This document shows, piece after piece, positions 1 to 64,000 of a stretch of DNA of 64,000 nt. Under the pieces are notes generated by a model that was not told the DNA's origin, made no database searches, and saw only the letters and a program-made list of their open reading frames with translations. Position 1 is the stretch's first letter. Every line of letters begins with the position of its first letter. The stretch spans positions 3,979 through 67,978 of IMG/VR virus record IMGVR_UViG_3300025401_000028, one strand, 5' to 3'. Position numbers and translations under genes: made by a program. This DNA is from a virus.

Positions 1-246
1 AGTGATGTAAAGGCTGTTGCCATATGTTAAAAAGTTAGCTGCGGTGAACCAAGTTTCTGCATTGTTTGCGTTTGGATAACCAAACTGAGAAACTACTTGT
101 GTTTCAGAACCGACAAGAGTTGGTAAACTTACTGGTCCCCAGTTAAAAATACCAGCATGAGCACCAGTAGTTGTAGCAACTGTAGGAACAATCGTAGTTA
201 AATCAACTTCAGTAACATTTACTCCAGGACTAACTTGAAATGCCAT
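1..246 (-). CDS. gp18: Tail sheath protein, 5' part (runs off the window)
   Basis: Hand-translated MAFQVSPGVNVTEVDLTTIVP...GIFNWGP is the typical T4-family sheath N-terminus. AAGGAG RBS upstream; lies directly downstream of gp17. Confidence 0.92.
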   Translation of the reverse strand, partial: MAFQVSPGVNVTEVDLTTIVPTVATTTGAHAGIFNWGPVSLPTLVGSETQVVSQFGYPNANNAETWFTAANFLTYGNSLYIT

Positions 247-287
247 TTTATTCTCCTTCTTTGGAAGATAATTTTAATTTTCTTTAT

Positions 288-295
288 TATTTATA
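288..295 (-). promoter_or_regulatory. T4-type late promoter TATAAATA upstream of gp18
   Basis: Exact gp55 consensus, about 40 nt upstream of the gp18 ATG. Confidence 0.8.
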
Positions 296-1925
296 AATTT
301 TGGTTTTCAAGCTCCGTCATCCAGTTTTTGGCTGAAACGGGTTCAACTATACTTTCAAAATCATCTCCAAAATCTACGAAACCAAAAGGCAGAAGGTCAT
401 TTTCAATGTCCTCTTCAGTTTTCTCTCTTAACTTCATAAGTGTATTTATGTTAGTATATTCTTTGAAATATTGTTGGTCAGATAACCACCCAAAAAGTAC
501 AAGACCCATTACTAAATCGTCATGATTTCCAGGCTCGGCTTCGTAGCTTTGACCTTTTTTCGAAAAAGTTGAAAGCTCACTAATTGTATTAAAATCATTA
601 ATAATAAGTTGGTTTTGTTCAATTAAAAGTTTAACTATGGAACAACCAACTGATTTAACAGTTTTAGTCGTACGAATACCTTTATCAACATTTGCGCCGA
701 ATCCAGAAGTAATACGTTTACCACTTCTGCCAGCATGCTCTGTAAATAATACGTTTTCGTATTCAAACTCGCCATGAAGTGTATGTGAAACTTGTTCGCC
801 GATATCATTAATTTCTACAAGAACGGATGCATTATTGTATCGTTTAGCAATTTGATGAACGACATCAGCATAGTCAGCTGGCGTTAATATATTACTACGA
901 AAAACACAAACTTGAACGTATGGCATCGTCGTAACATTAATAACGCTAAATGCCGAATAATCTAATCCTTTACCTCTTGAAACGTCAGCAATTATAACAT
1001 AAGCATTATTTTGTACTGGCGGAGCATAGAGGAAAAGACCATTATCTTTGTGTATTGGAGTTTGAGCAACAAGTTGTTTTAACTTCCAACCTGCAATAAG
1101 AGTACCAGAGCTACCCATAAATTCGACGTTATATTCTTGGTCAAACTTCTCGGTATCAAAGTTCATTGCTGCTAAAGTATCAAGTCTCCATTTTTCATCA
1201 CGTCCAGGAACTCTTTCGTAACCTACCCTGATTGGATGATAACCATTTTTATTTTCACTAGCATTATGCCAAATAGAATAAAAATGATTTAAACCGTTTG
1301 GTGTTGAAACAAGAACAATTTTAGATTCAAGACCAGATGAAATTGTAGGATAAACCGATGTAAAAAATTCATCCCAGTTTTCGATAAATGCTGCTTCGTC
1401 GATGAATAGAAGATTGATCGAATAACCACGAATAGAATCGGTTGAAGTAGCAGAAGCTATAACACGAGAATTATTTTCTAATACGAATGAACCTTTGTTC
1501 CATTCAACAACACCTTGCTGGAGCCATTTAGGAAGATGCTCATACGCAAGTTGAACACGACCAAGAATTTCTCTAGCAGTGTCGCCTTTATTGGCAAGAA
1601 GAGCAACAGTTTTATCGGCTTGGAATAAAATATACCAAAGAATAAATGCACAAGTTGTTGTAGATTTACCTGCCTGACGAGCTGTAGCAATAATCGTAAA
1701 ACGATTATCTGCCATGGATTTAAGCATTTCTTTTTGATAATCATATAATGTAAAATTAACAAGACCTTTATCGATATTAATAATTTTCATATATGTTTCG
1801 GTAAAGTATACTGGATCTTTAGAGCATTTTATATACTCTTCGACCATCGTTTGATCAAACTCTATGGCTTGATTAGATCTCTTAATAAGAGAATTACCGT
1901 TATAACCTTTTACTGCATTAGCCAT
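291..1925 (-). CDS. gp17: Terminase large subunit
   Basis: Walker A ARQAGKST, Walker B LLFIDEAAF, STPNG motif III, RNase H-like DVSRG and HDDLVM motifs. Confidence 0.98.
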   Translation of the reverse strand: MANAVKGYNGNSLIKRSNQAIEFDQTMVEEYIKCSKDPVYFTETYMKIINIDKGLVNFTLYDYQKEMLKSMADNRFTIIATARQAGKSTTTCAFILWYILFQADKTVALLANKGDTAREILGRVQLAYEHLPKWLQQGVVEWNKGSFVLENNSRVIASATSTDSIRGYSINLLFIDEAAFIENWDEFFTSVYPTISSGLESKIVLVSTPNGLNHFYSIWHNASENKNGYHPIRVGYERVPGRDEKWRLDTLAAMNFDTEKFDQEYNVEFMGSSGTLIAGWKLKQLVAQTPIHKDNGLFLYAPPVQNNAYVIIADVSRGKGLDYSAFSVINVTTMPYVQVCVFRSNILTPADYADVVHQIAKRYNNASVLVEINDIGEQVSHTLHGEFEYENVLFTEHAGRSGKRITSGFGANVDKGIRTTKTVKSVGCSIVKLLIEQNQLIINDFNTISELSTFSKKGQSYEAEPGNHDDLVMGLVLFGWLSDQQYFKEYTNINTLMKLREKTEEDIENDLLPFGFVDFGDDFESIVEPVSAKNWMTELENQNL

Positions 1926-2331
1926 TTTTCATATTCTCGATAGCTTTTTGGAGTTCAGCTGTAGAACCAACGAAAAGATTATTTGTTACGTTTCTAGCTT
2001 CTTCGTTCATTGGAATATCGGCTGCACTAATTTCACGAATTTGTTTCTGTAATGCCATAAGATCTTTATTAGCATCAAGCATAGTTTTCATAAGTCCACC
2101 AAGAACTTCAAATGCTCTTGGATGTTGACTTTGATCGGCAATTTGAGATAGTTTTTCTATAGCGAAAGAACCGCTTTGAATAATTTCATGGATATTCGAG
2201 CGTGCTAATTCGAAATCTGTTTTTGCACTATCATCATGTGCTAAAGCAACGATGTCTTTTATAGCATCGTTTTTTGGCATCGGCGATATGTTAAGTGCAT
2301 TTCCTAATGGGTCGTTGTTTGCATTTGTCAT
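1918..2331 (-). CDS. gp16: Terminase small subunit
   Basis: HPRAFEV and NNLFVGSTAELQK motifs; immediately upstream of gp17. Confidence 0.93.
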   Translation of the reverse strand: MTNANNDPLGNALNISPMPKNDAIKDIVALAHDDSAKTDFELARSNIHEIIQSGSFAIEKLSQIADQSQHPRAFEVLGGLMKTMLDANKDLMALQKQIREISAADIPMNEEARNVTNNLFVGSTAELQKAIENMKNG

Positions 2332-3176
2332 GATAAGTTAAATGTATTAGAGATATATCCAAAATCACTCGTTGCGGAAATAAGATTAGCAGCAAGAGAC
2401 TGAGCAGCGTTTGAAGTAGGCTGACCGTTTGATGTTAATCCAGGCTGAATTGTTTCGTATAATACTGGATTAGTAAATCCAACAGCTGCAGAAATACTAT
2501 TTGATGTATTATAATTGTTTGCGTCTGGCGAATAAAAAACTGTATTTGTAAAAAGAATAATAGCACCAGATTTTACTGGACCATATAGATAAGATTTCAT
2601 CGTAAAATCGAGAGTCCAAGTTAGAGCTTGTCTTTCTTTAAAGTCGCCAGTATATGTATCTTCCTGTTGAACTGTACCAAGAACAACTGGTATATCATGC
2701 TCGACATTCATTTCGGGAATAAGACGAACTGTCGTTGTCCAGTCAGGAGTAAAAAATGGAAGAATTTGTTCTATAATTTTAGTCGCATCTTCAGTATTTT
2801 TTACCATAATATAAAGACGGAAACCAATATTATATGGAACTGGAGTGTATTGATAAATCAAAGAACTTGTAGTTGTATTACTAGTATGTGCATACTTGTT
2901 AACTGTATTTAGTTTTCTAGTAGAATCGTATGTTATATTAGTCATCTCGAATGACATAAAAGGCATCGTTGGAGTTGCTGACTGACGTTGAATAGTTGGA
3001 TCTTGTAAAATACGAGCCAACATCTTTTCTTTTGGCCCATACGTAATTGGAACTTTAATGAAAGCTGTTTCGTTACCAGCACTATCTGTTCTTTCAATAG
3101 CGATGTCATCAAACAACGTACCGAAAAGAGTTACATATTTTCTTATTAAACTAAAGTAGAAAGTTTGACGAAACAT
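2328..3176 (-). CDS. gp15: Tail sheath stabiliser / tail terminator
   Basis: KVPITYGPKEK, PVPYN, IIEQILPFF and WTLDFTMK.YLYGP motifs; synteny. Confidence 0.95.
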   Translation of the reverse strand: MFRQTFYFSLIRKYVTLFGTLFDDIAIERTDSAGNETAFIKVPITYGPKEKMLARILQDPTIQRQSATPTMPFMSFEMTNITYDSTRKLNTVNKYAHTSNTTTSSLIYQYTPVPYNIGFRLYIMVKNTEDATKIIEQILPFFTPDWTTTVRLIPEMNVEHDIPVVLGTVQQEDTYTGDFKERQALTWTLDFTMKSYLYGPVKSGAIILFTNTVFYSPDANNYNTSNSISAAVGFTNPVLYETIQPGLTSNGQPTSNAAQSLAANLISATSDFGYISNTFNLS

Positions 3177-3904
3177 TAATAAGTGCCTTCACTGAATGGA
3201 TCAACTTCACTAAAATCAATAAATCCAGCAGAAGTAGTTGCTAGGTATTCATTATCAGATCCTGGAAGGATTGTATTAAGATTATATTGTTCCATAACTA
3301 GATAGTTATCATCTTCATCAGTAAGCCAATTTCCTTGTTCGTCCATAACGCTATAGTCAAGAATATTGGTACTAAGATTTTGTTGCATAGAATCAATAGC
3401 TGGTATACCAGTATTGAATACTTCATCTGAATATTCGAACAACTCGCAAGTCATTTTCCAAGTATAAAGTTTTCCAAGTTGATAGTACATTTCGAACTTA
3501 TCAACAAATTTAATTTGAAAACATTTATTGTTTAATGGAAAATATAAAATATCACCTTCACGTGGTCTTATTAATTTAGTGTATATACCAACTTGTTCAC
3601 TGAATACACGTTGAGCAATAGAGAACGTAACTTGGTCACGAATTTCAAGACCAAACTTCGACATAAAATTACCGTCGCCAGTAAAACCATTGATGTTTTC
3701 AATATAGATAGGAACAGCATATGTTTGGGTATAAGATGACTGATCATCAGCTGTATAAAGCTGATCAAAATTATTAATATTTCTAGGAATAAAATACATC
3801 TGTTCACCATAGATAGAAATTGCTTCTATGATGAGACTTTCAAGAAGATTTTGTTCCTGAGAGCTATTAAAATTATTAAAGAAAAAATTGGTGCTTCCTG
3901 ACAT
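3176..3904 (-). CDS. gp14: Neck protein
   Basis: EQNLLESLIIEAI.IYG, SKFGLEIRD, RPREGDILYFP and CELFEYSDE motifs. Confidence 0.95.
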   Translation of the reverse strand: MSGSTNFFFNNFNSSQEQNLLESLIIEAISIYGEQMYFIPRNINNFDQLYTADDQSSYTQTYAVPIYIENINGFTGDGNFMSKFGLEIRDQVTFSIAQRVFSEQVGIYTKLIRPREGDILYFPLNNKCFQIKFVDKFEMYYQLGKLYTWKMTCELFEYSDEVFNTGIPAIDSMQQNLSTNILDYSVMDEQGNWLTDEDDNYLVMEQYNLNTILPGSDNEYLATTSAGFIDFSEVDPFSEGTY

Positions 3905-3907
3905 AAA

Positions 3908-4648
3908 TTAGCCGATCATATCAGAAACAGGAATTGTATAATTAGTAATCATTTCTTGTTCTAATTCTCTACGTTCCTGCGTAGCTTCATCGTATATTTG
4001 CTGACCATTAAAAGTCATACCTCCAGGAAGTTGCATTCCTTGATACTTTTTAATATTAGTTCCCCACTGCTGTTTAATCAGTGCTTCGGCATAACGAGCT
4101 AACCAACGGTCGCCCCATGCGCGAGTGTATACGTCTGGATCAACTACTTGGTATGCTTCGATAATAAGATAATCGCCTACGTTAACAATTGTCCAATCCA
4201 TATCAATGAATACTTGATTCATATGACGGTTATAACGTAAAGGCTGTTGACCAACAAGCATCTGTTCAAGAAATTGAACGTGCTGCAGTGCCATATAGTA
4301 TGGAACCATCGAAACCGAAGTCAACGTATACAAATCGTTTAATGCGATCTGATAACGAATATTAAACATATTGTTAGTATTAAGAGCCTGACCGATTGGA
4401 AAAATATTAACAGCACCAATAATGTTATCTGGCATTGTAACATAACGATTGATAATATCGTTTTGAGTTACTCTGTATTTGTAGTATACTTTATCGGCAC
4501 CGTCAAAATGATAATCCCACCACCAACGAATTGCTTCATCAACACGATCACTTACTTGATCATCATCGACGTTAATTTCGATTACAGGTTTACCAAGTTT
4601 ACGTAAGCAATACTCAATAAAATCTGCTCTTGATTGTGGAACTGCCAT
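3908..4648 (-). CDS. gp13: Neck protein (head-tail adaptor)
   Basis: YCLRKLGKPVIEINVDDDQ and KQQWGTNIKKYQGMQLPGG motifs. Confidence 0.96.
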   Translation of the reverse strand: MAVPQSRADFIEYCLRKLGKPVIEINVDDDQVSDRVDEAIRWWWDYHFDGADKVYYKYRVTQNDIINRYVTMPDNIIGAVNIFPIGQALNTNNMFNIRYQIALNDLYTLTSVSMVPYYMALQHVQFLEQMLVGQQPLRYNRHMNQVFIDMDWTIVNVGDYLIIEAYQVVDPDVYTRAWGDRWLARYAEALIKQQWGTNIKKYQGMQLPGGMTFNGQQIYDEATQERRELEQEMITNYTIPVSDMIG

Positions 4649-4670
4649 TGGATACCTCGTGTTTTATTTG

Positions 4671-4678
4671 TATTTATA
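4671..4678 (-). promoter_or_regulatory. T4-type late promoter TATAAATA upstream of gp13
   Basis: Exact consensus in the intergenic gap, followed by a GAGG RBS. Confidence 0.8.
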
Positions 4679-4708
4679 GTTACTCGATTACCAACAGTAT
4701 TAAATAAA

Positions 4709-4969
4709 TTATGTATTTGCTAATGCTTGTATATGTGCTGTTATTGTAGCTAGTTGAGCCTGTAATTCTGCTAATGTTGGCTGAGGTTTAGGTGTAGGTT
4801 CTGGAGCAATAAAAGTACTTCCATTCCAAGTGTAACCAAAATCTACCATCTGATTGACTACTTCAATTAAAATTGTTCCCTCGGGCGGTTCATATTCAGT
4901 GATACCATCCCATTCGATATGATTTTCAACAATATTAGTATTGCTATTAACTATTGCATAAGTTGCCAT
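4709..4969 (-). CDS. Small protein, possible tail-fibre assembly chaperone
   Basis: GAGG RBS; directly follows a fibre gene; YAIV..VEN.IEWDG-type N-terminus. Function inferred from position. Confidence 0.55.
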   Translation of the reverse strand: MATYAIVNSNTNIVENHIEWDGITEYEPPEGTILIEVVNQMVDFGYTWNGSTFIAPEPTPKPQPTLAELQAQLATITAHIQALANT

Positions 4970-4981
4970 ATTATCCTCGTA

Positions 4982-7498
4982 TTAATACGCTTGTTTTCTA
5001 ATAACCCAAATTTTAGCACCGCCAGCAGCACCATTACCGCCACCTCCACCCCCACCGCCTGGAGCTACGCCAGACAGACCATAATTGCCGCCATTACCAC
5101 CGCCAAAAGATATTCCACCTTTAGCGCTAGTTCCTGGACCACCACCACCTCCGCCACCCATTGCCGATGTGCCGCCAGGAGATCCACCGTTGCCACCATA
5201 ATTGATTGGAGGTGCGACGCTATTAAGAGAGGTGCCAGTAACGTCCCAATTTAATCCAGCAGCACCAACACTACCTCCAGTTCCGCCATAAGCAGATGCG
5301 TAAAAAGTAGTATTTCCAAAAGTAGTATTTCCTCCTCTGGCACCGTTATCAGCAGCTCCACCACCAGCACCGATAGTGACTGTACAAGTAGCTGGCAATG
5401 AATCTGCTAATACCGAAAAATAAGTTGCATAACCACCAGAAGCTCCACCAGCATTACCAACAGTACCTCCAGTTCCGCCACCACCACCACCTCCGCCTAC
5501 TAGAACACCTACTACAAGATCACCACCTATTAGACCTGTTGGTTTTGTCCATGTTCCTGAAGAAGTAAATGCTTGATAATCTAAAATACCATTTGCTGTA
5601 GAAACTGTAGCCCAAGTTTGATCGCCACGTAAATATGTAGTCGAACTAGCAGTTCCTGAAGCAAGACGAGCTGTTCCTACAGTACCAGTTGCTAAATTAG
5701 TAGCATTAGTATAATATGATGCAGCTTGACCATTAAAATATGTAGAATTATTAGAAGTTAATGTCGCTACGTTAGCAGATAACGTGGAATTTAATTGGTA
5801 TGAGGCAGCTGCAGTTCCGCCAAGATTAGTAGCGTTGTTTGATGTTAATGTAGCTACGTTAGCAGATAAACCAGCAGTTGTTTGGTAGTTGGTTAAATTA
5901 GATGATAACTGGGCATTAGAAACTACGTTAGCAGCCGAAACTGTCCCAACAAAATTAGTGTTATTTGATGTTAATGTCGCTACGTTAGCAGATAACGTGG
6001 AATTTAATTGGTATGAGGCAGCTGCAGTTCCGCCAAGGTTAAATGCGTTATTAGCACCAGTACTATTAGCAATCGGATTACCGCCGATAGAAAGAGCAGT
6101 CGTATTAATATTAACATTGATGCTATTATTACCGATAAACAAGGCTGATGTATTAGCTACTAAACCACCAGCACCTGTGCCAGTTGCACCAGTATTAATC
6201 GAAGAAGCATTAACAACGCCAGCATATGTTGGTAAATATGATGCAATGTTTGCATTAAGAGTACTATTTAATTGATAAGATGCTGCTGAAGTTCCGCCAA
6301 GATTAAATGCGTTGTTTGCTCCAGTAGAGTTGGCGATTGGGTTGCCACCAATAGAAAGAGAAGTTGTATTAATTTGAGCGTTAATACTATTATTACCAAC
6401 AAAAACAGCTGATGTATTAGCTATTAAACCACCAGTACCTGTGCCAGTTGTGCCAGCAGTAAATGAAGTAGTATTAATAACGCCAGTTACTGATAGAGTA
6501 TTTGAAAAAGTAACAGCATTAGTGACCGATAACGTATTTGATAAAGTTACAGCACCAGTAACAGCTATAGTATTAGCGAAAGTAGCCGTATTAGTAACCG
6601 ATAACGTATTTGATAAAGTTACAGCACCAGTAACAGCCATAGTATTACTAAAAGTAGCAGCATTCGTTACGGCTAGGTTAGCAGTAGTAATACCCGTAAG
6701 AGTAAGCGAAGTTACCGCAGCAGTAGAGTTTTGAACTGCTAGAGATATTGGAGATATTGTTACGTTACCAGTAGAATTGGCTATATTAAAACCAGCAGTA
6801 ATTTGTGTTGTACTATTATTACCGATAGTAATTAAACCGCTGTTAGCTAGTGTTACTGTCGGAACGCTTGTATTACCAGTTATCGTAACGCCAGCATTAC
6901 TTACCGAAAGACTAGCGGCTGTAAACGATGTAGCATTAACGCCACCAACTGTATAGATACCTGATGTATTAATTACGTCAGACGAACCAACTTGAATAGA
7001 ACCAGCATTAACAACACCAGTTGTATAGATACCCGATAAGTTAGCGATGAATACGTTTGAAACGGTAGCATTACTAATTGCAACATATGTTGGTGTTATA
7101 GCTACGTTACCGACAGTATTGACTACACCATGAGTTAATGAATTTGAAAATCCGTATATTGATGTGTTACCAGTATAATAGTAAGTAGAATTAGTTTGTG
7201 TATTTACGCTAGAGTTACCTACAGTTAAAATACCACTGTTAGCAATAGTAACAATGTTAGCAGTTACGTTGGCTGATGTGACTGTAAATGTATTACCTAC
7301 TATAGTTACGTTACCAACAAGCGATGTAACGCCAGTTACGCCAAATGCGCCCTGTACGTTAGCAGTACCAGTAATCGTTAAATTTGCATCGGGAGAAGTA
7401 TTGTTGATGCCAACTTGACCGTTGTTGGCAAAAATCAGGTTATTATTTACCTGTAAACCATTTTTGATTCTAAATATATTATCGGTCATCTGGTTCAA
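4982..7498 (-). CDS. Tail-fibre-like protein with 12-aa and 39-aa repeats and a C-terminal Gly-rich domain
   Basis: N/T/S/A-rich repeats, TYLRGDQTW motif and an FTSSGTWTKP Gly-rich C-domain. The start may be the ATG at 7489. Confidence 0.75.
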   Translation of the reverse strand: MNQMTDNIFRIKNGLQVNNNLIFANNGQVGINNTSPDANLTITGTANVQGAFGVTGVTSLVGNVTIVGNTFTVTSANVTANIVTIANSGILTVGNSSVNTQTNSTYYYTGNTSIYGFSNSLTHGVVNTVGNVAITPTYVAISNATVSNVFIANLSGIYTTGVVNAGSIQVGSSDVINTSGIYTVGGVNATSFTAASLSVSNAGVTITGNTSVPTVTLANSGLITIGNNSTTQITAGFNIANSTGNVTISPISLAVQNSTAAVTSLTLTGITTANLAVTNAATFSNTMAVTGAVTLSNTLSVTNTATFANTIAVTGAVTLSNTLSVTNAVTFSNTLSVTGVINTTSFTAGTTGTGTGGLIANTSAVFVGNNSINAQINTTSLSIGGNPIANSTGANNAFNLGGTSAASYQLNSTLNANIASYLPTYAGVVNASSINTGATGTGAGGLVANTSALFIGNNSINVNINTTALSIGGNPIANSTGANNAFNLGGTAAASYQLNSTLSANVATLTSNNTNFVGTVSAANVVSNAQLSSNLTNYQTTAGLSANVATLTSNNATNLGGTAAASYQLNSTLSANVATLTSNNSTYFNGQAASYYTNATNLATGTVGTARLASGTASSTTYLRGDQTWATVSTANGILDYQAFTSSGTWTKPTGLIGGDLVVGVLVGGGGGGGGTGGTVGNAGGASGGYATYFSVLADSLPATCTVTIGAGGGAADNGARGGNTTFGNTTFYASAYGGTGGSVGAAGLNWDVTGTSLNSVAPPINYGGNGGSPGGTSAMGGGGGGGPGTSAKGGISFGGGNGGNYGLSGVAPGGGGGGGGNGAAGGAKIWVIRKQAY

Positions 7499-7522
7499 TC
7501 TCCCTCAGATAGTTATTTTTAT

Positions 7523-7530
7523 TATTTATA
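7523..7530 (-). promoter_or_regulatory. T4-type late promoter TATAAATA
   Basis: Exact consensus upstream of the fibre gene. Confidence 0.75.
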
Positions 7531-7531
7531 A

Positions 7532-7708
7532 TTAAACACCTGTGACAAAATATAAATTCGCATTTCCATTATTATAAAGTGTTATCGCATTAACTGCAGT
7601 ATTTACAGCATATGATGTTAATGATGTTACGTTAGCCGAAATCACATTTACAGTAGCTACTACATTTGCTATAATAACAGATGTATTAGAGACTAATACC
7701 ATAGTCAT
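7532..7708 (-). CDS. Small 58-aa Asn/Val-rich protein (not in ORF track)
   Basis: MTMVLVSNTSVIIANVVATVNV...LYFVTGV*; TAATG stop-start coupling with the upstream gene. Confidence 0.6.
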   Translation of the reverse strand: MTMVLVSNTSVIIANVVATVNVISANVTSLTSYAVNTAVNAITLYNNGNANLYFVTGV

Positions 7709-8031
7709 TACATAGATACCTCTGGAGTAACAGTAACTTGTCCTTCGACGATTCTAGTTACGTTTCCTGATCCATCTGTAAGTTTAACATCATAAACATA
7801 ACGCCCATTAGTAATACTTGCTGTTGTATTCGCATCCATTGATAGTGTTATTATATTGTTTGCTAAAGCAATATTAAAATTTGTAGCAGTATTTGATGTA
7901 TACCATTTACGCATTTGAGATTCGCCAGTATAACCAGTAAGGTTTAATGGATTATTATTTGCGTCTGTTAATGTAATCTGAGTACTAAAAGTAGTACCTT
8001 GGTCGATTGTTATGTTAGCTTTTACTGCCAT
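7708..8031 (-). CDS. Ig-like virion adaptor protein (BppU N-terminal-like)
   Basis: NITIDQGTTF...GRYVYDV...RIVEGQVTVTPEV pattern typical of T4-like fibre adaptor proteins. Confidence 0.7.
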   Translation of the reverse strand: MAVKANITIDQGTTFSTQITLTDANNNPLNLTGYTGESQMRKWYTSNTATNFNIALANNIITLSMDANTTASITNGRYVYDVKLTDGSGNVTRIVEGQVTVTPEVSM

Positions 8032-8032
8032 A

Positions 8033-10729
8033 TTACACCGTGAATGTTGTTCTTAGTATTTTTGCTACGACGTTTGAAGTAGATACAGTTCCAACTGTCG
8101 CTGTTCCATAAAGACGAACCACACCAGCTGATATGTTTGCAGTAAATGTAGCAACAGCACCTAATGTTGTGTTGCTATAAATTTGACCATATTCAGTAAT
8201 ATATGCATTAGTGCCATCTTGAACAAGAAGAAGTCTGCTCATTTGATACCCAAGCGATGTTGGTGATGTATTATCAACGACTTGAATAGTATATTCAGCA
8301 GTTCTATAAGTAGAAGCCGAGAAACTATCGGCTATTTGAGCTACGTTACTTGTAAATTGATAAGTATTGGCAACTATAAGAGTAGTATTTGTTGAAGTAT
8401 TAGTATTTAAACTTAATGATCCATTAATAACTGAATTCGCATTTAAAAACAACGAACCGCTTTGAGAAATAATAGCATTAGTATATACATTAGTAACATA
8501 AGCTGAAGTAAATACGTTAGAAACAGTACCTATCGAAAATACCGCATTTCCAACTGATGTAATATTACCATTGACGTTTAGTACGCCATTGTATGTTCCA
8601 GAAACATTAAGAGTTGTAAGATTCGCTACAGTTGCAGTAACATTAGTTGTACTTACAAAACCTGAATAAACATTTGTTATGTATGCATTAGCAAATGTAT
8701 TTGATGCATTTCCAATAACAAGAGAATTATTTGGCGAAGGTATAATGCTACCAACAGCAGAGAACCCACCAACTATAGTACCCGTAACATTAAGATTATA
8801 TGTCGTTACTGAGTTTGCATATACGTTACCACCAACAATCGATGTATTGGTAGAAGAGTTTCCGACGACGATTGTTGTAGAGTTAGCATAAAAACCATTT
8901 GATGACGAATTAATGGTACTAATATAAACATTAGTTGCATTTATAGGATTATTGAATACTGCATTTCCGCTAAATGTTGCAAGACCACCAATAGTCACCG
9001 CATTACCAACAGAAATACTATTAACTGTTGTAAGACCAGATATTGTTATCGTATTACTAAAAGTAGCTGTATTTGTTACAGATAATGTATTCGATAAAGT
9101 AGCCGCACCAGTTACAGCGATAGTGTTACTAAAGGTAGCATTACCAGTTACAGCGATAGTATTACTTAAAGTAGCAGCACCAGTAATTGCTATAGTACTA
9201 CTAAGAGTAGCGACACCAGTTACAGCGATAGTGTTACTGAAAGTAGCATTACCAGTTACGGCGATAGTATTACTTAAAGTAGCCGCACCAGTTACTGATA
9301 ATATATTTGATAAAGTAGCCGCACCAGTTACAGCGATAGTATTACTGAAAACAACATTTCCAGTATATGTTGTTTGATTACTGAAAGTAGCGTTACCAGT
9401 AACTGCTATAGTGTTACTAAAAGTAGCAGCTAAATTAATAGTAGCAGTTCCGCCAACTGTTATATTATTACTAAAAGTAGCTGTATTAGTAACTGCTAAT
9501 GTATTGCTGAAAGTAGCCGCACCAGTAACTGCGATAGTATTAGATAATGTAGCTGCCCCAACTACGCCAATTGTAGAAGATAAGTTAGCTGCACCAGCGA
9601 TACCAACAGTACTTAATAAATTAGCTGCACCTGTAATACCAACAGTACTTAATAAATTAGCAGAATTCGTAACAGATAAAGTATTTGATAATGTTACCGC
9701 ATTTGTTACAGCTAGTGTATTCGCAATAGTAACAGCACCATTTACACCTAGAGTGCTTAATAAGTTAGCTGCACCAGCAACACCTAATGTCCCGCCCACG
9801 TTAGCTGATGATTGTAAATTAGAAGCACCAACGACATTTATTGTATTAGAATGAACAGTTGCGCCAACAATTAAAACAGAATTGCTAAAAATAGCATTAC
9901 CTGTAACTGTAATCTGATTACTAAACGAAACATTACCAGTATGTATTGTTTGATTGCTAAAAGTGGCATTTCCAGTTACAATAATAGTATTTGCTAAAGT
10001 AGTAGCACCGCCGACATTAAAAACACCATCAACATTAGCAGTACCAGTTACTTGTAAACGAGCGTTTGGATTTGTATTACCGATACCAACATTGGCACCA
10101 GAAGTTAAACGCATAATTTCATTAGTGGCTAAAGTACCATTCGCGAAAAAGTTAATGTATGCTTGACCAGCAGTACCAACTGAAAAATTATTATTTCCGC
10201 TATAAACATAACCATCGTTTGGTCCATTTATAGTCCAAGTAGTATTTGACCAAAGGGAACTAAGAATACCCATATTAGTAAATACGTTGCCATTTGTGCC
10301 TTGATCATTATATGCGGCATAATCTGCAGAAGCAGATTGGCCACTGTTTGCATTTTGTAGAAATATTTGAACATAATTATTTTGGTTACCAAAACTCTCT
10401 TGAATAGAACTAGGAGCTGAAAGATAACCAAGTTGTACGTTTGAAGAAGAGTTACCGAATACTGCGGTAACGCCAGTTACGTTAAGATTCGAATTAATAT
10501 TAACTGATGCGCCATTAACTGAAATATTACCAGCTATAATATTAGTAACATAAAGAGTATTAGAACCAAAAATACCATTAACGAATGCGTTACCAGTAGA
10601 AACAGATCCGCCAACAGTAGTATCTACAGTTACGACGTTCGAACCCATAGCAACGACCAAATCATTGGTTCTCTGTAACCACGTACCAAAACTTTGAGTA
10701 TTACCTACTTGTGATAAATTGATTGTCAT
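8033..10729 (-). CDS. Long fibre-like structural protein with tandem 12-aa repeats
   Basis: SFGTWLQRTNDL N-terminus, (AVTGNATFSNTI)n repeats and a C-terminal YRTAEY.IQ...TEYG domain. Confidence 0.75.
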   Translation of the reverse strand: MTINLSQVGNTQSFGTWLQRTNDLVVAMGSNVVTVDTTVGGSVSTGNAFVNGIFGSNTLYVTNIIAGNISVNGASVNINSNLNVTGVTAVFGNSSSNVQLGYLSAPSSIQESFGNQNNYVQIFLQNANSGQSASADYAAYNDQGTNGNVFTNMGILSSLWSNTTWTINGPNDGYVYSGNNNFSVGTAGQAYINFFANGTLATNEIMRLTSGANVGIGNTNPNARLQVTGTANVDGVFNVGGATTLANTIIVTGNATFSNQTIHTGNVSFSNQITVTGNAIFSNSVLIVGATVHSNTINVVGASNLQSSANVGGTLGVAGAANLLSTLGVNGAVTIANTLAVTNAVTLSNTLSVTNSANLLSTVGITGAANLLSTVGIAGAANLSSTIGVVGAATLSNTIAVTGAATFSNTLAVTNTATFSNNITVGGTATINLAATFSNTIAVTGNATFSNQTTYTGNVVFSNTIAVTGAATLSNILSVTGAATLSNTIAVTGNATFSNTIAVTGVATLSSTIAITGAATLSNTIAVTGNATFSNTIAVTGAATLSNTLSVTNTATFSNTITISGLTTVNSISVGNAVTIGGLATFSGNAVFNNPINATNVYISTINSSSNGFYANSTTIVVGNSSTNTSIVGGNVYANSVTTYNLNVTGTIVGGFSAVGSIIPSPNNSLVIGNASNTFANAYITNVYSGFVSTTNVTATVANLTTLNVSGTYNGVLNVNGNITSVGNAVFSIGTVSNVFTSAYVTNVYTNAIISQSGSLFLNANSVINGSLSLNTNTSTNTTLIVANTYQFTSNVAQIADSFSASTYRTAEYTIQVVDNTSPTSLGYQMSRLLLVQDGTNAYITEYGQIYSNTTLGAVATFTANISAGVVRLYGTATVGTVSTSNVVAKILRTTFTV
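9050..9800. repeat. Intragenic ~36-bp tandem repeats (12-aa unit)
   Basis: Repeated ccagttacagcgatagtgttact..aagtagc units; boundaries approximate. Confidence 0.85.
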
Positions 10730-10730
10730 T

Positions 10731-10949
10731 TTACTGTAATTTTCCTAAAAGATCTTTTAGCATTTGTTTTATTTCTGTTACATCAGTTTTAAGTTGCTCT
10801 TGTTCATCGACAACTTTTACCAACTTTAATTTAAATTCACGTTCTTCTTTGTATTTATTAAGCAAAGAAGGATCTGTATTTAATATTGCTTTACTATCAG
10901 CATCACGAATAAGATCTTTACGATCTGTTACCAAAAGATGTTTTTTCAT
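10731..10949 (-). CDS. Small conserved T4-like coiled-coil protein
   Basis: LIRDADSKAILNTD motif; ATGA coupling with the upstream gene gives a start at 10949. Confidence 0.7.
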   Translation of the reverse strand: MKKHLLVTDRKDLIRDADSKAILNTDPSLLNKYKEEREFKLKLVKVVDEQEQLKTDVTEIKQMLKDLLGKLQ

Positions 10950-13504
10950 ACTTGAAGCGCCAAAGCTCTCATATCTGTACAACGAGGTACAATAACTGGA
11001 TTATTTGATGTTGGTACAATTTTAATTGCAAAAGTTAAATATGTATCATAAACGATATCTGTATTAGATACGTATCGAGTAATACCAAGATTATTCATAT
11101 AATTAAATGCGCCGGATTGATGTTCAAGCCCTGGAATAATACCAATATCCGCATACCATGTAGAGTTACCAACAACAGATGGCGGTGAGTTAAGAGTAAG
11201 AACAGTGCTGTTCGAATTTAAATTAACACCAACGATTTGACGAACATTGAACGTAGAAGTATTTGAACCGCCAGTATTCGCATTATTTAAATAGATATAT
11301 TGACCGTTTGAAAATGGTGCTACTGTATATGGCGAATTAATAGTTATGTTAGCCGAAGCATTACTACAAGCAACGGAATTAGAATAAACTAACTGGCTCT
11401 GTGGTAAACCATAAACAAGTTCAACGAAATCATTCGTATTAGTAGAACTACTAACTAATGCAGTTGATGTTGGCTGTTCGATAAGTCTTGAATAAATTTT
11501 TGATGTTAATGGATCTGGATCGTGGGCATTCAATAATTGTCCATATACTTGAAGGTTAGAACCAGCTGGACGATATGCACCAATATAAACTACAAGATCT
11601 TCTGCATCTTGACCAGTAGCAAGAACAACGCTTTTAGAAATATATCTTGATTGGCCAAGGAAAACATTAGAAGAATATTTTTCATTAATTTCAGTTGAAG
11701 ATGTTACTAGAGCATTGACATTTTGATTACCTACCTGATAAATCGTATTACCAGAAACAAAATTACCTGTAACATTACTTATTGAAATATAAATTGGATC
11801 AACACCAAGTACGGTACCAGTAGCAGTATTAGTCACACCATTATTTTGTGTTACTTGCATTCCTGTTTTAAAATAAGAATAATTATTGCTACTAATGCTA
11901 CGAGTTATAACATAACCAGATATATCATTTGAGTTATATAATAAATTTTTAGTTAATGTTAATGAATTACTAATCGTATCGATATATGGAGATATTTTAT
12001 TATTAGAAGTTGTTATTGATGCAGTAACACTAGTTGTACTATTTCCAGAATATAATATGTACTCGGTACTTCTAGATTTAATTGATCTTTCTGTATCAGA
12101 AAATTCAGTTACTACAAAATCCGTAAGAGAAGTTGTTGTAGCATCATAAGTATTAGAAGATGTTATTCCTTGTAAAGACCAATCGATATTCGTTGATTGT
12201 GTATCATTTTGAGCCATTTTAGGTATAACAGCATCGTATAATGAATCACTATTATAACGAATTGTTGCAGAACTTCCAGAACTAGAACCAATTAAAAGTT
12301 GCATATATGAATTACTAAAATTTACTGAACTATTTGCAGTAGACCCATAAAGATTAATTGGTACGCTTGTATTATATACCCCTTTTGTTCCGCTATAATA
12401 ACCATAAAGAGAATAATTATCGCCATTAATTTTGCCAACTAATGCATTAGGATCAGTAAAGGTAACATTAGCATCAACAGTAATAGCAGTAGAATTTACA
12501 GTGCTTACAACAAGACGAGGTTGTGCTATAGATCTGCTGCTAGTAGCAACAAAAATAGTTTGGTTCGAATAAAATATATTTGATGTACCATTACTTGTAG
12601 TAGGTAATGTTATTGTTGTATTAGAATAAGTTGCCGCATTTTGGGAAACCACAGAAACAACACCATTAGCCGCCGATGTTGAACCTTTAACATTAAATGT
12701 AGTATTAGAAGAAGAAACTACCCATGCCCCATTTGAAGATCCAATTATTAACTTAGTAGTATTTGCAAATACCAAATAACCAGTCGCAACATTAGCAGAA
12801 CCATTACTTTGGTAAACTGTTTCGCCAGAAGTAAACGAACCAGTATTAGAAGATATGGTCAATAGAGCTTGTTTAAAAACATTATTACTTACATAAACAC
12901 GTTCATTTGGATTAAAACTACCAGTCATCGTACTTATTAATAGTTGTTCGCAATTAGCAATATTATAAACTGCAGTACCTACACCACCACTAGTGGTAAA
13001 ATCTGCAGTATAAAGAGTATATTTCATAGCTTCAGATTTAACAGGCGTAAAATCAATATCATTTGTAGAAAGATATAAAGTTCCGTAAGTAGTAGCTGAT
13101 TGGTAAATCGGTGTATTTGTAGTAACGTCTGAACCACCGATTGAACCAGTCCAAATAGTATAATCCGGATTGCCGCCGACAGGAATAATTACTAATGCAT
13201 ATGAAGTTTGTGTTTGTAAAGTAATTGGGGAATCGAATGTAAATCTAGTAGGTACAGTTGCATCAGTAGAAGCTCTTATAATTGGCGTTCCGTTACTATA
13301 TGTATCGGAAGGATTAAGAGTTAAAGTAGCTTCTGGTAGCATATATGGAGTTGGTTGACCATTTTGAGTTGTGCAAATTCTAAGTTCAACACCGTAAGCA
13401 GAACTTACTTGTTGAAAATAAACATCAACAGATGTTAAAATAACACCTTCTACACCACCTACTGGCTCGTTAACATAAAATGTTTGGGCAATTGGAACAG
13501 TCAT
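10946..13504 (-). CDS. Virion structural protein, C-terminal counterpart of DUF4815/VrlC-like protein
   Basis: Starts PIAQTFYV...ILTSVDVYF and ends YISKSVVL...FAIKIV...PRCTDMRALAL, matching the C-terminal half of this family as I recall it. Confidence 0.75.
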   Translation of the reverse strand: MTVPIAQTFYVNEPVGGVEGVILTSVDVYFQQVSSAYGVELRICTTQNGQPTPYMLPEATLTLNPSDTYSNGTPIIRASTDATVPTRFTFDSPITLQTQTSYALVIIPVGGNPDYTIWTGSIGGSDVTTNTPIYQSATTYGTLYLSTNDIDFTPVKSEAMKYTLYTADFTTSGGVGTAVYNIANCEQLLISTMTGSFNPNERVYVSNNVFKQALLTISSNTGSFTSGETVYQSNGSANVATGYLVFANTTKLIIGSSNGAWVVSSSNTTFNVKGSTSAANGVVSVVSQNAATYSNTTITLPTTSNGTSNIFYSNQTIFVATSSRSIAQPRLVVSTVNSTAITVDANVTFTDPNALVGKINGDNYSLYGYYSGTKGVYNTSVPINLYGSTANSSVNFSNSYMQLLIGSSSGSSATIRYNSDSLYDAVIPKMAQNDTQSTNIDWSLQGITSSNTYDATTTSLTDFVVTEFSDTERSIKSRSTEYILYSGNSTTSVTASITTSNNKISPYIDTISNSLTLTKNLLYNSNDISGYVITRSISSNNYSYFKTGMQVTQNNGVTNTATGTVLGVDPIYISISNVTGNFVSGNTIYQVGNQNVNALVTSSTEINEKYSSNVFLGQSRYISKSVVLATGQDAEDLVVYIGAYRPAGSNLQVYGQLLNAHDPDPLTSKIYSRLIEQPTSTALVSSSTNTNDFVELVYGLPQSQLVYSNSVACSNASANITINSPYTVAPFSNGQYIYLNNANTGGSNTSTFNVRQIVGVNLNSNSTVLTLNSPPSVVGNSTWYADIGIIPGLEHQSGAFNYMNNLGITRYVSNTDIVYDTYLTFAIKIVPTSNNPVIVPRCTDMRALALQV

Positions 13505-13559
13505 TTATACCTCTAAGTTAATTAACATATTTATTAAATAATTCGAATAAAATTATCCG

Positions 13560-16500
13560 TCATCCTTCTGGATCGCTTTTTTCTGGTTCTGGGCTAGAAG
13601 TATCGTTATTTCCAAGACTATTTGCTTCTCCAGTTCCACGTGGATCTGCTGAAGATCCATTCGTGGCAGGTCCAGTAGCACTACCGAGACCTGCTGCTTC
13701 TGCTGCGCCACGTGGATCGCCAGGACCAGTAGTAGTTCCAGTACTACCTGTACTAGAAGTTCCGGAGGTATCAGCTGCTCCAGTTGTTTCGGTAGGATTA
13801 TCAGCTTGTACCGTATCAACAACAAAATTATTACCACCACCACCACCGCCACCGTCGTTACTTACTATAGTTACTGTAATATTCGACTGACTAGTTTTTA
13901 CTACAACATTTGCTGTTTGAGTTACTTGAGAAATATTAAAAGTAGCTTCTTGAGCGGAAAGAATTGAAGATCCTTTACCTAATGAAAGATTAGTACCATA
14001 AAAAGTACCAATTGCCTGAGTTGTAATAGCATTAGCACCAGTTATTATATTTGGCACATCAACCATACTAAAATTTAAAGTAGTTGCAGTAAATGTATTA
14101 GCTGGTATTTTGAAATATGCATATACCGTACCAGTATTATCTGAATAAACTGGAGAACCATAAGTTACACTAGAATTTGCTGGGCTGAATATTGTATTAG
14201 CAGAAACAACCGAATTAGCACCTACTGATGGATTAGCCCAATATTTGTGCGGAACTACTTTATTATTAATTTTATATGTAATGGCAGCTGGCATAACAAA
14301 ATTATTAACATCAACATTATTTACGAACGAATAAACACGAGTATTTGGTTTTAAACCAGTAGCAGTCAAGCGTGTTATGATTGGCTGTATATACGGAAGA
14401 ATAGAAACATTAGTTACATAAGTTCCAAGATTATAATTACTAGTGGCAACATTAGCTGTGTATGAATTAGCAGATCTTTGAACAGTTGTAGTTTTTGTAG
14501 AACTATTATATGTACTGTTTGATGTATTAACAGTTTTAGTACTTACTGCTTTCCAATTGCTCCATTGAGTTCCATATGCAGCTGCAAGATTTACCCAATT
14601 CGACGAAAGATCTAAATCAGTAACAACATCTGGCGATACTGTTATATCAGGTTGAGTTGATCCAGATGGATTAAATGATATAGTTCCATTCCAATGATAT
14701 ATATTTCCTTCGATTGCATTTCTATATGCTGATGCATAAGGTTGTGAAAGATATGCATTTTCTGTATACGCTAGCATCACATATTTACCTGCTTTGACAG
14801 TATTAGAACTAGCATTATTGTTATATGTTAAAGGTCTTTGCATTTGCGAAAATGCAGGTCTCATATTTCCAGAATTTGAATCAATAGCAATATTATATGT
14901 TGGATCTTTGGTATTACCAATGCTGTGATCGGTAAATGGTTCTACAAGGACACCATTTTGAAATCTATTTTGACCAGTAGTTCCTGAACGAACAAGAAGA
15001 TTTGTTGCTGACTGTTCAAGCAATGATAATGATGTATAATATTGAAGATTATTAATTTGATTTGCAAGACCGCCAATATCTTTCATAGTATAGCGTTTTT
15101 GCTGAGTAATCGTAGATGTAATAGCATAATCATATCTATTAGCAGTTTTTGCTTCTGGTGTAGATAATGAAGGGTATGGCGGAATATTAACAATACCAAG
15201 AGTCATTGTACCATTCGGAGGTTGTGGAGAACTAGGATTGACTGATGGTTTTCCCTCATATACTTTGAATTGGCCAGAAGTAGTAATAACCGCAATATCT
15301 GTACGTGCATAATATGATTGAATATTCGCTTGATAATTAGTGTCTGGAGTTGGAATAAAAGAACCATAAGAAGGATCGATATAATATGTTAATACGGCAG
15401 AAGGGTTGATAGTCGCTACAGTTGACCAATTTGTTGAATTAGCTAATGTATTAGCAGTGTTATTTGCCCAAGGGCGAAAATCAATACTATCTCTTAAATC
15501 GTATACTGTTCCAGAAGTTGATTTATACTGTGGAATAAGTTGAGTTTGAATAGCTGTTGTATTTGAAGTATTAGTATCATCAATCGGATATGAATTTGCA
15601 TTAAAGAAACCAACACCTTGAGATTGGTCATATGTAAATATACTAACATCAACAAGAATTCTTGAGTTTGTAGTTAGACTATTTCCGAGTGCATATATTT
15701 GAGCAAGACCGTAATAGTTATCTCTCTGCCCGTTATCAACAGAAAATAATGATCTACTATTCGTAACTGTATTACTAAATGTTCCGTTATTAATATAGAT
15801 ACCGTTGATGCTATAAACATCAGCAAGACCTAAAGACCAAGGACCATTTGAACCAGCTGAATGACTAGCACAGTTAATAGCAACATATACGCTAGATTTT
15901 AAAACTTTTTTAACAGGAACTGTAGCTTCTCTTAAAATATCATAGTAAACATTTGCGCCCATAGTTCCAGTAAGACTTTCACCAAGAGTAAATGTTGCAG
16001 TAGTAGCTGTCGAAACAATAGATCTCGTATTCGCGCCAACTCTTTTAGTAAAATCTAAAGGTACACCAGCTGGGAATATTTTAAAATGGTTACTGTTTGT
16101 ATTTGTGCTACTAAAAGTATTAGATACAGTCATTAATGTATTATTTGAAATTACATTAATTTGTCTAACTTGACCATTAACACTAATAAAATCACCGACC
16201 GAATAATCAGTTAGAAATGCAGTTGATCCAACTGCAGTAACATTAGATTGAGAAGCTGTTACAGACACGTTACCATTTTTATTTGCAGTAGTACCATTAG
16301 TAGTTGGTATGATAATAAATGTTGACGTGCCAATTCCTGTTTCAGTTCCTTCAACTTGAAATATTTCAGTTGCCGAACCTTTAGGAGCTCCAACAGAAAC
16401 AGTCATAATACCTGAAGTACTAAATGTAGATGTATTAGCACGGCGATATACATATTGCTGATTTGTAAATCCATTCGAAGAAAGAGCTTTTTGCCCAAAC

Positions 16501-18017
16501 GGGAAAATCATTGAGTTATAATTAGATTGTTGGATAACGGCTGTATTGTCTAATGATAATACAATATCAGCAACACCATTAACCGAACTTGAATTATAAT
16601 TGATAATACTTTTTACACTACTAAAATTTTGCCCTGGATACATCTGAACATTGAATAGATAAACAATATATTGACCTGATGGAGTACCAGCAGTACCGGA
16701 ATTAATTTCTACGCCTCTGATGTATGCAGTACCGATTTGTGTTGTTGAAGAATAACCAACACCAAGGAACGAATCAGAAGAAATAGCACGTTTTGCTACA
16801 CTATGAAGTTGAACTTGTTGTAATGTATTTGTTTGAAAATCACCAACATATTCTTGAACAATAGTATAATAGCCATAATTTGTAGTTACCACAGCACCAG
16901 TGGATGGCGCGAGGTCAGTTGCTTTTCTTAATGGCGTTACATTATTGTTTAGGAAATTTACATTGTATCCTTCAACATAACCTTCACCAGCCGAAGAAAT
17001 TAAATTAAGATAAGTTGTATTCGAATAGGTGCTGTTACTTGCGGTATTAGTTTCGATTCTTGGAGTAGTCGAAAGAACGAAAGGCGATACGATAAAATCT
17101 CCATTCGTCTCATACGTACGACGAGCCATTTCATCTTCGATTGAAGCAAATTGAGTATTATTTTTAATTGAAACTGGATAACCTGCAACGAAATCGCAAA
17201 GTGAGAAAAACGAAATAGTGTTCGAAACAGCATTTGTTTGACGAGTAACAAGTGTCGGAATAAGCTGGAGTCTGTGTGCTCCAGGAGCAAGATAATTTGG
17301 CGTTCCAGAAGCATTATCATAAAGAGCGGAATTTGCTTGTGGTGTAATAATATTTTCAACTGCTTCAAAACCAACTGAAATATTATCAGGAGCATTATTG
17401 AATGCATCAATAACGATAGTTTGTGGCAATACGTTAATGAAGTAACCATCTTTAAAAATAGTACCACTTGTCGTTGTAAATGCGTAGCCTACTCCAGTAA
17501 CACCATTAGCCGAAGTGGCAACAGTAACATTACCAACGGCAACATTAGCTGTAGTTGCGATTACAAGAGTATCGTTTGCATTAAATGTTGATTGTGGCGA
17601 ACCGTTCGAATAAACTGCAGTATTAATATACTTAACGTAAAGAGTATTAAGATATGGATCTTGTGATTGAAAACCTTGAACTGCATTAACAATACTGGCT
17701 TTTAGACCGTTTGTGTTATAGATAATATTACCGATAAAATTGCTAATTGTAAATGCTGTACCGTTTGCATAGTTATCATTAATTTTTACAAACTGATAAT
17801 TGTTATCGAATGTAAATGCGCAACCTTCAGTTACTGATCCATCTTTAATTAAATTTCTACCAAATTTGCTAATCTGATCTTGTAAGATCGATTGCATAGC
17901 ATTAAGTTCTCTTGTCTGAACAGCAACGCCAGGACGATATAAAATTTGATAATAATTTGAATTAGCATTAAAATCGTCAAAATAAGGTGACTGAGATAGA
18001 TCAATTTGTAGAGTCAT
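13560..18017 (-). CDS. DUF4815/VrlC-like large baseplate-associated structural protein
   Basis: SPYFDDF..YYQILYRPG.AVQTRELN, APGAHRL, MARRTYETNGDF and RYTMKDIG...YYTSLSLLE motifs. Confidence 0.85.
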   Translation of the reverse strand: MTLQIDLSQSPYFDDFNANSNYYQILYRPGVAVQTRELNAMQSILQDQISKFGRNLIKDGSVTEGCAFTFDNNYQFVKINDNYANGTAFTISNFIGNIIYNTNGLKASIVNAVQGFQSQDPYLNTLYVKYINTAVYSNGSPQSTFNANDTLVIATTANVAVGNVTVATSANGVTGVGYAFTTTSGTIFKDGYFINVLPQTIVIDAFNNAPDNISVGFEAVENIITPQANSALYDNASGTPNYLAPGAHRLQLIPTLVTRQTNAVSNTISFFSLCDFVAGYPVSIKNNTQFASIEDEMARRTYETNGDFIVSPFVLSTTPRIETNTASNSTYSNTTYLNLISSAGEGYVEGYNVNFLNNNVTPLRKATDLAPSTGAVVTTNYGYYTIVQEYVGDFQTNTLQQVQLHSVAKRAISSDSFLGVGYSSTTQIGTAYIRGVEINSGTAGTPSGQYIVYLFNVQMYPGQNFSSVKSIINYNSSSVNGVADIVLSLDNTAVIQQSNYNSMIFPFGQKALSSNGFTNQQYVYRRANTSTFSTSGIMTVSVGAPKGSATEIFQVEGTETGIGTSTFIIIPTTNGTTANKNGNVSVTASQSNVTAVGSTAFLTDYSVGDFISVNGQVRQINVISNNTLMTVSNTFSSTNTNSNHFKIFPAGVPLDFTKRVGANTRSIVSTATTATFTLGESLTGTMGANVYYDILREATVPVKKVLKSSVYVAINCASHSAGSNGPWSLGLADVYSINGIYINNGTFSNTVTNSRSLFSVDNGQRDNYYGLAQIYALGNSLTTNSRILVDVSIFTYDQSQGVGFFNANSYPIDDTNTSNTTAIQTQLIPQYKSTSGTVYDLRDSIDFRPWANNTANTLANSTNWSTVATINPSAVLTYYIDPSYGSFIPTPDTNYQANIQSYYARTDIAVITTSGQFKVYEGKPSVNPSSPQPPNGTMTLGIVNIPPYPSLSTPEAKTANRYDYAITSTITQQKRYTMKDIGGLANQINNLQYYTSLSLLEQSATNLLVRSGTTGQNRFQNGVLVEPFTDHSIGNTKDPTYNIAIDSNSGNMRPAFSQMQRPLTYNNNASSNTVKAGKYVMLAYTENAYLSQPYASAYRNAIEGNIYHWNGTISFNPSGSTQPDITVSPDVVTDLDLSSNWVNLAAAYGTQWSNWKAVSTKTVNTSNSTYNSSTKTTTVQRSANSYTANVATSNYNLGTYVTNVSILPYIQPIITRLTATGLKPNTRVYSFVNNVDVNNFVMPAAITYKINNKVVPHKYWANPSVGANSVVSANTIFSPANSSVTYGSPVYSDNTGTVYAYFKIPANTFTATTLNFSMVDVPNIITGANAITTQAIGTFYGTNLSLGKGSSILSAQEATFNISQVTQTANVVVKTSQSNITVTIVSNDGGGGGGGNNFVVDTVQADNPTETTGAADTSGTSSTGSTGTTTGPGDPRGAAEAAGLGSATGPATNGSSADPRGTGEANSLGNNDTSSPEPEKSDPEG

Positions 18018-18030
18018 ATTTTCCTCTGTA

Positions 18031-21000
18031 TTAGAACTGAATAACTATTTTAACAACTTCAGTAGAAGTATTTGATAAAGTAACGGGTGCAAAATTTTCA
18101 AGATAGATAACGTCACCAGAGAGTCTTACAAGATCAGGATAAACGATACTATTATTAACTGTATTTAATCCTATTGCCCCAGAATTAGAACCAACCATAT
18201 TAGCAGATAATATTCCACTCTGGAATCTATTTGGTCCACCGATATTATTTAATACTAAAACAGTATAAACATTAGCTATAGTTGCACCTGTATTTAGTAT
18301 ATTTTTAAAGATGTCTCCATTCGCAAATGATTTATTCTTTGCTGTCACTCTCAAATATGTAGTATTCGCGAATGTAACGATACCCGTACCATTTGAACTT
18401 GCATTTTGGCTCGAGATAATATCTCCGACATTAAATGTACCATTCGCTCCAGTATATACAATATCAACATCATTATTTGTTGAAATAATAGTACCATAAG
18501 CATTAGTGCTAGCTTGAGTTAGCACTTCAAATTGTTGAAATGGTAAAGTATTCGAAGTTAATGGCATTCTTAATGTTTGATTAAAATATTGACCGAATAT
18601 ATTTGTAACATTAATCGTATTATTAGAACCATAAAGTGAAGTTACATTAGCCTGAGCACCAGTAAGAAAATCAGTGATATAACTATTAGAAGTAAATGTA
18701 CCTTCAACATTCGATAAAGCGATTTGAGTGTTAGTATTCAATGCAACAATTTGAGCAGTAGATAATGAAGTGTTTTCAGTAACAATTTCAACATTAGAAA
18801 TTAAACTAAAATATACCGTATTTTGAGCAGCTACGTTGGCTGTAGAACCAGAATTTATACCGATAATATTATCGTTTGACGGAACACCGTTAGCAAACAT
18901 CATATTTGCGGCAAAAGTTCCTTGAGCATTATAAAGAACAAGAGTTCCTTGAGTAGAATTAGCAACATTAGCTGTGTATGAAAGAACCATACCAACACCA
19001 ACGGTTTGTTGATTTGAAAATACTGTAGAAATAGTATTTACTACAGCATTTGATCCTGAAGTAACACCTTTAAGTTGGCGATACGTATCAAAATATCCAT
19101 TTGTAGGATTAACAACAATTTGAGTAGTATTGGCTGAAAAAACGATTCCGTATGCAGTATTTGCAGAACCATTACTTTGATATACTATTTCTTTAAGAGT
19201 AAATGGACCTGTATTAGAAGAGATATTTAATCCATTCATTTCCATATTACCTAATTGCAACACGCTTTCGTTATTAGAAAACACGCCAGAAACATTTGTA
19301 AGTTGCAACTTTACTCTATTAAAATTATTAAGATTTACTGTAATGTCATTATACAACGGATCTTCTAAAATACCAACTTTACGATATTTGCCATATACTG
19401 GGAAAGTATATCCTTGAGTTGAACCATTAGCGATATTAACAGTTATGCCAACATACGATGCGCCAAGTTCAGAATATGTATTTGAGCCATGACCAGTTGC
19501 TGGCGAAATAGTAGGAGCAGCTTTTGCACCACTACCATAATTCGAATTAGCTGAGATTGCAATTGTAGCATTAGAGTAATTAGATCCAGGATTAATTACT
19601 ACAATTTGCTGAATGTTATTTGTAGAATTCGTTGCAGTATTAACAACTGTATATGCCGATGCATTCGATCCATCTCCAGTAACCGTTACTGTCGGTGAAA
19701 TTATATATTGAGTAAGAGCATTTGGAATCGTGTAATATGAAATTAAATTAGCAGTTCCAAGAGAAACATAAGTTGATGAATCTCTAGCAGTAAGAGTTTG
19801 CCCAAGAACAAAAGTTCCAGTAGGAGCAGTAGTTGTTATATTAGGATAACTAATTTGAGAAACAATAGATGCTTTTTGTAATGACGATTCGCCTCTTACA
19901 AAAAGTCCAGGAGTAATTGTTCCATTTACATTGCTAAGGATAAGTGTCGATGAATTAGCATATGATATAATAGCATTTGCACCTTGATAGATATTGTTAA
20001 TATCTACTTGGTCTATTTTTTCACCGATGATAAAACTTTGACCGATAGTAGCTACGTTATTATAAGTTAAATTGATACCATTAAGATTTGTATTCGAAAT
20101 ATAAGCATTTGCAGAAGTTAATGTGGTCGATAATATGTCGGCTGCATAAGGCATTAAATAATATGAATTAGCAACAAGAGTATTTGAAAATGCAGTTGCT
20201 GTAGTTACAACTGTAGTATTAACAGCTGTAATTCTTCGCATATTAGTATTTGCATTAGAACCAACACGAATATAATTATTTACAGAAAATGTAGTATTCG
20301 CTGTTCCAGTTGAAATATAAACGTAACTTAAACCATTATTGCTTGTCGATACAGTATTAATAACCGCATTCGAACTAGAACTAACACCTTTAGCTTGATA
20401 AGAATTTGACCAAGAACCAGTTGATTTGCCAACATAAATTGTAGAACTATTCGAACTAAAAACAATACCATTTGCTGTATTGGCAGAACCGTTACTTTGA
20501 TAAATTGTTTCGCCAACTGTAAATGCGCCAGTATTCGAAGTTATATTTAATACTTGAAATGGCTGGACAGTAGCAGTACCTGATTGTATCGATCCGCCTT
20601 GAGTAGTATCATAGATAGGAATATTAAGAGAAAATACGTTTGCGCCACTATTACGAACAACTTTAAGAACTGTTGAATTGGCAGTTATAATTGTACCATT
20701 TGCACCAGTATCTGTTTGAATAATTGTATCGCCAACTTGAAAAATTCCTTGAGGATAATAGTAAGCAATGCTGTCGATATTTTGAGTTAAAATATTTCCA
20801 ACAGAAATAGAACCAGTTTGTGCTGATAAATTGAATACGGCATAAGTGTTAAATGCAGGTGTTACAGTAACTAATTTGTTAAGTCCATCATATTTTGTAA
20901 TTTTACTAACTTGTCCCGCACCGAAACCAGCATTTAAATACATCGATGAACCAGTATAGTAATCATTATATGGAGATGCTCCACTATCGATACTTACTGT

Positions 21001-21642
21001 GTGATTATTAACAGTTGATGTTAAATATCCAGAATAATATGTTTGATAATTATTACCGCCAGCAGTAACACGAATAACGTCGATAGTTCCTCCGACAGCA
21101 TTTGAAGTTACGTTTGCATTTGGCGTTACTGGAATGTATGTGTTTGATGTGAAATTAGTATTAGCATTAGTACTAATGCTATACATATATTTCCACGTAT
21201 ACCCATCAGATGTATTAAATGTACCATATGGAGTTGTGAGAGATGGTTTTACTGTTGAGTTGGCACCATTATTATTATCGATTACTTTATAAACTTCGTA
21301 ATTGTCCGTAACAACGAAAAACTTTTTAGAATACATATTACCATCATTTTGATCATATCTATCAAAATATGTATTATTAGCCCAGTCATATCTAGGAATC
21401 ATTTGAATGATATTATTGTTACTGATTCTTAAACCAAAAGTAAGGTCATCATAAATTACTGATTCGTGTTGAGAAACCGAAGCATTTGCTACAAGAACAT
21501 TCGAATCATTAATTTGACCATTCGCATCCGTCCACGGTGTTGGTTTGCCAAAATACATAAAATATGCTTTTCTAGAATTCGTTATGTTTGTAATAAACGA
21601 ATTTACAGCATCAAGATATTGGTGAATAGTTAGTACTGCCAT
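18031..21642 (-). CDS. gp8: Baseplate wedge subunit gp8 with large repeat insertions
   Basis: MIPRYDW, FFVVTDNYEVYKVIDNN, TSDGYTWKYMYSI, GHGSN..SELG and YRKVGILEDP motifs; C-terminal SGDVIYLEN...EVVKIVIQF. Confidence 0.88.
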   Translation of the reverse strand: MAVLTIHQYLDAVNSFITNITNSRKAYFMYFGKPTPWTDANGQINDSNVLVANASVSQHESVIYDDLTFGLRISNNNIIQMIPRYDWANNTYFDRYDQNDGNMYSKKFFVVTDNYEVYKVIDNNNGANSTVKPSLTTPYGTFNTSDGYTWKYMYSISTNANTNFTSNTYIPVTPNANVTSNAVGGTIDVIRVTAGGNNYQTYYSGYLTSTVNNHTVSIDSGASPYNDYYTGSSMYLNAGFGAGQVSKITKYDGLNKLVTVTPAFNTYAVFNLSAQTGSISVGNILTQNIDSIAYYYPQGIFQVGDTIIQTDTGANGTIITANSTVLKVVRNSGANVFSLNIPIYDTTQGGSIQSGTATVQPFQVLNITSNTGAFTVGETIYQSNGSANTANGIVFSSNSSTIYVGKSTGSWSNSYQAKGVSSSSNAVINTVSTSNNGLSYVYISTGTANTTFSVNNYIRVGSNANTNMRRITAVNTTVVTTATAFSNTLVANSYYLMPYAADILSTTLTSANAYISNTNLNGINLTYNNVATIGQSFIIGEKIDQVDINNIYQGANAIISYANSSTLILSNVNGTITPGLFVRGESSLQKASIVSQISYPNITTTAPTGTFVLGQTLTARDSSTYVSLGTANLISYYTIPNALTQYIISPTVTVTGDGSNASAYTVVNTATNSTNNIQQIVVINPGSNYSNATIAISANSNYGSGAKAAPTISPATGHGSNTYSELGASYVGITVNIANGSTQGYTFPVYGKYRKVGILEDPLYNDITVNLNNFNRVKLQLTNVSGVFSNNESVLQLGNMEMNGLNISSNTGPFTLKEIVYQSNGSANTAYGIVFSANTTQIVVNPTNGYFDTYRQLKGVTSGSNAVVNTISTVFSNQQTVGVGMVLSYTANVANSTQGTLVLYNAQGTFAANMMFANGVPSNDNIIGINSGSTANVAAQNTVYFSLISNVEIVTENTSLSTAQIVALNTNTQIALSNVEGTFTSNSYITDFLTGAQANVTSLYGSNNTINVTNIFGQYFNQTLRMPLTSNTLPFQQFEVLTQASTNAYGTIISTNNDVDIVYTGANGTFNVGDIISSQNASSNGTGIVTFANTTYLRVTAKNKSFANGDIFKNILNTGATIANVYTVLVLNNIGGPNRFQSGILSANMVGSNSGAIGLNTVNNSIVYPDLVRLSGDVIYLENFAPVTLSNTSTEVVKIVIQF

Positions 21643-21672
21643 TTTAATTCCAACGGTTGTTTATTGTTATAT

Positions 21673-23715
21673 TTATGATGTTGTTTGGACAAGTGAGAAA
21701 GATACTGGTGCTGATTCTTGATTTGTTATATTACTAACAACAGAAAATTTTCCGTAAAGAGCAACACCTGATGGATGAACTAAATCTCTTACGAATTTTT
21801 CATATGTATCAATCATTCTTGTTGCGATAATTTGATACGAATAAACTTGATAAAATTCGTCATCCTGAAGATATATAGTATCGCTAGTAAAACCACTATT
21901 ATTTTCATAAAAACCTTGCCCAGCGCCATCTTTATCAACTATAGCAAAACCTGTTATTGATGAAACATTATTTGTGCTTACTAAATTTATATATTCTTCT
22001 GGGTTATAACCGAATCCAGAGTCAACTATTTTTACAGCAGAAACAACGCCAGACGAAATACCTGCTACTGCAGTAACAGTAGCATTTTTTCCCCAAACAC
22101 CGCCAAATCCATCAGGTATACCAACATCGGCAACATATGGTTCTACTATTGTAACAGTAGGATTTGCGGAATAACCAACTCCTGGATTCACGCCATTAAT
22201 ATAAGTTATCTGACCAATTTGTTTTGCAATAATATTTAATGCATTAAATATTTTTGTATCTAAATTACTAGCTGATGGATTTGCTGGAAAATAATTCCAA
22301 TCTGTTAATCTATTAACAGCAGAAACAACTGCAGTTTTTCCAGAGCTTTGACCCGTAAGAGTACTTCCTGGAATAAAATAACCAATAGTATTGGTAGAAT
22401 TAAACACTGTTACTAATGTCGTATTAGATACTACAGCATTTACAACACCATTACCAGTAACTGTAACTTTAGGAAATGTTGCATTTACTTTAACAACGGA
22501 TCCTGTTGTATTACTTATCAAATAAGTTCCTGGAACAACATTAGCGTTGTTTAAATTTGTATCGGTACCTGTAATGTATAACATAGATCCGTCAGAATTA
22601 TAAACTGTTAATCCTGAAATCCCAAGTGATGTATTTGATATCGATTCGCCATTTGATATAGATCCAGAAATATATGAAACATCTAGATGTTTAACATTTG
22701 CGGATGCAGTTACCAATTCGTTATTTGTAAAAGCTCCTGTAGAAGATACAGTATTAATTGAAAAACCTTCAGTACTAATATCAAGTACAGTATTATATAC
22801 GTTGTTTATAATATCAGTATTATAGTTAAAAATTTGAATATTTGTGATGCCGCCAACTTTAAACGTAGCACCAGAACCATAACCGCCTGTTACTGTAACA
22901 ACAGCATCTGTGCCATATCCATAACCGCCATTAACAAGAGTGAATGAAACTTTACCATTGTCAACTTGAGTCGCAACAACTTGCGCAACACCGCCAGTGC
23001 CGCTGCCCTGAACTGTCAACAGATCGCCAGTTTTATAATTTGCTCCGCCGCTTGTTATAGCAATAGCCGAAAGAGACCCAATTATAATCGGTGCATTGCT
23101 AACAGTAATATTAGGAAACTGACGTGAAAATATTTGATCGTCGTATTTAAATGTGCCGTTTAAATTTGATAAGAATAAAATATTTACTGTTTTTTGATTA
23201 ACTGTTTTTTTAAAATAACTTTCGACGACAGCTGTCGCGCCAGAACTACTATAAATTTCATAACCAACTAATTGCTGTAAATTTGAAAAATTCGTTACTT
23301 CAATATATCTTGGGATATTCCAAACTGCATCTGATGATTTAAAAAGATAATTTCCAGGAATATAAATGTCAATATCTTCATTGAACAACATACGGAATAA
23401 AAGTCTGTATGAATTATCTGTGCCTTTTGATCTATATAAGTCAATAATATGCTTGACTAAAAGTTTAGGATCCGCTATAATAGATATTGGGAGTGATTGA
23501 ATATACTTGTCTTTAAAGTATTGAATGAACTTAGGTAGAGTTGTATCGATATCAGTATACTCAAGCATCGATCTAGCTTCGAATGTAACTTGACCTATCT
23601 CTTCGAGCCACTGATAATAACTTTCAATAAATGCAATGAAATTCGGTCCCTGTGTTTTATAAAACGCTGGAAATTGAGAAGCAATTAATGGAGATATTAT
23701 CTTTGAAATTTGCAT
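21673..23715 (-). CDS. gp7: Baseplate wedge initiator gp7-like protein
   Basis: SQFPAF..FI.FIESYYQWLE, LYRSKGT..SY.LLFRMLF and LQDDEFYQVYSY...VHPSG motifs; lies between gp6 and gp8. Confidence 0.8.
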   Translation of the reverse strand: MQISKIISPLIASQFPAFYKTQGPNFIAFIESYYQWLEEIGQVTFEARSMLEYTDIDTTLPKFIQYFKDKYIQSLPISIIADPKLLVKHIIDLYRSKGTDNSYRLLFRMLFNEDIDIYIPGNYLFKSSDAVWNIPRYIEVTNFSNLQQLVGYEIYSSSGATAVVESYFKKTVNQKTVNILFLSNLNGTFKYDDQIFSRQFPNITVSNAPIIIGSLSAIAITSGGANYKTGDLLTVQGSGTGGVAQVVATQVDNGKVSFTLVNGGYGYGTDAVVTVTGGYGSGATFKVGGITNIQIFNYNTDIINNVYNTVLDISTEGFSINTVSSTGAFTNNELVTASANVKHLDVSYISGSISNGESISNTSLGISGLTVYNSDGSMLYITGTDTNLNNANVVPGTYLISNTTGSVVKVNATFPKVTVTGNGVVNAVVSNTTLVTVFNSTNTIGYFIPGSTLTGQSSGKTAVVSAVNRLTDWNYFPANPSASNLDTKIFNALNIIAKQIGQITYINGVNPGVGYSANPTVTIVEPYVADVGIPDGFGGVWGKNATVTAVAGISSGVVSAVKIVDSGFGYNPEEYINLVSTNNVSSITGFAIVDKDGAGQGFYENNSGFTSDTIYLQDDEFYQVYSYQIIATRMIDTYEKFVRDLVHPSGVALYGKFSVVSNITNQESAPVSFSLVQTTS

Positions 23716-25493
23716 TATACAGCATTTACCATTACAGTAGTTGAACCCAAATCGATTTCTACAATATTATTCGAATTGCCGATAATATCATTATACGTAG
23801 AAGTTGCAAATACTTTTATACCAATACCATCTATGAAACTATAAACTGTTATATTTTTAATACTTAAAGTACCGCTCATATAATCGATTGTTCCGACATT
23901 TATATAATTTTGAGTATTATTTGTTGTAATTTGTTTTAAGTATAAAATTCCAGTAATTCCAACAGCATTTGGATTAACATCGGTAATCTGGTATGTATTA
24001 CCATCAGTTAAAATAAAACTGCTACTTGTAATACTTCCCATATTAAGTTCATTACCAAAAGAAGTTGTTAATGAAGTAACAGTATTAAGAGTAGGCTCTA
24101 GCAATTTATAAATTTGTATCGATGTTAAATTGCCATTAATACTCGAATTCGTATTATCGATAGCCTCAAGCAATTTAGAATATCTAAATGTAGTATCGAA
24201 TTTTTGAAGATATGTTAAATTAAAATTAGAAATACTATTCAATACAGCTGATTGAAAATCAACTGGTGTTAATGAAGTATTCGTAAAATTGACATTTATA
24301 ACAACCGTTGGAACTATGTAAACATAATTAGGATCGATAATTTTATTTGTGATATTAATTACTTTTTTTGTTAAAAGATATGTTAATATGTCAGCTTTTC
24401 TTTGATTAGCAAGTGGTGCTCCACTGTATGTCGAAGGTGAAATATAAACTACACCATACTCTGGATTAGGAAGAGTTTCTCCTCCGAATACGTTTACATC
24501 TTCAACATCATTAAAGTTATCAAGAATTAATGTTTTATAATCGCTGGTTGTTACAGCTCTATCCTGAACTTGGTATGAACGAGGTGCTCTAAAACGAATT
24601 GACTCAATACTTTCTGGATCAGAACCGTTTGAACTATTTGAAACAGTAGTAACAGTAGATATAGCTGTACCGCCATTATACGAACCGAGATCTTGATTTA
24701 AGAAAAATGTAGAAACACCACTACCTGATGAACCTTTTGTAATTCTATATGTGATGATAATAACAGAAGTGTTTAGAGGATAGTCGCCAAAAACTCCATC
24801 GCCAAATACGATTTCATATTGGCCATTTTGAGCAGCTTGTAAAAAATATACCGTTGAATTAGAGTTTAATCCAAATAGACTAGTCGCCTGTGTATAGATT
24901 ATATTATTGCTTCCGTTGTTTTCTGAAACAGTAACAGCTATACTTCCAGTATCAACCGATGCATTCGAAAGAATAAATCTTTGAGATAGTTGAGTATAAT
25001 CAACAATAAATGATTCGTTGATATATGTGCCTTCATAGATTGACACGTTACTAAACGTAAATGTATTCGATGAAGATATTGATGTTAGATTAGTATTAGT
25101 TGAAAATGTAAATGAACCGTTAGAATTCGTACCAGAAAAAGAAGTACCTTTTGGTATTACAAACGAGCCAGTTGTAATACCAGTAGTATCAAATGACAAA
25201 TTAACAACAGCTTCAGCAGAAGTTGCCGATGATGGAATATAATTTAATTCTTTGGCATGCGAAACAACACTATCTCTTAATTGTGCGCTATCAAGAAAAC
25301 TTTCAGCAGCAACCATATTAAGATAAAATGAATTTAAATATGTATTATACGAAAGAACGTCTAAAAGGACATTCATATTCGAACCAGTAAAATCATAATC
25401 TTGAAAAATAGTTTGTGACTGTAGATATGTTTGTAAACTAGATTTAAGAGTATCAAAATCAAGAGATGTTAAATTAAAAGAACTATTAGCCAT
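23715..25493 (-). CDS. gp6: Baseplate wedge subunit
   Basis: LDFDTLK, DYDFTGS, ESFLDSAQLRDSVVSHAKELNY and QDRAVT..DY motifs. Confidence 0.96.
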   Translation of the reverse strand: MANSSFNLTSLDFDTLKSSLQTYLQSQTIFQDYDFTGSNMNVLLDVLSYNTYLNSFYLNMVAAESFLDSAQLRDSVVSHAKELNYIPSSATSAEAVVNLSFDTTGITTGSFVIPKGTSFSGTNSNGSFTFSTNTNLTSISSSNTFTFSNVSIYEGTYINESFIVDYTQLSQRFILSNASVDTGSIAVTVSENNGSNNIIYTQATSLFGLNSNSTVYFLQAAQNGQYEIVFGDGVFGDYPLNTSVIIITYRITKGSSGSGVSTFFLNQDLGSYNGGTAISTVTTVSNSSNGSDPESIESIRFRAPRSYQVQDRAVTTSDYKTLILDNFNDVEDVNVFGGETLPNPEYGVVYISPSTYSGAPLANQRKADILTYLLTKKVINITNKIIDPNYVYIVPTVVINVNFTNTSLTPVDFQSAVLNSISNFNLTYLQKFDTTFRYSKLLEAIDNTNSSINGNLTSIQIYKLLEPTLNTVTSLTTSFGNELNMGSITSSSFILTDGNTYQITDVNPNAVGITGILYLKQITTNNTQNYINVGTIDYMSGTLSIKNITVYSFIDGIGIKVFATSTYNDIIGNSNNIVEIDLGSTTVMVNAV

Positions 25494-25494
25494 G

Positions 25495-25923
25495 TTATCT
25501 TGCTCTCGATACAGTTAAATTGATATTTACTGGTGTTGTGCTATTTATAATAGAAAATATAATATCTACGATAAATGAATTTTTGTCGGGTGAAGGATAT
25601 ACAACAACATTTAATAAATTTGCTCTTGGTTCGAAATTTTGAATTGTTGTTTTTATATCATAAGTTAAATTTTGTGCGGTAATTTCATCAGCAAATTCAA
25701 AAAGAGAACCGTTTACGTTACCACCAACATTCGGTTGAAATAATCTTTCGTTATAATTTGTTAATACGAGATTAGTTATCGACTGACGAACTGAGTTCTC
25801 GTTAGTTACTTTTGCTAACTGATTATTAAATGGTACTCTATCAAAATTGTCTAAAAAATCCGAGAACAGAATCTGTTTCTTCTGTAATTGAGTAAATTTA
25901 TCTGCTCTCGTAGTCCCAACCAT
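25495..25923 (-). CDS. gp25: Baseplate wedge subunit
   Basis: SVRQSITNLVLT...ERLFQP..G...LFE...NFEPR motif. Confidence 0.93.
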   Translation of the reverse strand: MVGTTRADKFTQLQKKQILFSDFLDNFDRVPFNNQLAKVTNENSVRQSITNLVLTNYNERLFQPNVGGNVNGSLFEFADEITAQNLTYDIKTTIQNFEPRANLLNVVVYPSPDKNSFIVDIIFSIINSTTPVNINLTVSRAR

Positions 25924-25948
25924 TTTAAATCCTTTTATGGATATTTAG

Positions 25949-26074
25949 TTAAGTATTTGATGTTGATGTATTAGAAGTATCTGGTAGATTTGGATCTGTA
26001 ACAACAGTAATACTTCCATCGTCTTCGATAATAGTTACAATTCCTGTTTGAACATCTACTTGAATAATTGACAT
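25949..26074 (-). CDS. Small 41-aa protein
   Basis: GAGG RBS before MSIIQVDVQTG; follows the paralog triplet. Confidence 0.55.
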   Translation of the reverse strand: MSIIQVDVQTGIVTIIEDDGSITVVTDPNLPDTSNTSTSNT

Positions 26075-26081
26075 GTTTTCC

Positions 26082-26654
26082 TCATTCGTAAAGTATGTTA
26101 ACGGAGCCAGCATCAAAAGTATCAGTGCCACCAACTGTTGTAACTTGAATTGCAGTTAATTGTGCAGATAGTGGTACTGATCCAGTACTAATTCTAAATC
26201 CACCACCGTTAGATTCTCCAATAGAACCAGTCATAGCCCATGTATTTCCAGATAAATTAACAAAAGTTGCTATACCATTCATCAATGATGTTGCCGCAGG
26301 AGATATAAAAATTACAAATGCTGTTGTAAAATTAGTAGAAGAAGCACCAATAGCTGTTGCAATTCCAAGATAACCAGAAGTTGTATAAGTTGTGGAACCT
26401 GTTCCAAGCTGAACTATTATTGAGTTTGTTCCACTTGTTGAAACACCACTCAACATTACAGTAATTCTTTTCACCCAAGAAGGAATTGCTGTAAATTGAA
26501 TTGCAGTTCCAGAAGTAGATGCAACTGCAGTTGCAGAAGTAATTAAACTACTTCCTAGAGTTTTATTTGTAAGTATCTGAGCATCAGTTGTGCCTACACC
26601 CGTGCTACCCGATGGCAGTGTAATACCGTTTGTACCATCAATCGTTATTGCCAT
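26082..26654 (-). CDS. Short fibre / receptor-binding-like protein, paralog 3 of tandem triplet
   Basis: TSGTAIQFTAIPSWVKRITV...GSVNILYE shared with the two neighbours. Confidence 0.7.
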   Translation of the reverse strand: MAITIDGTNGITLPSGSTGVGTTDAQILTNKTLGSSLITSATAVASTSGTAIQFTAIPSWVKRITVMLSGVSTSGTNSIIVQLGTGSTTYTTSGYLGIATAIGASSTNFTTAFVIFISPAATSLMNGIATFVNLSGNTWAMTGSIGESNGGGFRISTGSVPLSAQLTAIQVTTVGGTDTFDAGSVNILYE

Positions 26655-26664
26655 TTATTTTCTC

Positions 26665-27285
26665 TCATTCGTAAAGGATGTTGACGGAGCCAGCAGTAAA
26701 AGTACTTGTGCTACCCACTGATGTAAGTATAACTTGAGTTAATGTAGAACCCAATGCAATTGATCCAGAACTCGTAGTCATTCCATTCGTTCCGTTAAAT
26801 AAACCAACACCTGTTGCTATCCAAGTATTTCCTGTCAAAAGAGTAAATACCATTGTTCCAGTGTATGTAGTACCAGAACCAGTATTTTGACCAATTGGGA
26901 AACCTGTTGTTAACGCTCCAGTAGCACCAGAACCTGCGCCATTATATTGTGTCGAAGCAGCCGTGTATCCTGTTGTAGTTGCTCCACCGCTGGTTCCTAA
27001 TTGGAATTGGATAACATTCGAACCGTTTGTTGTTATACCACTATACATAAGAGTAATACGTTTTACCCAACTTGGAATCGAACCAAATGTAATTGTAGTT
27101 CCAGATGTGGTTGCTTGCACCGTCGCAGATACGATATTCGTAGACACACCCTGCACCGCAGCCGTGCCTGTACCAGCTGGAATAGTAACAGTGTTAGTAC
27201 CATTTTGTTGAAACTGAATTACACCAGAGTTATCAGATGTTACCTGAAGACCAGATGCCGTAGTTGCGTTTATTGTGACTGCCAT
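26665..27285 (-). CDS. Short fibre / receptor-binding-like protein, paralog 2 of tandem triplet
   Basis: IPSWVKRIT...GSVNILYE. Confidence 0.7.
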   Translation of the reverse strand: MAVTINATTASGLQVTSDNSGVIQFQQNGTNTVTIPAGTGTAAVQGVSTNIVSATVQATTSGTTITFGSIPSWVKRITLMYSGITTNGSNVIQFQLGTSGGATTTGYTAASTQYNGAGSGATGALTTGFPIGQNTGSGTTYTGTMVFTLLTGNTWIATGVGLFNGTNGMTTSSGSIALGSTLTQVILTSVGSTSTFTAGSVNILYE

Positions 27286-27295
27286 TTATTTTCTC

Positions 27296-27886
27296 TCATT
27301 CGTAAAGGATGTTGACAGAGCCAGTAGAAAATACCGCAGATCCACCGGTAGTTCCAATTTGCAAACGATCTACAGTACCAGACATTGTGACTGACCCGCC
27401 ACCGACATAGCCTGAGCCAGCACTAGAGTAAAACATAAAGGATGCGGTCCAAATATTGTTACCCAAGTAGCTGAGAATAAATTGACCAGAAAGTCCTAAA
27501 TTCGCAGCAGCTGCAAAAGATAAAGGAAATTGTGTTGTTGAAGTTAATGCCGAACTATTGTTCAACTGAGATACCAATGCGGTATATCCAGATGATTGAA
27601 TTGAACCACTACCAAGCTGCAAAATAGGCTGAGATGACGTTGAACCTGTGCTAAGGTTGGATAAACACGCCGTAATACGTTTTGCCCATGAGGGAATACC
27701 TGTGAATAAAACTGCCGTTCCTGAGGATGGGCTTTGAACAGTTCCGCTGACAATATTCGTAGAAACATTTTGTGCTGTAATAGTACCAGTACCTACTGGA
27801 AGATAAAGAGTACTAGAGCCAGCAGTAGCATTAGCCTGAAGGATTACCGAACCGCTAGTGTCGCCATTGATTGTTATTGAACTCAT
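27296..27886 (-). CDS. Short fibre / receptor-binding-like protein, paralog 1 of tandem triplet
   Basis: IPSWAKRIT...GSVNILYE; ATGA coupling gives start MSSITING at 27886. Confidence 0.7.
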   Translation of the reverse strand: MSSITINGDTSGSVILQANATAGSSTLYLPVGTGTITAQNVSTNIVSGTVQSPSSGTAVLFTGIPSWAKRITACLSNLSTGSTSSQPILQLGSGSIQSSGYTALVSQLNNSSALTSTTQFPLSFAAAANLGLSGQFILSYLGNNIWTASFMFYSSAGSGYVGGGSVTMSGTVDRLQIGTTGGSAVFSTGSVNILYE

Positions 27887-29280
27887 AATACCACCCACTT
27901 ACTACCTGAAGGAATTGTTACCACAACACCACTATTTATTGTTAATGGACCAACTGACATTGCAGATTTACCAGTCGTAATTGTATAACTAGAAGTTAAT
28001 GTTTTACTGTTTTCGTGAAATACACCACCGACTGAAACAACTACAGAGTTAACAACAGTATTTACAGTTGAGTTACCGAAAGAAATATTGTTACTGAATA
28101 GATATTGCGCCGCTGTATTTACACCTGCAGATGCCGTACCCCAGTAAGGCGAACCAGTAACACCGTTTGAAATAAGAACTTGACCAGATGTACCAACTGA
28201 AGCATTGGCAGAAAATGGCGTTGTGATAGTTAGCTGTGTAGTATTAGCTATAAAGGTAGTACCGACTGTGTGTGAAGCAGCATTTATAGCAGCCGATGGC
28301 GCATTAAGTAATGTACCTTGAATATATGCGTTACCATTAACTGATAACTTATCTACAGGAGTGGTGTTGCCGATACCCAAGTTGCCGTTAGAAGCTAAAC
28401 GCATTGTTTCTGGAACTGCAACACCGTTTAACGTAGAACTACCGGTACCAAATGTTATGCCGCTGTCATTGTAGCTCGTTCCAGTCCCGCCGTTGAACTG
28501 AATAAATGCCATCCAAGTAGCGTCTATCTTTTGCTGCAGTCTGGTACCAGCACCGTCCCAACCGGTGTTTGCTATCATTCTAGTATTAGTAATTTCTAGA
28601 GAGTCAGCATTACCATCTGTACTTCCATACCTCTGATAAAAAATCTGACTGTTGGCGGTAGCACCAAGAGCACCACCGCTGTTACCCATGTCTATCTTAA
28701 ACGAAGGAGTACTATAACCGCTAACACCGATATTACCGTTTGATACGAAATATGCAGCCGTACCGATGGTAGCTGTATTGGTCGAGACTACTAGTGAAGC
28801 TGTGTTAGTCATTGTCGAGTTGGCGGTGAATGCAGTCCCTACCGCATAAGATGCAGCATTAACAACACCAGTATGGTATACGCCTAACGTATTCGCGATA
28901 AAAGAAGTAGAAACAGTATACGATGCTGCGTTAATAGTACCAACAGCATAAACGCCACCGTTAGCGGCTAGTGTCATCGATGTTGTTGCGTTGGCTTGAA
29001 AAACGAGAGAACTTCCAGAGCCACTAGCTGCTACTATTGCGGTTAAAGTATTTGCACTAAAAAGAGCTAATTGAGATGATTGTGCAGAATCTGTTATTTG
29101 GAAAATACCAGCCGTAGTATCAGTTCCACCACCAGCATATGCTCTATAACTAAAATTTCCTGAACCTGTTCTTGCAGCAACACCACTAGAATTAATAGTT
29201 ACGTTGCCTGATCCAACAGTAACTGATGTATCAATAGTTGCTGTTCCATAAATTCTAGTACCACTTTGTAAATTTGCCAT
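27883..29280 (-). CDS. Tail-fibre-like protein
   Basis: GNLGIGNTTPVDKLSVNG repeat motif and C-terminal SAMSVGPLTINSGVVVTIPSGSKWVVL trimer-type tip. Confidence 0.75.
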   Translation of the reverse strand: MANLQSGTRIYGTATIDTSVTVGSGNVTINSSGVAARTGSGNFSYRAYAGGGTDTTAGIFQITDSAQSSQLALFSANTLTAIVAASGSGSSLVFQANATTSMTLAANGGVYAVGTINAASYTVSTSFIANTLGVYHTGVVNAASYAVGTAFTANSTMTNTASLVVSTNTATIGTAAYFVSNGNIGVSGYSTPSFKIDMGNSGGALGATANSQIFYQRYGSTDGNADSLEITNTRMIANTGWDGAGTRLQQKIDATWMAFIQFNGGTGTSYNDSGITFGTGSSTLNGVAVPETMRLASNGNLGIGNTTPVDKLSVNGNAYIQGTLLNAPSAAINAASHTVGTTFIANTTQLTITTPFSANASVGTSGQVLISNGVTGSPYWGTASAGVNTAAQYLFSNNISFGNSTVNTVVNSVVVSVGGVFHENSKTLTSSYTITTGKSAMSVGPLTINSGVVVTIPSGSKWVVL

Positions 29281-29305
29281 ATAAATTTTCCTAATTAATA
29301 GTTAT

Positions 29306-30694
29306 TTATGTTGGTTTTGTAACTTCATCAAATATGCCAGAAATTCGTAAAGTTCCATTTGCAAAAAGTTTTTGGGCTAACCCAGCAGTAATTGGATTTA
29401 TCGTAACTTCATCAAATATTCCTGTATTGGCAATTAAAAATGTACCATTACTATATGTTCTAGTAGCTACACCCGTTAAACCAGTTACTTCATCAAATGT
29501 TCCAACAGTATAAAAATTACCAGATGAATTTAATCTTGTTACGTATGTTGGTGGTGTGTAGGTAATAACAATGATACCCGCACCAGCAGCACCACTAGTA
29601 TCGCCATTCTGGTTTCCTTGACCACCACCATATTTTCCGCCAGAACCCGTTGTTGTATTAGGACCATTAGTAGAAGTACCCGCACCAGAACCACCTCCTG
29701 GACCTGCAACTGCAGTAAATGTTGCAGTATGTGTACCAGATTGTGTACCAGTTGTATTAATAGCTGTTCCATTAAGAGTGGCAGCTATATTAAATGTGGT
29801 AGTAGAGGTAACGCCACCAGAAAAAATAGCAAGAACGTAATAAGTTGTACCAGCTGTAATACCTGTTGGAAGTGCACCAGTAGTAGAAAATACAACAGGT
29901 GTTCCAGATTGAGGAGCAGTAGCAACAGTAAATACGCCTGGATTAGCAATACTAATAGTAACAGTTTGGGAAGTAGTGCTGGTTGCAGTCCAGTAAACAC
30001 CTACGCCACCTTCTCCGCCTCTATAGTTTCCTCCACCTGCTCCGCCGCCACCACCACCGCCACCTGCTCCTGTACCTCCTGGCGAATTAAAACCACTACC
30101 AGCAGAACCAGTCGGCGTTCCACCTCCTGTACCACCTACGCTAGCACTACCATTAGTACCACCATTACCGCCACCGCCACCGCCACCAGTACCGTTATTT
30201 GATGGACCACCAGTACCACCAGCTCCATTTGGTCCTGCAGCGCCACCACCGCCACCGCCACCGCCATTTACACCACCAGTGCCTCCATTACCACCACTAA
30301 AAGCAGCAGCTGAAGGAATAGAAGCAGATGCTTGTCCACCTAAACCACCTGTAGTATTAGAACTAAAAGAACCGCCTTTTGCAAGTAATCCAGTTGCAGA
30401 AGATGATGGCGCAGAAGCAGCTGCTGTATTAAACCAAGTATCTCCGCCATTAGCTGTAGGGGTTGCAGCACCCGTACCAACACTAATATTAACTACTTGT
30501 CCTGGAGTTAAAGAAAAATTACTTAATTTAGTATATGCACCACCGCCACCACCTGCACCGCCAGCTGGCCAAGCAGAACCCGATCCACCGCCACCACCGA
30601 TGGCTTCAATAGTATTATTACTAGATGAAAAATCAGAAGGAACAGTCCATGTTGATCCACTAGCAGTAGTAAGAATTATAACTTTAGTTGCCAT
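29306..30694 (-). CDS. Glycine-rich virion / fibre tip protein
   Basis: WTVP...IEAIGGGGG Gly-rich domain, an inserted ISIANPGVFT...FSTTGALPTGITAGTTYYV module, and C-terminal FDEVT repeats. Confidence 0.7.
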   Translation of the reverse strand: MATKVIILTTASGSTWTVPSDFSSSNNTIEAIGGGGGSGSAWPAGGAGGGGGAYTKLSNFSLTPGQVVNISVGTGAATPTANGGDTWFNTAAASAPSSSATGLLAKGGSFSSNTTGGLGGQASASIPSAAAFSGGNGGTGGVNGGGGGGGGAAGPNGAGGTGGPSNNGTGGGGGGGNGGTNGSASVGGTGGGTPTGSAGSGFNSPGGTGAGGGGGGGGAGGGNYRGGEGGVGVYWTATSTTSQTVTISIANPGVFTVATAPQSGTPVVFSTTGALPTGITAGTTYYVLAIFSGGVTSTTTFNIAATLNGTAINTTGTQSGTHTATFTAVAGPGGGSGAGTSTNGPNTTTGSGGKYGGGQGNQNGDTSGAAGAGIIVITYTPPTYVTRLNSSGNFYTVGTFDEVTGLTGVATRTYSNGTFLIANTGIFDEVTINPITAGLAQKLFANGTLRISGIFDEVTKPT

Positions 30695-33600
30695 TATCCA
30701 AATACCGTATCGAGACTACCAGTTGATGCATTATAATATGTATACGCCTGATTGGCACCAGCTGAGTTAGCATAACCGATACGACCTGCAGTATACACGT
30801 TACCGTTTGCAGCTATACCACCATATGAAATAATAGCACCAGCGATAGCATTAGGAGAAGCGTTGGTGCTAGTAAATAATGTTTGGTTAGCAGAAAATGT
30901 TTGAGTATTCGTCCAGCTATATTGAGCGGCAGTATTAATTGTTACTGTTACAGATGCCCAGTATGCATTACTTGTTCCGTTAGAAGTAAGAACTTGTCCT
31001 ACAGTACCGTTCGAACCTGCAAGAAAAATTGCAGAGTTAACATAAAGAGCAGTATTGTTCGCAACAAATGTGCCGCCAGTTGTAAGATGAGATATCGAAC
31101 TTACTACGTTGGTTGTGAAAATACCATTATTGTTAGCAGTGACTACAGCACCGATTGTATATGAAGCTGCATTTACAGTACCAGTAGTATAAACACCTAA
31201 AGTGTTTGCAATAAACGAACTGCCGATTGTATATGAAGTAGAATTAATTGTAGAAGCATTAACTGTACCAGTGGTGTACATACCCGATAAGTTAGCGATT
31301 AATACGCTTGCAGTAGCGTTACTAATCGCAACAGAAACTGCAGTTATTGTTACGTTTCCTGCAGAGTTTGCTACTGAAATAGTTCCAGTAGTTTGGGTAG
31401 TGCTACTATTACCAATTGTAAATGCGCCAGTATTCGCCAATGTAATTGTTGGTGAAGTACTCGTATTACCAGTCCATAAAAGATTAGTAGAATTGAATAC
31501 CGCATTAGCACCTGAATAATGATTAGCAGCATTAGCATTACCAGTCGTTGTAAACGCAGAAGCATTAACGATACCAGTCGCAAGTATACTTGTTGCTCCA
31601 GCAGTTATCTGTACGTTACCAGCAGAGTTAGCTACTGTTATAGAACCAGTAGTTTGAGTAGTACTACTATTACCAATACTAAATGCGCCAGTATTTGCTA
31701 ATGTAATTGTTGGAGAAGTACTCGTGTTACCAGTCCATAATATACTAGCACTATTAACAATTAAGTTAGAACCAGAATAAAAATTAACAGCATTAGCATT
31801 ACCAGTCGTTGTAAATGATGCAGCGTTTACGGTACCAGTAGTGTAGACGCCAGTAGCATTGGCAACAAATGCAGTACCTACAGTATAAGATGTAGCATTT
31901 ATTACGTTATTAGCAGCACTCATAACTACGTTACCGTTAAAAGTAACTACGTTGCTGAACGATTGAGTATTAGTCCAAGCATACTGGGCAGCAGTATTAA
32001 CGGAAGCTGCTGCACTTATAGTCGACCAGTATACGTTACTGGCGCCATTTGATGTAAGAACTTGTCCAACTGTTCCTTGTGAACCAGCAGAATCAATAAT
32101 AGAAATACCAGTAGAAATTTTTAAATTGCCACCTAGATATGTTGTTCCGTTAATTGATAATTTGTCTCCTGGAGCAGTATTTCCAATACCTACGTTACCG
32201 GATCCGGCATCTAATCTAAAACCTTCTATTTCAGCACCACCACCAGAAACCATATAATATAATTGTACAAGATTACCTTTTAATCTTAAATTGTTCCAGC
32301 CAGTTCCAGGAGTTACTGAAATAATTTCTCCATAACCACCAGCACTGTTCCAACCTATACCAAGAGCTGGTGTTGTTGTTCCAAGAGTTGGTGGTCCGAA
32401 TACAGCATAAGTTTTATCCCATGCAGTGCCTCCGCCAGTCGAATCATTCATACCGACTTGTAATGCTGCAATTCTATTTGTAGAATTTACATAAACAGAT
32501 GTACCAGTAATTATATTTTTAACAAAAGTACCAGAATCATTCGCAACAAAAAAGTTAGATGATGTAGTATTACTGAATGAAATAGAGGTTGGTGTTAAAG
32601 TAACATTTCCTGACGTATTAACAACACCTTGAGATGAAACATTAATGTAACTATAAAAACTGCTATTACCAGTAAAGAAAACAGTAGAATTAGTTTGCGT
32701 ATTAACAGTAGAATTACCAATCGAAATTAAAGTTGGAGTAATTGTTGTAGAGTTAACAATTGTATTGTTGTCTGATAATGTAAAGGTATTTGCAGTAAGT
32801 AATGAATTGAATCCATTAGTATCTGCTAATGATATTCCGTTAGCAGCTACTGATTGGTAATTTCCAATATTATCAATAAAATTAATAGAATTGCTGTATA
32901 CGTTTGTTGTTGAATAAAATGACAAACCTCCAGTAAAACTATAATTTTGTGTTGTGTCTAATCCAGGAACATTTCCCCAATAAGTATTTGTTCCAGTACT
33001 GATTAATATACTTCCACTATTACCATACGAACCATTTGCAATTAAACCGCCAGTTACAGTAACGTCACCGCCAAAAGTAGCATTATTAGAATTAATTGTT
33101 GTGACGATACTATTAGAAGAAATAACAAGATTACTTTGGTTCATACTGATGTTTGCAATTTCAGTACCAATAACAAGATTAGAACCGTAAACAGTAACCT
33201 GCCCAGCTTGCATTAAAGTATATTTTGAAGTACCGCCACCTAATCTAAAAACTGAACTGTTAACAAAAAATGCATTTTGTGTTGGATCTACTAATCCATT
33301 AACTGAAGTTCCAACTGTAATTTGACTTGGCTGTAATTGTAGAGCACTCGTTAATCCAGAAATTGCTAATGATGAAGAGTTAGCAAACATATTAGCAGTA
33401 CTGTTACCAGTATAAATCGTAGAAGGTGTTACCCTAACAGCTGTTGAAGAATTAGCAACTTCCATGTAAATAGAATTATAAGCTGAAACTGTACCAGAAG
33501 TTGCAGTAGTTGAAGCTATCGAATATTTTACAACAGAAGATGTAGGATAACTGATAGGTCTATCGGTAACCCAAGACACTGAACTTGAAACTGATTTAGG

Positions 33601-36309
33601 CGAACCTAATGATCCAGCCGCTAAAGTAAAAGCTATATCAGTACTACTTGGAGCAATATCAAAAGTATTAGCAGTTGGAACTGCATTACTAACTAAAGTA
33701 CCAGTATATGGTCCTCTCGTTATTGTTGTATTTAAAGTCATTCCGGAAACAGAGCCAGCAAAAGCAACATATCCAGAAATTATTCCAGATAAATTTGATC
33801 CTAAATTATTAAGACTGTTGCCGACAGTAAATGTAGCAGATGCTCCAGTGCCCGAAGTATTAGTAATTATTACCCAACCGCCCAGCGAACCTCCTATAGA
33901 TCCTGCTGGAATATTCGTTCCTGTAGTAGTATAAATTCCAGGTTCTGCTTTTAAAAACACCCATTGTCCTGTCGTAAATGGATGATATTGTGCTGATATT
34001 ACAAATGCATTTCCAGTAATTGTCGTTGAGCTAACAGTCTGGGATTGGTTAACGACCCAGTTATTTCCACTACCACTTACAATATAAGTACCGTTTAATA
34101 CGTTTGAACCAGTAAGATATTGACCGATCGCAATCGTGCCTGTTGGACTTCCAGTAACTGTAAGAGCGGTTCCGGAAATAGAAGCAGTAAACGAAGAAGT
34201 TGTTAATGCCCAAGTTGAACCATATATTGTACTTGTGCCGCTAACGAAAGAAGTTCCCTGAAAAAGATATTTCCATCTTGGTAGAGAAATCGTACCTGCG
34301 GCTGTAGTTAATGCTGCTGGAGTATAAGGTGTACCAACTACAGAATTTAAATTAAATAAAACAAAAGTATTACTAGAAGCAGATGCTCCAGTATAAGGAA
34401 ATTGTCTTTGTCCACTAAAATCTGAACTACTTCCAGCTGTCGGTAATGATGCTGTACCTAAACTTAAATTTGCTGCTAATTGTACGTAAGCATTTGCACC
34501 AGTTCCTGTTACAGCAGCAGTTGTATAATATGAATAACCACCAGTAGTTGGAAGTGTAATATTAAAAGAGTTTGGTGTCGATGTAGGAACTGATGCAATA
34601 CTAAAAATTTTATTATTCAACAAATAAACTAACGAAACACTACTCATAGTTATTGGAGTGTATCTAGTAATTGTTGTAGATCCGACAGCCGATCCAGGTT
34701 TTGGTAATACGTTGTATGTACCAGCACCACCAGTGCCAGTTCCTAATGAAGCGATGTATGTTCCCTGTGGTACGTTCGTTCCAGAAAGATATTGTCCAAC
34801 AGCAATACCAGTTGGCGAACCCGTAACCGTCATAATACCAGTAGTTGCGATAGATGCAGTAAATGTACCACCGACTGCAACAGTTGATGATGCACTAAGA
34901 TTATAAGTATTAGGAGATGATCCTGCTCCAGTAATATAAGTTCCGGAAGTAACACCACTTCCACTTATAACTTGACCAGCCGCAAATGTAACTCCTGTAG
35001 GAACAGAATTTACTGTAAGAACCGTTCCGGAAATAGTACCGCCAAACGAAAATGCCGTAGTATTAATCGCCCCAGAAGTAACGCCATTAAATTGAATATA
35101 AGAACCAACATCAAGATTATGTGCCGTTGGCATTGCTACTGTAAGAGTTGCAGAAAGAGCCGTTGGCGCAGTACCAATAGATTTAAATGATGATACTGAA
35201 GCAGAATAAACATTAGTTGAAGATGAAGATAAAGTTACAGCTTGTGCGCCAGTAAAAAGATAAGGACTCGATAAAGAAAAATATGCATTTGGAGAACCAG
35301 AAAATGGATCAAACGACATACCCGTTACAGATATACTTGCTGTATCTGTAAATGAAGGTATATTTACATACATACCATTAGATAGACCATGAACGGTTGT
35401 TGTGTTAAAATGTAAATTACTTGCGCCACCAGTAGTCCAATATGAAGAAATAGTATTCGTAATCGATGGAAAATTAGCATAAGTTAAAGTGTTACTATTA
35501 GGAGTAGAAGTTACTGTATAAGAACCATTATATGTTAAAGGTGCATAATTTGGATCAACAGGAATACCAGAAACAGCTATTGGATCTGATGTATTAAATC
35601 CATGAGGACTTGTTGTAATAATAGTAGCTACGCCAGATGTTCTTTGAACAGAGGCAATATTAGCAGCAAAAGGAGTATAAATTGTAAAACCGTTAGCCGC
35701 TACTATACCCGAAACTTCATAAGTATTATTAAATTTTGCCGCAGCTCCAGGTAAACTCGATAATGTTACATACTGACCTTTTGTTGGCGCAACGAAATTA
35801 GTATTCGTTGTCGTATAAATTGTTAAATTAGAACCATCATACGAATAAGTATTAACTGTTAATGATTGCGAAAAAGCATTAAGATTAAACTGCGCATTAG
35901 CGATACTATTACCACTGAAAATAATTTTCGGTGACATCTGAGAATTGCTAACCGAATTACTTACAGAAATAAATATAGAATTTATAACAGAATTTATACT
36001 GCTATTACCAGCGAACAAACCAATAGCATTAATAGAGCTATTAACACTGCTATTACCGACACTGATACCTTGGTCAATCGTTACATTAGTTGCATTTAAA
36101 GAAGTTGCCGTTATAGTACAAGCAGTTAATGAAGATTGAGATGCACCAATAGCAATAAGAGCACTACCATTCGAAGAGTACAAAATTCCATCGGTTAAGT
36201 TAATTGCTAACTCACCTGGATTTATATATTGTCCATTACTAGAACTTGTGGTGTTTGGTTGTCTACCAGCCACCGTAGTTCTTTTAATTTGTAATATTGT
36301 ATTAGCCAT
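30694..36309 (-). CDS. Large multidomain tail fibre protein (1871 aa)
   Basis: ILQIKRTT...GELAINL.DG.LY fibre N-terminus, repeated beta modules and GQVLTSNG..YW motifs. Confidence 0.8.
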   Translation of the reverse strand: MANTILQIKRTTVAGRQPNTTSSSNGQYINPGELAINLTDGILYSSNGSALIAIGASQSSLTACTITATSLNATNVTIDQGISVGNSSVNSSINAIGLFAGNSSINSVINSIFISVSNSVSNSQMSPKIIFSGNSIANAQFNLNAFSQSLTVNTYSYDGSNLTIYTTTNTNFVAPTKGQYVTLSSLPGAAAKFNNTYEVSGIVAANGFTIYTPFAANIASVQRTSGVATIITTSPHGFNTSDPIAVSGIPVDPNYAPLTYNGSYTVTSTPNSNTLTYANFPSITNTISSYWTTGGASNLHFNTTTVHGLSNGMYVNIPSFTDTASISVTGMSFDPFSGSPNAYFSLSSPYLFTGAQAVTLSSSSTNVYSASVSSFKSIGTAPTALSATLTVAMPTAHNLDVGSYIQFNGVTSGAINTTAFSFGGTISGTVLTVNSVPTGVTFAAGQVISGSGVTSGTYITGAGSSPNTYNLSASSTVAVGGTFTASIATTGIMTVTGSPTGIAVGQYLSGTNVPQGTYIASLGTGTGGAGTYNVLPKPGSAVGSTTITRYTPITMSSVSLVYLLNNKIFSIASVPTSTPNSFNITLPTTGGYSYYTTAAVTGTGANAYVQLAANLSLGTASLPTAGSSSDFSGQRQFPYTGASASSNTFVLFNLNSVVGTPYTPAALTTAAGTISLPRWKYLFQGTSFVSGTSTIYGSTWALTTSSFTASISGTALTVTGSPTGTIAIGQYLTGSNVLNGTYIVSGSGNNWVVNQSQTVSSTTITGNAFVISAQYHPFTTGQWVFLKAEPGIYTTTGTNIPAGSIGGSLGGWVIITNTSGTGASATFTVGNSLNNLGSNLSGIISGYVAFAGSVSGMTLNTTITRGPYTGTLVSNAVPTANTFDIAPSSTDIAFTLAAGSLGSPKSVSSSVSWVTDRPISYPTSSVVKYSIASTTATSGTVSAYNSIYMEVANSSTAVRVTPSTIYTGNSTANMFANSSSLAISGLTSALQLQPSQITVGTSVNGLVDPTQNAFFVNSSVFRLGGGTSKYTLMQAGQVTVYGSNLVIGTEIANISMNQSNLVISSNSIVTTINSNNATFGGDVTVTGGLIANGSYGNSGSILISTGTNTYWGNVPGLDTTQNYSFTGGLSFYSTTNVYSNSINFIDNIGNYQSVAANGISLADTNGFNSLLTANTFTLSDNNTIVNSTTITPTLISIGNSTVNTQTNSTVFFTGNSSFYSYINVSSQGVVNTSGNVTLTPTSISFSNTTSSNFFVANDSGTFVKNIITGTSVYVNSTNRIAALQVGMNDSTGGGTAWDKTYAVFGPPTLGTTTPALGIGWNSAGGYGEIISVTPGTGWNNLRLKGNLVQLYYMVSGGGAEIEGFRLDAGSGNVGIGNTAPGDKLSINGTTYLGGNLKISTGISIIDSAGSQGTVGQVLTSNGASNVYWSTISAAASVNTAAQYAWTNTQSFSNVVTFNGNVVMSAANNVINATSYTVGTAFVANATGVYTTGTVNAASFTTTGNANAVNFYSGSNLIVNSASILWTGNTSTSPTITLANTGAFSIGNSSTTQTTGSITVANSAGNVQITAGATSILATGIVNASAFTTTGNANAANHYSGANAVFNSTNLLWTGNTSTSPTITLANTGAFTIGNSSTTQTTGTISVANSAGNVTITAVSVAISNATASVLIANLSGMYTTGTVNASTINSTSYTIGSSFIANTLGVYTTGTVNAASYTIGAVVTANNNGIFTTNVVSSISHLTTGGTFVANNTALYVNSAIFLAGSNGTVGQVLTSNGTSNAYWASVTVTINTAAQYSWTNTQTFSANQTLFTSTNASPNAIAGAIISYGGIAANGNVYTAGRIGYANSAGANQAYTYYNASTGSLDTVFG

Positions 36310-36359
36310 ATGGCATCCTCTTTAACGGTATATACCGAGGTATCAATTTAATGTATTTA

Positions 36360-39140
36360 TTAGAAAGTTCCGCCGTCTAAATTAATTGGCGAAGTAAATA
36401 TAAGATTTGCAGTATAAAGAGCAGCTGTATATGTTACGTTTGAATTGAATATTGTATTGGTTCCACCAAATGTATTATTTCCAGTATAAGTTGTGTTATT
36501 AGAAGTATATGCATTTACAGCATTAGAATAAGCAGTTGTTGCATTAGAAGTAACAGAACCTGTGGTTGCATAATTACTAAGATTAGATGATAACTGCGCA
36601 TTAGAAACTACGTTAGCTGCAGATACAGTTCCAACGAAAGATGTATTATTCGCAGTACCACTAAATGCTGTAGAATTAATTACTACACTAACTGATGTAT
36701 TACCAATGAAAATATTAGAAGAAGAAATATTAGCATATGCTATACTATTACCAAGTTGAATTAGTGAAGTGTTTACATATAAAAGATTAGCAGTAGTAGC
36801 AAACGCAGCACCTTGAGGAGCATAAACTGGATAACCTCCAGGACCATTATTAAGAGGACCTCCAATTGTAATAGCAGGTCCATATTGAGTACTACCGCCA
36901 CCTCCGCCAAGAAGATTTGGAGAAATAGATATATTAAGAGTTGCATTACCAGTAAATATATGATCTGAGTACATAGCCGAGTTTACGCTACTATTACCAA
37001 CAGATATATCATTATTTACAGATACATGGTTAGCCGATAAACTATTCGTAGTAATAGAATTTGCAACAATATTACCTACAGCAGAATCACTAGCCCAGTA
37101 AACACCAGTACCATTAGAAGCTAGTACTGTACCATTAGCACCAAATGCACCGTTTGCGATAATTTGTTTAAGAGTAATCGAACTTGAGTTTATGCTTAAT
37201 GTATTGCTACCAAAAGTAACAGCAATATTACTTGTAAATGTTGCTCCAGAAAGTAATGCATAATTACTAAGATTAGATGATAACTGCGCATTAGAAACTA
37301 CGTTAGCTGCTGTAACAGACCCAACGTATAATGTATTATTTGATGTTTGACTGTAATTCGTGGTGTTGATTATAGCATAAACAGAAGTATTGCCAATGTT
37401 TATAGTATTAGCCCAAAAATTTGCGATATGAAAAGAAGGATCTGTTGTTACAATATTTATAGCTTGGTCTGGTTCTGGAGTATAATTATCAAATACTTTC
37501 CAGTAACCGTCCGCATAATCTCTCATTATACCAGAATGGTGATAAGATCCATCATTATAACCACCAACGATACCAAGATCTGGATTTATTCCTGATTTAT
37601 AAGATGCAGTACCATTTGATGTAAATGTACCAGTAAATGTATTCGAAACTTGAAATGTAGAAGAATTTGCGAATAATACAGGAACATAATTTGCATTATT
37701 GAAACCAGAAGGTACAATTCCTGTTATAGAAACGACACCTAAATTACTAAAAGCATTAAGTGCAGTATACGTAATAACAGAACCGTTACCAGAAGCATTA
37801 GTAACTGTTGCAGTGGCAGGTTCATTAAGGTACAACATATTATCCACTGTCGTAAAGTTAGCTGCATTAACAGTAACAGTTGTACCATAAACATTTAAAT
37901 TTCCAGAAATAGTTACGTTTCTTCCAACATTAAGATCATATGTTGTTTGTATATTATTTGCTGTGACATTGCCTGTAAATGTTGCTCCAGTAAGAGCTGC
38001 ATAATTTGTGAGGTTAGAAGACAGTTGACCATTAGAAACTACGTTAGCTGCAGATACAGAACCAACGAATAACGTATTATTAGCAGTTAAAGTAGCTACG
38101 TTAGCAGACAAACCAGCTGTTGTTTGGTAGTTAGCTAAGTTGTTATTTAAATTTGTAGCAGTAACATAATTACTCAAGTTGCTTGATAACTGGGCATTTG
38201 ATACAACATTAGCTGCAGATACAGAACCAACAAAATTTGTATTATTTGAAGTTAAAGTAGCTACGTTAGCAGATAACCCAGCAGTAGTTTGATAATTACT
38301 CAAGTTGCTTGATAACTGGGCATTTGATACGACATTAGCTGCAGATACAGAACCAACAAAATTTGTATTATTTGAAGTTAGTGTAGCTACATTTGCCGAC
38401 AAACCAGCTGTGGTTTGGTAGTTAGTTAAGTTAGATGATAGCTGGGAATTACTTACTACGTTAGCCGCAGATACAGAACCAACAAAATTTGTATTATTTG
38501 CAGTTAAAGTAGCTACGTTAGCAGATAACCCAGCAGTAGTTTGATAGTTGGCAAGATTAGCAACTAATTGAGCATTCGATACGACATTAGCTGCAGATAC
38601 AGAACCAACGAAAGATGTATTATTTGAAGTTAGTGTAGCTACGTTAGCAGATAAACCAGCAGTAGTTTGATAGTTAGCTAAATTGTTAGTTAAATTTGTA
38701 GCAGTAACGTAATTGGCAAGATTAGCAATTAACTGTGCATTACTTACTACGTTAGCAGCTGGTAGACCACCAATATATAATGAATTATTAGCAGTACCAT
38801 TAATCGTTGAATTAAATGTAATTGTGTTAGTAAATGTTTGGGTATTCGACCAAATATACTGTGCGGAAGTATTTACGCCAACAGCACCTAATGATTGCCA
38901 TATTACTGCGCTTCCATTCGTTGATAGAACTTGACCATTAGTACCAGCTGAATTACTTGAGTCAAGGAAATAAGAATTAACAATAAGATTAGAAGCAAAC
39001 GTAATAACATTCGTAAAGGTATATTGTTGTGATGTGTTTACACTACCTCCACCACCGCCATTAGCAACTATTGCGAAGTTACTGTTTAGATCATTAGCTG
39101 TAAGTGTTTGTCCTTGGATGAATATATGTAAATTTGCCAT
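36360..39140 (-). CDS. Fibre / spike-associated protein with tandem 39-aa repeats
   Basis: (NYQTTAGLSANVATLTSNNTNFVGSVSAANVVSNAQLSSNL)n; C-terminal LDGGTF. Confidence 0.75.
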   Translation of the reverse strand: MANLHIFIQGQTLTANDLNSNFAIVANGGGGGSVNTSQQYTFTNVITFASNLIVNSYFLDSSNSAGTNGQVLSTNGSAVIWQSLGAVGVNTSAQYIWSNTQTFTNTITFNSTINGTANNSLYIGGLPAANVVSNAQLIANLANYVTATNLTNNLANYQTTAGLSANVATLTSNNTSFVGSVSAANVVSNAQLVANLANYQTTAGLSANVATLTANNTNFVGSVSAANVVSNSQLSSNLTNYQTTAGLSANVATLTSNNTNFVGSVSAANVVSNAQLSSNLSNYQTTAGLSANVATLTSNNTNFVGSVSAANVVSNAQLSSNLSNYVTATNLNNNLANYQTTAGLSANVATLTANNTLFVGSVSAANVVSNGQLSSNLTNYAALTGATFTGNVTANNIQTTYDLNVGRNVTISGNLNVYGTTVTVNAANFTTVDNMLYLNEPATATVTNASGNGSVITYTALNAFSNLGVVSITGIVPSGFNNANYVPVLFANSSTFQVSNTFTGTFTSNGTASYKSGINPDLGIVGGYNDGSYHHSGIMRDYADGYWKVFDNYTPEPDQAINIVTTDPSFHIANFWANTINIGNTSVYAIINTTNYSQTSNNTLYVGSVTAANVVSNAQLSSNLSNYALLSGATFTSNIAVTFGSNTLSINSSSITLKQIIANGAFGANGTVLASNGTGVYWASDSAVGNIVANSITTNSLSANHVSVNNDISVGNSSVNSAMYSDHIFTGNATLNISISPNLLGGGGGSTQYGPAITIGGPLNNGPGGYPVYAPQGAAFATTANLLYVNTSLIQLGNSIAYANISSSNIFIGNTSVSVVINSTAFSGTANNTSFVGTVSAANVVSNAQLSSNLSNYATTGSVTSNATTAYSNAVNAYTSNNTTYTGNNTFGGTNTIFNSNVTYTAALYTANLIFTSPINLDGGTF
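38000..38770. repeat. Intragenic ~117-bp tandem repeats (about 6 units)
   Basis: Recurrent gcagatacagaaccaacaaaatttgtattatttg...gtagctacgttagcagata units; boundaries approximate. Confidence 0.88.
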
Positions 39141-39463
39141 TAACCTATAATTCCTCCAACAGTCCCAGAATCAAGAGCGATTGCATTGCTCGGTGATTCT
39201 AGTGGAGCTAGTGTGTCGGCACTACCTGTTATTATTATAGCACCACAATAACATATACTACCTGTAACTGCAGTAACAGAATCTTCACAGTAAAAATTTC
39301 CAGAGCCATTAATAATCGGAGTAACGCCATGACCAGGAATTGGGCAACTATGAAGATCCCCAGCACGTGCTACGAGAATACCATCTACGTATGTTCTAGC
39401 AGCAGATGATATTACTACACCACCATGGTCACTTATATCTCCAATTCTTACTACGTTTGCCAT
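39140..39463 (-). CDS. PAAR-domain spike tip (gp5.4-like)
   Basis: VRIGD.SDHGG...ARAGDLHSCPIPGHG...CGA.I metal-binding PAAR pattern. Confidence 0.92.
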   Translation of the reverse strand: MANVVRIGDISDHGGVVISSAARTYVDGILVARAGDLHSCPIPGHGVTPIINGSGNFYCEDSVTAVTGSICYCGAIIITGSADTLAPLESPSNAIALDSGTVGGIIG

Positions 39464-39471
39464 ATTAGTCC

Positions 39472-40248
39472 TTATTCATTAACTCTGACAGTGGTAGAAT
39501 CGATTACAATCAATTGACTTGTCATATTAATGATAGAACTTCCAATAGTCAAAACGATACTTGATGGATTGATAACAATACTTGATTTACCTACTTTTAA
39601 TGTTATTGAAGTATCACTATCAATTAGAATATCACTTGCATCTTTTAATCTAAATTTGCCAATATCGATTTGGAAATCAACATTACCGCTTTGGTTATTT
39701 AGAGCCCATTCGCCATTAACTATATCAGAACGATTGCCAGTAACTTGTTGTACGCTATCGCCTAAAATATTTTCATGAATATCGCCAACACGATCAGCTA
39801 CAAGGTTTCCGTCGATTGTATTAAAAACGTCACCACTAGAATGATGGTATTGAGTATCGGCTGTACCGAATACTTGATGACCCGATGAACCGTGATAATC
39901 ATCCCCAGCAACTTCAGCACTACGACCACTATCATAGTTTTGTCTAGACACACCACTGATTTTTACGTCATGGTTTCCATCAACTGTAGTAGAAGCACCG
40001 TTGCCACTATACGACCAAGTTCCATTAGCAACTGCTTCAACTTTAGATCCGTCGGCAGCATGACCATAATAAGAACCTGAAGGTTGTATTTCGAAATATG
40101 CTTCATTTCCAGGCTGGATGCTTTTTAATGTTTGACCACCACCTGCATCTTGTGTTACATGAAGATAAGGATAGGTTCCTTGCCATGGTAACTTTGGATG
40201 TTTTAAATTATAATCTGTATCTTGTGTAGGTAACATATTATCTGCCAT
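39472..40248 (-). CDS. gp5 C-terminal beta-helix spike domain (separate gene)
   Basis: YPYLHVTQ..GG, PSGSYY...ADGSKV and 8-residue V.G-type beta-helix repeats; directly upstream of PAAR. Confidence 0.75.
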   Translation of the reverse strand: MADNMLPTQDTDYNLKHPKLPWQGTYPYLHVTQDAGGGQTLKSIQPGNEAYFEIQPSGSYYGHAADGSKVEAVANGTWSYSGNGASTTVDGNHDVKISGVSRQNYDSGRSAEVAGDDYHGSSGHQVFGTADTQYHHSSGDVFNTIDGNLVADRVGDIHENILGDSVQQVTGNRSDIVNGEWALNNQSGNVDFQIDIGKFRLKDASDILIDSDTSITLKVGKSSIVINPSSIVLTIGSSIINMTSQLIVIDSTTVRVNE

Positions 40249-40249
40249 T

Positions 40250-41899
40250 TTAAATTTTCGTTACAGTTGGTTCGTGAACAGTAGCACTAGGAACAAATGT
40301 TAAATTATATTTTTGACCTGTATCTGGTGAAGTTATTGTTTCATTTATAATTCCACTTCCGCCAGCAAGCTGATCATTATATGATTTTTTTAACGCGAGA
40401 TATTTACAACCATGAATTAATTCGGCATCAGCTTGGTCTGGTGTAGGAGTAAGAGCTGCTTGCATACTTTTCTTTTTCTTTTGAAGATTTGCTTGATTTT
40501 GAGTAAATACATTCATTGTATTCTGAACAGAACCATTTAAAACTGATTGGGGTAAATGATTTTGTATAGTGCTGTTAATCGCTCCGCCAAGATTACCGCC
40601 AAGTAAACTTTTTGCTAATCCAAGCATTGATCCAACATTAACACCAACTCCAAGAATTTTTGTTAAACTATCGGCATTCATTCCAGTTAAACCGCCTGTT
40701 AATAATCCACCAAGAATTAAAGGATTTAATCCAGCACCTATATTAAAATGAGGTAAAAAAGCAGCCGTCATTGATAATATAGAATTTCCCTGTACATGTT
40801 CTTGTGCAGATGCGTAATTAGGTTGACCATTTCTTAATGTATAAACAAAATCACCACTTGGACCTTTCCATTGAATATATCCTGGAAATGGATCACTAAC
40901 AGCTGCATAATATTGCTGTATGTAAAGATTAGGTACTGTTTTAACAATAAGATTTGCTGGTGGTCTAGGTGTATTTGTGCCAATAATATTTGATTTTGGA
41001 GGTTTATAAGCTGAAGTAGTTCCATTATTATTTACTGCACTAGATATTGCTAAATTTATACCAATGCTTAATGCCTTTCCTAATATTGGACCAAGATTAG
41101 CTCCTCCAATAGAACCAAGAATAGAACTTATAGTATTTGTAAAACCAAATTGATTTGCTAAATTTCCAATCACACTACCAAGAATATTTCCCATCATATT
41201 AGTTTGACCAAGTGGGCTAGACATAGATATTATATTACGAATATCTGAAAAATTAGAAACCATATTTGGTAACGAAGCACTTAAACTTTGTGGATCAACT
41301 TGTTTAATTGTATCAAGAACATGTTGGCCAGCTGAAGTACTTGCTACTGTTGGCGTTGATGGTTGTTTGAAAATTGTATCAAGGACAGTTCTAGTTTCAA
41401 CGCCATCTTTACTCGTTAATTTCGATGGATCTTTTTTACCTTCATTAATTTCAGTAATCAACATACGACCAGCATTAAGAATACTAAACGGATTTATAAA
41501 CGGTGGAGGACTATGATTTTGAGCTGCTGCTGGAATACTACCGAATGAAGTATTAACTTTCGGAATACCATCAGAAGTTGTTCCGTCAATAAAATTACCA
41601 GCTTTGCCGACAGAACCAGTAATAATTGGCTGCTGTTGATCTTTATCGTTCCAGTAACCTTTTACTATAGAACCTTTTACTAATCCTAATGGTGCTGTTC
41701 CTATTTTACCAAATGCTGCAGAAGTAACAGGTTGATGCACTAATGCCCAAGGTAAATCCGCATCCGGAATATTACTTACATCATCATGTTGACCAAATAC
41801 ACGTATCTGAACACGACCCGACTGATCAGGATCATATACATTTACGACTTTTGCAGTAAATTCGCCAGCGTATGTTTGTCCTAAATTTCTTTCGGTCAT
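40250..41899 (-). CDS. gp5: gp5 N-terminal OB-fold baseplate hub protein
   Basis: VVNVYDPDQSGRVQIRVFGQH...LPWA...P...G.W.DKD.QQP.I.G is the Gp5 OB-fold signature. Confidence 0.85.
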   Translation of the reverse strand: MTERNLGQTYAGEFTAKVVNVYDPDQSGRVQIRVFGQHDDVSNIPDADLPWALVHQPVTSAAFGKIGTAPLGLVKGSIVKGYWNDKDQQQPIITGSVGKAGNFIDGTTSDGIPKVNTSFGSIPAAAQNHSPPPFINPFSILNAGRMLITEINEGKKDPSKLTSKDGVETRTVLDTIFKQPSTPTVASTSAGQHVLDTIKQVDPQSLSASLPNMVSNFSDIRNIISMSSPLGQTNMMGNILGSVIGNLANQFGFTNTISSILGSIGGANLGPILGKALSIGINLAISSAVNNNGTTSAYKPPKSNIIGTNTPRPPANLIVKTVPNLYIQQYYAAVSDPFPGYIQWKGPSGDFVYTLRNGQPNYASAQEHVQGNSILSMTAAFLPHFNIGAGLNPLILGGLLTGGLTGMNADSLTKILGVGVNVGSMLGLAKSLLGGNLGGAINSTIQNHLPQSVLNGSVQNTMNVFTQNQANLQKKKKSMQAALTPTPDQADAELIHGCKYLALKKSYNDQLAGGSGIINETITSPDTGQKYNLTFVPSATVHEPTVTKI

Positions 41900-43134
41900 T
41901 TTACACCATTTTCTAAATTACCCTTAATACATTCAACAACACATGTATATCTTGGTCTTTCTCCAAGCATACCTATGTCATGATGTATTCTTGATATTAA
42001 AAAATTACCATCTAACATTTCATCATCTTCTCTTGGTCCGGTCGTTCCTATTTTCTTTGGTAAGTTAATTTTAATAACAGAACCTGGAGTTAAATTGAAA
42101 TTACCATATACTCTCATCTTTAAACTATTTTGTAAAAGAGTCGATAGATACGATTGTAAATCTGCCGTATTATCAGGAATATGAGTATTGGCTCTTTGAG
42201 AAGTATCAGCTGGAATTAATGACTGTGGTGGAATTTTTGATGTAAGATATTTTTGTCTAAAGGAAGAAGAATCATATGAACCTTTACCCCCAGTAGTATA
42301 TTTTGTTGAATCGGTAACAATATCTTTTTGAACATATGACTGTGTTCTATATTCGAATTGACTAACACGTCTAGTACCGCCAAATTTAATTCTATCAACC
42401 GTATTAAAAACTTTAGGAATTTCTAAAGAGATAATATTATCTTCAGGTTTATTATAGATGCTACTATTAATAGAATCGCTTTGAGTAAATGTTTTTACCG
42501 GAGAACTTTTAAATAATTTTTCTATTGTAGAAAATGTATATGATTGTTTACCTTTATCTCTAGTTTCAAAATAAACATAAAGTGATGATTTATTTTGATC
42601 AGAAATAGACCTTTTTCTCAACATTTCAATTGCTTTGAATGGGTCGTGATGCGGGATAACAATATTTTGATTACCTTTAGTATTTTCTACTGTAATCGGT
42701 TTTGTACTTTTTAAATAATTTTTATGAATGTCTTTAATAGCATCCGATAACAATCCCTTATAACTTTTTTGAACAAAATTTGTTTTCGCATGCAACGCTT
42801 CTTCAGAAACGCATTTCAAAGTATACATTTTTGAATTAAGGGATTGTGTTGCCATGTTTGCATCTTCTAAAGTATATAATGCGAACTTAAATTCACTAGA
42901 TGTACCATCGGGCATTTGAATTTGTAAATCAACGGTTTCATCGCCTACAATTTTTAACTGACCTATTTGATCATCCATATCTAATACTTTTATGTAAGCA
43001 ATAGTTCCTGGATGAAAAATTGTTTCAAAAATTGATGCTGAAGAAAACGCATAACCTAAATCTAATGATCCTCTAGGCGAGGATAATTTAAATGAAGTTA
43101 TTGCTATATCACCTGGAACGAAATTATCAACCAT
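41896..43134 (-). CDS. Baseplate hub protein (gp27-like)
   Basis: Position next to gp5; IFETIF..G, YFETR and VYGN..L.PG..I...GNFLISRIHH motifs. Confidence 0.7.
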   Translation of the reverse strand: MVDNFVPGDIAITSFKLSSPRGSLDLGYAFSSASIFETIFHPGTIAYIKVLDMDDQIGQLKIVGDETVDLQIQMPDGTSSEFKFALYTLEDANMATQSLNSKMYTLKCVSEEALHAKTNFVQKSYKGLLSDAIKDIHKNYLKSTKPITVENTKGNQNIVIPHHDPFKAIEMLRKRSISDQNKSSLYVYFETRDKGKQSYTFSTIEKLFKSSPVKTFTQSDSINSSIYNKPEDNIISLEIPKVFNTVDRIKFGGTRRVSQFEYRTQSYVQKDIVTDSTKYTTGGKGSYDSSSFRQKYLTSKIPPQSLIPADTSQRANTHIPDNTADLQSYLSTLLQNSLKMRVYGNFNLTPGSVIKINLPKKIGTTGPREDDEMLDGNFLISRIHHDIGMLGERPRYTCVVECIKGNLENGVK

Positions 43135-44026
43135 TTAATATCTTTGTCAACTGTTTAGAAATTGGAAGAGCTATTGATTTGTTTATCAAATTTATAGATT
43201 TATTTGCTTCGTTTAAATCATTTTCATAATCATATATGTAAACTGGATCCCAATAACTTGCTTCTATAGCTGGAATATTATTAGCCACAGAAGCAACTGC
43301 TGTAAATGCTACATTACTTAAACTTGCATTACCGAATAGATAACTACTACCAGTAATTATAACAGTACTATTTGGATAAAGAGTTCCAGAAACATTATTA
43401 ATTAATACTGATGTACTATTAGATGTTACAACCTGCCCTTTACCTGTATGACTAGTATCAAAATTAATCGTTACGATTTCACCTTCTATAAATTTCGAAA
43501 CGCCATTAGCATAAACTCCATTCGCGCTATAATTTATAATTGAATTGGTATTAATTGTAGTATCGATTTGTATTCTAGAATAACTGAAAATATTACCTTG
43601 ATTATCGTAATACGGTTGATAGAATTTATAAAGACTCGGGTCTAATGCATTATAATTCGAAACACTAATTGTTCCAGGACTATTATACCAATTATTTCTA
43701 TAAAACATAACACTATTTTGTAATACAGGAATAGAAGTATTATATTTTGTTGTTAAATGTTTATTAAAATCTGAAGAAGAAAGATACCACTGATAGTATG
43801 GATCGATAATACCATTAGTAAGATACATCAACCAACTTATATATTGATCAGAATAATAATGATCTGCAATTTGATCTGGTCTTTGACCTTGAACAACATC
43901 AAAAGCATAATATAAATTAGGTGAATTCTTTGGCGTATTATATACTATTGCTCGTTCCATAATATTGATTACGGTGGTGTTCGCATAATTTATAATGGGA
44001 AATTTTACAAAATATCTTTCAGCCAT
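43127..44026 (-). CDS. gp53: Baseplate wedge protein (LysM-like)
   Basis: YFVKFP.INY, GQRPDQIA..YY...WL...NGIIDPYYQW and YDYE...NE..KSI motifs. Confidence 0.9.
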   Translation of the reverse strand: MAERYFVKFPIINYANTTVINIMERAIVYNTPKNSPNLYYAFDVVQGQRPDQIADHYYSDQYISWLMYLTNGIIDPYYQWYLSSSDFNKHLTTKYNTSIPVLQNSVMFYRNNWYNSPGTISVSNYNALDPSLYKFYQPYYDNQGNIFSYSRIQIDTTINTNSIINYSANGVYANGVSKFIEGEIVTINFDTSHTGKGQVVTSNSTSVLINNVSGTLYPNSTVIITGSSYLFGNASLSNVAFTAVASVANNIPAIEASYWDPVYIYDYENDLNEANKSINLINKSIALPISKQLTKILNG

Positions 44027-44053
44027 TTTTTTATTTACCTATTATTTTGACTA

Positions 44054-45079
44054 TTAAAACCCAGCTCTTGCGGCTTGTGAAATAGGTGCAGGAGCTGATG
44101 GTTGAATTGAACTAGATGTAGGACTAGGTGCAGAAACAGATTGATCTAAATTAGTAGAATTTGGCGAAAGAATATTATCTCTCAACCAATATTCGATTTC
44201 TTGTAGATCAACTCTAAAATCAATTATTGTTGGTGCATTTGTTCCATGGAAAAAAGAAGGAACGCCACCACCAGCATAATTAACACTTATATTTGTAATA
44301 GCGCATGGTTTAAATTGGTAAAGGTAATAGCTTGGTGTTAATGTAATCAAAGCTAAATTTGGGTAGGATAAAAATACACCTTTAGTTCCAGGCTGTAGTG
44401 CTGGCAAAGCATTTATTTTAAATGTTTGAATAATTGCTACTATAGCATTTGATTCTTGTGGCGTTCTTGGTGCAAATCTCCAACTAAAAGAATGCGTTTT
44501 AAAAGTCGGTGATTTGAATAACATAGTTAAAAATGGATTTTGAGCAAGACCAAGTAATTGGTAACCTTGATCTGTTAAATTACCACTTATTCCTAGAGCA
44601 TTAGTTATTTTATTTGTTGCTAAATCTACAAGATTAACGGCTGCGCCAGCTAATCCACCAATAGCTGCAGATTTTACTACACTTGCTAGACTAGCATTAC
44701 CGCCACCTTGTTGATATTCTTGTAGCCCATTTTCAATTGCTGCACCGACAACAGGATCAGAGCTGGTTCCTTCCCAAGTAATACTTTGGCTGTCTAACAA
44801 ATTTACAGGAATAGGAAGTTGTACGCCACCAACTCTTGGAAATGATGGTTGATCTAATATAGAACGTCTTTGATATTTTACGAATTGAAAATTGATATTG
44901 TAATTTTGTGGAAGATCCATAGGATATCTCATTTGCTGACCGCCAGCAAACGCAGCTGGAGATCCAGGAGGAGCGTTAAATACAGAGCTTACAAAATTTG
45001 TAACACCAGCCGCAGCATCTCCTATAACATTTTCACCGTTATAAACTAAAGCACTTGCAGCCATCGAAAGTAAAGACAT
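44054..45079 (-). CDS. gp48: Baseplate tail-tube cap
   Basis: RYP.DL, NPFLTMLFKSP.FKTHSFSWRFAPR..QES, FKPCAITNISVNY and LQEIE motifs. Confidence 0.88.
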   Translation of the reverse strand: MSLLSMAASALVYNGENVIGDAAAGVTNFVSSVFNAPPGSPAAFAGGQQMRYPMDLPQNYNINFQFVKYQRRSILDQPSFPRVGGVQLPIPVNLLDSQSITWEGTSSDPVVGAAIENGLQEYQQGGGNASLASVVKSAAIGGLAGAAVNLVDLATNKITNALGISGNLTDQGYQLLGLAQNPFLTMLFKSPTFKTHSFSWRFAPRTPQESNAIVAIIQTFKINALPALQPGTKGVFLSYPNLALITLTPSYYLYQFKPCAITNISVNYAGGGVPSFFHGTNAPTIIDFRVDLQEIEYWLRDNILSPNSTNLDQSVSAPSPTSSSIQPSAPAPISQAARAGF

Positions 45080-45089
45080 ATGAATTTCC

Positions 45090-45114
45090 TATAAATACTT
45101 TATTATTATTTAGT
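45090..45114. promoter_or_regulatory. Face-to-face late promoters for the divergent gp4 (+, TATAAATA 45090-45097) and gp48 (-, ACTAAATA 45107-45114) operons
   Basis: Both motifs lie in the short gap between the divergent operons. Confidence 0.75.
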
Positions 45115-45124
45115 GAGAATTTGT

Positions 45125-45565
45125 ATGGCTTACAAAGGCACATTTCGTCCAAAAAAACCAAATAAATATGATGGAAATCCATCAAACATTATTTATCGAT
45201 CTAGATGGGAATTAGTATGTATGATGCGTTTTGATGATGACCCAAACGTAATTAAATGGTCGTCAGAAGAAGTTATTGTTCCTTATCGTTCTCCGATTGA
45301 CGGTAAAATTCATCGTTATTTTCCTGATTTTATCGTAAAGATAAAAAACAAACAAGGTTTAATTGAAACAAAAATGATTGAGATTAAACCATATGCTCAA
45401 ACTAAACCACCTGAGAAACAAAGTAATATAACAAGAAGATATCTTAATGAAGTAGCTACTTGGGGTAAAAACGATGCGAAATGGAAAGCTGCTGCTTCAT
45501 ATTGTTCTGATCGTAAATGGACTTTCCATGTATTAACCGAAAGAGAATTAGGACTTAACTTTTAA
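45125..45565 (+). CDS. gp4: Head completion nuclease (TnsA-like PD-(D/E)xK)
   Basis: MAYKG.F.P..P.KY.G, YRS.WE, WSSEE, HRYFPDF and EIKP motifs. Start taken at ATG 45125. Confidence 0.95.
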   Translation: MAYKGTFRPKKPNKYDGNPSNIIYRSRWELVCMMRFDDDPNVIKWSSEEVIVPYRSPIDGKIHRYFPDFIVKIKNKQGLIETKMIEIKPYAQTKPPEKQSNITRRYLNEVATWGKNDAKWKAAASYCSDRKWTFHVLTERELGLNF

Positions 45566-46167
45566 TGGCATACATTTTTCAACAAATTGCTGATAATGCG
45601 ACGATAAAATACTATTCAGAAAATCAAACAGAACAATCTTCACGTGAATGGTATCGTAATGCAGCATCAAATTTTAAAACAGTTAATACTGTTAGGTTGA
45701 TGAATGATAAACAAAATATCGTAAGTAAACTTGATATCAATTCAATCGGAAAAATGTATATGTTTTTCTACGACCCAAAAATGAAAGCAACTCTTCCATA
45801 TTATGACACATTTCCCTTAGTATTTCCAATAGATTTCAAAGAAAATGGTTTTTTAGGAATTAATCTTCATTATCTACCACCATATCTTCGTGCAAAGTTG
45901 ATGGATAGTTTATACAACACCGTAAACAACACTAAATATGACAATAGTACAAAATTAAAAATTTCATATCAAATATTAAACAGTTCTTCGCAATTAAGTT
46001 ACTTCAAACCTTGTTTAAAAATGTATCTTTGGGATCATGTCGTTGGAAGTAATTACCTTAACGTCGAAACGAAAAATTGGGATGCCGCTTTAATGTTACC
46101 GACTGAAAGATTTAAGAAAGCATCAAAAGAAACTGTGTTTAAAGATTCAGTAAGAGCAACAAGATAA
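45565..46167 (+). CDS. gp2: DNA end protector protein
   Basis: GKMYMFFYDPK.K..LPYYD.FPL and GINLHYLPP..R motifs. Confidence 0.94.
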   Translation: MAYIFQQIADNATIKYYSENQTEQSSREWYRNAASNFKTVNTVRLMNDKQNIVSKLDINSIGKMYMFFYDPKMKATLPYYDTFPLVFPIDFKENGFLGINLHYLPPYLRAKLMDSLYNTVNNTKYDNSTKLKISYQILNSSSQLSYFKPCLKMYLWDHVVGSNYLNVETKNWDAALMLPTERFKKASKETVFKDSVRATR

Positions 46168-46961
46168 TGCCAGCATTCAATATATCAGAATTTAAATCTA
46201 ACATATCAGAATATGGTATTTTACAGAACAATAAATTTTCTGTTTTTATTCCAATATCTCCGAATGTTTTAGTAAGCACATTTACAAATACATTAGATCC
46301 ACTTTTTACTATTGATAGCATGAGAGCTTTACAGTTCCGTGCTGAAGCAGCTTCTGTTCCTGGATTTAGTTTACAAACTCAAGACGTACGTGTTCAGGGT
46401 ACTGGCGTAAATCAAAAAATGCCGTTTAATGCATTGTTTCCAGATGTTAATGTTACGTTTCTTGCTGACAGTCGTGGAGATATTTACAAATATTTTTATT
46501 CTTGGTTTTCTAACATAATCGATTTTACTGGTTCTAGTTTTTCATTTTTTCCTTCTCCTTCTTATTCAATCGGTTATAAATCAGATTATATTACAGATAT
46601 ATCAATATTAGTTTATGATAATTTTGGTAATTTAACAAAACAAATTATCCTTTATGAAGCATATCCAGATTCTATTACCGAGATACCATTAGATTGGTCC
46701 GACAGAGATAGACCAATGAAATTTACTGTAAAATTTGCGTATACTCGTTGGGGAATATATGGAATAAACAATATTGTTGGCGGTATCGTATCGGCTGCAT
46801 CGAATTTCTTTTCTTCTGGTTTAAGTAGTAGTATTTTTGGAGGCAACGGAGAACCAGTTGGAGGTTCTTTAGTAACACAAACTGGAGCTACTGGTTCTTT
46901 TGGATTTGCTGATGTTCCTAATGTTTCGTCAAATGGAACGAAAATACTTGGCACTGTATAA
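46167..46961 (+). CDS. gp54: Baseplate tail-tube initiator (gp54 / gp19-like fold)
   Basis: ASVPG, LYEAYP..I..I.LDW and F.V.FAY motifs; synteny with gp2 and gp26. Confidence 0.75.
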   Translation: MPAFNISEFKSNISEYGILQNNKFSVFIPISPNVLVSTFTNTLDPLFTIDSMRALQFRAEAASVPGFSLQTQDVRVQGTGVNQKMPFNALFPDVNVTFLADSRGDIYKYFYSWFSNIIDFTGSSFSFFPSPSYSIGYKSDYITDISILVYDNFGNLTKQIILYEAYPDSITEIPLDWSDRDRPMKFTVKFAYTRWGIYGINNIVGGIVSAASNFFSSGLSSSIFGGNGEPVGGSLVTQTGATGSFGFADVPNVSSNGTKILGTV

Positions 46962-46971
46962 TTATTAACAA

Positions 46972-47691
46972 TTGGAGTATATCATGTTACCTAAAATTTC
47001 ATTCCCTACTTTTACTATCGAAATACCTTCTACTAAGAAAAAAGAAATGTTTAGACCGTTTCTTGTAAAAGAAGAAAAAATTCTTCTTATGGCTAAACTT
47101 TCAGAAAAAGACGAAGATATTTTAACAGCCATCAAACAAATTGTAAACAACTGTGCAGTTGATGAATTATTCGATGTTGACAATTTATCAATTTTTGATT
47201 TAGAATATTTGTTTATTAAAATTCGTGCAGCTTCTGTTGAAGATATAGTAAAGGTAGCGTATAGGGATAATGAAGACAATAAAATTTATGATTTTGAAGT
47301 TAATCTTAATGATATTAAAATTAATTTTCCTGATAAAATAGAAAATAACATTAAAATTGGTGATGATACTGGAATTTTAATGAAATACCCCAATGCTTCT
47401 CTTTATGACGATAAAGAATTTTTAAATTCTGGTGACGATGCATTGTTTAATCTTATCATTAAATGTATTGATAAAATTTATGATGGCGAAGAAATGTATG
47501 ATGTTAAAAGCTACAAAAAAGAAGATGTAGAAAATTTCTTAGAAAGTTTAGATGTTAAAACTTTTGAAAAAATTAAAAATTTTATGACCGACCAACCAAA
47601 AATGTCATATGATATCAAATATACTAATTCTAATGGCAAAGAAAGAACTATTAGTTTATCTTCGTTAACCGATTTTTTTACCTTACGCTGA
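46972..47691 (+). CDS. gp26: Baseplate hub assembly protein
   Basis: LPKI..P, FRPFLVKEEKILLMA, FD.EYLFIKIRA.SV and C-terminal DFF motifs. The start is probably ATG 46984. Confidence 0.92.
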   Translation: MEYIMLPKISFPTFTIEIPSTKKKEMFRPFLVKEEKILLMAKLSEKDEDILTAIKQIVNNCAVDELFDVDNLSIFDLEYLFIKIRAASVEDIVKVAYRDNEDNKIYDFEVNLNDIKINFPDKIENNIKIGDDTGILMKYPNASLYDDKEFLNSGDDALFNLIIKCIDKIYDGEEMYDVKSYKKEDVENFLESLDVKTFEKIKNFMTDQPKMSYDIKYTNSNGKERTISLSSLTDFFTLR

Positions 47692-47864
47692 GTCATAATA
47701 CTCTACAAAATTATTATACTATGATATTTTCATTGGCCCAGCACCATAAATATTCTATAACTGAAATTGAAAATTTATTTCCTTTCGAAAGAGATGTGTA
47801 TTATGAAATGATTATGGATTATCTCCAAGAAAAAGAAGAAAAGATGAAACAACAAAATGGCTAA
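47673..47864 (+). CDS. gp51: gp51-like hub assembly protein; -1 frame overlapping the gp26 end (not in ORF track)
   Basis: Hand translation FFYLTLSHNTLQNYYTMIFSLAQHHKYSITEIENLFPFERDVY.. matches the gp51-like motif. The first in-frame ATG (47721) lies inside the conserved region. Confidence 0.8.
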   Translation, partial: FFYLTLSHNTLQNYYTMIFSLAQHHKYSITEIENLFPFERDVYYEMIMDYLQEKEEKMKQQNG

Positions 47865-48363
47865 ATTTACGAACACTACAGCTGATGAAAATGCTCCTGA
47901 TCCAGTAGCACCAACACCTGCGCCTGTTGTCCAGCCTTCCGTTGTTATCATAGACAATAATAATTCAACAAATAATAATTCGCAAAATCTACAAACCATG
48001 CAGTTAGCTACTGCACAAGCTCAATCACAGGCTTCTGTCGGTCTTGCGCAAACTTCTATTGATAAACAAATTATCGAAGAACAGTTAAGACAAGAAGAAG
48101 AGCATTGGGTAAAGGCATATTGGAGACCAGCAATGGGCTGGCTCTATATGATTATTTGTTTTATGGATTTCGTTGGATTTCCAATGGTAACAATATTTCT
48201 TCCAGTAATTTATAAAGGATTGGGAGTTCAATTTACATATACGCCATGGGTATCTTTAACATTATCCAATGGCGGTCTCATTCATCTTGCATTTGGTGGT
48301 ATTCTTGGCGTTTCGGCATGGACAAGAGGACAAGAAAAATTAGCAAAAGTAGGTAGCAACTAA
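47857..48363 (+). CDS. Putative holin (GTA 3TM holin-like)
   Basis: WRPAMGWLYMIIC motif plus hydrophobic helices and GILGVSAWTRGQEK. Confidence 0.75.
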   Translation: MAKFTNTTADENAPDPVAPTPAPVVQPSVVIIDNNNSTNNNSQNLQTMQLATAQAQSQASVGLAQTSIDKQIIEEQLRQEEEHWVKAYWRPAMGWLYMIICFMDFVGFPMVTIFLPVIYKGLGVQFTYTPWVSLTLSNGGLIHLAFGGILGVSAWTRGQEKLAKVGSN

Positions 48364-50759
48364 TGGCAGGTACAATCGAACTCAGCGAAAAAGCATTTCA
48401 ACAGATGCTTAAAAAAATTGAAGAACAAGGTGGTGGCGCATCACATCTTCAAGAAAAACTTGCTGAGTTGAAAGATGCAGGTATCGCGAATGCAATCGCT
48501 AATTCCCCAGCAACTAAACAGTCAAATAAAATGTTGGCACAAGCTATCAGCGATGCTGTAGTTTCTGGATTATCAAAAACTTTATCTAATGTCATAAAAG
48601 AAAACAATAATCAAGAAAAACTTGAAAGATTAATTACACAAGACAAAGAAGAAATCGATACTCTTAATTCTAGTGTCGGTAATCTTACTGGGCAAATTAT
48701 TACATCAAATATGTTGTTGACAGACATTTATAATGTATTAAAATCACAAAATGATTCTTTTAGAAATTTATCAACTCAATTAAAACAAAATAATAATGGA
48801 ATAGGAAGTGCTATTTTAAATGGCATAGGAACAGCATTAGAATATATTGGTTTAAAATCGCTAATTAGTAAATTAACGAAATCGGGTGAAAAGGTTGGAC
48901 TTAAAGCTGGCGAAACAATTGTTGAAGATGTCGGAAAAACAGCATCTAAAGCTGCACAAGATGCTGCTAAAGTAACAGAAAAAGCTGGATTAAAAGCTGG
49001 TGAAAAAACTGCCGAAGAATTATTAAAAGCTGGCGAAACTGTAGCAAAAGATTCAGCAAAAATCGCGATTAACACTGAAAAAACTATCGGAAATAAAACT
49101 TATCGTTGGTTAGGTAATCAATGGGCAGAAGTTACTGAGTCTGGTAAAGCTGGTAGAATCGCACCAAAAGATGTAGCTGAACAATTATCAAAAGAATTTC
49201 AAGGAGCTGCTAAGACCGCAGAAGAAGTAGCAGCAGTAACTGAAAAAACTAATCTTTTAAGAAAAGTAGGTAAAGGTGCAGCTAGTGCTGTCGAAAGTGT
49301 TGGAAAAGTAGTTAAATTTATTTTTCCTGCAAGAACTGTCATAAAAGAAGCAGTTAAAGAATCTTTTATTAAAAGAGGCTGGAAAATGTTTGTTAAAAAA
49401 ATACCAATTATTGGTCTTGCTGCTGCAGGTGTTTTCGCATTTATGAGATGGGCTGAGGGAGATACTCGTGGAGCTGCAGCAGAAATAGCTAGTGGCGCAA
49501 CAGCAATGATTCCTGGAATTGGTACGGCTGCTAGTGTTGCTATTGATATTAATTTGATTATAAGAGATGTAGTTAAATCCGCCACAGCAAAAATGGATCC
49601 TCCATTAGGTCCTAATGGAGAAGGATTAGATCTTTTCGATTTATACGGCATTTATTCTGAAGAACAAATAAGAGAATTTCTATCAACTATATTAGAAGAA
49701 ATTAAAATTTTTCTTACTACTGACCTTAATAGTAATTTTCCAAACTGGAAAAAGATGGATCAAGGTTTTTACGACGCCCAAAGAATAGATAGAGAAGGTG
49801 GCGGACGTGGATCTATTAATGATTATAACAATCAGAAAAAAGAAGATATGGCTGGTGTTTATGCAGCTGCTGGAATGGATTTACCGCCCGATCTACAAAC
49901 TAAAGATAATACTCCAGCAGCATATAACAAATATACTGGAACAATTCGCAATGATGATTTCCGTAATCGTGGAGTTGGCGCTACTGATGCAACTGGTGGC
50001 ACCAATATTACTGGAGGTGTTGGTGCTGGTACTTCAGTAAGAAAAGAAACACCATTTAAAACAGATAATGGTGGAATGATTCCAATCGGACAATACAAAT
50101 CTTCCGTTAATAAAGTTATGAGTAAAGAAGTATACGAATATTTAAAATCTAAAGGACTTGATGATAATCATGCTATCGGTATGTTAGCAAATATCCAAGC
50201 TGAATCTAATTTCAACGCTGGTGCTGTTGGCGATAATGGAACATCTGGCGGTTTATTTCAACATCATGCTGGAAGATTTAAAAACATGGTTTCTGCTGCT
50301 GGACCAGATTGGCAGCATAATTGGAAAGGTCAAATTGATTATGCTCTTTCCGAACAAGATTCAAAAATGTTCTTAGGTATGAATTTCAAAACACCAGAAG
50401 AAGCATCTGCTTGGTTTACTTCTAAATGGGAAAGACCAAAAGATCCATCTGAAGCAACTAAAAGACTTGGTTTTGTTGATCAATTTAAAAAGATGTTTAC
50501 TAGCAAAGATGCAACGAATGCGACCGCTCCACAAAAAAGTGGTTCGGTTATGAATCAATCTTCGGCTGCAGTTGAAAATGGTGGTAATAAAAATAGCTTC
50601 GGGGCTGCATTAAACAATAATGGTGGCGGAGGCTCGACACCTCCGCCAGTTGGGGGACAAGGATCCAATCAAAAAGTTGCTGATGCTAGCAAAGTTAATG
50701 GACCAGTCGGTGCTCACGAACATGACGTTAGAGATCTTCTAATGTCACAAGCTGCTTAA
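48363..50759 (+). CDS. Tape-measure-like (gp29-like) protein with C-terminal phage tail lysozyme domain
   Basis: Helical A/K/E-rich body, KKIPIIG motif, and GL....AIGMLANIQAESNFN...GLFQH...R...WERP (Phage_lysozyme2-like). Confidence 0.75.
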   Translation: MAGTIELSEKAFQQMLKKIEEQGGGASHLQEKLAELKDAGIANAIANSPATKQSNKMLAQAISDAVVSGLSKTLSNVIKENNNQEKLERLITQDKEEIDTLNSSVGNLTGQIITSNMLLTDIYNVLKSQNDSFRNLSTQLKQNNNGIGSAILNGIGTALEYIGLKSLISKLTKSGEKVGLKAGETIVEDVGKTASKAAQDAAKVTEKAGLKAGEKTAEELLKAGETVAKDSAKIAINTEKTIGNKTYRWLGNQWAEVTESGKAGRIAPKDVAEQLSKEFQGAAKTAEEVAAVTEKTNLLRKVGKGAASAVESVGKVVKFIFPARTVIKEAVKESFIKRGWKMFVKKIPIIGLAAAGVFAFMRWAEGDTRGAAAEIASGATAMIPGIGTAASVAIDINLIIRDVVKSATAKMDPPLGPNGEGLDLFDLYGIYSEEQIREFLSTILEEIKIFLTTDLNSNFPNWKKMDQGFYDAQRIDREGGGRGSINDYNNQKKEDMAGVYAAAGMDLPPDLQTKDNTPAAYNKYTGTIRNDDFRNRGVGATDATGGTNITGGVGAGTSVRKETPFKTDNGGMIPIGQYKSSVNKVMSKEVYEYLKSKGLDDNHAIGMLANIQAESNFNAGAVGDNGTSGGLFQHHAGRFKNMVSAAGPDWQHNWKGQIDYALSEQDSKMFLGMNFKTPEEASAWFTSKWERPKDPSEATKRLGFVDQFKKMFTSKDATNATAPQKSGSVMNQSSAAVENGGNKNSFGAALNNNGGGGSTPPPVGGQGSNQKVADASKVNGPVGAHEHDVRDLLMSQAA

Positions 50760-51692
50760 TCAAGCACGAGCAGCTAACTTATTAAAGAACTCCAAACTAT
50801 CATCATCGTCATCGTCAGCAGCCATAACTGGTGCTGGCTTTGACTTGATTGTAGGAGCAGGAGTCTCGTTCCAAGGTGCATCATCCTCATCGACAGAAAC
50901 AGCAGTAGCACGTGCAGCGGCTGGAGTCTTACCGAGTGTAGAATTATCAAGACCAAGAACCTTGTTTAGCTTCGCCTTCAGTTCATCATAAGACTTGAAA
51001 TTAGAAGGTGCAAGGAAGTCTTGAAGCGAATGCTCTTTCTTCCAAACTGCTTCCATTTCCGAATCATCATCGAACAATGGACCAGATGCCGAAAACTCAG
51101 AACGGTCATAGTTGCGATAACCATCGACGTTACGAATCTTCAACTTAAGATTAGCACCTTCCCAAAGATCGAATGGGTTGGTTGGCTTTTCTCCTGGAAA
51201 CTGTGGGTTCATAAGATCATTGAGCTTATCCCAGATCTTCTTGCCATAACGGAACAAGAATACCTTACCTTCGTTTTCAGGATTTTGTTGATCCGTAACA
51301 ACGTAGACATTAGAGATAAAGTTCAGTTTACGCTTTTGAGTACGAGCAACTTCCTTATCTGATTCAAGACCAGAGTTCCAAAGTTGTGTATTTAATTCAC
51401 CGACAGGATCTACCTTACCGATAGTAGTCAATGAGTTCTCGATATACCAAGAGCCAGTTGGACCTTTGAAACCGTGTTCAAACATGCGAATGAAAGGAAC
51501 ATCTTCACCAGTCGGTGCTGGGAGGAAACGGATAACAGCATAGCCATTGCCAGCCTTATCCACGTTAGGATACCAAAAGCGATCGTCGTTCTTCTTATCG
51601 CTACCTTGGTTAGTTGAGAGCTTTGTCAATTCAGCATTGAGCTTATCGAGTGCTGCACGACCTGAGTTCTTCTTGAGTTCATTAAAGTTCAT
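50760..51692 (-). CDS. gp32: Single-stranded DNA-binding protein
   Basis: DDRFW, DKAGNGYAVIRFLPAP, WYIENSLTT, GKVFLF.YGKKI and YRNYD.SEF motifs; acidic tail. Start at MNFNELKK after GGAG. Confidence 0.98.
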   Translation of the reverse strand: MNFNELKKNSGRAALDKLNAELTKLSTNQGSDKKNDDRFWYPNVDKAGNGYAVIRFLPAPTGEDVPFIRMFEHGFKGPTGSWYIENSLTTIGKVDPVGELNTQLWNSGLESDKEVARTQKRKLNFISNVYVVTDQQNPENEGKVFLFRYGKKIWDKLNDLMNPQFPGEKPTNPFDLWEGANLKLKIRNVDGYRNYDRSEFSASGPLFDDDSEMEAVWKKEHSLQDFLAPSNFKSYDELKAKLNKVLGLDNSTLGKTPAAARATAVSVDEDDAPWNETPAPTIKSKPAPVMAADDDDDDSLEFFNKLAARA

Positions 51693-51732
51693 ATGTATTC
51701 TCCGTATTGTTAATATTAATAGTATTGATCTT

Positions 51733-51792
51733 ATGTTGAGCAGTGTAACGCTCAACATTATTTAGTATAGCTTGACTTACTATATTTGTCAA
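51733..51792 (-). promoter_or_regulatory. gp32 promoter (TTGACA-17-TATACT overlapping late ACTAAATA) plus 5' leader hairpin
   Basis: -35 at 51787-51792, -10 at 51764-51769; 9-bp stem ATGTTGAGC/GCTCAACAT at 51733-51758. Confidence 0.75.
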
Positions 51793-51793
51793 G

Positions 51794-51934
51794 TTATTTC
51801 TTCTTTGGTGGTTTTGATGTGCCACCAGTTCTTCTCCACTTACCGTCTGTAGCTTTTGTAAATGTTGAAGTAAATCCATTTTTGCCATTATAAACACGTG
51901 TAGTTTTTTTAGGTTGTCCAGGTTTGCGTGCCAT
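51794..51934 (-). CDS. Small basic protein (46 aa)
   Basis: MARKPGQPKKTTR...KPPKKK; starts immediately after the gp59 stop. Confidence 0.6.
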   Translation of the reverse strand: MARKPGQPKKTTRVYNGKNGFTSTFTKATDGKWRRTGGTSKPPKKK

Positions 51935-51935
51935 A

Positions 51936-52517
51936 TCAGTTCTCGTAATAATCAAGAACTGTTTTAGACATCTTTGCTTTATCATAGTTAATAAATGGCT
52001 TGTATTTCTTTATCTTATTCGAAAGCTGTTCCCACAATGGATCGTACTCCATATTTTTATCCCAATAACTTAAACAATTGACAAGATCAGAAAGAACAAT
52101 AAGAGTTTCGAGGCATATAGTATTACTAAGATACAACTTAATAATATGAGGATGCGAGCCAGTGGTGGCAATAAAGTTACTATTAAAATCAGTAAGAAGA
52201 TGACCCAAATCATTTTTTACAACATAAGTTAAAGACTGAATACGTTTAGACCATTCCTGATAAACTTTATTTGCTTCTTCGCTATAAGCAATATCTCTAA
52301 TCCATGCTTTTTCGTTTTTGATTAGATTGGCAATAAGAAAGTTTTTAGGATCTGGATGTTTAGCTATTTTTTGGAAAAATAATTTATCTGAACGAGTATC
52401 AAACTTATCATATGATAGTTTGCTTTTACCATTGTATTTAAAATAATCATATGATGGTTTAGTGAAATGATTTTTTAGTGCAAGATATTCTTTATAGCAG
52501 TCAAATGCTGACATCAT
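51936..52517 (-). CDS. gp59: Helicase loader
   Basis: Y..YLALK.HF....YDYFKYNGK, F..R.DK.FF.K and ICLETL motifs; upstream of gp32. Confidence 0.93.
   Translation of the reverse strand: MMSAFDCYKEYLALKNHFTKPSYDYFKYNGKSKLSYDKFDTRSDKLFFQKIAKHPDPKNFLIANLIKNEKAWIRDIAYSEEANKVYQEWSKRIQSLTYVVKNDLGHLLTDFNSNFIATTGSHPHIIKLYLSNTICLETLIVLSDLVNCLSYWDKNMEYDPLWEQLSNKIKKYKPFINYDKAKMSKTVLDYYEN
52427..52517. repeat. 91-bp direct repeat, copy 1 (5' end of gene 59)
   Basis: Identical to 53219-53309. Confidence 0.95.
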
Positions 52518-53205
52518 TGTTGTTTCCGATACTGAGTTTTAAATTTCCAGAAACAGAAATTCTTTCTTCATCTGAAGTAAAGAAAGGATGAACTAAATGG
52601 TTTAATTTAGAAGGGAATAAACATATAATACCTTCAAATGATTTATCGATAGGTAAGTTTTCACTTCTTATTCTACCTAAAATATCCGTAAAAACAAAAT
52701 TAAATGTAGAGGTAGAATTATCTTTTTTCTTTATATTAGGAAATACTCCAAACTCATCTTGAAGGTCATAAGGAATTTTTACCCAAATAACAAAAGATAA
52801 CACGCCACTATGATCGTGAATGGGATTAAACTCATATTTGTTTTGAAAATTAACCCATATATTACTTAATACTAAAGGAAGATCACCAGTGAGAATATCC
52901 GTTAAATCTGTAATATCATTTGCTTGCAAATAATTTTTTGCCAGCATCATAATGTAATTATTAATTGATGGAATTACTGGTTCTAAACTATATTCTTTTT
53001 TTATATGACCTGCTAATTTGCCGTTGAACTTTTCAACATTTTTGTCATCTTCTTTAATTTTATTAATTTGATTAATAATAATATCCATCAATTTTTGAGG
53101 AACTTTATCATACATAACTGTTGGATTTCCAAAAGAAAACATATAGCTAGCTTCTGGATTTTTATGAAGATCTTTAATAAAATCGTACCTTTTTGGATCT
53201 TGCAC
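52501..53205 (-). CDS. 2OG-Fe(II) oxygenase superfamily protein
   Basis: WVNFQ..EFNP.HDH...LSFVIWV and LFPS.L.H.V.PF...ERISVSGN (HxH, H and RxS ligands); GGAG RBS. Confidence 0.88.
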   Translation of the reverse strand: MQDPKRYDFIKDLHKNPEASYMFSFGNPTVMYDKVPQKLMDIIINQINKIKEDDKNVEKFNGKLAGHIKKEYSLEPVIPSINNYIMMLAKNYLQANDITDLTDILTGDLPLVLSNIWVNFQNKYEFNPIHDHSGVLSFVIWVKIPYDLQDEFGVFPNIKKKDNSTSTFNFVFTDILGRIRSENLPIDKSFEGIICLFPSKLNHLVHPFFTSDEERISVSGNLKLSIGNNNDVSI

Positions 53206-53309
53206 GTTATTATACTCCTACCATTGTATTTAAAATAATCATATGATGGTTTAGTGAAATGATTTTTTAGTGCAAGATATTCTTTATAGCAGTCAAATGC
53301 TGACATCAT
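53088..53309 (-). pseudogene. Truncated duplicate of the gene 59 5' end (30 identical codons, then runs out of frame into the oxygenase)
   Basis: MMSAFDCYKEYLALKNHFTKPSYDYFKYNG is identical to the gp59 N-terminus. Confidence 0.8.
53219..53309. repeat. 91-bp direct repeat, copy 2
   Basis: Identical to 52427-52517. Confidence 0.95.
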
Positions 53310-53536
53310 CTTACATACACGTCTAGTGTCTCAAGGAAAAATTTCTTCAACTTCTTATCAAACGATTCTTTGTTTAGAGTCATATAATCAGTGTAAAGAT
53401 CGGCAATACTCGAATTATTACCAGTATTACTTAATACTTGATAATTACGACTCTCAATTTCTTTGATCAATTCATCATCATCGAAGTCTTCAAGATCTGG
53501 ATCATCCACCCAAACATCTGTATTTACATATGGCAT
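53306..53536 (-). CDS. Hypothetical acidic protein
   Basis: GAGGAG RBS before MPYVNTDVW; DLEDFDDDELIKEIESR. Confidence 0.7.
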   Translation of the reverse strand: MPYVNTDVWVDDPDLEDFDDDELIKEIESRNYQVLSNTGNNSSIADLYTDYMTLNKESFDKKLKKFFLETLDVYVR

Positions 53537-53546
53537 ATCAGACTCC

Positions 53547-53771
53547 TCAAAATGGTAGCTTCGCGCCACCCTTTAAATAATTTAAATTCTCTGCATCAGC
53601 TTGTAGCTTAGATTTAATTACAGGATCTTTTTTAATGATGTTAGCAATAACTTCAATATCGAGATTATTTTTTTCACACCATGTCGTAATAGCATCAATA
53701 TAATCTACATCGTTATTATGTATCTTTTCAATTTCAGAATTAAACGTATTAGAATCAAAAACGAATTTCAT
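53547..53771 (-). CDS. gp33: Late transcription co-activator
   Basis: F..EIEK.....DYIDAI..WCE.N.LDIE....I...IK.KL..DAE.LNYL....KLPF; synteny upstream of gene 59. Confidence 0.88.
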   Translation of the reverse strand: MKFVFDSNTFNSEIEKIHNNDVDYIDAITTWCEKNNLDIEVIANIIKKDPVIKSKLQADAENLNYLKGGAKLPF

Positions 53772-53794
53772 AATATATCCTATGTTTGAGGAAA

Positions 53795-53826
53795 TGGTGG
53801 ACCGAGCAGGACTCGAACCTGCAACC
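53795..53826 (-). pseudogene. Isolated tRNA 3' half (T-arm, acceptor strand and CCA)
   Basis: GGTTGCAGGTTCGAGTCCTGCTCGGTCCACCA, with no D or anticodon arm of its own. Confidence 0.7.
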
Positions 53827-53838
53827 AATCCGTGTATT

Positions 53839-53913
53839 TGGTGGACCGAGTAGGATTCGAACCTACGATCGCACTGTTATGAGCAGTGAGCCTTACCGCT
53901 TGGCTATCAGTCC
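53839..53913 (-). tRNA. tRNA with CAT anticodon (probably Ile2/lysidine; elongator Met not excluded)
   Basis: GGACTGA/TCGGTCC acceptor stem, CACTG-CTCATAA-CAGTG anticodon arm, GTAGG-TTCGAAT-CCTAC T arm, encoded CCA. Confidence 0.9.
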
Positions 53914-53919
53914 GAAAAT

Positions 53920-53995
53920 TGGCGATCACCAAGGGACTCGAACCCCTAACCTAGAGAGTAGAAATCTCTTGCTCTTCCAGTTGAGCTAGGTGACC
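53920..53995 (-). tRNA. tRNA-Arg(TCT)
   Basis: GGTCACC/GGTGATC acceptor stem, AGAGA-TTTCTAC-TCTCT anticodon arm, T loop TTCGAGT, encoded CCA. Confidence 0.92.
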
Positions 53996-54008
53996 AATTT
54001 GAATTGAA

Positions 54009-54316
54009 GTGAGCCCGTTCTGTTTCGAGGTGGAACCCATACCCAAGAGATTAAGCCGCTAGGCGCATCTCAAGAAGTGAATTATCGTTTGCAGATAATT
54101 TATTTATGCTATTGTCTCGATCTTGTCTTTATTACACCAGTCGATCCTATTTCGCCCCCATCAAAGATACACCGTCCTTACGACGCCCCAAATTAATTGG
54201 CTCTAGCAGTTAAGAACGACTCAGCGGTCTTATCCAGTGTATCCGTGGTGGAGGCGGTGGGTACTGCCCCCACGTCCTCAGTGTCTATTCCACATGATGT
54301 CATCAACATCAGCATA
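54009..54316 (-). ncRNA. ssrA: Circularly permuted two-piece tmRNA (alphaproteobacterial type), tag ANDNSLLEMRLAA
   Basis: The acceptor piece ends GGGGGCAGTACCCACCGCCTCCACCA (CCA at 54246). An 86-nt intervening segment follows. The coding piece starts GGGGGCGAAATAGGATCGAC (54159) with a G3:U70 pair. Tag ORF at 54092-54051. Outer ends approximate. Confidence 0.93.
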
Positions 54317-54319
54317 TTC

Positions 54320-54350
54320 TATTTATACCGTATATTAGATCATTAGTCAA
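54320..54350 (-). promoter_or_regulatory. Composite promoter for the tmRNA/tRNA cluster (TTGACT-17-TATAAA overlapping late TATAAATA)
   Basis: -35 at 54345-54350; TATAAATA at 54320-54327. Confidence 0.75.
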
Positions 54351-54574
54351 GTCTTTTCTTTCCAGTTATGACCAATGTAATATTCCATCATGATCTCTAT
54401 ACCTTTAATCCAATGATCAGTATCATTTAGATCTTCGAGTTCATATTGGGCTAGTGGTTCTTTGTTTAGTTTTTCAGTAAGCTGTTGTTTTTGTTGCAAC
54501 AATCCACGATAATCCTGAAGTAAGGTTTGCTGAAAAATTTTATCAATCGTTTCAACATCAATATCAATTAGCAT
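54347..54574 (-). CDS. Hypothetical protein
   Basis: ORF overlap-coupled with its neighbours. Confidence 0.7.
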   Translation of the reverse strand: MLIDIDVETIDKIFQQTLLQDYRGLLQQKQQLTEKLNKEPLAQYELEDLNDTDHWIKGIEIMMEYYIGHNWKEKT

Positions 54575-55046
54575 TTTTAAACTCCAGTTTATCTTTGTTA
54601 ACTATGAATTCTACAATATTGTAATCGTCAAACTGATCGCCACCATATCGAAAATAATCTCTGCCACCATCAACGAAAGCACCATTACCAGCATCGCGAT
54701 AATCATGACGATAACGAGAATAGGTAACAGTACCTTCAGTCTCTAAACCTTTGAACGCTACGCCATCAACAGCCGATAAACCATTAGCGATCATAAACTG
54801 ATTGGTGTCATCAATATAAAGAGCGAAATAGTTTGAACCTTCTGGATGTGCAGTTTCCGTATAGAAGATAGCTGCTGGAAAGTTAGCCCAACCACCATTA
54901 CGATCCTTAGCACAAGTTTCTAGTACATAGGTAGCCTTGTAATGTTTTTCGATATTTTTGATTTTTTCCTCAGTAAGAAAAGAACATTTAGTATCGACAG
55001 TCAAACTATTTCTATCAGTAACTAACTTACGCTTGTTCATCATCAT
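54564..55046 (-). CDS. Hypothetical phage protein
   Basis: YSRYRHDY...FVDGGRDY motif seen in phage hypotheticals; coupled ORF. Confidence 0.7.
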   Translation of the reverse strand: MMMNKRKLVTDRNSLTVDTKCSFLTEEKIKNIEKHYKATYVLETCAKDRNGGWANFPAAIFYTETAHPEGSNYFALYIDDTNQFMIANGLSAVDGVAFKGLETEGTVTYSRYRHDYRDAGNGAFVDGGRDYFRYGGDQFDDYNIVEFIVNKDKLEFKNAN

Positions 55047-55401
55047 TCTCCAATTCTTTTACCAACTCAATAGCCAAATTTTTCCACCAGTTGCGTTGGA
55101 TCTCAATCTTTTCGTAACTGAGCTCCAATTGCTCATTTGCTATCATTGTAGTAAAGATTTCAAATTTTTGCAACCGATCATTTTCTTTTTCAATATTTTC
55201 AGCGTATAAACCAGCAAATTTGTTTCGAGTTTCGAGCACAAGTATTTCACGTTCTTTATCAGCTATCGTCTGCTTCATCTCCATAATCCCACCTGGACCT
55301 GTTTCCAGTTGACTGATACGTCTATTAGCAAGATGCAGTCTTCTCTCATTAATAGGAAGATATTCTAACCAAGAATCGATTGTTTCTTTTTCAGTTTGCA
55401 T
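55027..55401 (-). CDS. Hypothetical coiled-coil protein
   Basis: Overlap-coupled ORF; AAGGTG RBS. Confidence 0.65.
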   Translation of the reverse strand: MQTEKETIDSWLEYLPINERRLHLANRRISQLETGPGGIMEMKQTIADKEREILVLETRNKFAGLYAENIEKENDRLQKFEIFTTMIANEQLELSYEKIEIQRNWWKNLAIELVKELENDDEQA

Positions 55402-55618
55402 CTTTCACCTTTGTAAATGTTTCAATACGACGATCGATATATTCATCTAAATGCATCTTAAATTTTTCTTTGGCTAGTGGTAAAATATTAGCACGGATAT
55501 TATCCGCCTGTCTCCACTCACCTTCATCATTATGGTGCCACTCATCATCTAGAGTGTCGATAAGTTTCTCTAGGGAGTTAACGAGATCTTCGATAATGTC
55601 TGAGCTTTTCCTAGTCAT
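55391..55618 (-). CDS. Hypothetical protein
   Basis: ATGA-coupled ORF. Confidence 0.65.
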   Translation of the reverse strand: MTRKSSDIIEDLVNSLEKLIDTLDDEWHHNDEGEWRQADNIRANILPLAKEKFKMHLDEYIDRRIETFTKVKDAN

Positions 55619-56730
55619 TTAATCACCTTTAGAATAATAGTGTTTTCATTTATACGACCATTAGCTTCACCAGTCATCTCTTCAATCATCTTACGTAGAA
55701 CGATTTTACCACCAGTCAACACAGCCTGTAATTTCTCAGATGTTTTACGACCAATCTTTATGGATTTAGAATTATCGCTATTATAAGACACCAAACTAGT
55801 ACCACGGACGTTAATACCATTCCTACCATCAGCAACAAAAACGCTGAGAAGATTGTATTTGGTGTTAAAAGTCCAGACTGTTTGGGCTCCGAGGATTGAT
55901 TCTGGATTGATGGAGGTAAGTTTGTGTTCATTGCTTTCTTTCTGATATTTGAAATTCTTCAAGATCTTTTCTACAGAAGGTGCTTTGGTCTTACGTGGAG
56001 CTCGTGCTTTCTTAGTGTTGCCATTATAACGATGAGCATCCTCTAGCATCTTACCAAGGAGCTCTATACGGCTCTTAAGACCTTTCTTACCGTAGTGCTT
56101 ATAACCTTCTAGAAGCTGCTCGTCTTTACCTTCAAAAGCATGAACCAACTCCATCAGAACAGGAGTATAATATTCTAGGATCTTAGCAGCGTACATAGCA
56201 GGAATCTCTTTTTTCTTTAACCAATCATATAAAGAAAACTCTTCATCCTTATCCAGCATCTCTTCGATATCACCGATAATATCATATCCTTTTTCTTTGA
56301 TACGGTCTTGAATCGATGGCTTCTCGGCGACAGCCGATTTTTTCTCTACCTCCACATGAGTAAATGATTCTGTCAAAAACTCGTTTATCTGAGAGTCCCA
56401 GCCGAAGGACTGAGCGGCTAGAGGAGCGATAGAGGACATCCTAGAAAGCCAGCAAGCGGTGAGCGGTAGCCATGTATCCGAAACCTTCTTGAGCCTCTGC
56501 AAGTCCTCTAAACGATTGTGTGCAGCAAGGTAAGAAGCCATATACTCGCGAGCCTCCTCCTTGCTGCACATGGCATTGTACCAGTTGATCGATCGGATCG
56601 TGGACTTTCCGATCTGCGTAGCCATAGGTTCATCACCAAGATACTTCACATTCACAAGGTACTGTTCGCTACGAGTTTTACGAACAGGCTTTGGTTTGCT
56701 ACGCTTAATCAACTTTGGTCGCTGTGCCAT
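55615..56730 (-). CDS. Conserved T4-like hypothetical protein
   Basis: DEQL.EGY, SINP..I.GA..VW.FNTKY and NGRINENTIILKV motifs typical of environmental T4-like phages. Confidence 0.8.
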   Translation of the reverse strand: MAQRPKLIKRSKPKPVRKTRSEQYLVNVKYLGDEPMATQIGKSTIRSINWYNAMCSKEEAREYMASYLAAHNRLEDLQRLKKVSDTWLPLTACWLSRMSSIAPLAAQSFGWDSQINEFLTESFTHVEVEKKSAVAEKPSIQDRIKEKGYDIIGDIEEMLDKDEEFSLYDWLKKKEIPAMYAAKILEYYTPVLMELVHAFEGKDEQLLEGYKHYGKKGLKSRIELLGKMLEDAHRYNGNTKKARAPRKTKAPSVEKILKNFKYQKESNEHKLTSINPESILGAQTVWTFNTKYNLLSVFVADGRNGINVRGTSLVSYNSDNSKSIKIGRKTSEKLQAVLTGGKIVLRKMIEEMTGEANGRINENTIILKVIK

Positions 56731-56733
56731 TCT

Positions 56734-57294
56734 TTACCCTTTCCAGGTATCCATAAAAAGTAGTATAGCTTTATCATCGATATGTTTAGAAAGATTCTTT
56801 AAATCTTCTAAATTCTCGATCTTATCAATAGCCTCGTATATACGGAGCATAGCCCCATCATTACCAGCCGAAGCTTCTCGCCATGCGAAACGATAGCCAA
56901 ACTGTTTAGTCATCTCGGCATGAATAGCATCTTCTAGAGTGCCTTCACTACCAATCTCAGTAAACAGATAACGTACACAAACATCCTCACGACCGTAATT
57001 GTTATGCCTCATGTAATTACAACAATTATGTTTACCGATTTTGATTCCATAAACACGATCAAAGATATTAGTGCTCTTACCAATATAACCTATATTAGCG
57101 TCTATTAGATTATTAGTCAAGTTATTTTTATGTATAATTTGATAGACACCATGAGCACCATATTGTTCTACCAGATCAGTGTACCGTTTATTGGCACGAC
57201 CCACAGCATCAACTAGTGGTTGCCAATCAGTTTTTGTTTTAATTAATTTCGTAAAATCAAGTGGCTTGATCATTTCATTCATCGCAAGCAGCAT
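56734..57294 (-). CDS. GIY-YIG-like nuclease domain protein
   Basis: GVYQI...YIGKS.NI..R...H and a downstream LE. The start is probably slightly downstream (57282 or 57273). Confidence 0.55.
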   Translation of the reverse strand: MLLAMNEMIKPLDFTKLIKTKTDWQPLVDAVGRANKRYTDLVEQYGAHGVYQIIHKNNLTNNLIDANIGYIGKSTNIFDRVYGIKIGKHNCCNYMRHNNYGREDVCVRYLFTEIGSEGTLEDAIHAEMTKQFGYRFAWREASAGNDGAMLRIYEAIDKIENLEDLKNLSKHIDDKAILLFMDTWKG

Positions 57295-57442
57295 CCTTTA
57301 ATGTATCTAATTCTTTTGATAGTTCGCGGATCTTAGTTTGTATGGATAAATCACCAAGCTGTAGAGATAATTCCCATAGCTCTTCTAGGACTTCTTCCAT
57401 ATACAGTATCATTTCAATACGAGGAACTTGTTGTAAAATCAT
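57275..57442 (-). CDS. Hypothetical 55-aa protein (not in ORF track)
   Basis: MILQQVPRIEMILYMEE...DAACDE*; TAATG coupling. Confidence 0.6.
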   Translation of the reverse strand: MILQQVPRIEMILYMEEVLEELWELSLQLGDLSIQTKIRELSKELDTLKDAACDE

Positions 57443-57723
57443 TAAAAACCATCCAATGCATTAAGAGCCATAATTTTAATGTCAATGCTTTTGCTTAACC
57501 AACTATCGTCACCCGAAGCACGCTCGTTAATTTCATTCAACGCATTACGATACCGCATTGCTCGTTCAGTATCTTTGGCGTTGTCTATGGCTAATGATGC
57601 CATACGGTCACAGTCTTTGCGCAATCGTTCAATCTCGTCGGCGGCTTCTTCTGAAATGTCAGCGGCATCATTTGGATAATATATGAAATCCAATTTCCGC
57701 AACCGTTCAACAATATCCATCAC
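57442..57723 (-). CDS. Hypothetical protein
   Basis: DIVERLR...EAADEIERLR motif common in alphaproteobacterial phage small ORFs; GAGGAG RBS. Confidence 0.7.
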   Translation of the reverse strand: MMDIVERLRKLDFIYYPNDAADISEEAADEIERLRKDCDRMASLAIDNAKDTERAMRYRNALNEINERASGDDSWLSKSIDIKIMALNALDGF

Positions 57724-57730
57724 TCACTCC

Positions 57731-57838
57731 TCAAAAACAGAAAACGATCTTGGCTATCAAAATTACGCATATGACACCCAAGCCCAAGCCAATAACTGCA
57801 CCAAACATAATTTTAAATGGACTCATAAAATCATCCAT
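57731..57838 (-). CDS. Small membrane peptide (not in ORF track)
   Basis: MDDFMSPFKIMFGAVIGLGLGVICVILIAKIVFCF*; TGATG coupling. Confidence 0.5.
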   Translation of the reverse strand: MDDFMSPFKIMFGAVIGLGLGVICVILIAKIVFCF

Positions 57839-57966
57839 CACCACTGCACCACCCCATCTACAACGATATGCTCACGCCACCGAGAACCATCCATGTTTTC
57901 CCATAGTGCCCAGACATCATTGTCTCTATAATAATACCTGATGAGCATTCTCATATTAGTATCCAT
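57838..57966 (-). CDS. Hypothetical 42-aa protein (not in ORF track)
   Basis: MDTNMRMLIRYYYRDNDVWALWENMDGSRWRE..*; TGATG coupling at both ends. Confidence 0.5.
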   Translation of the reverse strand: MDTNMRMLIRYYYRDNDVWALWENMDGSRWREHIVVDGVVQW

Positions 57967-58211
57967 CACGCAGTCTTTCGCCATGCAAGAATATCTCTGC
58001 CCATTAAAGGCATAGTGCCGATATAGAAGTTCTCGTCGATCCGACCATCAGTGTACATGACATCAATATACTCAACTTCGCGAGGGATCGGTTCGTCGGC
58101 GCTCCACAGACGCTGTTGTTCTGGTACGTGCACCTTTGCGACTACGCTCTCGAGCCACTTGTATTTGGTCTCGAGATCGCTCAGACGCTTCTCAATTCCC
58201 GTGTTCATCAT
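57966..58211 (-). CDS. Hypothetical protein
   Basis: ATGA coupling with the DUF932 gene. Confidence 0.65.
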   Translation of the reverse strand: MMNTGIEKRLSDLETKYKWLESVVAKVHVPEQQRLWSADEPIPREVEYIDVMYTDGRIDENFYIGTMPLMGRDILAWRKTA

Positions 58212-59170
58212 GCAGCCTCCGCCATTTCAATAGCAGTTTCCAATGCCTTCGTCTTTAGACTCTTATGGAAACCATACCATGCAGAGGAAAGCCGATTATC
58301 AGCATTACGACCCATGAGATGATCCGTTACATAAGTGACCGAGTTAAATGCTTGCCACCACGTTCCAGGAGCGTACTCAGTTCCAGGCTGTGCATAAAGA
58401 GCCTCCATTGCAAGACCTGCATTTTTAGACACAGTCTTTTTCTTGTTCTCATTTGAACCCGTTACAGGGAATACACGGCAGAAGTAGTCAACAATGTTTT
58501 CATCATTGTAACGCTTCGAACCGAGGAACTGTGCCATTTCCTTATAGGTTGCCAGCTTGTCCTTCGCAACACCCAACATCTCCTTGACGTTATCACCATT
58601 GAAGACCTTACGGTGAGAGATCTTCGCCATACGATCTACCTTGGAACTAAGAGCCAATGTCAACGTGTTATTGCACACGGTACGAATCGGAGTGAACCGA
58701 ACGTCTGTGGAATAACCATACTTATGGAAGTTCGAGAACAGCAAGTAGGCATCAACCTTGTCGCCCTTGAAGAGCTCGAATGATTCCTTCACCTTGGCCA
58801 ATCCCCAGACGATCTTACCGTCCTGCAGCGAACCAGCGGTATGCATTTCCATATCACCAGCTGCTACGAAGTCGTTAAAGAACTCGAATGCTTCCTGATT
58901 CTGTACAGGGTTCCAATCATCGGACACGACATCCAAGATCGCATTATCGCGAGAACGCACCAATGCACTCTGGCCAATAGCGACCTGTTCACCAGCTACT
59001 GTGGCGAATGCTGGGATCTTATCGACCGTCCAATCAAGTCCTGCAGTTTCCAACATCTGGGCTGGAGTCAAATCATTAGGAACTCGAGTACCGAGACCAT
59101 GCCAAGGAACATCCCCTGCATAAGCCATCTGTGCGACACCATTAAGCATTTCAATATTGTGAGCCATCAT
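58208..59170 (-). CDS. DUF932-family phage/plasmid protein
   Basis: MAY.G.VPWHGLG, AGLDW.V, VQN.EAF.FF, TAGSL..G..VW and TPIRTVCNNTL motifs. Confidence 0.9.
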   Translation of the reverse strand: MMAHNIEMLNGVAQMAYAGDVPWHGLGTRVPNDLTPAQMLETAGLDWTVDKIPAFATVAGEQVAIGQSALVRSRDNAILDVVSDDWNPVQNQEAFEFFNDFVAAGDMEMHTAGSLQDGKIVWGLAKVKESFELFKGDKVDAYLLFSNFHKYGYSTDVRFTPIRTVCNNTLTLALSSKVDRMAKISHRKVFNGDNVKEMLGVAKDKLATYKEMAQFLGSKRYNDENIVDYFCRVFPVTGSNENKKKTVSKNAGLAMEALYAQPGTEYAPGTWWQAFNSVTYVTDHLMGRNADNRLSSAWYGFHKSLKTKALETAIEMAEAA

Positions 59171-59187
59171 TTTCTCCTGTTTGGCAA

Positions 59188-59230
59188 ATCATCATATTAT
59201 TATATTACGTCTGTTTTGACATTAAGTCAA
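59188..59230 (-). promoter_or_regulatory. Early sigma70 promoter TTGACT-17-TAATAT
   Basis: Followed by the conserved ATAATATGATG. Confidence 0.7.
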
Positions 59231-59448
59231 ATTGTTTTTTTATGTACAACTGGCAATGTACGAGCACGCTCAATGCACGAATCACGTGAAAATACCTTAC
59301 CATTTTCACCACCCTGATCGCACTGTGAAACGATCTCCTTCAACATGGAAGCCATTTCCTTAATTGCCACCATAGCTGCAATGCTAACAATATCATCCCG
59401 ATCGTCCAATGCTTCCAACAAATCATCGATATTTACCTGATTAAACAT
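59227..59448 (-). CDS. Hypothetical protein
   Basis: TAATG coupling; GGAGG RBS. Confidence 0.65.
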   Translation of the reverse strand: MFNQVNIDDLLEALDDRDDIVSIAAMVAIKEMASMLKEIVSQCDQGGENGKVFSRDSCIERARTLPVVHKKTI

Positions 59449-59756
59449 TATGCAACCTCCTTCAAATCCATAGCCTGTACCGACTCAACATACCTCAATG
59501 CTGTATAGGCTGAAACACTAGCACGAACCATACGACCTTCGGCAGTAGGGAATGCTGTCAGATGAAACCCACCAGTCGAGAGGCTGATATCTGAATCCAT
59601 TTTATATGCCAGTGACTCCATCCAATAACGGAGACCTTGCCAATCATCGAACATGTCATGCACGGATGGGTTCATGGCATATACTGCTTTGGCAGTGCGT
59701 TCGAAATCGTAGTTGTCAATCCTAATCATATCGTTTCCTTTTTCGTTAATCATCAT
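59448..59756 (-). CDS. Hypothetical early protein
   Basis: First gene after a promoter cassette; possible starts at the +1 ATG or the SD-led ATG at 59729. Confidence 0.65.
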   Translation of the reverse strand: MMINEKGNDMIRIDNYDFERTAKAVYAMNPSVHDMFDDWQGLRYWMESLAYKMDSDISLSTGGFHLTAFPTAEGRMVRASVSAYTALRYVESVQAMDLKEVA

Positions 59757-59818
59757 ATTATCAGTATAGCCCACATTTGTTATAAAGTCAAGGAAAAAAG
59801 ACGATTGAAATCATTGAG
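59750..59818 (-). promoter_or_regulatory. Repeated early promoter cassette TTGACT-17-TATACT
   Basis: Core identical to the cassette at about 61230-61273. Confidence 0.85.
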
Positions 59819-59975
59819 TTTTTTCTAGCAGAATTCTGTGATGTCGAGTTAGATTCGCGATGAAATTGACCGGAATATTCTTCTCGGTCACATTGTGGAA
59901 TAGTCCAGACAGATACAGCCTGTAGTCCAGATTCTTCGCCCGACAATAGGCTGACACGAGTGGAAGGAGCTCCAT
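59811..59975 (-). CDS. Hypothetical 54-aa protein (not in ORF track)
   Basis: MELLPLVSAYCRAKNLDYRLY..*; TAATG coupling. Confidence 0.5.
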   Translation of the reverse strand: MELLPLVSAYCRAKNLDYRLYLSGLFHNVTEKNIPVNFIANLTRHHRILLEKTQ

Positions 59976-60436
59976 TAGACGAGCCCCAACTCTTTGTGGA
60001 GGAACTTCGGCACAAACGACCGTGCGTCCTCAGCTTCCAGTGCAGCCTCGAAGTCTGCCATTTCTTTAAGACGCTTCATGTCTGCAGTAGATGCATCATG
60101 CTTCGGCTTACCTAGATTACCACCAACGAATTTCATTAGGTTGAGATTCTTTTCCTTGATGGCATCGTTACCACGCTTTGTCAGCTTCTCGGTGCCAGCC
60201 AATAGCTTCTCGATCTGTGTCTTGCCTTTGACTTCTTTTGTCTTGGCTACCTTCACACCACGATCCTTGGCATGTTCTGGCATTCCATAGTGCTTGAACG
60301 AACGCTTCGCACGAGCAAGTGTGTATCCTAATCCTTCAGCAATCAGCTGGCAGACTTCAATATCGGGCTTACCTTCATTGGCTTTCATGATAGAAAGGAT
60401 GTGTGCTTTCTTCGAGCCCCAAACTTGTGTAACCAT
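59975..60436 (-). CDS. Hypothetical basic early protein
   Basis: AAGGA RBS before MVTQVWGSKK; downstream of a promoter. Confidence 0.7.
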   Translation of the reverse strand: MVTQVWGSKKAHILSIMKANEGKPDIEVCQLIAEGLGYTLARAKRSFKHYGMPEHAKDRGVKVAKTKEVKGKTQIEKLLAGTEKLTKRGNDAIKEKNLNLMKFVGGNLGKPKHDASTADMKRLKEMADFEAALEAEDARSFVPKFLHKELGLV

Positions 60437-60466
60437 TTCCGTATTCCTTTTCCTGTTCACAATATG

Positions 60467-60495
60467 ATTATAACGTAGATGCTGTTGTAAGTCAA
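60467..60495 (-). promoter_or_regulatory. Early sigma70 promoter TTGACT-17-TATAAT
   Basis: Near-consensus -35 and -10 elements. Confidence 0.8.
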
Positions 60496-60503
60496 GCACA
60501 ATC

Positions 60504-60821
60504 TTATGCAGCTTCCAACATATCGAGTGGGACGTTGTAGGAGATTGTGTTGGGAACTCGACGCATCTTGGAGTCATATGCAACACCTGAGACGTTACAT
60601 TCCACGACAGCTTTCTTTACCTTCATGGACTTGATGACACCCTGATAGGTAACACCTCGCGAGGAGAACTTCACGTTCTGACCGACATCAAGAGCACGCT
60701 TGGCTTTGCGAGCTAGCTCTGCACGCCGATACTTAATGGCTGCGATAACACGACTAATATCATCATGAGTAGCATCGAGCGAAACGAATTTAAGGGTGGA
60801 GTGAATATCAGTCATTTGCAT
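60504..60821 (-). CDS. Hypothetical protein (SH3/KOW-like C-terminus)
   Basis: LDVGQNVKF..RG..YQG.I...K.KKAVV pattern; start probably MQMTD. Confidence 0.65.
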   Translation of the reverse strand: MQMTDIHSTLKFVSLDATHDDISRVIAAIKYRRAELARKAKRALDVGQNVKFSSRGVTYQGVIKSMKVKKAVVECNVSGVAYDSKMRRVPNTISYNVPLDMLEAA

Positions 60822-61008
60822 TTTCCCATTGTACGGACATAACATAAACATATAGATCGTTCAAAGCTACCTGTGCAGCTCCGACTTTTTCTTTTACCTT
60901 CTCGTAGGCCAAGGCATCGTCGGTCAGCGACCATTCTACCTTCCGCTCGAGTACGTACTGCATTTCCTCGATAGTGGCGAGGACAGCATCGTATTCTAAA
61001 TTTGTCAT
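60808..61008 (-). CDS. Hypothetical protein
   Basis: Coupled ORF. Confidence 0.6.
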   Translation of the reverse strand: MTNLEYDAVLATIEEMQYVLERKVEWSLTDDALAYEKVKEKVGAAQVALNDLYVYVMSVQWENAND

Positions 61009-61236
61009 TCAGTTATCTTTCTTCAGTAGAGTAATTAAGTGCTCGAGAAATTTAATCTCGTCGTCGATGCGAGCGAGCTCCGAATGCATATAGGCACTCT
61101 CCAAGAGCTCGTCCCTAGCCTGTTTTAATGTACCAAGCCGAAAGCTGGTATAGAGCACAGGATCGGCATTCAAGATGTTGCCGATGGCGGCATCAAGTTT
61201 CAAATCGGTCATTCGTAGTTCCTTATTCATCATCAT
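61009..61236 (-). CDS. Hypothetical early protein
   Basis: First gene after a promoter cassette; AAGGA RBS before MTDLK. Confidence 0.65.
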   Translation of the reverse strand: MMMNKELRMTDLKLDAAIGNILNADPVLYTSFRLGTLKQARDELLESAYMHSELARIDDEIKFLEHLITLLKKDN

Positions 61237-61328
61237 ATTATCAGTATAGCCCACATTTGTTATAAAGTCAAGGAGAATCTTCCGTTGAAATCGTTGAGGA
61301 ATTTCCTAAGTCCTTGAAATGATTGAAG
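61230..61328 (-). promoter_or_regulatory. Repeated early promoter cassette TTGACT-17-TATACT with upstream TTGA-N5-TTGA boxes
   Basis: -35 at 61266-61271, -10 at 61243-61248. Confidence 0.85.
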
Positions 61329-61348
61329 AACAAAGTTTCATCAATGGG

Positions 61349-61783
61349 TTAGCAGTCGGCGTCGTAATCGTGCCACTCCTGATACTCGGTCGGACCATGG
61401 TCATAGCCATCGTCCATATCCGTTTCCTCATCCTGAGCTTTCGTTTCGATTACTATTGCACCGAAGTGAAGATCGCCACCATCTTCGAAGACAGCGAAAT
61501 CTGAATTAAAATCAAACGTGCGACCCATTGCTTCTTGCATATCTGGACCATCCCACTTCATGATACCGATAGTACCAGAGTCGACCCAATATGAATTGTG
61601 GTCGAGATCGTAATACGTACCATCGCCATAGGCAGTGTCCAAGATGACATACTGACGTCCATCAGACAGTTTATGAACCTTGCCATCGATATTGTCAATC
61701 ATCTCGTCCCAGAGCTGATTATCGCGATAGCAGAGATCACCGATAAGATATTTACCAGCAGGTAGTGTAATTGTATTAATCAT
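61349..61783 (-). CDS. Conserved phage hypothetical protein
   Basis: LPAGKYLIGDLCY...TAYGDG.Y...VDSGTIG motif; GAGGAG RBS. Confidence 0.75.
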   Translation of the reverse strand: MINTITLPAGKYLIGDLCYRDNQLWDEMIDNIDGKVHKLSDGRQYVILDTAYGDGTYYDLDHNSYWVDSGTIGIMKWDGPDMQEAMGRTFDFNSDFAVFEDGGDLHFGAIVIETKAQDEETDMDDGYDHGPTEYQEWHDYDADC

Positions 61784-62057
61784 AGAACTTCTCCTCACGA
61801 GCTTCATCAATTAATTCCCAACAGGCAGCGAACAGATCGCCATCCTGATATAACTGCCACACATGACCGTGCTGATCTGTGTAACGAGCAGTCGAGATCA
61901 CATCATCCCAAGCTTCCCAATAGTGCTCATGATCGGGACCACTCCTAAGAATCGTACGATCCTCTTCTGAGATGCCCTCCCACTCGTATCCATCAGCGAA
62001 GATCTTCGGGATATAGATGCCCATCGCATCTGTTATAATAAGATCCATACCACGCAT
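61776..62057 (-). CDS. Hypothetical protein
   Basis: GIYIP..FA...GPDHE.YWEAW...LYQDGDLF; TAATG coupling. Confidence 0.7.
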   Translation of the reverse strand: MRGMDLIITDAMGIYIPKIFADGYEWEGISEEDRTILRSGPDHEHYWEAWDDVISTARYTDQHGHVWQLYQDGDLFAACWELIDEAREEKFYD

Positions 62058-62188
62058 TATTTCTTCTCCATTACAAATTCCAATATGGCGCACATAGCGA
62101 GTACGCCGAAGCCCACCTCGATCCAGGGAGCATATACAAAGAACACGACATCAAGACCGTGACCGAGGCGAGTAACCGTATCTAACAT
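62057..62188 (-). CDS. Small membrane protein (not in ORF track)
   Basis: MLDTVTRLGHGLDVVFFVYAPWIEVGFGVLAMCAILEFVMEKK*; AAGGA RBS after a promoter cassette. Confidence 0.6.
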   Translation of the reverse strand: MLDTVTRLGHGLDVVFFVYAPWIEVGFGVLAMCAILEFVMEKK

Positions 62189-62273
62189 TTTTGTTTCCTT
62201 ATCAAATATCATATTATCATCATACCTGACTTTTGTTATAAAGTCAAGGAAAAAAGACGATTGAAATCATTGA
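62186..62273 (-). promoter_or_regulatory. Repeated early promoter cassette TTGACT-17-TATGAT
   Basis: -35 at 62242-62247; leader nearly identical to 62602-62637. Confidence 0.85.
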
Positions 62274-62629
62274 CCAAATTCGTTCCGGCAGACTTTGCGG
62301 GAATATTCACGACCATAGACGTCCTGAATGAGCACCCAGCGGCATCGCGTAACGTATTGATCTTCATCATACATCGGGTCGTTATACATTGGCGCTGGCA
62401 TATACTGGCGCTGTGGATACTGGCGTTGCTGATTAAGCATACCGCCGAGAATCATGCCGCCGATTAAACCACCGATCAGCGCACCTCCATTATCGCTCTG
62501 ACCGCCATTAAACTGGCGATGGTGATAGCGTTCACCACCCTCGGCGTGGGCGGCAGAGACGGTTACCGAGAGAGCGAGAGTAGCGGCGATTAGAGTCTTA
62601 AACATTTTTGTTTCCTTATCAAACATCAT
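62267..62629 (-). CDS. Putative exported protein with signal peptide and Gly-zipper
   Basis: MFKTLIAATLALSVTVSAAHA (AxA cleavage site), then GALIGGLIGGMILGGML. Confidence 0.75.
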   Translation of the reverse strand: MMFDKETKMFKTLIAATLALSVTVSAAHAEGGERYHHRQFNGGQSDNGGALIGGLIGGMILGGMLNQQRQYPQRQYMPAPMYNDPMYDEDQYVTRCRWVLIQDVYGREYSRKVCRNEFGQ

Positions 62630-62755
62630 ATTATCATATTAACCTAGAATTTTCAAAAAGTCAAGCAAAAAAGACGATTGAAATCGTTGAGGAATTTCGC
62701 TTCAACCAATTAAGTGTTTGAAATGATTAGGTAATAAAAATTGCTATAGCTGAAA
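62602..62755 (-). promoter_or_regulatory. Repeated early promoter cassette TTGACT-17-TAATAT with upstream repeat boxes
   Basis: -35 at 62659-62664, -10 at 62636-62641. Confidence 0.8.
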
Positions 62756-63124
62756 TTATTTTTTATACCGATCCACATCAGAGGGAAAAAGTGACAAAAA
62801 TCGAGTCATATCCCTAGTCATGTATTCCCAACTATATCCATTGAATAGATATAGATACTCAGCATCAGAATCTTTGAACTCTGCAATCAGTTCTTCCACG
62901 TTATTATGAACTACTGGACGTTCACTTGGGTTGTGTGGAATATACTGTATCTCTGTTTCCAAAGAAGATATATATCCGCACTCAATCAGATCTTCTACTT
63001 TATCGATAGTAGTATAGTGATGGAGCAAAGTATGTCCGACACCTGTAAGATATCCATCGAAGTGCACTCGCATAGCTAATACTTCTGATGTATTATCGAA
63101 GGCGACCATTGATCTTGTAGACAT
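62756..63124 (-). CDS. Conserved phage hypothetical protein
   Basis: MSTRS...H.DGY..GVG..L..HY...EYLYLF...W motif; AAGGA RBS. Confidence 0.75.
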   Translation of the reverse strand: MSTRSMVAFDNTSEVLAMRVHFDGYLTGVGHTLLHHYTTIDKVEDLIECGYISSLETEIQYIPHNPSERPVVHNNVEELIAEFKDSDAEYLYLFNGYSWEYMTRDMTRFLSLFPSDVDRYKK

Positions 63125-63134
63125 TGTATAATCC

Positions 63135-63383
63135 TTAGTTAGTTGTTAAATTAAGTTGACCTCTAGATTCACCATCATCATCGATAAAGTCAATTGCTTC
63201 ACCATCATGGATAATAGTCAATCCTGCGACCTCATCATAGTAAATCATGGGGTCGGCGGAATCACAACCAGAGAACGCATACCAATCGTTTTGGGTGAAT
63301 GGTTTGAAGTCGGCTTTGGCGAGCAGAGCCAACGCTTGGGACATAGTCAACATGGTCATTTTCGTTTCCTTATTCATCATCAT
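63135..63383 (-). CDS. Hypothetical early protein
   Basis: First gene after a promoter cassette. Confidence 0.65.
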   Translation of the reverse strand: MMMNKETKMTMLTMSQALALLAKADFKPFTQNDWYAFSGCDSADPMIYYDEVAGLTIIHDGEAIDFIDDDGESRGQLNLTTN

Positions 63384-63510
63384 ATTATCAGTATAGCGGG
63401 AATTTGTTATAAAGTCAAGCGAAATCTTCCCTTGATATCATTGAAGAATTTCGGTCGTGTCCGATAAGTCATTGATATCACTGGAGAATAAATCTTGCTA
63501 TAGCTGAAAA
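63357..63510 (-). promoter_or_regulatory. Repeated early promoter cassette TTGACT-17-TATACT with IHF-consensus site
   Basis: -35 at 63413-63418, -10 at 63390-63395; TATCAATGACTTA (WATCAANNNNTTR) at 63465-63477. Confidence 0.8.
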
Positions 63511-63583
63511 ATAGTTTTTACATTAACAACCACCGATAAGCCATTGGCACCAGACAGAGCCAGCCAGAGCCACCGATATAACG

Positions 63584-63611
63584 AAAAAAAAGAGCCCATC
63601 ACAGAGCTCTT
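63584..63611 (-). terminator. Rho-independent terminator
   Basis: AAGAGCTC-TGTGAT-GGGCTCTT hairpin running into a T8 tract on the minus strand. Confidence 0.75.
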
Positions 63612-63851
63612 CCTTATCGCGTCGATTAAATTAAATAGGATTTAAATCCCATTACTTTTACTAATGTATTGACTAATCGATTAGATCTATTAATGAGTAG
63701 GTAATTACTATACTATACTATTAACCTATAGAGAGACTAGTATATATTTACAAAGCTAGAGTAATCGATTAGTTTTTTATTATACATCAGTTAGTCTTTA
63801 CATTACTCAGTCAGTTTTAGTTGATTAGCTTATTGGTTTTTGGCTTATTGT

Positions 63852-63998
63852 TTAATCGATAATATTAGGATCAGTACTAACTAACATCAGTTCCATATCT
63901 TTAGTATAGTATCCCATTGCATCAAGCATCATTTTAATATTATCTAGTACATCAGGCAATGGTTTAGCAGTTGCATCAAACGAGTAACTCCAGTTAGT
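63852..63998 (-). CDS. 3' end of a hypothetical protein entering from beyond the window
   Basis: Open frame ..TNWSYSFDATAKPLPDVLDNIKMMLDAMGYY...IID*. Confidence 0.5.
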   Translation of the reverse strand, partial: TNWSYSFDATAKPLPDVLDNIKMMLDAMGYYTKDMELMLVSTDPNIID

Positions 63999-64000
63999 AT

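What the first reader, a model, noticed from the sequence alone, without database searches (positions are those of the whole stretch)
54009..54350. Phage-encoded circularly permuted (two-piece) tmRNA with its own tag peptide
Seen on the minus strand in this order: promoter; acceptor piece ending ...GACGTGGGGGCAGTACCCACCGCCTCCACCA; 86-nt intervening segment closed by a GATACAC/GTGTATC stem; coding piece starting GGGGGCGAAATAGGATCGAC; tag ORF GCAAACGATAAT...GCGGCTTAA = ANDNSLLEMRLAA*. The 7-bp acceptor stem has G3:U70, and inter-piece pairing is visible (TATGCT/AGCATA, TGGTGT/ACACTG). Established: permuted ssrA with ANDN...AA tags is characteristic of Alphaproteobacteria, where it also affects cell-cycle timing in Caulobacter. 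The phage tmRNAs I know well are one-piece. Inference: the phage brings its own ribosome-rescue and proteolysis-tag RNA, possibly to replace host tmRNA cleaved by defence nucleases or to retarget tagged proteins. It also points to an alphaproteobacterial host. No smpB is present in this window.
Basis: partly seen in the sequence, partly recalled or inferred. Interest (0 to 1): 0.88.

Follow-up and report, generated by a model that had tools for sequence, protein, structure and literature searches.

The report
Phage-encoded compact two-piece tmRNA
A freshwater T4-like phage carries its own intact-looking split ribosome-rescue RNA (two-piece tmRNA); related marine phages are already known to have one, but this copy is unusually compact.

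Summary
Window 54008-54354 (-) is a circularly permuted, alpha-type tmRNA gene: Rfam RF01849 112.9 bits, E 5e-30; RF04321 93.2 bits. The host record is a 94.9-kb fragment of a roughly 165-kb T4-like phage. The gene lies just upstream of gp33, gp59 and gp32, the same slot as ssrA in Methylophilales phage Melnitz. It is found in 26 of 50 related viral records searched, including 2 of 2 near-complete genomes. Stems covary, G3:U70 is invariant and all tags are intact, so it is a selected phage gene, not a chimera or att remnant. No SmpB is encoded, so host SmpB is needed.

The novelty premise fails. Two-piece phage tmRNAs were published in 2022 (PMC9004378: Melnitz, plus 53 unique two-piece forms). 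Melnitz infects a non-alphaproteobacterium, so the host inference is unsafe. The defence and retargeting ideas are untested.

Three points are new here.
- The clade's tmRNA has no room for PK1, and I found this compact form in viral contigs but not convincingly in bacterial genomes.
- The only invariant promoter element is TATAAATA, the T4-type late box.
- tRNA-Arg(TCT) follows the tmRNA in every relative.

Verdict: a new member of a known kind, of moderate interest.

The parts
54320..54350 (-). Promoter: -35 TTGACT (54350-54345), 17-nt spacer, TATAAATA (54327-54320), which fits both a sigma-70 -10 (TATAAA) and the T4-type late box.
   Evidence: Sequence. ATAAATA is invariant or nearly so in 21 aligned clade sequences, while by my reading of the alignment TTGAC is present in only about 13. 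Five of the other six exact TATAAATA boxes in the window lie upstream of genes on the same strand. Melnitz ssrA has TTGACA-17-TATAAATA.
54246..54316 (-). Acceptor piece, about 70 nt (5' end inferred, not mapped). It holds the 5' strands of inter-piece helices P2d-P2a, the T-arm (54273-54257), the 3' acceptor strand (54256-54250), discriminator A (54249) and encoded CCA (54248-54246).
   Evidence: Rfam alignments. Covariation: T-arm 100% of cells paired, with 3 of 5 pairs changed on both sides.
54160..54245 (-). Intervening segment, 86 nt, presumably removed during maturation. Its closing stem is 54243-54237 with 54172-54166.
   Evidence: The closing stem is 100% paired in 21 sequences, with 5 of 6 counted pairs changed on both sides. 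Its interior is not conserved.
54008..54159 (-). Coding piece, about 152 nt (3' end inferred). It holds the 5' acceptor strand GGGGGCG (54159-54153), the 3' strands of P2a-P2d (54140-54105), the single-stranded upstream region with U(-5)A(-4), the tag frame and the 3' pseudoknot.
54051..54092 (-). Tag reading frame: resume codon GCA at 54092-54090, 13 codons reading ANDNSLLEMRLAA, stop UAA at 54053-54051.
   Evidence: The A at -4 (54096) is invariant in 21 of 21 sequences and the U at -5 is at least 90% conserved.
54010..54044 (-). 3'-terminal H-type pseudoknot: S1 is 54044-54041 with 54031-54028; S2 is 54039-54033 with 54016-54010. The loop holds the conserved GAAACAGAA.
   Evidence: S1 94% paired, with 2 of 4 pairs changed on both sides. 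S2 77.5% and 95% paired in its two parts, with 5 of 7 pairs changed on both sides.
53920..53995 (-). tRNA-Arg(TCT), 12 nt downstream of the tmRNA; probably co-transcribed.
   Evidence: 62.4 bits. tRNA-Arg(tct) lies downstream on the same strand in 21 of 21 relatives' loci. No terminator-like site is found between it and the tmRNA.
53839..53913 (-). tRNA-Met(CAT).
   Evidence: 64.3 bits.
53547..53771 (-). gp33-like late-transcription coactivator, the first protein gene downstream (ATG at 53771).
   Evidence: PF16805, E 1.4e-17. Same order as in Melnitz: ssrA, gp33, gp59, gp32.

Best explanation
This is a genuine two-piece (circularly permuted, alpha-type) tmRNA gene kept by a lineage of roughly 165-kb T4-like freshwater phages. 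It most likely performs ordinary trans-translation in the infected cell using host factors.

Proposed course; only the sequence features are shown, and every step below is inferred:
1. Transcription starts about 6-7 nt after the TATAAATA box. That box matches the boxes upstream of this phage's virion genes and, with TTGACT at -35, also makes a sigma-70 promoter.
2. One precursor carries the acceptor piece, the 86-nt intervening segment, the coding piece, tRNA-Arg(TCT) and tRNA-Met.
3. Host RNase P cuts 5' of G1 (54159) and 5' of the tRNAs. The intervening segment, held as a stem next to both processing sites, is trimmed away, leaving the encoded CCA.
4. The two RNAs stay together through the 7-bp acceptor stem and a long inter-piece helix (P2a-d).
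5. Host AlaRS charges the RNA via G3:U70. Host SmpB and EF-Tu deliver it to stalled ribosomes.
6. Translation resumes at GCA 54092, with the frame set by U(-5)A(-4), and adds (A)ANDNSLLEMRLAA. This marks the protein for host proteases and frees the ribosome.

The benefit would be ribosome-rescue capacity during late infection, delivered together with tRNAs. Unlike bacterial alpha tmRNAs, this one has no PK1: the inter-piece helix ends about 12 nt before the resume codon.
For: Identity: RF01849 112.9 bits and RF04321 93.2 bits.

Selection in phages:
- RF01849 exceeds its cut-off in 26 of the 50 gp32-related viral records searched (50 of the 80 loci kept). That includes 2 of 2 records at least 90% complete; most records without it are fragments under 10 kb.
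- On 21 distinct sequences, 86.6% of cells pair, against 74.8% in shuffles (0 of 500 shuffles reach it) and 39-46% when partners are slid. 27 of 53 pairs change on both sides. G3:U70 is present in 21 of 21.
- All 21 have an open tag frame ending in AA plus a stop; by my tally 19 of 21 are ANDN...LAA.
- A(-4) is invariant. Its counterpart A86 is the main frame determinant in E. coli (PMC2481249, passages read).

Phage context and synteny with Melnitz.

Host factors needed: SmpB is found in 0 of 1 (own record) and 0 of 5 (two complete relatives, one 85% complete, Melnitz, Phosso).

Late box: only 7 exact TATAAATA occur in the window, against 13.7 expected. Besides the tmRNA box, 5 lie upstream of genes on the same strand:
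- 23-56 nt before the head-tail adaptor, an 838-aa tail-fibre-like protein and a gp6-like baseplate wedge;
- 29 nt before a small ORF that lies ahead of gp2;
- directly behind the terminase gene.

tRNA-Arg(tct) lies downstream in 21 of 21 relatives.

No PK1:
- Only 46 nt separate GGAUCGAC from the resume codon.
- Infernal aligns the PK1 positions as a deletion.
- By my reading of the printed structures, per-sequence cofolds give the same nested inter-piece helices in 18 of 22 sequences.
Against: - No expression, processing, charging or tagging data exist for this RNA or for any two-piece phage tmRNA found in my searches.
- PK1 is normally important (recalled from the E. coli literature), so a PK1-less form might be impaired or do something else.
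- Outer P2 helices pair in only 67-74% of cells in the MAFFT alignment.
- Cofold energies are only modestly better than shuffles, and not better in some relatives.
- The late-promoter reading rests on motif identity and position only. Buchholz et al. call the Melnitz promoter early.
- A terminator-like hairpin lies inside the intervening segment at 54186-54169. Its T-run is poor and it is not conserved.
- The host is unknown, so compatibility with host SmpB is assumed.
Confidence: 0.8

Rival explanations
1. The RNA is made, but it acts mainly as a modulator rather than a rescuer. It could titrate host SmpB to block host trans-translation (as proposed for the tRNA-like-domain-only RNA of mycobacteriophage DS6A), or it could replace the host tag with a phage-chosen tag to change the fate of tagged proteins.
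For: No phage SmpB is found, so the RNA must compete for host SmpB. PK1 is missing. The middle of the tag varies between relatives, and two relatives carry quite different tags: AKKAHNDNINYSAMKIAA and ATYASNDNVPYSAMKVAA. The DS6A precedent is described in PMC4131195 and PMC11915505 (passages read).
Against: A pure decoy needs no tag frame. Yet all 21 sequences keep an open frame with a stop, U(-5)A(-4) and a covarying 3' pseudoknot. The ends of the tag (ANDN, LAA) are those of ordinary alpha-type tags in bacteria and other viral contigs.
Confidence: 0.1
2. It is a counter-defence spare part: a phage copy that replaces host tmRNA (and tRNAs) destroyed by host anticodon-type or other RNA nucleases during infection.
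For: It sits in one likely operon with tRNA-Arg(TCT) and tRNA-Met. That phage tRNAs can replace cleaved host tRNAs is recalled, not checked here.
Against: No nuclease that targets tmRNA is known to me, and my literature searches returned none. Nothing in the locus points to defence. The simpler supply argument explains the same facts.
Confidence: 0.06
3. It is not a phage gene at all: a host fragment joined by misassembly, a recently captured passenger, or the tmRNA-derived part of an attP site.
For: tmRNA genes are common integration sites, and fragments occur in prophages (PMC9004378 section 8). The record is a metagenome assembly.
Against: - The gene is complete (promoter, both pieces, tag), not a 3' fragment.
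- It is in the same slot in 26 independently assembled related records, including a 167.8-kb genome with terminal repeats.
- A 567-nt contig of another DNA run (X6) spans 53970-54536 with 0 differences, joining tRNA-Arg, the tmRNA and the upstream ORF.
- No tyrosine integrase (PF00589) is found: 0 of 1 (own record) and 0 of 3 (relatives).
- It scores 113 bits, against 158-313 bits for 144 of the 151 alphaproteobacterial genomes sampled, so it is no fresh host copy.
Confidence: 0.03

Closest known systems
SsrA of Methylophilales phage Melnitz and Melnitz-like or pelagimyophage contigs (Buchholz et al. 2022, PMC9004378; GenBank MZ577097)
   Same: A two-piece alpha-type tmRNA in a T4-like (Kyanoviridae) phage, in the same slot upstream of gp33, gp59 and gp32. 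Same promoter layout, TTGACA-17-TATAAATA. Same closing stem around a long intervening segment, a similar 3' pseudoknot and an ANDN...ALAA tag. No SmpB.
   Different: - gp32 is only 54% identical.
- Melnitz has 62 nt with a hairpin between P2 and the resume codon; this one has 46 nt.
- Melnitz has a glutamine riboswitch at its 3' end and no adjacent tRNA. Here there is no riboswitch hit, and tRNA-Arg and tRNA-Met follow directly.
- By run labels this phage is from fresh water; Melnitz is marine.
Alphaproteobacterial two-piece tmRNA (Rfam RF01849; Caulobacter, Keiler et al. 2000, cited in PMC9004378, not read)
   Same: Permuted gene order, tRNA-like domain, G3:U70, the GAAAUAGGAUCGAC motif, an ANDN...AA tag, and a 3' pseudoknot with the GGAAACAGAA loop.
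   Different: - Bacterial copies score 158-313 bits in 144 of 151 genomes, against 113 here.
- They carry PK1 (CGGCAUGGUACCGCCGUUAUCGG), with 62-107 nt before the resume codon in 10 of the 11 copies my script could parse, out of 20 fetched.
- Their intervening segments were 5-26 nt in 9 of those 11; here it is 86 nt.
- The model's 5' hairpin is absent here.
One-piece phage tmRNAs (mycobacteriophage Bxz1 group, Bacillus phage G; PMC4131195)
   Same: Phage-encoded tmRNA.
   Different: Standard, unpermuted gene form with other tag types. These were the only phage tmRNAs listed in 2014.
tRNA-like-domain-only RNA of mycobacteriophage DS6A
   Same: A phage-borne tmRNA relative that must use host SmpB.
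   Different: It has no tag frame and is thought to inhibit host tmRNA. Here the tag frame and its context are conserved.
Unannotated tmRNA of Sinorhizobium jumbo phage Phosso (PV764938)
   Same: An alpha-type permuted tmRNA in a phage: RF04321 113.3 bits and RF01849 108 bits. It shares 88-89% identity with the window over the 55-59 nt at the tag end and 3' pseudoknot.
   Different: It keeps PK1, has an intervening segment of roughly 400 nt (my count from the alignment print), and its tag reads ANDNVSTKVALAA by my reading of that alignment. The phage is an unrelated 469-kb jumbo phage.

Membership tests
Permuted (two-piece) tmRNA, alpha type (Rfam RF01849 / RF04321) | Covariance-model score above the curated gathering score over the full model | tested here: met
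   RF01849 112.9 bits against 50; RF04321 93.2 bits against 47. Both models are matched end to end.
Permuted (two-piece) tmRNA, alpha type (Rfam RF01849 / RF04321) | Circular permutation: the 3' acceptor/T-arm piece with CCA lies upstream of the 5' acceptor strand and coding piece, separated by an intervening segment | tested here: met
   CCA at 54248-54246; 86-nt segment; GGGGGCG at 54159-54153.
Permuted (two-piece) tmRNA, alpha type (Rfam RF01849 / RF04321) | tRNA-like domain: 7-bp acceptor stem, T-arm and G3:U70 alanine identity pair | tested here: met
   Acceptor stem 98% paired, T-arm 100% paired with changes on both sides, G:U in 21 of 21 sequences.
Permuted (two-piece) tmRNA, alpha type (Rfam RF01849 / RF04321) | Tag reading frame with a GCA resume codon, conserved upstream U(-5)A(-4), a C-terminal hydrophobic ..AA, and a stop | tested here: met
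   ANDNSLLEMRLAA followed by a stop. A(-4) is invariant in 21 of 21. Intact tags in 21 of 21.
Permuted (two-piece) tmRNA, alpha type (Rfam RF01849 / RF04321) | PK1 between helix P2 and the resume codon (typical of bacterial members) | tested here: not met
   Only 46 nt separate GGAUCGAC from the resume codon, and most of it pairs with the acceptor piece. Infernal aligns the PK1 positions as a deletion. Bacterial copies have 62-107 nt with the PK1 consensus.
Permuted (two-piece) tmRNA, alpha type (Rfam RF01849 / RF04321) | Pseudoknot 3' of the tag | tested here: met
   S1 and S2 covary.
Permuted (two-piece) tmRNA, alpha type (Rfam RF01849 / RF04321) | SmpB partner encoded in the same genome | tested here: not met
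   PF01668 is found in 0 of 1 and 0 of 5 records. This is as expected for a phage copy that relies on host SmpB.
Permuted (two-piece) tmRNA, alpha type (Rfam RF01849 / RF04321) | Processing into two RNAs, alanylation, and tagging of stalled proteins | not testable with these tools
   No run on record as RNA was listed. Only contigs were available, and they cannot show RNA ends.
Melnitz-like phage ssrA locus (PMC9004378) | ssrA directly upstream of the gp33 coactivator, gp59 and gp32 in a T4-like phage | tested here: met
   Two tRNAs are interposed here.
Melnitz-like phage ssrA locus (PMC9004378) | Glutamine (glnA) riboswitch in the 3' part of ssrA | tested here: not met
   No riboswitch family at E up to 1 in 52500-56000. 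The paper itself says most contigs have one or the other, not both.
tRNA-like-domain-only decoy (DS6A type) | No tag reading frame | tested here: not met
   The tag frame is present and conserved.

The most novel reading that the evidence does not exclude
The compact two-piece tmRNA seen here, which has no PK1 and whose inter-piece helix ends about 12 nt before the resume codon, would be a virus-restricted lineage of tmRNA. It would be a core gene of a widespread clade of roughly 165-kb T4-like freshwater phages, transcribed from a T4-type late promoter as a tmRNA-tRNA operon. If it is active, it is a natural demonstration that PK1 is dispensable for trans-translation. It would also mean phages have streamlined and maintained their own version of the ribosome-rescue RNA over long periods, rather than repeatedly borrowing it from hosts.
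Probability: 0.45. Interest if true: 0.55.

Novelty: new member of a known kind. Interest (0 to 1): 0.4.

Why it matters
Phage-borne tmRNA shows that some large lytic phages invest in ribosome rescue as well as tRNAs. Here the gene is close to a core gene of a whole freshwater T4-like clade. That makes the clade a good system for asking what trans-translation contributes to infection.

Practical points:
- ARAGORN missed the window's copy and 7 of 21 relatives' copies that Rfam models find, so the ARAGORN-based census of phage tmRNAs in PMC9004378 is probably an undercount.
- Compact alpha-type tmRNAs on small contigs in non-alphaproteobacterial MAGs look like mis-binned phage DNA.
- The type of a phage's tmRNA should not be used on its own to predict the host.
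- If the PK1-less form is active, it would be a natural minimal tmRNA, useful for structure-function work.

Tried and rejected
ARAGORN on the window found no tmRNA. I rejected this as a negative because two covariance models and comparative evidence agree. ARAGORN does call tmRNA* in 14 of 21 relatives and in Melnitz.

The promoter scanner did not list the promoter because of its T-at-position-6 rule. I relied on conservation instead.

Single-sequence MFE folds of the precursor and of the two pieces did not reproduce the tRNA-like domain cleanly. I dropped them in favour of comparative analysis.

blastn of the locus against the phage collection found only short conserved stretches, so there is no close named relative.

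A glutamine riboswitch, as in Melnitz, was sought and not found.

Host inference from sequence was not pursued further. The host stays unknown.

Expression:
- The look-up of sequencing runs listed no RNA holder.
- Two lake-water runs labelled metatranscriptomic, from one study and marked by the tool as probably DNA, hold small shares.
- When laid, their contigs are 90-99% alike, so they come from relatives. They lie on the tmRNA and tRNA stretch (about 53754-54190 and 54238-54267).
- They do not lie on the flanking protein-coding parts laid. Contigs cannot show RNA ends or levels, so I draw nothing from this.

Other points:
- My first tag-finding script mis-called frames by taking upstream in-frame GC.AAY matches. 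I corrected this using ARAGORN's calls and a stricter rule. Three sequences there are still given with the upstream extension ANVID....
- In one search my parser handled only 11 of the 20 fetched bacterial copies. The other 9 are not counted.
- The sliding and shuffle controls share the usual caveat that the structure was derived from one of the aligned sequences.
- Supplementary tables of PMC9004378 (lists of phage tmRNAs) could not be seen. They may already include compact forms or relatives of this clade.
Full report
1. WHAT IS THERE

The whole window was scanned against Rfam. Window 54008-54354 on the minus strand matches alpha_tmRNA (RF01849) over the complete model: 112.9 bits against a gathering score of 50, E 5.4e-30. 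Window 54051-54308 matches the general tmRNA_permuted model (RF04321): 93.2 bits against 47.

- Promoter: TTGACT (54350-54345), 17 nt, TATAAATA (54327-54320).
- T-arm at 54273-54257.
- 3' acceptor strand CGCCUCC (54256-54250), discriminator A, encoded CCA (54248-54246).
- An intervening segment of exactly 86 nt (54245-54160), closed by GAUACAC/GUGUAUC.
- 5' acceptor strand GGGGGCG (54159-54153), giving a 7-bp stem with G3:U70.
- Inter-piece pairings.
- A tag frame from GCA 54092 to UAA 54051 that reads ANDNSLLEMRLAA.

ARAGORN as run here did not call the gene. It found only tRNA-Arg(TCT) 53920-53995 and tRNA-Met 53839-53913, which lie 12 nt downstream of the tmRNA.

2. WHERE IT SITS

The window belongs to a 94,894-base virus record that CheckV rates 57% complete. 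G+C is 32-43%.

The genes after the two tRNAs are:
- a gp33-type late-transcription coactivator (PF16805);
- a 2OG-Fe(II) oxygenase;
- the gp59 helicase loader;
- gp32.

Elsewhere in the window are the terminase large subunit, gp6-like baseplate wedge proteins, a head-tail adaptor and tail proteins. This is a T4-like myophage.

The best named relative by gp32 is Methylophilales phage Melnitz at 54% identity, with cyanophages next at 50-53%. In Melnitz the annotated SsrA lies in the same place, directly upstream of gp33, gp59 and gp32.

Run labels place the phage in fresh water. Excluding the five runs that may be the source of this DNA, eight runs in eight studies, all from 2017 and possibly one campaign, hold at least half of the sampled words. 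All are labelled freshwater metagenome. One of them, when laid, has a 567-nt contig covering 53970-54536 without a difference.

3. IS IT A REAL PHAGE GENE UNDER SELECTION?

A gp32 search of IMG/VR gave 310 relatives, of which 80 loci were kept. I searched the records behind 50 of them. RF01849 exceeded its cut-off in 26 of 50, including both records that are at least 90% complete (167.8 kb with terminal repeats, and 164.4 kb). Most of the negatives are fragments under 10 kb.

I aligned 21 distinct sequences. I then counted pairs for a structure taken from the Rfam consensus plus the intervening-segment stem and a 3' pseudoknot:
- 86.6% of cells pair, against 74.8% in shuffles (0 of 500 reach it) and 39-46% when partners are slid by 1-3 columns.
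- 27 of 53 pairs change on both sides.
- T-arm: 100% paired. Acceptor stem: 98% paired, with G3:U70 in 21 of 21.
- Closing stem of the intervening segment: 100% paired, with 5 of 6 pairs changed on both sides.
- Both pseudoknot stems covary.
- The outer inter-piece helices pair less well in this MAFFT alignment (67-74%). By my reading of the printed structures, per-sequence cofolds recover the same nested helices in 18 of 22 sequences. Three of the four failures came from my own truncation of the input.

All 21 sequences keep an open tag frame ending in AA plus a stop, and by my tally 19 are ANDN...LAA. The A four bases before the resume codon is invariant. Its E. coli counterpart A86 is the main determinant of frame choice (PMC2481249, passages read).

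No tyrosine integrase is found in the record or in three large relatives. A chimera, a passenger fragment and an att remnant are therefore all very unlikely.

4. HOW IT PROBABLY WORKS

No SmpB is encoded in this record. None is found in two complete relatives, one 85% complete relative, Melnitz or Phosso (0 of 5). The RNA must therefore use host SmpB, AlaRS, EF-Tu and RNase P.

The only promoter element that is invariant across the clade is ATAAATA within TATAAATA. By my reading of the alignment, the -35 TTGAC is present in about 13 of 21 sequences. TATAAATA is the T4 late-promoter consensus (recalled).

In this window the exact octamer is rarer than chance: 7 copies against 13.7 expected. The seven copies are placed as follows:
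- three lie 23-56 nt before the starts of the head-tail adaptor gene, an 838-aa tail-fibre-like gene and the gp6-like baseplate gene;
- one lies 29 nt before a small ORF ahead of gp2;
- one lies directly behind the terminase gene;
- one lies inside an ORF;
- one is the tmRNA box.

Melnitz ssrA has the same TTGACA-17-TATAAATA layout. I therefore infer late, or dual early and late, transcription. Buchholz et al. read the Melnitz promoter as early.

No terminator-like site separates the tmRNA from the two tRNAs. tRNA-Arg(tct) follows the tmRNA in 21 of 21 relatives' loci. By my count from the coordinates, it lies within 20 nt in 11 of them. A common precursor cut by RNase P is the simplest reading.

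The covarying stem that closes the 55-130-nt intervening segment sits next to both processing sites. It probably keeps the acceptor stem strands in register; this is inference.

5. WHAT IS KNOWN ALREADY

Buchholz et al. 2022 (PMC9004378; abstract, passages and section 8 read) report:
- a two-piece ssrA in Melnitz, related to SAR11-lineage tmRNAs although the host is OM43;
- permuted tmRNAs in 17 of 47 Melnitz-like contigs;
- by ARAGORN, 133 unique tmRNAs in 402 of 18,146 phage genomes, 53 of them two-piece and 50 of those from marine or aquatic phages.

The 2025 tmRNA database paper (PMC11915505, passages read) counts 79 unique bacteriophage sequences.

A permissive blastn (E up to 10) also touches phages of Mesorhizobium, Rhodobacter, Ruegeria, Phaeobacter, Erythrobacter and Sinorhizobium. 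In most of them the region is unannotated. In Phosso I confirmed an unannotated permuted tmRNA.

The kind is therefore known. The alpha type of the RNA does not prove an alphaproteobacterial host. I found no experimental study of any phage tmRNA's function among papers holding 'phage tmRNA', 'viral tmRNA' or similar phrases (4 papers), tmRNA+phage+two-piece (21 papers), or tmRNA+PK1+phage (14 papers).

6. WHAT MAY BE NEW: A COMPACT FORM WITHOUT PK1

Here only 46 nt lie between GGAUCGAC and the resume codon, and most of it pairs with the 5' part of the acceptor piece. Infernal aligns the PK1 positions of both models as deletions.

Pattern searches gave these results:
- Strict pattern (AAATAGGATCGAC, 35-55 nt, TGCAAACGAYAA): 0 stretches in one genome for each of 185,579 bacterial and archaeal species.
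- Looser pattern, genome collection: 33 stretches, of which only 3 look like tmRNA. All 3 are on contigs of 3.8-8.5 kb, two in Rhizomicrobium MAGs and one in a Verrucomicrobiales MAG. They score 74-88 bits; the three alphaproteobacterial genomes in that search whose chromosomal copy was found score 211-248 bits. One of the two Rhizomicrobium MAGs has both kinds of copy, and the other has only the compact one. I read these contigs as probably phage DNA in MAG bins.
- Sample of 401 Alphaproteobacteria: the same motifs with 59-87 nt between them occur in 79 genomes, all with the PK1 consensus. With 30-58 nt there is 1 hit, a chance non-tmRNA match in the genome I had used as the centre of the sample.

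RF01849 scores 158-313 bits in 144 of 151 sampled alphaproteobacterial genomes. The phage clade scores 67-131 bits.

I fetched 20 bacterial copies: the 14 lowest-scoring and 6 from small genomes. My parser handled 11 of them. Ten have 62-107 nt before the resume codon. The exception is a second, 72.8-bit copy in a genome that also has a normal one.

In an unselected set of 120 viral contigs sharing only the coding-piece start, the spacings fall into these groups:
- 27-28 nt: 9 contigs;
- 38-46 nt: 12 contigs;
- 60 nt or more: 63 contigs;
- no ANDx tag found by my rule: 36 contigs.

Caveats:
- The patterns fit only about a fifth of bacterial alpha tmRNAs.
- Spacing is a proxy for PK1.
- Supplementary lists of earlier surveys could not be read.

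7. VERDICT

The item is a new member of a published kind. It has a credible but unproven twist: a virus-restricted, PK1-less, late-expressed tmRNA-tRNA operon. That twist deserves a proper census and one heterologous activity test.

Noticed in passing
window 53795-53830 (-): Just after tRNA-Met lies a tRNA 3' fragment: a T-arm (GCAGG/CCUGC), the same 3' acceptor strand as tRNA-Met (UCGGUCC), then A and CCA. No matching 5' half is present. It looks like a partial duplication or a recombination scar directly upstream of gp33.
   Followed up: partly
L216:1885-2170 (relative with gp32 98% identical): In this near-identical relative a small ORF of about 70 aa is inserted between the tmRNA and tRNA-Arg. 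It is followed by a second copy of a tag end plus 3' pseudoknot from a different tmRNA allele. The insert is bounded by a repeat of the tRNA-Arg 5' start (weak RF01849 hit of 33.1 bits). The tmRNA/tRNA junction seems to be a recombination hot spot.
   Followed up: partly
L223 and L229: The tmRNA alleles are mosaic. L223 (gp32 97% identical) shares the window's acceptor piece but carries a different tag and 3' end (AKKAHNDNINYSAMKIAA). L213 shares the window's intervening segment almost exactly, while its flanks differ.
   Followed up: partly
L003:2366-3055 (Sinorhizobium phage Phosso PV764938, record about 349.6-350.2 kb): An unannotated permuted tmRNA (RF04321 113.3 bits) lies in a gap between annotated genes. 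Its intervening segment is unusually long, roughly 400 nt. ARAGORN did not call it.
   Followed up: partly
L247, L376, L379, L380 (Verrucomicrobiales MAG G054); L239, L256 (Rhizomicrobium MAGs): Low-scoring (74-88 bits) alpha-type tmRNAs sit on small contigs inside MAGs. One such MAG belongs to a phylum I would not expect to carry alpha-type tmRNA, and it has three hits. This probably reflects phage contigs binned into MAGs.
   Followed up: partly
L382 (G167:C5:288509-288849): A second alpha-type tmRNA copy (72.8 bits, 80-nt intervening segment, no PK1 consensus) lies on a 543-kb contig of a 3.9-Mb alphaproteobacterial genome that also has a normal 235.7-bit copy. It may be prophage-borne.
   Followed up: no
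L004-L123: A still more compact class of viral alpha-type tmRNAs has only 27-28 nt between GGAUCGAC and the resume codon (9 of 120 contigs; tags such as ANDNFAPSGYALAA).
   Followed up: no
window 288-295, 4671-4678, 7523-7530, 25542-25549, 45090-45097: Exact TATAAATA is under-represented in the window (7 copies against 13.7 expected). It sits mostly just upstream of virion genes, which fits T4-type late promoters in this phage.
   Followed up: partly
L209, L212, L214: Several relatives carry a 92-nt gene that ARAGORN calls tRNA-Ile(tat), next to tRNA-Arg. The length is odd for a tRNA and may reflect an intron or a long insert.
   Followed up: no
window 54169-54186 (-): A terminator-like hairpin lies inside the intervening segment, just before the coding piece. 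Its T-run is poor and it is not conserved in relatives.
   Followed up: no
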